Counted from the stretch's first letter, positions 1 to 12,690 are shown. The stretch is 12,690 nucleotides of DNA from Candidatus Hydrogenedentota bacterium (GCA_029974275.1 JARKSN010000033.1:1-12690), one strand, 5' to 3'. Notes: generated by a model not told the origin, from the sequence alone. Numbers and translations are program-made.

Positions 1-77
1 AAGCCAGCATCAAAGGAAAACGAAAAATCGCCGGATGGGACAACGACTACCTCAAGGAAATCCTCCTGGCTATGTGA
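1..77 (+). CDS. ISAs1-family transposase, C-terminal fragment (5' part outside the window)
   Basis: The frame starting at nt 3 reads ASIKGKRKIAGWDNDYLKEILLAM* (TGA 75-77). This matches the typical ISAs1/H-repeat transposase C-terminus (S-I-x-x-K-R-x-x-A-G-W-D-x-x-Y-L). It is too short to appear in the ORF track. Confidence 0.85.
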   Translation, partial: ASIKGKRKIAGWDNDYLKEILLAM

Positions 78-97
78 CTTTTAATGCGATAGCCCTG
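1..97 (+). mobile_element. Right end of an ISAs1-family insertion sequence
   Basis: The transposase stop is followed by TTTTAATGCGATAGCCCTG (79-97). Its reverse complement begins CAGGGCTATCGCATTAA, the CAGGGC-type ISAs1 terminal IR. The left end and TSD cannot be checked in this window. Confidence 0.8.
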
Positions 98-106
98 TAC
101 GAAACC

Positions 107-135
107 TTGACAACCACTTCGAGAATGGGTAAACT
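107..135 (+). promoter_or_regulatory. Sigma70-type promoter of the PEP-CTERM gene
   Basis: TTGACA (107-112), a 17-nt spacer, then TAAACT (130-135): a perfect -35, optimal spacing and a 4/6 -10, about 113 nt upstream of ATG 249. RBS GGAGG at 236-240. Confidence 0.7.
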
Positions 136-482
136 ATGAAATCTGGGGAGTCTATGAGAAATAGTGAACGAGATTCCCCGTTTTTGGGCGCGGCAACACG
201 ACTCGTGGGCTGCGTTGGTGCAACCGGAAAAAATGGGAGGATAGTGACATGGGTGCAGTGGCGAAAGGGGTGGCAATGGCGGCGATACTGGCTGTGGGAT
301 TCGCCGTCACGGCTCAGGCAACAGTCTTGACTTTCGACGACGTGGGGCCAAACATGACCGCCATTCCCAACGGCTATGGCGGTTTCGACTGGACGAATAT
401 GTCGGTTGCCGATAGTCGTGCAGACTACGACGCCTCGCCGGGATACGTCACGGGCGTGGTCTCCGATTATTTCACCGCGTAC

Positions 483-981
483 CACTATTGTCCCAACGTT
501 TTTGAATTGCTGTTTGCAGGGGATTGGTATTCAAGTGGTTAGAACCTAAAACTCGTTTTTCGATATTGAGTCAAGTGCCGATTCTTGGTCATCCTTGCGG
601 ATTCGCACGCAAGGAGGCACCTCAAGGATTCGCGCTCTCAAACGGTCTTCTCCCAGTTGATGGGCTTTCTCCCCAGGCACGCGTTCAACCAATGCGTCAA
701 GCGGTATCGTGGCAACCACAGGGTCCACACCTTCTACGGCACCTCCGAGAACGCCGTGAAGGCCCAAATCTGGATCGCCATCGCCACGTACGTGCTCGTG
801 GCCATCGTCAAAAAGCGCTTGGGCCTAGATCGGAGCCCCTACACAATTCTACAGATCTTGAGCGTGGCACTATTCGAGAAAACGCCCATTTTACGGGCAT
901 TTTCGCCAACCAACTGCGAATCTGAAAACATAGACTTCTCTAACCAATTGAATCTATTCGACTAACGTTGGGACAGTAGTG
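483..981 (+). mobile_element. 499-bp internally deleted (non-autonomous) IS4-family element
   Basis: Left TIR CACTATTGTCCCAACGTT (483-500) and right TIR AACGTTGGGACAGTAGTG (964-981) are 17/18 complementary. The element is flanked by the 9-bp direct repeat ACCGCGTAC (474-482, 982-990) and carries a fused transposase remnant. Confidence 0.93.
585..965 (+). pseudogene. IS4-family transposase remnant: DUF4372-like N-terminus fused in frame to the C-terminus, DDE core deleted
   Basis: N-terminal QTVFSQLMGFLPRHAFNQCVKRYRGNHRVHTF is joined directly to C-terminal YGTSENAVKAQIWIAIATYVLVAIVKKRLGLDRSPYTILQILSVALFEKTP...QLNLFD*. RBS AAGGAGG (611-617) precedes an in-frame AAG (624-626) where ATG is expected. 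The stop TAA overlaps the right TIR. Confidence 0.88.
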
Positions 982-1395
982 ACCGCGTACAATCAATGGG
1001 GGCATGTTGCGACGATTGCCGCTTCGACATTCACCTTCACCGGAGCCTATTTGACCGCCGCCTGGAATGAAGGCTTGAACATCGACGTTCTGGGCTACCG
1101 GAACGGGTCGCTGGTGTACAGCAGCACGGTCGTTGTCGATCCCTATGCGCCGACCTGGTTCGCCTTCAACTACGTGGACATAACCAGCCTCGTGATGCAA
1201 TCGTATGGCGGCGTCGACGTCATACCCGGAGGAGAGGGCGTGCATTTCGTCATGGACAATTTCACGTTCAACGAATCTCCGGTCGTTCCCGAACCCGCAA
1301 CGCTGTTGCTCTTGGGCGTGGGCATTGCCGGAATCGGAGTGCGCCGTTTCCGCCGCTAATCACCGGTAATCAAAGGCATACAGGACAGCATCATG

Positions 1396-1435
1396 CGCCT
1401 CTGCCATGATCCCCATGGCAGAGGCGTTTTATGTT
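1396..1435 (+). terminator. Rho-independent terminator after the PEP-CTERM gene
   Basis: Perfect 13-bp stem CGCCTCTGCCATG (1396-1408) / CATGGCAGAGGCG (1414-1426), 5-nt loop, followed by TTTTATGTT. Confidence 0.85.
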
Positions 1436-1496
1436 CCCGGGGGCGCGCCTTTCCGAGCAATCCATGGACGACAACGATCCGTCGATCGGGCCGATC

Positions 1497-1505
1497 TGGT
1501 ATAAT
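1497..1505 (+). promoter_or_regulatory. Extended -10 promoter element (TGnTATAAT) upstream of the zinc-ribbon/coiled-coil gene
   Basis: TGGTATAAT at 1497-1505, downstream of the terminator and ~135 nt upstream of the probable start. No consensus -35. Confidence 0.5.
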
Positions 1506-1638
1506 GCCCTAGGCCCCTGTGCGCTCTGAAGAGCCGGCCGTGCGTTGGAGGGGGATGCCATGCGTTCTGCGGGGAAAACATATTCCGTGGAAGGAATGCG
1601 CCAGCCAAGCGGTAATAGCCGGGAACGAGGATGGCCGA

Positions 1639-3345
1639 TTGATCGAATTTGACTGTCCATATTGTGGAAAACGCTTCGGCGTAAGCGAAGAGCACGCTGG
1701 CCGGGCAGGGAAGTGTCCGTCATGCCACAGCAGCATCGAAGTGCCTGCCCCGAACGGATCAGGACGATTTGATGATCTCAGCGCCGAGCAGCGCGTCGAA
1801 CTTCTTCTTCGCGGCATCCGCGACATCAGTCTGCGCTACCGGGAGCAGCGCGAGCAATTTCGAATCCTGCACGAAAAGGCGAAAGTCCTTCACAACACCG
1901 CCACCAAGGCTCTCCAGAAAAACCAAGAATTGCGCCTCGCAAAGGCTCAGCTCGGGGAAGCGCAGGCAATGCTCGCGGCGCTGCGCCAGGACTTGACGCA
2001 GACATCCCAAGCTCTTGGAACGGCGATCGAACAACGGGACCGATTCGCCGACGAAGTCAACGAACTCCGTCAAGAAATAGAACGTCTGGAAACTCTTGCC
2101 GCCGGATCCGAAGCCGTGCGCATCGAAGCGGCGCGCGCGAAAGAGCTTGAGGCGGAAGTGGCGCGCCTGCGCGAACACGTCTCGGACGTTCGCTTGGCCA
2201 GCGGCGCCGAAGTGGACCAGCGCATCGCCGCCTTGCGCGAGGAACTGGAGGCGCTGCATTCCGAGCGCGACGTCCTCCTGTTCCGCATAGAAGCCGCTGA
2301 AACCGGTCGTGTGCAAATGGACGCCGCTTGCAGACAAGCCGACACCGCCATGCAAGACATCCGGGACGAGCTAGGCAAGATGCACGAGTTCGAGGGACGT
2401 TGCGCCGCCCTGGAGACCGAACGCCTCGCCTTGCGCGAAGAAATGCGCGAAACTGCGGCTGCCGCACAACGCATTCAGGCCGAACTCCAGGAAACGATCA
2501 AGGCCTTGGGCGCGGCGGAGGCGCAAACCGACGAATACCGCCGTTCCAGAGACCGCGCCGCCGAAGAAAACGACATGCTGCGCGCCTCGTTGACGGCGAT
2601 TGAAGAGCGTTTTCGAGAGGTCGAATACCGCGCAGGAAAGGCCGATGTCTTTGAGCAAGAACGCAACACCGCGCAACGTCTTTGCCGTGAGCTTGAGGAT
2701 CAACTGGCGCAACTCCGGGAAGGATGGGGCCAACTTGCGCTCAACTCGGACCAGGCCGCCGCGCAGGCCGCTCAAGCCTTGCTCGACGCCCAACAAGCCG
2801 CCGAACATTTAGCGAACGAAAAAGCCTGCCGGGCTCAAACAGAATCGGAACTGGCGCGCGCCGTGGAAGCGCGCGACGCGGTGCAAGCGCGTCTCGACGA
2901 AACCCGAAGTCGTCTCTCCCTTCTCGAAGAAACGGAGCGCGACGCACGCGACGCCTCCGCCCGGTTCCGAGAGTCCCAAGCGCACGTCGAACGCCTCACG
3001 ATCGAATTGGCGCAGTCGGCCCAGGCGCTTGGATCCGCCGAAGCCAAAGCGGACATTGCGACGCGGGAATTAGACAAAAAACAGGCCGAGGCGGATGAAC
3101 TTCGCGCGCGCCTCGATGCCGCATTGGCGGAGCAAACCTTCCCATGGAGAAACCGGACAGCAAGAAGCGAAGAGCAGGCGCCCAGCGAGAAAGAAACGGA
3201 AGATTGGGAAATGGAGGCCGTTCCGGAAGACGTGGAAAAAGAGCTGGAGTTTGTGCCCGAGGTGCTTGACGATGAGGCGCCCCTCAGCGACGAAATGATG
3301 AGGACCCTGTTGCGCTTCATTGCGCCTGAAGAGGAGAAACGGTAG
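1639..3345 (+). CDS. Zinc-ribbon-headed long coiled-coil protein (~568 aa), function unknown
   Basis: Probable TTG start at 1639 after RBS GAGGA (1627-1631); the ORF track extends to 1519. The N-terminus MIEFDCPYCGKRFGVSEEHAGRAGKCPSCHSSIEVP is a CxxC-x16-CxxC zinc ribbon. It is followed by ~450 aa of A/E/L/R/Q-rich heptad sequence, an acidic tail and a short terminal helix (DEMMRTLLRFIAP). No signal peptide or TM helix. Confidence 0.85.
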   Translation: MIEFDCPYCGKRFGVSEEHAGRAGKCPSCHSSIEVPAPNGSGRFDDLSAEQRVELLLRGIRDISLRYREQREQFRILHEKAKVLHNTATKALQKNQELRLAKAQLGEAQAMLAALRQDLTQTSQALGTAIEQRDRFADEVNELRQEIERLETLAAGSEAVRIEAARAKELEAEVARLREHVSDVRLASGAEVDQRIAALREELEALHSERDVLLFRIEAAETGRVQMDAACRQADTAMQDIRDELGKMHEFEGRCAALETERLALREEMRETAAAAQRIQAELQETIKALGAAEAQTDEYRRSRDRAAEENDMLRASLTAIEERFREVEYRAGKADVFEQERNTAQRLCRELEDQLAQLREGWGQLALNSDQAAAQAAQALLDAQQAAEHLANEKACRAQTESELARAVEARDAVQARLDETRSRLSLLEETERDARDASARFRESQAHVERLTIELAQSAQALGSAEAKADIATRELDKKQAEADELRARLDAALAEQTFPWRNRTARSEEQAPSEKETEDWEMEAVPEDVEKELEFVPEVLDDEAPLSDEMMRTLLRFIAPEEEKR

Positions 3346-3395
3346 AGGCCTGCCCGCGCCTGCAGACGCGCGGCAAGGACAGCCCAGAGGATTTC

Positions 3396-4142
3396 ATGCA
3401 AAAACTCATTGTCACCTGTGAATGCGGTCAGCGAATGCAGGTTCCCCGTTCCGCCATCGGACGAACGGGAATGTGCCCAACCTGTGGACGCACCATGGCC
3501 ATTTCGGCGGACAACAGCAGCCCGGCGACCTCCTCCCAGCAGCGCGGCCGGTTCTTTTCGGCCAAGACGAGTTGGTGGCGCGGAGGCGCGGCCGCCGTCT
3601 CGCCGACGGACGACGCTAAACGAAAGTTCGGTCAAGCCGTGGACCTCTATTACGCGCGTCACTACGCCGAAGCATTGGCCATTTTCGACGATCTCCTCCG
3701 CCGTTATCCCGGAAACGCCGATATCGAAAGCGGTCGTCGCGAATGTCTCGCTTCCTTGCGACGTCCGCAACAAACCTTGGCGCTGGAGGACAAGGGGGCT
3801 TCCTCCTTCGGAAATGCTGGCGAAGAATTGAACGAGACCATGATCCGGCGCATTGTGTTGCACAAAATGCTGCACGGCTCCACCGACGCCGTCCAGCTTC
3901 AGGCTGCGGAGCTCGCGTGCAAACTGCTGGGACTGTTTGACGCCGATCGGCATGAAAAACGGACTCGTCCTGGGGATCGCGATCCACTCGCCCATCCCCA
4001 GACCGGCAACGGCGGCAACGGACGAGCGGACCGCGATCACGACGACGATGGAAACGGCGCCGCTGCACTCTCCCAGGAAAACGACAGCGACGGCGCGCTG
4101 CAGGAACGGGAGCCGCTCGATCGCACTGCGCCCGAAACATAG
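3396..4142 (+). CDS. Zinc-ribbon plus TPR-like protein (248 aa), function unknown
   Basis: RBS GAGGA before ATG. N-terminal CECGQRMQVPRSAIGRTGMCPTCG (CxC-x16-CxxC ribbon). TPR-like segment FGQAVDLYYARHYAEALAIFDDLLRRYPGNADIESGRRECL, a helical block (IRRIVLHKMLHG...QLQAAELACKLLGL) and a D/G/N-rich disordered tail. Confidence 0.8.
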   Translation: MQKLIVTCECGQRMQVPRSAIGRTGMCPTCGRTMAISADNSSPATSSQQRGRFFSAKTSWWRGGAAAVSPTDDAKRKFGQAVDLYYARHYAEALAIFDDLLRRYPGNADIESGRRECLASLRRPQQTLALEDKGASSFGNAGEELNETMIRRIVLHKMLHGSTDAVQLQAAELACKLLGLFDADRHEKRTRPGDRDPLAHPQTGNGGNGRADRDHDDDGNGAAALSQENDSDGALQEREPLDRTAPET

Positions 4143-4259
4143 GCCCCTCCCGCACGCAATCTGTTGCCGCATCCGTCGATGCCCGTGCGCAAGGGCGCGC
4201 CGAGGGCCGTTTCCACCGAGAGACACACGTGAAGAAGACAACAAGAGGAGTCTCCGCGA

Positions 4260-5426
4260 GTGGACGAATCGCGATACCGAGTGGCGCTGGACCTAAGCTG
4301 CGTCTACGAACAGCCACGAACAGGAGTCGGCTACGCCGGCCTCCATCTCGCGCGCGCCTTGCTCGCCCGCATGTCCGGCATCGACTTCCGCCTCTTCGCC
4401 ACGCGCCCCCGGAACGTTCCTGCACGTTTGCCGGAATTGGGGCTGCCCTTTTCACGGGAAACCGTCCTTCCCTATGCGCGCCGCTTGAAACGGATGCTTT
4501 GGACCACCCTCGAATGGCCGCCGATCGAATGCTTCACCGGCAACGTTCACATCGCCCACGATCTCTTCCATCAGCTCCCCGCAACACGTCGCGCCCGCCG
4601 AATGGTGACCGTCCACGACCTCTCGTTTTTCCGTCACCCCGACATGCACACCGAAGAAACCGTTCGACAACACACGCACCTGCTCCGCCACATCGCCCGA
4701 TCAGCCCACGCCTGCGTGGCCATTTCCCACAGTTGCAAAAACGACATGATCGAATTTTTGGCGATGGACTCCGACCGCATTCACGTCGTGCCGTGCGGCG
4801 TGGAAACGGCCGATTTCGAGGACCCTCTGGATGCAACACAACTAAAGAATCTCCAAGACCGACTCCGCATCGGTCCCCGCTACTTCATCCACCTCGGAAC
4901 CATCGAACCGCGAAAGAACCTCCCCCGACTCATCGAGGCCCACGCCCATTTGTTCGCGCGCCGCCGCGATTGCCCCAAACTCCTCCTCGTGGGAAAAATC
5001 GGCTGGAAAGCGGCAACCGCCCTTCAGGCCATCCAAGACGCCGGCGCTTCCGGCCGCCTCATCCACGCCGGTTACCTAAGCCGCTTCGACGCCGTGTCGC
5101 TCTTGCGCGGAGCCGTCGCATGCGTCTACCCATCGCTCTATGAAGGATTTGGCCTCCCAGCGCTCGAAGCCATGGCCGCACGCGTTCCGCTCATCACTTC
5201 CAACGTATCCGCCTTGCCCGAGGTCGTGGGCGACACGGCCGTGCAAATATCCCCCGACAATCTCGAAGAGTTGGAAGACGCTATGGAAAGCGTACTGGAG
5301 AATCACGAGTCTACCCGCCTCCGCGTACAACGTGCACACGCGCGCGCACTCGAAATGACCTGGGCGCGACGCGCCATCCAACTGGAGGCGATTTACGATA
5401 TGGAATATAGCAATTATCGCGCTTGA
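4260..5426 (+). CDS. Glycosyltransferase family 4 (GT-B fold, MtfB/WbaZ-like)
   Basis: Motifs TGVGYAG, VTVHDLSF, HLGTIEPRKNL and YPSLYEGFGLPALEAMAARVPLITSNVSALPEVVGD (ExFG-x4-E signature). RBS GAGGAG upstream of GTG. Confidence 0.93.
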   Translation: MDESRYRVALDLSCVYEQPRTGVGYAGLHLARALLARMSGIDFRLFATRPRNVPARLPELGLPFSRETVLPYARRLKRMLWTTLEWPPIECFTGNVHIAHDLFHQLPATRRARRMVTVHDLSFFRHPDMHTEETVRQHTHLLRHIARSAHACVAISHSCKNDMIEFLAMDSDRIHVVPCGVETADFEDPLDATQLKNLQDRLRIGPRYFIHLGTIEPRKNLPRLIEAHAHLFARRRDCPKLLLVGKIGWKAATALQAIQDAGASGRLIHAGYLSRFDAVSLLRGAVACVYPSLYEGFGLPALEAMAARVPLITSNVSALPEVVGDTAVQISPDNLEELEDAMESVLENHESTRLRVQRAHARALEMTWARRAIQLEAIYDMEYSNYRA

Positions 5427-5652
5427 AAGCCGATTCCCCTCTCACGCACTATGCACGCACGTGCGACTCGCGGCGGCGAAATAAGCGGCATTGAAGCAAG
5501 AGTCCTCCGCCAGAAATGCGCCGTGCGCGTCGCAAATCGCTTCACGGAGCGCATTGGAATACATCCGTATACACCTATGTTAACCATGGCGTGCAAAGAC
5601 GATCTAACGCGAGAGCAGTGCAGAGCAAAAGGGGAAGCGTGAGGTGCGAGTC

Positions 5653-6444
5653 GTGACATCTAAAAAACGTTGGCAAGAAATATACCAGGGCGACAATCCG
5701 CTGACGTTGGCACAACAAGTCGCCCAACAACTCAAGACGTGTTCGCAAGCGCAAAACAATGCGTCCCCGGAAAATCTCAAATATCTGTGGCTGTATTTAT
5801 CCGAAGACGGCGGGAACGAGCAGAAGGACGACCAACCCGTCTACATCGACGCCGTCAAACGCTTGGACGTCGAAAACTGGCTGAACATAATCGACGAGGC
5901 CGCAACATTGGGAGCGGACTCCCTCATCATCACCGTAGGCGAATCCCTTGCGCAACACCCAGAGGTTTGGGAAATCGCCGGATGGGCCCAATCCGCTCAC
6001 AACATCCACGTGGGCATACATGTATGCGAAGGAAGCGTCAGCGAACACGAACGGGCCCGCCTGCGAAATCTCGACCCCCAAAAAACATGCATCTTTGCCG
6101 AACACGAAGCAATGCAGGCGCTGCAACCCCTCCAGCAATTCGGCTTCAAAGTCATTGCCGCCGAAGGCCAAGACCAGCCGGCTGTCCACCCCACCTGCCA
6201 TCTTCCAGAAATCATGGCCTGCATCGGCGCTTCAGGCGTTATGTACACCTGCGGCCTCGTTCTCGGCCATCAACAATTCCGCATGGGCCACTGCAACGAA
6301 AATCGCTTTGATTCACTCATGGAAAACCCCACAGCTCCACACATCGTTCCCGAAGGGTTCTCCAAACTCAAACGAGGCTGCAACGGGTGTCCGCCTTTGA
6401 TGTACCAAAAGCTGCGCGACAACGAACAAGGCGGCGCGCAATAA
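5653..6444 (+). CDS. Radical SAM/SPASM(Twitch)-like protein lacking the CxxxCxxC motif
   Basis: Probable GTG start at 5653 after GAGGTG; the ORF track starts at 5644. LKYLWLYLS, LDVENWLNIIDEAATLGADSLIITVGESLAQHPEVWEIAGWA and IHVGIH resemble PqqE/MftC-type radical SAM cores. C-terminal CHLPEIMACIGASGVMYTC...FRMGH...CNGC resembles SPASM/Twitch. Confidence 0.7.
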   Translation: MTSKKRWQEIYQGDNPLTLAQQVAQQLKTCSQAQNNASPENLKYLWLYLSEDGGNEQKDDQPVYIDAVKRLDVENWLNIIDEAATLGADSLIITVGESLAQHPEVWEIAGWAQSAHNIHVGIHVCEGSVSEHERARLRNLDPQKTCIFAEHEAMQALQPLQQFGFKVIAAEGQDQPAVHPTCHLPEIMACIGASGVMYTCGLVLGHQQFRMGHCNENRFDSLMENPTAPHIVPEGFSKLKRGCNGCPPLMYQKLRDNEQGGAQ

Positions 6445-6610
6445 TAGGCAAAACAGAAACCTGGTAGAACTCGCTGCATGCCCCTGCTTTCCTCCCCAAC
6501 GCTCCGTCTTCCCTGATCTGCGCCACGCATCCCCTTCACGCCACAGAGAAAAATAATCGTACCTCGCCAATCCCTCCGGCGAGATCGACCCCGGGGATTT
6601 CGGCGCCGAC

Positions 6611-6815
6611 CCAAATCCGCGCGTAAGAACGGGGCCTCGTGGGCGGGCCCTGAATTGAGTACCGCAAATGTTGAGTAATCGCGCACTGGATGGGCCGCAC
6701 ATCTGCCAAGAGTCTCTTGATCTTGTTGGCGATGCACAAGTGGCGTTGCAGCTCGGCAGAATAAGGCCAAGATCAGTGTCGTACAAGAATCCGAACTTCT
6801 TACGCGCGGATTTGG
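6611..6815. mobile_element. ~205-bp MITE-like non-autonomous element
   Basis: Perfect 19-bp TIRs CCAAATCCGCGCGTAAGAA (6611-6629) / TTCTTACGCGCGGATTTGG (6797-6815), flanked by the direct repeat CGCCGAC (6604-6610, 6816-6822). No coding capacity recognised. The ends are ambiguous by 1-2 bp because the direct repeat extends to GGCGCCGAC. Confidence 0.8.
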
Positions 6816-7083
6816 CGCCGACATGGCATCTGGAACTGCTTTTCCAAAAAGAGTATAGTAAAGACACGTTGGCTTGTCTGCCGCGACACATGTGGTTGTG
6901 GCGATCCGGGCTGTGTCGCGTATATGTTGTGTTAAGTCGGGCATTACATGGCTTCTTGGATATCTCGCCCCGGAAGCTGTCCCTTGAGGAGGCAAAGAAC
7001 GCGTGCGTTCCATTGATGCGGCCGCCCGACGGCTGTATGCTGGCGGGAATGAGAGTGGCGCGAGTGCATCGCGTGCGTGGCCA

Positions 7084-7974
7084 ATGGTTATCCGATACGA
7101 CCGATATTGGGAGGCATGGAGCTCAGCCCAACGAGTTCGGCGCGCGATCCTCGTGTCCTTCATTTTACACGGGCTCGTAGCGGGAGCAGGTTTTTTTGTC
7201 GCGCAATACCACCCCCCCAAGCCTTCCATGACCTTGTACGAAATCGAGATGATGGCGATGGGACCTGCGGGAACCCCGCCCCCAGGTCCATCGGCAACGC
7301 CCGCGCCGTCACAACCCGCGCCCCCATCGCCGCCGCCGGAAGCGCCCCAACCCAAGGAGCCTCCAAAACCGGAACCCAAACCCGAACCGAAACCGGAGCC
7401 CAAGCCAGAACCGAAACCAGAGCCGAAACCAGAACCCAAGCCGAAACCAGAGCCGGTGAAACCCAAAGACGATCCGAAACCCAAGACGCCTGTTAAAGAG
7501 AAGCCCCCTGCGAAGAACGATTCTCCCAAAGATCAGGCGAAGTCTTCTCCGAAACCAGAGCAAAAGACCGCTTCGGCGCTTACCGGACCCTCTGGGACGC
7601 AGGCAACGTCGGCCCAGCAAGGTGGCGGAGGAACGTCGGTCGACCCTTCCGTGACAGGCGTTGCCATGGGATCGCAGTTCCCTTCGGAGTTGGGATATTG
7701 GGGACGTCGTGTGCAGGTAAAGGTATCGCAGGTTTGGGCGGCCCCAGCCGGCATGCGTCTTGTTGCGGGACAAAACCAAGCCGAAGTGGCCTTCTGGGTG
7801 AGTCGTCAAGGAAACCTTTTGGGCGAACCGGAAATTATCAAGGAAGCCAGCGATCCGGACCTTGCTGCGTCGGGCGTGCAAGCCATCAAGATGAGCGCCC
7901 CCTTCCCGCCTTTGCCTCCCGACTTCCGGGAAGAGAAGGTCCAGATCGTCTATGTCTTCACCTTTGCGTCATAA
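7084..7974 (+). CDS. tolA: TolA/TonB-family energy transducer (TM anchor, Pro-rich linker, TonB/TolA C-terminal domain)
   Basis: N-terminal TM helix with S-x3-H (AILVSFILHGLVAGAGFFV), a (PKPE)n linker, and a C-domain VKVSQVWAAP...AEVAFWVSRQGNL...AIKMSAPFPPLP. Lies directly upstream of tolB. Alternative start GTG 7003 (GAGGAGG at 6986-6992). Confidence 0.8.
   Translation: MVIRYDRYWEAWSSAQRVRRAILVSFILHGLVAGAGFFVAQYHPPKPSMTLYEIEMMAMGPAGTPPPGPSATPAPSQPAPPSPPPEAPQPKEPPKPEPKPEPKPEPKPEPKPEPKPEPKPKPEPVKPKDDPKPKTPVKEKPPAKNDSPKDQAKSSPKPEQKTASALTGPSGTQATSAQQGGGGTSVDPSVTGVAMGSQFPSELGYWGRRVQVKVSQVWAAPAGMRLVAGQNQAEVAFWVSRQGNLLGEPEIIKEASDPDLAASGVQAIKMSAPFPPLPPDFREEKVQIVYVFTFAS
7363..7455 (+). repeat. Coding 12-bp degenerate tandem repeat: (PKPE)x6 followed by PKPKPEP
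   Basis: CCN AAR CCN GAR units with synonymous variation, encoding the Pro-rich periplasm-spanning linker. Confidence 0.85.
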
Positions 7975-8037
7975 CGAACCGACGGGCGTATGCCGGCGTG
8001 AACAAGCCGCAGCGCATGTGAGAGGAGAAATCTGAAG

Positions 8038-9333
8038 ATGCGAGGATTTTTTGCAGTGGTCATAATCATGGCGTGCGCCTTCTCGGCATCGGCCCAAGTG
8101 TTGCGGCTGGAGACCGTAGGATCGGCGTCGGATCAGCGAATTCCGATTGCCATTCCCGCATTTTCCGCTCCCCCGGGACAAGAGGCCTTGGGGCAAGAAC
8201 TCGCGGCAATCGTGGCCTATGATCTTGATTTCAGCGGCGTGTTCCGGGTGCTGCCGCGAGACTCCTATCCTGCCGGTTTCGCCGGCTCCCCCCGCGATCC
8301 CAGCCAGATCGATTTTGCGGCGTGGCGGGCTTCCAAGGCGGACTATTTTCTGCACGGATATGTCTACACGAGTGGCTCCACCCTTTCGTTCGAATGTCAG
8401 TTGTTCGACGTGATTGACTCGCATCGAGTCCTCGGCAAGGTGCACGAAGGCGGACAACAGGCAAAACGCCGGATAGCGCACCGCGCATCGGACGACATCC
8501 TGCTGCAAGTGGATGGAATCGAAGGCATTGCCACGTCTGCCGTGGCGTTCAGCGGCGGAAGCACCGGACGCAAGGAAATCTACATGGCCGACTACGACGG
8601 CATGAACGCGCGCCAACTCACGCACTACAACTCGATCAGCATCCTGCCCAAGATATCCCCAGACGGCGGAAAAATCGCCTACACGTCCTTCCGGCAAGGG
8701 GCTCCCTGCCTCTATGTCCTCTCCGTTGCTTCGGGATCCTCTACGTTGTTATCCAAAATGGTCGGCCTGAACATTTCCCCCTCCTGGGCGCCCGACGGCA
8801 GGACCCTCGCCATTACCCTGAGCAAAGACGCCAACCCGGAGATTTATCTCATCAACCCAGACGGAACGGGGCTTCGGCGCCTCACAAACGACAAGGCCGT
8901 CGATACGCAGCCTGCGTTCAGTCCGGACGGACGCCAGATCGCGTTTGTCAGTGATCGGTACGGCTCCGGACAGATTTGCGTAATGAACGCCGATGGCAGC
9001 GGGGTGCGGCGTCTCTCCATGCAAGGGGGGCGCTCGACCGACCCCGCTTGGTCTCCAGACGGAAAAAGCATCGCCTATGCCGTCGAAGGAGGCGGCATCC
9101 AGATATACGTGATGGACGCCAACGGAGGCAATCCACGGCAACTCACCCGAGCGGGAAACAATGAGAAACCCTCGTGGTCGGCGGATTCACGGCATGTCAT
9201 CTTCACCTCCTCCCGCAGCGGCTCGTCGTCGCTATGGGCTGTGAACATAAAGACGGGTCAAGAACGCCGCATTCCCAATTTGCAGATGGCCTGTCAAGGA
9301 CCGTCTTGGGGACCGAGGCGTTCGTCCCCGTAA
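8038..9333 (+). CDS. tolB: Tol-Pal system beta-propeller protein TolB
   Basis: Sec signal peptide (AFSASA|Q), TolB_N domain (RIPIAIPAF, IVAYDLDFSGVF, IAHRASDDI), EIYMADYDG, and PD40 repeats (SPDGGKIAY, SWAPDGRTLA, AFSPDGRQIAF, AWSPDGKSIAY, SWSADSRHVIF). RBS AGGAG. Confidence 0.93.
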   Translation: MRGFFAVVIIMACAFSASAQVLRLETVGSASDQRIPIAIPAFSAPPGQEALGQELAAIVAYDLDFSGVFRVLPRDSYPAGFAGSPRDPSQIDFAAWRASKADYFLHGYVYTSGSTLSFECQLFDVIDSHRVLGKVHEGGQQAKRRIAHRASDDILLQVDGIEGIATSAVAFSGGSTGRKEIYMADYDGMNARQLTHYNSISILPKISPDGGKIAYTSFRQGAPCLYVLSVASGSSTLLSKMVGLNISPSWAPDGRTLAITLSKDANPEIYLINPDGTGLRRLTNDKAVDTQPAFSPDGRQIAFVSDRYGSGQICVMNADGSGVRRLSMQGGRSTDPAWSPDGKSIAYAVEGGGIQIYVMDANGGNPRQLTRAGNNEKPSWSADSRHVIFTSSRSGSSSLWAVNIKTGQERRIPNLQMACQGPSWGPRRSSP

Positions 9334-9337
9334 CTGC

Positions 9338-11035
9338 GTGCGGAGGGGAAGCGACCGCGTGGTCACAAAACGAAAGAAAACGATCCCGCACAAAACACAG
9401 GGGGAAAAGGACGTTTCGTCCCTTTTCCGAATCCCGTGGCCTTGGATCGCGCTGTTCCTCATCGTTGCCCTGACGGCTGCGGCGCGCATCCGCACCCTTG
9501 ACGTGCCGTTCGAGCGCGACGAAGGCGAATATGCTTACGCGGGCCAACTCCTCCTGCAAGGCGTTCCTCCTTTTTCCGAAGCTTACAACATGAAAATGCC
9601 GGGCATTTACGCCGCCTATGCGGCGATCATGGCGGCATTCGGGCAAACGATTCGCGGCGTGCACCTGGGGCTGTTGGTCATCAACGCCGCGACGATCGCG
9701 CTGATGTTTTTGCTGGGACGCAGGGTGCGCGGCCCGGTCTGCGGCCTCGCCTCGGCGGCCGCCTATGCGGCGCTTTCCCTTAGCGAAGGGGTGATGGGAT
9801 TGTTCGCCCATGCCACCCATTTTGTCGTACTGTTTGCGGTCGCGGGACTGGTCGCGCTGTTGCTCGCCGTCGAGAAGCCGCGTGTGTGGCTGTGCGTCGC
9901 AAGCGGTCTGTTGTTCGGACTGTCGTTCCTGATGAAGCAGCACGCCGCGCCCATCATTCTCTTCGCAGGCCTATGCTTGGCATGGAGCCTGTTCCGTCAA
10001 AAAACGATTTCACGGGGACGCGCGACAGGCGCAATGGTCGCGTTTGGCGGCGCGGCGATCGCGCCATTCCTCCTCACATGTTTGTGGCTTTATGCTGCGG
10101 GCGTTTTCGATCGGTTCTGGTTCTGGACCTACGATTACGCGCGGACCTATGTTTCCCAGGTCCCCATTCGCTATGCCGCGCCCATGTTCTGGGATGGTTT
10201 TCAAAAAATCCTGAAAACAACGTGGCCGCTGTGGATTCTCGCAACGGCAGGATTATCCGCGTTGGCGTGGGACAAAGCGTCGCGATCGCAGGCGCTCTTT
10301 GTCGCGGGGTTATGGGTTGCGTCATTCCTGGCAATCTGCCCAGGATTTTATTTTCGCGGCCACTATTTCGTCACGTGGCTTCCGGCGACGGCGTTGTTGG
10401 CAGGGGTATTCTTTGCCGCAGCCCAGGACCTGCTATCCAAACGCCCGGCGCCAGCGCTTCACGCTACAGCGGTTGTGTTGGCGATAGCCGTCTCGGCATT
10501 GACGGCCTACTGGCAGCGCGCCGCACTGTTCACGGCGCCGCTGGACGATGTCTCCCGAGCCATGTACAGCGTCAATCCCTTTCCCGAATCCCTCCGGATC
10601 GCTCGCTATATTCGCGAGCGCACCTCGGAATCGGACCGCGTGGCGATCATCGGCTCCGAACCGCAGATTTGTTTCTATAGCCATCGCCGCAACGCCACGG
10701 GCTACGTATACATGTATCCATTGATGGAAGCCCAGCCCTATGCCGCCTCGATGCAGCGCGAAATGATCCGGCAAATCGAGGAGGCCAACCCCAAATTCGC
10801 CGTTTTCGTCAACGTGCCAACCTCCTGGCTCGTGCAGGAAAATTCCATACTCGATATCCTGTCATGGTCTCAAGAATATCTGGAGAGTCGTTATCAGGTG
10901 TGTGGCATGGCCGATATCGCGCCGCATGGCGAGACTACATACCTCTGGGGCGAGGAGGCGGAAACCCACCGCCCCCACTCTCCCTACTGGGTCGCGGTGC
11001 TGGAGCGCAAGGAAGGCGTCGAACCGCCGCAGTGA
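9338..11035 (+). CDS. GT-C fold membrane glycosyltransferase (ArnT / PMT_2 / GT39-like)
   Basis: First-loop ERDEGEYAY followed by MKMPGIY, about 11-13 hydrophobic TM segments, LMKQH, and GFYFRGHYF, plus a C-terminal periplasmic domain (VAIIGSEPQICFYSHRR...PKFAVFV). Alternative GTG start at 9359. Confidence 0.82.
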   Translation: MRRGSDRVVTKRKKTIPHKTQGEKDVSSLFRIPWPWIALFLIVALTAAARIRTLDVPFERDEGEYAYAGQLLLQGVPPFSEAYNMKMPGIYAAYAAIMAAFGQTIRGVHLGLLVINAATIALMFLLGRRVRGPVCGLASAAAYAALSLSEGVMGLFAHATHFVVLFAVAGLVALLLAVEKPRVWLCVASGLLFGLSFLMKQHAAPIILFAGLCLAWSLFRQKTISRGRATGAMVAFGGAAIAPFLLTCLWLYAAGVFDRFWFWTYDYARTYVSQVPIRYAAPMFWDGFQKILKTTWPLWILATAGLSALAWDKASRSQALFVAGLWVASFLAICPGFYFRGHYFVTWLPATALLAGVFFAAAQDLLSKRPAPALHATAVVLAIAVSALTAYWQRAALFTAPLDDVSRAMYSVNPFPESLRIARYIRERTSESDRVAIIGSEPQICFYSHRRNATGYVYMYPLMEAQPYAASMQREMIRQIEEANPKFAVFVNVPTSWLVQENSILDILSWSQEYLESRYQVCGMADIAPHGETTYLWGEEAETHRPHSPYWVAVLERKEGVEPPQ

Positions 11036-11056
11036 CACGATGGGCCGTCTCCGGCA

Positions 11057-11740
11057 TTATACGAGATTGCGCTCCACGGCAAGACCGTTCTGAAACTCGG
11101 TAAACGCGTCGACGATGCTTTTGTCCTTTTGGAACAACGTCTTCACGCCCAACACCAAAGACAGCGCCCCCAGGTTGACGAGAAGGGCGGCCTCTTTCAC
11201 GGTTGTTGCCCCCTCCGTCTCGATAACTGCTCGAAGTTGACGATGGCCAAGATTGGCCTTGAGAATGCGCGTTCGATCAAACGCCTCTGGAAGAATATTC
11301 GTCCGATGCGCCCCTGGCTCTGTTGCGAGCAACAGCACGCGGTCCACATAATCCAGCGAATATTCCAGTTTCGTCATCGTCACCGAAGGGCCTATGGCCA
11401 CCCCGGGCGATATGCCGGCCTCTCGAATGCGCGTCAAGGTGCGCTGAATGTGGATATCAGTCTCCTGCTGCACCACGATCGCATCCGCCCCGGCGGCCAC
11501 AAACGCATCGATATGCCGATCCGGACGCTCTGTCAGCAAATGGACCGCGCACGGAAGCCCGCAACAGCGTTTCGCAAGCCTCACAAACGACGGCCCCAGC
11601 GTGATCACGGGCGCGTACGCCCCATCCTGAACGTTGAAATGAAGCTCGTGGCACCCCGCCGCCTCAAGCGCCTTGAATTGCTCCTCCAACCGCCCCAGGT
11701 CAGCGGCCATTACATCGGCGGCGAATCGTATTGCACTCAC
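11057..11740 (-). CDS. rpe: Ribulose-phosphate 3-epimerase-like protein with a degenerate active site (227 aa)
   Basis: True start is probably GTG at 11740, 8 nt after the SD AAGGAGA that overlaps the rbsK stop; the ORF-track extension to 12019 overlaps rbsK. It follows the Rpe pattern over its full length (AADLGRLEEQ, LHFNVQDG, ITLGP, VHLL..PD, AGAD, GVAIGP, VDRVLL..EPG, IETEG), but key residues are substituted. Confidence 0.82.
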   Translation of the reverse strand: MSAIRFAADVMAADLGRLEEQFKALEAAGCHELHFNVQDGAYAPVITLGPSFVRLAKRCCGLPCAVHLLTERPDRHIDAFVAAGADAIVVQQETDIHIQRTLTRIREAGISPGVAIGPSVTMTKLEYSLDYVDRVLLLATEPGAHRTNILPEAFDRTRILKANLGHRQLRAVIETEGATTVKEAALLVNLGALSLVLGVKTLFQKDKSIVDAFTEFQNGLAVERNLV

Positions 11741-11753
11741 GCTGTCGGTCTCC

Positions 11754-12686
11754 TTACGGCTGAGATTCGTTTTCCGCCAGAAACGCTTCCACCGCCGCCC
11801 GTGTCGGAGCGGACGGTTGCGCGCCTTCGATCGTTGCCGCGATCGCGCCCGCCGCATTGGCGAACCGCAACGTCTCGCGAATATCCAGACGCCCCCACGA
11901 AACGGCCAACGCCCCCGTAAAAGCGTCGCCCGCCGCCGTGGTATCGACGGGCGCAACGCGGAACGCCGGCGCATGATAAGCGCCCTGACTGCCTGCGTAG
12001 TAACTCCCCAGCACGCCAAGCTTCAACACGACCTCGCGCGCGCCCCGATCGCACAGCGCCTGAGCGGCTTCGCGCGCGGCATCGAGCGACGTCGTTGCCA
12101 TGCCCGTGATGGCCTGCGTCTCCGTCTCGTTGGGCGAAACGATGGCTGCCTTGCGCAGCAACGGATCAGGCAACGCTTGGGCCACCCCAGGATCAAGGAT
12201 GGACGGAACGCCGTGCGTGCGGGCCAGACCCAATGCGGCGTCGACGGCATCCAACGGAATCTCAAGCTGCACCACGACCATGTCGAGGCGGTCCATCAGG
12301 GGCTCCAACGCGGCGACGTCCTCAGGGCGAACGGCGGCATTCGCCGACGGCGTCACAATGATGCTGTTCTGTCCCTCGTCGGCCACAACGATGACCGCCG
12401 TGCCCGTCGGCTCGGAAGGATGCGTTCGCAAGAAGGCGAGATCAATGCCTTCCGCGCCCAACGCCCGGCGCTGCATGCCGCCAAACGAGTCCGCGCCGAC
12501 GCAGCCCGCAAACCAGACGTTCCCGCCAAGACGCGCCGCAGCCACTGCTTGGTTGGCCCCTTTGCCGCCCATCACGACAGCGAACGACCGGCCCAACAAA
12601 GTCTCGCCCGGGCGGGGCGTCCGGGGCGCTCGCGTCACCAAATCGACATTGGCGCTGCCTATCACCAAGACTCGGGGCGGCGACAC
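11754..12686 (-). CDS. rbsK: Ribokinase (PfkB family)
   Basis: Motifs VIGSANVDL, PRPGETL, GGKGANQAVAAARLG, GQNSIIV, VQLEIP, PNETE and DTTAAGDAF. The start is 4 nt from the window edge, so the RBS cannot be checked. Confidence 0.93.
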   Translation of the reverse strand: MSPPRVLVIGSANVDLVTRAPRTPRPGETLLGRSFAVVMGGKGANQAVAAARLGGNVWFAGCVGADSFGGMQRRALGAEGIDLAFLRTHPSEPTGTAVIVVADEGQNSIIVTPSANAAVRPEDVAALEPLMDRLDMVVVQLEIPLDAVDAALGLARTHGVPSILDPGVAQALPDPLLRKAAIVSPNETETQAITGMATTSLDAAREAAQALCDRGAREVVLKLGVLGSYYAGSQGAYHAPAFRVAPVDTTAAGDAFTGALAVSWGRLDIRETLRFANAAGAIAATIEGAQPSAPTRAAVEAFLAENESQP

Positions 12687-12690
12687 GGGA

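Follow-up and report, generated by a model that had tools for sequence, protein, structure and literature searches.

A small radical-SAM descendant without the radical-cluster motif keeps a Twitch-type four-cysteine site across Candidatus Hydrogenedentales

The window, a 12,690-nucleotide stretch of Candidatus Hydrogenedentota DNA, encodes a member of an undescribed family of pseudo-radical-SAM proteins, which is unusual in being minimal, partner-less and order-wide. By fold the family descends from the radical-SAM superfamily and by sequence it is a Twitch protein, but it is not a radical-SAM enzyme. An earlier, sequence-only reading of the window had proposed a repurposed non-radical descendant of this superfamily, possibly from an undescribed family, and predicted fold, motif loss and selection now support that proposal. 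The role of the auxiliary cluster in SPASM/Twitch enzymes is an open question in the field, probed so far by engineered knockouts (PMC9012708, PMC10470005). The family is a natural, small (~250 aa) and apparently soluble radical-cluster knockout, selected across a whole order; it would allow work on the auxiliary cluster in isolation, and it shows function to be possible without SAM chemistry. Our literature search, from which most subscription journals and supplements lay outside, found no paper on the family.

The open reading frame

The 263-aa pseudo-radical-SAM/Twitch frame (5653..6444, +) is open throughout, from GTG 5653 to TAA 6444, and a Shine-Dalgarno-like GAGGTG (5641..5646, +) lies 6 nt upstream of the start; the frame had already been described as intact and preceded by a ribosome-binding site. 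Position 5653 is the likely start because homologues begin at the matching place, their starts aligning with this GTG. Residue numbers are counted from 5653; those of the sequence-only reading, counted from 5644, are 3 higher. Conservation is given for 105 distinct, full-length genes from the retrieved family loci. Start codons in these, picked by alignment, were GTG in 68/105, ATG in 33 and TTG in 4, and the frequent GTG starts may reflect a deliberately modest translation.

A strict scan gave no promoter upstream of the window gene. No conserved operator was noticed by eye in the 105 upstream stretches, where sigma-70-like boxes (unscored) were frequent, and the search for a conserved RNA element near the gene returned only tRNAs in 19 sources, none of them in the window. 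Contigs from four RNA runs of one study, which were chosen by this gene and carry neither strand nor level, covered 5677-6340 piecewise and left most of the window uncovered, a weak sign of expression.

Loss of the radical-SAM motifs

Strand beta1 (Y44-Y48; 5782..5796, +) contains an invariant tryptophan, W46 (105/105 genes; pN/pS 0.02). After LKYLWLYLS, where CxxxCxxC is expected, the window protein continues with EDGGNEQKDDQP, which is without cysteine, as first noticed from the sequence. CxxxCxxC was absent from all 105 genes, and so were four variant three-Cys spacings; at the motif position it occurred in none of 96 proteins, one of which has that spacing solely in an unrelated Cys-rich loop. 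The former CxxxCxxC loop (5797..5862, +) has no conserved Cys, varies in length and sequence, is modelled at pLDDT 67-68 and shows a pN/pS of 0.42. The segment from W46 to W76 is 16-35 residues long, and 70/96 proteins have no Cys within it.

To place the SAM-binding motifs we used a joint alignment of the family with 61 intact radical-SAM proteins, in which the proposed equivalences of VGES to GGEP and of VCEG to TNG hold. The VGES columns (5935..5946, +) read G57/G58/E56/P57 in the 61 intact enzymes, and in the family GGEP is found in 0/105 genes with E97 retained in 9/105. The columns of VCE read T50/N59/G50 in the intact enzymes; TNG remains in 1/105 family genes, and the window protein has VCEG at 6022-6033, directly after H123 (6019..6033, + for H123 and the decayed motif together; H 88, Y 11 and F 4 of 105). 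At the decayed ribose motif (6094..6102, +), the serine present in 58/61 intact enzymes is F148 in the window protein and F/L/V/Y/M in the family, and the acid at position 150 is variable. Set against the 61 intact enzymes, all three groups of columns (GGEP, TNG and ribose-Ser) have become random or hydrophobic in the family. By the same alignment, D81-E82 in helix alpha1 (5893..5898, +), found in 105/105 genes and shared with 46 (D) and 40 (E) of the 61 intact enzymes, are helix positions inherited from the latter.

The barrel has been shortened as well, in agreement with the short core described earlier. The distance from W46 to C182 has a median of 129 residues in 15 family members versus 235 (205-264) in the 61 intact enzymes, and between the TNG position and the first Cys of the Twitch domain the median is 56 versus 152. 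Relative to intact enzymes ~95 barrel residues are deleted; profile-profile gaps against the SPASM set fall after strand 4 (~16 residues) and after strand 5 (~65-70). Because of the established roles of the lost motifs, radical chemistry and SAM binding by the family appear very unlikely.

A Twitch-type domain with four retained cysteines

The C-terminal part of the protein forms a Twitch-type domain, C182-x2-P...G195-x4-C200...G212...C243-x2-C246 (6196..6390, +; pN/pS 0.13). The four Cys codons lie at 6196, 6250, 6379 and 6388 and FRMGH at 6277-6291, so that the cysteines first listed as 185, 203, 246 and 249 are present together with this motif. All four are kept in 103/105 genes, with an overall spacing of 18/43/3: C182 and C200 are 18 apart in all genes, and C200 and C243 are 43 apart in 98. 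A HMMER alignment sets them opposite C169/C187/C232/C235 of BtrN (spacing 18/45/3), and P185 of the C-x-x-P Twitch signature is found in 94/105 genes, as in BtrN. The window protein has Cx12Gx4C, within the SPASM/Twitch hairpin definition of Cx9-15Gx4C with a downstream G.

Matches to SPASM models are mostly below their cut-offs. Pfam SPASM (PF13186) scored 14.2 bits on residues 182-247 of the window protein versus a cut-off of 21.5 and matched 18/21 members at E up to 1 (best 5.6e-5), and TIGR04085 matched 79/96 members at E up to 0.1, above cut-off in one (genome G053). The second-cluster SPASM motif Cx2Cx5Cx3C...C is absent, the chain ending ~17 residues past C246; beyond C246 there is no Cys in 91/105 genes and one in 14. 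The C-terminal domain is, as judged from its motifs, Twitch-type with one cluster site rather than two-cluster SPASM. The partial barrel expected in the sequence-only reading is present in the model, with radical-SAM enzymes as top structural matches, and is followed by a Twitch rather than a two-cluster SPASM domain. The extra cysteines pointed out at 193 and 217 (here 190 and 214) are present in the window protein, but position 190 alternates C/F/Y at 46/42/17 in the 105 genes and 214 is Cys in just 8/105, so neither is a conserved ligand.

The four conserved cysteines are predicted to form a single, fully ligated [4Fe-4S] site; they could instead hold zinc. According to PMC9012708, knocking out the radical cluster of BtrN leaves the auxiliary cluster in place; it is ligated by four Cys, has a potential below -660 mV and is not reduced by dithionite. 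PMC10337720 describes this cluster as inert to Fe exchange. By analogy, because the BtrN cluster survives the knockout, resists dithionite and does not exchange iron in these sources, we suggest that the family's cluster would be a stable structural cofactor. Folded alone and without an alignment, the Twitch domain reached a pLDDT of just 37.

Predicted fold and ancestry

A profile from 36 intact radical-SAM/SPASM proteins found the window ORF at E 1.5e-17 among the 31,907 ORFs of the genome. Profile-profile comparison gave a probability of 99.2% against a Twitch-like set and, from beta1 to CxxC, of 99.5% against a SPASM set, and a library scan with the window protein returned two radical-SAM families, both sub-threshold (E 0.01-0.02). 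A structure model was built with 96 aligned sequences on protein P0002, which differs from the window protein at three non-conserved positions. With a mean pLDDT of 89.9, it contains five barrel strands (44-48, 90-95, 119-124, 145-149 and 166-169) as well as the Twitch hairpin, and has one helix towards each terminus (18-34 on the N-terminal side); the predicted fold is a five-strand partial barrel plus a Twitch domain. The top two Foldseek matches were BtrN structures (4m7s and 4m7t). In a wide structure search, rows 1-14 were all radical-SAM enzymes (Z 9.5-14.7), the first unrelated fold following at Z 6.7; PqqE 6c8v came first (Z 14.7, rmsd 3.5, 181 residues) and BtrN scored Z 11.7 (rmsd 3.9, 174 residues). 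Substrate-bound BtrN 4m7t gave Z 12.1 (rmsd 3.8, 189 residues), residues 38-253 of the model lying on residues 1-250 of the chain. The similarity to radical-SAM and SPASM/Twitch proteins is therefore strong, where its absence would have spoken against the sequence-only reading.

Two elements are specific to the family. The N-terminal P-F/L-x-L-P helix (residues 16-34; 5698..5754, +) corresponds to model helix 18-34 and contains no RRE domain. In helix alpha2, the motif W111-A-Q113-x-x-H116 (5983..6000, +; W in 105, Q in 100, and H in 83 or Y in 21 of 105) is not conserved among the intact enzymes of the joint alignment and is a candidate binding surface. Invariant residues at the predicted pocket positions, assigned by alignment and strand alternation, are hydrophobic; the family-specific polar conservation (Q113, H/Y116 and H/R230) and the N-terminal helix are predicted from the alignment to lie outside the pocket.

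In trees of 76 and 70 rows over 197 columns, the second a quick tree with six long-branch rows dropped, the family members grouped as one clade (SH-aLRT 100) at the end of a long stem, and no sister group received support. The short barrel shared with BtrN may be convergent, because these trees do not settle on a parent subfamily.

Distribution, conservation and selection

The family is present in 119/133 genomes of Candidatus Hydrogenedentales, a lineage known mainly from metagenome-assembled genomes, and in 80/84 high-quality ones, nearly always in single copy. Among 135 genomes of the phylum 122 were matched, three of them weakly (E about 1e-4 to 1e-5), and the two from other orders gave no family match; pilM is retained at an equal rate (119/135). 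Extra matches in the order were weak matches to intact radical-SAM proteins or contig-end pieces, except in a single genome that has a second full copy; of these two, one is 97% identical to another family's gene and possibly mis-binned. We rejected the idea of an intact orthologue in the other-order genomes: the best weak match, in genome G002, lies by inspection within a TatD-like ORF, and the remaining ones are located in or beside ordinary radical-SAM ORFs.

A word search returned 21 proteins of 246-329 aa, two of them named as Candidatus Hydrogenedentes hypothetical proteins. The family profile, run against 1.84 billion entries, scored 94 cluster representatives at or below E 1e-30, with the next non-family match at 6.3e-12; among the 46 weakest rows 36 have CxxxCxxC, and 19 of 20 scanned match radical-SAM/SPASM models. 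A pattern scan of 185,579 species genomes, which detects only genes keeping one of two patterns, yielded 85 confirmed stretches. Of the 80 listed, 58 bear Hydrogenedent- in their titles; among the remaining 22, 21 lie at already-known places of the window's order and one is a short match (E 7e-5). In the ESM Atlas the family is one cluster of 110 "hypothetical proteins", mostly from Hydrogenedentota. No fused form was seen at E 1e-8 among 7,992 longer candidates, which argues weakly against fusion, and none of 25 pattern matches in phages was confirmed. In the searches made, the family was not found outside Candidatus Hydrogenedentales, and its gene is a clean marker for the order. It is also a source of misannotation, three homologues being labelled "radical SAM protein with 4Fe4S-binding SPASM domain".

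Selection on the family is purifying. Values of dN/dS were 0.054-0.154 in 13 non-overlapping pairs, and pooled pN/pS rose from 0.02 in beta1 through 0.13 in the Twitch domain and 0.18 in the barrel to 0.28 in the N-terminus and 0.42 in the old loop. Besides the Twitch cysteines, W46, D81, E82, W111, G195, V203 and P247 are invariant. Loss of the radical motif and retention of the four cysteines are hence conserved under dN/dS<1, the pattern that the sequence-only reading had proposed to test for, and no close homologue among the 105 genes keeps CxxxCxxC. Simple decay is rejected by frames open order-wide and by these dN/dS values. In the same genome pairs, the median identity was 37-40% for the family gene, 36% for HDOD, 51% for PHP, 66% for FGGY kinase and 68% for RibH; the family evolves at the pace of a signalling protein, matching HDOD and not the neighbouring enzymes.

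The gene is kept with or without a heme-copper oxidase, which is found in 46/94 genomes. In the window's own genome neither heme-copper oxidase nor cytochrome bd was found, and since the gene is kept there, an FNR-like oxygen switch is disfavoured.

Gene neighbourhood

The window gene is solitary, with a GT4 glycosyltransferase gene on one side and tolA/tolB-like genes on the other. The ~560 bases that follow it (6445-7002) contain no convincing ORF or Rfam match and, on the minus strand, a terminator-like hairpin (6561-6585); downstream of this gap are a TolA/TonB-like gene (7003-7974) and TolB (8038-9333). Across 41 long loci and the 105 genes the neighbours vary, and no active radical-SAM gene was seen among the conserved ones. 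A pilM gene lies within 3.5 kb of 24/105 genes and an HDOD gene within 3.5 kb of 34/105. Upstream, among 84 genes with 2 kb of sequence, we found an FGGY kinase in 23, pilM head to head in 19, DUF6807 in 8, carA facing in 5, a small unknown gene in 4 and others in 25. Over all 105 genes the FGGY sugar kinase is directly upstream in 26, in 25 of them within 30 bases. Downstream and tail to tail, among 85 genes with 1.5 kb, a Nif11-like gene occurred in 21 and an HDOD/MshEN gene in 11.

Several families share the order pilQPONM, family gene, Nif11-like gene, HDOD, coiled-coil, PHP, nusB, ribH, which is probably ancestral. Because this old block also holds the housekeeping genes nusB and ribH, its synteny need not be functional. 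Elsewhere in the window, the proteins of 1519-3345 and 3396-4142 (both +) begin with a CxxC...CxxC zinc ribbon, followed by a long coiled coil in one and by TPR in the other; HDOD/MshEN proteins begin with the same type of ribbon.

The Nif11-like protein is leader-only, with 78-94 aa in 25 sequences, and ends at ELSxE with no double-glycine site or core. Its gene was found in 26/135 genomes, tail to tail with the family gene in 23 and still behind the HDOD gene in the remaining three, and it was unmatched in families f1 (0/53, with no match in the window's own genome either), f7 and f8. Because it stays with HDOD when away from the family gene, the Nif11-like gene belongs to the HDOD operon. 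Such genes are translationally coupled to HDOD/MshEN, for example at L046:7752-7991 (+) and L056:8697-8933 (-).

A second, unrelated pseudo-radical-SAM protein of ~640 aa is near-universal in the phylum, with matches in 121/135 genomes (L217:4984-6912 +, that is G000:C174:21983-23911; also L218-L221). It has an RRE-like N-terminus by inspection, no CxxxCxxC and a GNAT-like C-terminal domain; it has lost the first auxiliary-cluster Cys and keeps CxxCx5CGGG...C. Its closest models are SCIFF/nif11/QhpD-type maturases, far below cut-off. In 5/5 genomes examined it is the last member of a conserved gene series, preceded by a pair of GNAT-like genes and by genes for a membrane protein, an ABC ATPase and a permease.

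The Nif11-like protein, the FGGY kinase, the genome's own SPASM enzyme and the second pseudo-radical-SAM protein were considered as obligate partners of the family and rejected, their distributions not matching that of the family gene. The kinase query matches 33/135 genomes, the window's own not among them. Of the eight radical-SAM proteins of the genome that were scanned, the best-scoring SPASM enzyme was the one profiled, with a close match in 2/135 genomes.

Comparison with known systems

The closest likeness is to BtrN, which shares a length of ~250 aa, a short barrel and a C-x-x-P...G-x4-C...C-x-x-C Twitch domain with four aligned cysteines. Only BtrN, however, has CxxxCxxC, binds SAM and oxidises a cyclitol, whereas the family is without SAM motifs and adds an N-terminal helix; identity between the two is 12-16%. 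BtrN is part of a biosynthetic cluster, and the family gene is vertically inherited and single copy. The family is built like BtrN minus the radical half, and works like nothing characterised. SPASM peptide maturases (PqqE, SuiB, SkfB, CteB and anSME) gave the highest structural Z (PqqE) and profile probability, but the family lacks their radical loop, RRE, ~95 barrel residues and second auxiliary-cluster motif.

Other proteins with a radical-SAM fold and no catalytic motif are catalogued as TIGR04150, TIGR04347, TIGR04304 and TIGR04321. Most of these families are paired with an active enzyme or a peptide in a patchy cassette. The present family is stand-alone, order-wide and 236-280 aa long, versus 390-510 positions for the three catalogued models that we searched, which points to a role unlike that of accessory partners in patchy cassettes. 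A TIGR04150 (GG-Bacteroidales) cluster is a structural neighbour of our model (TM 0.55); the TIGR04150 model (cut-off 250 bits) had no match at E 0.1 in the window's genome and was not listed for the window protein. TIGR04347 (halophile pseudo-SAM/SPASM, cut-off 525 bits) was above cut-off in 0/5 genomes, the family gene not being among its matches at E 1e-10, and TIGR04321 (spiro-SPASM, cut-off 250 bits) gave three matches, none above cut-off and none to the window gene. TIGR04304 (GeoRSP SPASM) weakly matched 11/96 members (best E 4.2e-4), with no active paralogue among the conserved neighbours. A Nif11-class maturase cassette (TIGR04064, TIGR03798) was not found, domain-level matches being weak; as for a Nif11-class precursor, the neighbour is leader-only, scores 22.9 bits versus a cut-off of 32.3, is convergent and is coupled to HDOD.

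Engineered knockouts (BtrN C16A/C20A/C23A and PapB delta-RS) resemble the family in having an auxiliary cluster without the SAM cluster (PMC9012708, PMC10470005), which in the family is predicted. The family differs from them in being a natural, old and selected state, in which the SAM-binding half of the barrel has been pruned too.

Two other groups of radical-SAM proteins were observed in the order. Several Hydrogenedentales genomes carry an expanded clade of ~400-aa Twitch-type radical-SAM enzymes (PTxRCNLxCxIC...CxEPW), whose genes stand two or three in tandem (L198, L200, L202, L207-L211, L213 and L216). In genome G132, L222:2963-4949 (+) encodes an apparently split, degenerate radical-SAM/SPASM pair of 422 and 244 aa.

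Possible functions

Our preferred but tentative reading, with a probability of about 0.45, is that the protein is a non-enzymatic binding module, adaptor or regulatory, with one buried [4Fe-4S] cluster, as predicted. We favour it because the gene's evolutionary rate matches that of HDOD and because the invariant pocket positions are hydrophobic, polar conservation lying outside the pocket. In the descent from a radical-SAM/Twitch ancestor, the radical-cluster and SAM motifs have been lost and the four-Cys auxiliary site has been kept. The cluster, fully ligated and stable, would chiefly hold the fold, so that only loaded protein would be competent; retention of the gene in genomes with and without terminal oxidases agrees with a stable cluster. 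Hydrophobic residues (W46, H/Y/F123, F148, C/F/Y190 and V203) would fill the old active site, and the N-terminal helix and W-A-Q-x-x-H would form a partner-binding surface. Against a binding module, H123 and S/T94 (each in 88/105 genes) could be catalytic, the fast rate equally fits a relaxed enzyme, and gene order is fluid. A buried cluster of very low potential would also be a poor sensor, and the regulatory step is one that we infer.

As to what such a module might control, surface motility is our leading guess, though a weak and doubtful one, made because the widest-spread gene order places the gene between pilMNOPQ and the HDOD/MshEN c-di-GMP protein. Two points speak against a pilus link: in the window the gene has no pilM nearby, and the block includes housekeeping genes. 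It is likewise improbable that the protein was stripped at the Hydrogenedentales root to become a new Fe-S regulator that ties type IV pilus and c-di-GMP signalling to the status of the cluster or the redox state. If it was, the phylum would offer natural cases of each SPASM-type cluster working on its own, the second pseudo-radical-SAM protein being the one that keeps only the other auxiliary cluster.

The alternative that survives best, though we regard it as unlikely, is a non-radical enzyme or small-molecule receptor, in which the cluster or zinc is structural and a pocket of W46, S/T94, H123 and V203 binds or converts a metabolite; by analogy with Twitch dehydrogenases this may be a sugar or cyclitol. 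The invariance of W46 and V203, the strong constraint on beta1, the BtrN-like C-x-x-P signature and the FGGY kinase upstream of about a quarter of the genes are in its favour. However, H123 is replaced by Y/F/Q/C in 17/105 genes, the family evolves faster than the neighbouring enzymes, and the kinase is matched in a minority of genomes that does not include the window's.

Less probable again is a stand-alone low-potential electron carrier to or from Fe-S enzymes, including the cell's active radical-SAM enzymes. Ligation by four Cys is typical of transfer clusters, and with the radical loop gone the cluster could be exposed. A 260-residue scaffold is nevertheless costly for a ferredoxin's job, and there is no redox gene among the conserved neighbours. 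According to PMC10470005, cluster-deleted PapB can still reduce an unrelated radical-SAM enzyme; the transfer, however, needs the RS or the second auxiliary cluster and not the first, which is the one that the family keeps by homology. The resistance of the BtrN cluster to dithionite (PMC9012708) also counts against a carrier.

Slightly further down in our estimation is a role as non-catalytic subunit in the modification of peptides or proteins, with an active radical-SAM enzyme, the leader-only Nif11-like protein or the second pseudo-radical-SAM protein as binding partner. It would fit the weak match of 58/96 members to the nif11 maturase model (best E 2.1e-6), the core-less Nif11-like gene lying tail to tail in 23 of the 26 genomes having one, and the wide occurrence of the second pseudo-radical-SAM protein; catalogued pseudo-radical-SAM proteins, moreover, sit beside active paralogues. 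Yet the Nif11-like gene is missing from f1, f7 and f8 and follows HDOD when moved, no active radical-SAM gene was seen among the conserved neighbours, the best-matching SPASM enzyme of the genome has close matches in 2/135, and the second pseudo-radical-SAM protein was not found, at the cut-off used, in 9/14 f7 genomes. Of the functions first listed for the protein, a peptide-binding partner is the weakest, since an RRE domain is missing and we found no active enzyme with a matching distribution.

A cryptic radical-SAM enzyme that binds a radical cluster or SAM via other ligands is highly improbable. C30 and C109 are each Cys in 78/105 genes, and H116, H123 and H230 are common; but C30 and C109 barely co-vary (both in 63 genes, one alone in 15 and 15, neither in 12), the window protein has A109, alternative three-Cys spacings occur in 0/105 genes, and the GGEP, TNG and ribose motifs are lost with the later strands. 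A decaying pseudogene or recent dead duplicate, for which nothing but the motif loss speaks, is next to impossible given frames open order-wide (among the full-length matches listed, one has an internal stop), a dN/dS of 0.05-0.15 and one clade on a long stem.

At the start of the window, a Pfam-less ORF (249-542) and a PEP-CTERM ORF (979-1359) flank the remnant of a DUF4372 insertion sequence (~585-965); 249-1359 (+) is probably a single interrupted gene. RNA contigs cover 158-520 in two runs.

What the first reader, a model, noticed from the sequence alone, without database searches (positions are those of the whole stretch)
11057..11740. Rpe pseudoenzyme or neofunctionalised epimerase coupled to ribokinase
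Seen (numbering from GTG 11740): His34 and His67 are kept. HxDxMDG reads HFNVQDG (Asp to Asn36, Met to Gln38), VDGG reads TEGA (Asp to Glu176), APSIL reads AADVM, DVHLM reads AVHLL, MSVNPGFGGQ reads LATEPGAHRT, and the phosphate-binding AGSA reads LGVK. The ORF is full length and its SD overlaps the rbsK stop. Known: Rpe uses two Asp as acid/base and metal ligands, three conserved Met around the substrate, and Gly/Ser loops for phosphate. Inference: both Asp, all three Met and the phosphate loops are altered, so Ru5P epimerase activity is unlikely. It may be a regulatory or metabolite-sensing partner of RbsK or of a canonical Rpe, or act on a non-phosphorylated substrate.
Basis: partly seen in the sequence, partly recalled or inferred. 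Interest (0 to 1): 0.7.

Follow-up and report, generated by a model that had tools for sequence, protein, structure and literature searches.

The report
Dead ribulose-phosphate epimerase beside ribokinase
This gene encodes a well-folded copy of a sugar-phosphate epimerase that has lost its catalytic and phosphate-binding residues yet is still kept by selection, next to a ribokinase gene, in an uncultured wastewater bacterium whose phylum holds many such 'dead' copies.

Summary
ORF 11057-11740(-) is a 227-aa Rpe-family protein. It keeps His34 and His67 but has Asn36, Gln38, Leu69, Leu138 and Glu176, and its phosphate loops are unrecognisable. Its start is coupled to the stop of an intact ribokinase gene.

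It is not a one-off. It belongs to a separate Rpe paralogue clade ('Rpe2') of Candidatus Hydrogenedentota that usually sits directly downstream of rbsK.

- **Catalytic set:** most Rpe2 members keep the full set. The window protein, a 71%-identical metagenomic relative and the copies in 25 other genomes examined have lost it, each differently.
- **Wider spread:** 49 of the 150 best cluster representatives in a 1.84-billion-protein library are degenerate too.
- **Selection:** the gene is not decaying. dN/dS is about 0.10 against the 71% relative, and 3 of 17 differences in a 98% strain variant change the protein. Other degenerate lineages give dN/dS of 0.10-0.32.
- **Fold:** AlphaFold2 predicts an intact (β/α)8 barrel (pLDDT 96.5).
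- **Housekeeping activity:** a canonical rpe and an rpiB lie elsewhere in the genome.

Best reading: a pseudoenzyme maintained by selection. A role as a specific RbsK partner is not supported, because 17 of 25 informative degenerate loci lack rbsK. A new catalytic activity on a non-phosphorylated substrate is not excluded.

The parts
11057..11740 (-). Degenerate Rpe2 gene (227 aa, GTG start, TAA stop at 11059-11057)
   Evidence: PF00834 123.2 bits. TIGR01163 143.3 bits, below the cut-off of 212.6. AF2 pLDDT 96.5 with a full (β/α)8 barrel. Foldseek TM 0.91 to 1rpx.
11754..12686 (-). rbsK, ribokinase (310 aa from GTG 12686); apparently intact
   Evidence: TIGR02152 308.7 bits, above the cut-off of 299.65, and PfkB 219.7 bits. 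It shares all invariant columns with 9 orthologues. The start and a GGAGG upstream were seen on the 99%-identical contig L023.
11750..11756 (-). rbsK stop TAA (11756-11754) overlapped by the Shine-Dalgarno AAGGAG (11755-11750) of the Rpe2 gene, 9 nt before GTG 11740
   Evidence: Read directly from the sequence. The 71% relative has the same arrangement, GGAGGAG-TAA-C-GTG.
11627..11641 (-). Codons for H34-F-N36-V-Q38. The His metal ligand is kept, the acid/base-metal Asp is replaced by Asn, and the first Met cushion is replaced by Gln.
11534..11542 (-). Codons for H67-L-L69. The second His is kept and the second Met cushion is replaced by Leu.
11300..11329 (-). Codons for L138-T147 (LATEPGAHRT). 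The third Met is lost, and so is the GG(Q) phosphate loop. This is the lowest-confidence block of the model (mean pLDDT 87).
11207..11215 (-). Codons for E176-G-A178. The second acid/base Asp is replaced by Glu, and the DGG/DGN motif is lost.
11141..11152 (-). Codons for L197-G-V-K200, in place of the last phosphate-binding G-S/T loop
11714..11716 (-). Codon for D9, in place of the conserved substrate-site Ser. The 71% relative also has Asp here.

Best explanation
The ORF encodes a catalytically disabled member of 'Rpe2', a ribulose-phosphate-3-epimerase paralogue clade specific to Hydrogenedentota. The ancestral Rpe2 gene sat directly downstream of ribokinase and carried the complete Rpe active site. 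In the window's lineage the Asp/Met catalytic set and all phosphate-binding loops were replaced during a burst of change (a long stem branch). Since then the protein has been held under purifying selection as a stable (β/α)8 barrel. It is co-transcribed with, and translationally coupled to, an intact rbsK. Ru5P/Xu5P interconversion in this genome is left to the canonical Rpe on another contig. Shown: the substitutions, the clade membership, the intact fold prediction, the selection, and the presence of a canonical rpe and an rpiB. Inferred: that it no longer epimerises Ru5P; that its retained function is non-catalytic (binding, scaffolding or regulation); and that this function uses barrel-exterior features that Rpe2 members share and that survive in the degenerate copies (helices around residues 122-134 and 152-166, and the C-terminal helix).
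For: The substitutions sit at the residues that a review names as the two His/two Asp metal ligands, the two acid/base Asp and the three Met of Rpe (PMC9978339, passages read; alignments). The rpe equivalog scores 143.3, below 212.6, while intact Rpe2 orthologues score 206-233 and the genome's own canonical Rpe scores 279. The Rpe2 clade, degenerates included, separates from canonical Rpe with SH-aLRT 100. The window pair sits on a stem of 0.92 changes per site against tips of 0.25. All 33 intact Rpe2 rows (L004-L022, P0004-P0017) keep H34, D36, M38, H67, M69 and G146-Q147. Purifying selection after the loss: pN 0.187 against pS 0.708, so dN/dS is about 0.10 against the 71% relative. A 98.2% strain contig differs at 17 bases in rpe2 with only 3 amino-acid changes. 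13 within-genus pairs of other degenerate copies give 0.10-0.32, against 0.05-0.135 for 13 intact pairs. The fold is intact: pLDDT 96.5, pTM 0.92, TM 0.91 and rmsd 1.5 Å to 1rpx. In 65 degenerate rows the scaffold and Rpe2-specific exterior positions are conserved (L122 92%, Y127 94%, R134 82%, R156 95%, I159 86%, L160 88%, A185 91%). The pocket positions (9, 11, 36, 38, 69, 117, 140, 146, 147) are variable, with no common replacement; position 138 is Leu in 60%. A canonical rpe and an rpiB are present in the genome.
Against: No activity was measured; everything about catalysis is inferred from residues. Between the window protein and its 71% relative the substituted core pocket is highly conserved: 12 of 13 positions, including D9, N36, L69 and E176. 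A functioning ligand or metal site would look the same. H34, H67 and E176 could still hold a metal. dS against the 71% relative is near saturation, so the ratio is rough; the uncorrected pN/pS is 0.26. No partner or ligand has been identified. Expression evidence is weak: two short contigs from RNA-labelled libraries, which may be DNA.
Confidence: 0.6

Rival explanations
1. Neofunctionalised enzyme. The barrel keeps a metal site (H34, H67, E176, perhaps with D9 and N36) and acts on a non-phosphorylated sugar or another small molecule, having discarded phosphate binding.
For: Between the window protein and the 71% relative the core pocket is 12 of 13 identical. The phosphate loops are 4 of 13 identical and the rest of the protein is 146 of 201. 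So the pocket is constrained while the phosphate loops are free. Ser9 to Asp is shared by both. A His-His-carboxylate set remains.
Against: Across 65 degenerate rows the pocket positions show no common new residue set; the top residue reaches only 17-38% at positions 9, 11, 36, 38, 69, 117, 140, 146 and 147. His34 and the acidic residue at 176 are not conserved in the degenerate group as a whole. Any new activity would therefore have to be private to this small lineage. Conserved core residues at strand ends can also be purely structural.
Confidence: 0.2
2. Dedicated non-catalytic partner of ribokinase. The dead barrel binds RbsK and tunes or stabilises it.
For: There is tight translational coupling in the window and in the 71% relative. 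rbsK is directly upstream in 19 of 22 informative intact loci and in 7 of 25 informative degenerate loci. RbsK itself looks intact and is not accelerated: its tip is 0.42, equal to the tree's median.
Against: 17 of 25 informative degenerate loci have no rbsK nearby. In four species of one genus and in G030 the degenerate gene directly follows a radical-SAM/SPASM gene, with rbsK absent from the locus. None of the 14 long representatives examined is a PfkB-Rpe fusion.
Confidence: 0.12
3. Still a weak or specialised pentulose- or hexulose-phosphate 3-epimerase, with Asn36/Glu176 and other residues substituting.
For: Glu for the second Asp also occurs in otherwise canonical Rpe2 members (L007, P0006). 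His34, His67 and Asp39 are kept.
Against: One catalytic Asp is an amide, all three Met are gone, and all three phosphate-binding elements are replaced. The scores are below both the rpe and the AlsE equivalog cut-offs: 143.3 against 212.6, and 112.4 against 271.
Confidence: 0.05
4. A gene in slow neutral decay that has merely not yet acquired a stop codon.
For: One relative (G015) does carry a broken copy, in two pieces with a TGA inside. Degenerate copies evolve faster than intact ones, with tips of 0.9-2.0 against 0.2-0.7.
Against: dN/dS is about 0.10. Only 3 of 17 strain differences are non-synonymous, where about three quarters would be expected by chance (508.8 of 681 sites are non-synonymous). 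The frames are intact in 26 other degenerate loci. The predicted fold is confident.
Confidence: 0.03

Closest known systems
Canonical ribulose-phosphate 3-epimerase (Rpe, EC 5.1.3.1; PF00834, TIGR01163; structures 1RPX, 2FLI, 7B1W, 3OVP)
   Same: Same Pfam family and the same (β/α)8 fold (TM 0.91, rmsd 1.5 Å). Same length. His34, His67 and the invariant Asp39-Gly40 are kept.
   Different: 31.8% mean identity. Asp36 is Asn, Asp176 is Glu, Met38/69/138 are Gln/Leu/Leu, and the GGQ, DGG and GS phosphate loops are lost. The score is below the equivalog cut-off. A true canonical Rpe is encoded elsewhere in the same genome.
Intact 'Rpe2' paralogues of Hydrogenedentota (unnamed clade; annotated in public records simply as ribulose-phosphate 3-epimerase)
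   Same: Same clade (SH-aLRT 100). Same position directly downstream of rbsK. Same clade-specific exterior residues and C-terminal helix.
   Different: Intact members read HFD(I/V)MDG, HLM, VDPGYAGQ, EVDGN and LGTS, and score 206-233 bits on TIGR01163. The window protein is only 45.7% identical to them on average, while they are 62.6% identical to each other.
[quoted passage not shown]
   Same: Same family and fold. Intact Rpe2 members score 191-200 bits on the AlsE model, and 3CT7 is a structural match (TM 0.91).
   Different: The window protein scores 112.4 against a cut-off of 271. Intact Rpe2 also stays below the AlsE cut-off and matches solved Rpe better than AlsE (174.7 against 144.3 bits). 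No als-type genes were seen nearby.
Pseudoenzymes in general (catalytically dead paralogues kept for binding or regulation)
   Same: Catalytic residues are lost, while the fold is kept, the frame is intact and purifying selection persists.
   Different: Full-text searches found no paper describing a dead Rpe: 'ribulose-phosphate 3-epimerase' with 'pseudoenzyme' gave 1 unrelated paper, and 'ribulose-5-phosphate 3-epimerase' with 'catalytically inactive' and 'paralog' gave 2 unrelated papers. No partner or ligand is known here.

Membership tests
Ribul_P_3_epim fold family (PF00834) | Score above Pfam's gathering threshold over the whole domain | tested here: met
   123.2 bits against 21.1; residues 7-199 match profile positions 3-195 of 198
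Ribul_P_3_epim fold family (PF00834) | (β/α)8 barrel superimposable on solved Rpe | tested here: met
   AF2 pLDDT 96.5 with eight strand-helix units. Foldseek 1rpx_A: TM 0.91, rmsd 1.5 Å over 224 columns.
Functional Rpe (EC 5.1.3.1; NCBIfam TIGR01163 equivalog) | Score at or above the curated equivalog cut-off | tested here: not met
   143.3 bits against 212.6
Functional Rpe (EC 5.1.3.1; NCBIfam TIGR01163 equivalog) | Two His and two Asp as metal ligands, the two Asp also serving as acid/base (PMC9978339, passages) | tested here: not met
   His34 and His67 are present, but Asp36 is Asn and Asp176 is Glu
Functional Rpe (EC 5.1.3.1; NCBIfam TIGR01163 equivalog) | Three conserved Met that cushion the ene-diolate (PMC9978339) | tested here: not met
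   Gln38, Leu69 and Leu138
Functional Rpe (EC 5.1.3.1; NCBIfam TIGR01163 equivalog) | Phosphate-binding loops PGFGGQ, DGG and AGS (the role of these loops is recalled, not taken from a call; their conservation is) | tested here: not met
   EPGAHRT, EGA and LGVK
Functional Rpe (EC 5.1.3.1; NCBIfam TIGR01163 equivalog) | Ru5P/Xu5P epimerase activity | not testable with these tools
   Needs an enzyme assay or complementation
AlsE, D-allulose-6-phosphate 3-epimerase (NF007266) | Score at or above the curated cut-off | tested here: not met
   112.4 bits against 271
Rpe2 clade of Hydrogenedentota (defined here) | Falls inside the clade that excludes canonical Rpe | tested here: met
   SH-aLRT 100 in three trees
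Rpe2 clade of Hydrogenedentota (defined here) | Lies directly downstream of rbsK on the same strand | tested here: met
   13 unassigned bases between the rbsK stop and the start. The same holds in 19 of 22 informative intact loci.
Rpe2 clade of Hydrogenedentota (defined here) | Clade-specific exterior residues (T123, Y127, R134, R156, I159, L160, N163, A185) and the C-terminal ...ER.LV helix | tested here: met
   The window has T123, Y127, R134, R156, I159, L160, N163, A185 and ends ...VERNLV. It departs at M122, D155 and A162.
Pseudoenzyme (operational definition) | Catalytic residues lost, while the frame is intact and purifying selection persists | tested here: met
Pseudoenzyme (operational definition) | Demonstrated lack of the ancestral activity, and a demonstrated non-catalytic role | not testable with these tools
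   Needs biochemistry

The most novel reading that the evidence does not exclude
The degenerate Rpe2 proteins form a phylum-wide family of non-catalytic TIM barrels in Hydrogenedentota, derived from a ribokinase-linked epimerase and maintained by selection. This would be the first described pseudo-Rpe family. On this reading they have exchanged sugar-phosphate chemistry for a binding or regulatory role carried by their conserved exterior. The intact and dead forms occupy the same locus, and no genome has two copies at E <= 1e-36, so the shared non-catalytic role may even predate the loss of catalysis.
Probability: 0.4. Interest if true: 0.65.

Novelty: new variant of a known kind. Interest (0 to 1): 0.55.

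Why it matters
Public records name these proteins 'ribulose-phosphate 3-epimerase'. Metabolic reconstructions of Hydrogenedentota that count them would therefore over-credit the pentose-phosphate pathway or ribose use.

Biologically, this is a clean natural series. One paralogue clade holds members with a full active site and members with none, at the same genomic position, in related genomes, and all under purifying selection. Such a series lets one ask what a metabolic (β/α)8 barrel is kept for once its chemistry is gone. It can also show whether loss happened once or repeatedly. The proteins are small, confidently modelled and directly testable.

Tried and rejected
- **RbsK-Rpe2 complex prediction:** Nine attempts were turned back because the queue was full. 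It ran. The result was 'no answer', score 0.00, which is no evidence either way.
- **Expression:** one 151-base contig from a metatranscriptome run lies on 11837-11980, inside rbsK. One 180-base contig from a run only guessed to be RNA lies on 11725-11903, across the junction. Both may be DNA, so transcription is not shown.
- **One loss or several:**
  - Gene trees group the degenerate rows: SH-aLRT 85 with 16 rows and 95 with 25 rows. The tool warned of long-branch joins.
  - AU tests do not reject holding each taxonomic family together: f3 p = 0.105, f5 p = 0.238, f1 p = 0.301.
  - The RbsK tree is unresolved: 6 label changes against a shuffled mean of 7.1.
  - The question is left open.
- **Conserved third gene:** no third gene is always present. 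The flanks differ between genomes, apart from the recurrent radical-SAM/SPASM and CYTH neighbours listed under Noticed in passing.
- **Fusions:** 14 long representatives with an Rpe domain carry 6-phosphogluconolactonase-type, CBS, HAD, Fe-ADH, RNase H or GlpX-fragment domains. None carries PfkB.
- **Profile scan of genome contigs:** a 46-row degenerate alignment failed because no stretch was conserved enough. A narrower 16-row alignment worked, but with a single peptide pattern, so the taxonomic range it gives is a lower bound.
- **ESM Atlas:** returned only generic Rpe clusters.
- **Earlier findings of this scan:** nothing by place, sequence or words.
- **Not examined:** weaker third Rpe-family copies (25-32% identity) occur in 8 of the 41 genomes.

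Full report
**Observation.** The window is a whole 12,690-base contig (G000:C121). On the minus strand, ORF 11754-12686 is a ribokinase: TIGR02152 scores 308.7 against a cut-off of 299.65, and PfkB scores 219.7 bits. Its stop TAA (11756-11754) is overlapped by AAGGAG. Nine bases later GTG 11740 opens a 227-codon frame that ends at 11057.

That frame is a full-length PF00834 domain (123.2 bits). It fails the NCBIfam rpe equivalog (143.3 against 212.6) and the AlsE equivalog (112.4 against 271).
- His34 and His67 are kept.
- Asp36 is Asn, Met38 is Gln, Met69 is Leu and Met138 is Leu.
- Asp176 is Glu and Ser9 is Asp.
- The PGFGGQ, DGG and AGS loops read EPGAHRT, EGA and LGVK.

A review (PMC9978339; passages read) names these His and Asp residues as the metal ligands. 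It names the two Asp as the acid/base pair and the three Met as the cushion for the ene-diolate. That the Gly-rich loops bind phosphate is my recollection; their conservation is shown.

**The genome does not depend on this gene for Rpe activity.** A canonical rpe lies at G000:C19:35049-35630 (PF00834 275.5 bits; TIGR01163 279.2 bits). An rpiB lies on C61. No RpiA was found.

**It belongs to a distinct paralogue clade.** In 40 related genomes every one has a canonical Rpe-like match (about 30-36% identity to the window protein). Most have a second, closer match at 36-50%.
- In the 19 best loci (L004-L022) this second gene follows rbsK in 18.
- All 19, together with the 14 database proteins P0004-P0017, keep His34, Asp36, Met38, His67, Met69 and Gly146-Gln147. 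Their signature is HFD(I/V)MDG, HLM, VDPGYAGQ, EVDGN, LGTS.
- Asp176 is Glu in two of these 33 (L007 and P0006).
- The intact 'Rpe2' proteins score 206-233 bits on the rpe equivalog. They match solved Rpe better than AlsE (174.7 against 144.3 bits).
- Trees separate Rpe2 from canonical Rpe with SH-aLRT 100.
- The window protein and its only close relative (P0003, 71% identical, from a 1,126-base metagenome contig) sit inside Rpe2. Their stem is 0.92 changes per site and their tips are 0.25 each, against a median end branch of 0.31.
- Intact Rpe2 proteins are 62.6% identical to each other on average. The window protein is 45.7% identical to them.
- The window's RbsK is not accelerated: its tip of 0.42 equals the tree's median.

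**The degenerate state is widespread.** The lower-scoring Rpe2-like genes of 15 further relatives also lack the catalytic and phosphate-binding residues, each with different replacements: HFEVRDG, HIHASDG, HFTVTDG, FLHITDG and so on. So do 10 more copies fetched from congeneric species.

A search of 1.84 billion cluster representatives found 8,517 relatives at E <= 0.001. I defined 'degenerate' as lacking both the H-D-M/H-M core set and Gly146-Gln147, among rows of 200-260 aa. By that criterion 49 of the best 150 representatives are degenerate.

Over all 205 full-length rows compared, 65 are degenerate, 39 are intact Rpe2-type, 87 are canonical and 14 are intermediate. In the 65 degenerate rows:
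- Asp39 is invariant and His67 is 88% conserved.
- Scaffold and Rpe2-specific exterior positions are conserved (L122, Y127, R134, R156, I159, L160 and A185, at 82-95%).
- Pocket positions 9, 11, 36, 38, 69, 117, 140, 146 and 147 have no common residue; the top residue reaches only 17-38%. Position 138 is Leu in 60%.

The few named members are called 'ribulose-phosphate 3-epimerase [Candidatus Hydrogenedentes/Hydrogenedentota bacterium]'.

**Taxonomic range.** Of the 135 species genomes of the phylum, 81 have an Rpe2-like match at E <= 1e-36, always exactly one. Family f1 has 50 of 53, and family f11 has 0 of 23. That threshold misses the weakest degenerate copies.

In a scan of 185,579 species genomes, every hit of 41% identity or more came from one of three kinds of record:
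- records labelled Hydrogenedentota, Hydrogenedentes or Hydrogenedentales;
- records labelled only 'uncultured bacterium';

That scan used a single peptide pattern, so the range is a lower bound.

**It is under selection, not decaying.**
- Against the 71% relative, pN is 0.187 and pS is 0.708. That gives dN/dS of about 0.10. dS is near saturation, and the uncorrected ratio is 0.26.
- A 4,071-base contig from another study is 98.2% identical over the operon. It differs at 17 bases in rpe2 with 3 amino-acid changes, and at 13 bases in rbsK with 1 change. About three quarters of random changes would alter the protein, because 508.8 of 681 sites are non-synonymous.
- 13 within-genus pairs of degenerate copies in four genera give 0.10-0.32; a fourteenth pair was saturated.
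- 13 pairs of intact Rpe2 in five genera give 0.05-0.135.

Constraint is therefore relaxed about twofold in the degenerate group but remains strong. One relative (G015) does have a broken copy.

**Fold.** AlphaFold2, run with a 124-row alignment, gives pLDDT 96.5, pTM 0.92 and a complete eight-fold β/α pattern. The only dip, to a mean of 87, is at residues 141-150. Foldseek's best matches are solved Rpe structures (1rpx: TM 0.91, rmsd 1.5 Å).

**What the pocket says.** Between the window protein and the 71% relative:
- the substituted core (positions 9, 11, 34, 36, 38, 39, 67, 69, 117, 138, 174, 176, 177) is 12 of 13 identical;
- the former phosphate loops are 4 of 13 identical;
- the rest of the protein is 146 of 201 identical.

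Phosphate binding is therefore released from constraint, while the centre of the barrel is not. This fits either a purely structural core or a surviving metal or ligand site (H34, H67, E176, D9). It is the main reason a lineage-private new activity cannot be excluded.

**Genomic context.** On the 99%-identical contig L023, rbsK starts at the GTG that is window 12686, with GGAGG in front. The next gene upstream is a divergent MscS-type channel. Downstream a PMT_2 glycosyltransferase converges on rpe2 with 21 bases between them. The unit is thus a two-gene operon.

Taking one locus per genome (51 loci):

| State | Loci | Enough upstream sequence | rbsK directly upstream, same strand | Other cases |
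|---|---|---|---|---|
| Intact | 23 | 22 | 19 | G002: a histidine phosphatase gene inserted between the two; G022: rbsK 2.2 kb away; G071: none |
| Degenerate | 27 | 25 | 7 | G027: rbsK 590 bases away; 17 with none |

The 71% relative's contig is one of the two uninformative degenerate loci. Its 53 upstream bases still show the end of rbsK.

Other recurrent neighbours are:
- A radical-SAM/SPASM gene lies upstream on the same strand in 8 intact and 7 degenerate loci. In four species of one genus and in G030 it directly precedes the degenerate gene, with no rbsK.
- A CYTH gene lies directly downstream in 5 intact and 2 degenerate loci.
- A SpoIIE-type phosphatase lies downstream in 5 degenerate loci.

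The degenerate gene can therefore persist without rbsK at its side. This argues against a role that is only about RbsK.

**One loss or many.** Both states occur within families f1, f3 and f5. No genome has two copies at E <= 1e-36. Both states occupy the same locus, which suggests orthologues with repeated loss.

The gene trees, however, place all degenerate rows in one clade: SH-aLRT 85 with 16 rows and 95 with 25 rows. Their branches are long (0.9-2.0), and the tool warned of long-branch joins. AU tests do not reject trees that hold each family together: f3 p = 0.105, f5 p = 0.238, f1 with P0003 p = 0.301. The question stays open. Weaker third copies in 8 of the 41 genomes were not examined.

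**Habitat and expression.** Near-identical DNA is held in wastewater, activated-sludge and anaerobic-digester metagenomes. 20 runs from 16 studies hold it, and 8 runs hold half or more of the sampled words. Evidence of transcription is too weak to use.

**Verdict.** The gene is best described as a catalytically dead member of a Hydrogenedentota-specific, ribokinase-linked Rpe paralogue clade, kept by selection, and one of many such members. Its present function is unknown. A non-catalytic role is the most likely (0.6), a private new activity on a non-phosphorylated ligand is possible (0.2), and a dedicated RbsK partnership is less likely (0.12). No description of such proteins was found in the searched literature. 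Supplementary files were not consulted.

Noticed in passing
L030 (G014), L031 (G005), L005 (G013), L040 (G008), L041 (G018), L043 (G030), L136-L139 (genus g46): A radical-SAM/SPASM gene (about 370-395 aa; best NCBIfam hits are far below their cut-offs, so the subfamily is unassigned) recurs upstream of rbsK-rpe2 on the same strand. A CYTH (CyaB-like) gene recurs directly downstream. The ancestral cluster may have been rSAM/SPASM - rbsK - rpe2 - CYTH. Its pathway is unexplained.
   Followed up: partly
L048 (G015:C8, about 3409-4024 in the contig): The Rpe2 copy of this relative is broken: two tblastn pieces with a TGA inside. Its N-terminal half still has the intact motifs, and rbsK upstream is whole. 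This looks like a recent pseudogenisation of an intact-type copy.
   Followed up: partly
L039 (G002:C50) 3771-4391: A histidine-phosphatase (His_Phos_1) gene is inserted between rbsK and an intact rpe2.
   Followed up: no
L044 (G006) 2765-3829; L047 (G010) 2749-3942: Degenerate Rpe2 copies without rbsK are followed by an IF-2B/MtnA-type sugar-phosphate isomerase homologue (G006) or by an anhydro-MurNAc kinase homologue (G010).
   Followed up: no
L057, L060, L064, L065, L070, L071, L073, L076, L079, L084 (genome contigs records): Third-party assemblies labelled 'uncultured Nitrospiraceae/Nitrospirales' carry Rpe2-rbsK loci. The organism labels of those records conflict with the genome taxonomy used here.
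   Followed up: no
window 7003-9333 (+): Part of a Tol-Pal cluster: a TolA-like protein with a TonB_2 C-terminus (7003-7974) and TolB (8038-9333; TIGR02800 375.7 bits). It is followed at once by a PMT_2-family glycosyltransferase (9338-11035).
   Followed up: no
window 1-1400: GC is lower here (0.52 against about 0.60). There is a short ORF with a DUF4372 match (585-965) and a small PEP-CTERM protein (979-1359). Further on lie a 608-aa SMC-like coiled-coil protein (1519-3345), a TPR protein (3396-4142) and a GT4 glycosyltransferase (4260-5426).
   Followed up: no
P0054 (314 aa, metagenomic representative): A degenerate Rpe2-type domain is preceded by a prepilin-type N-methylation motif and the start of a DUF1559 domain. 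This is either a real fusion or a gene-calling chimera.
   Followed up: no
L023 1569-3863 (-), the 99%-identical contig beyond the window's end: The gene divergent from rbsK is a 764-aa MscS-family mechanosensitive channel. The 176-base gap between it and the 315-codon ATG frame of rbsK (192 bases to the GTG start read above) should hold the operon's promoter.
   Followed up: no
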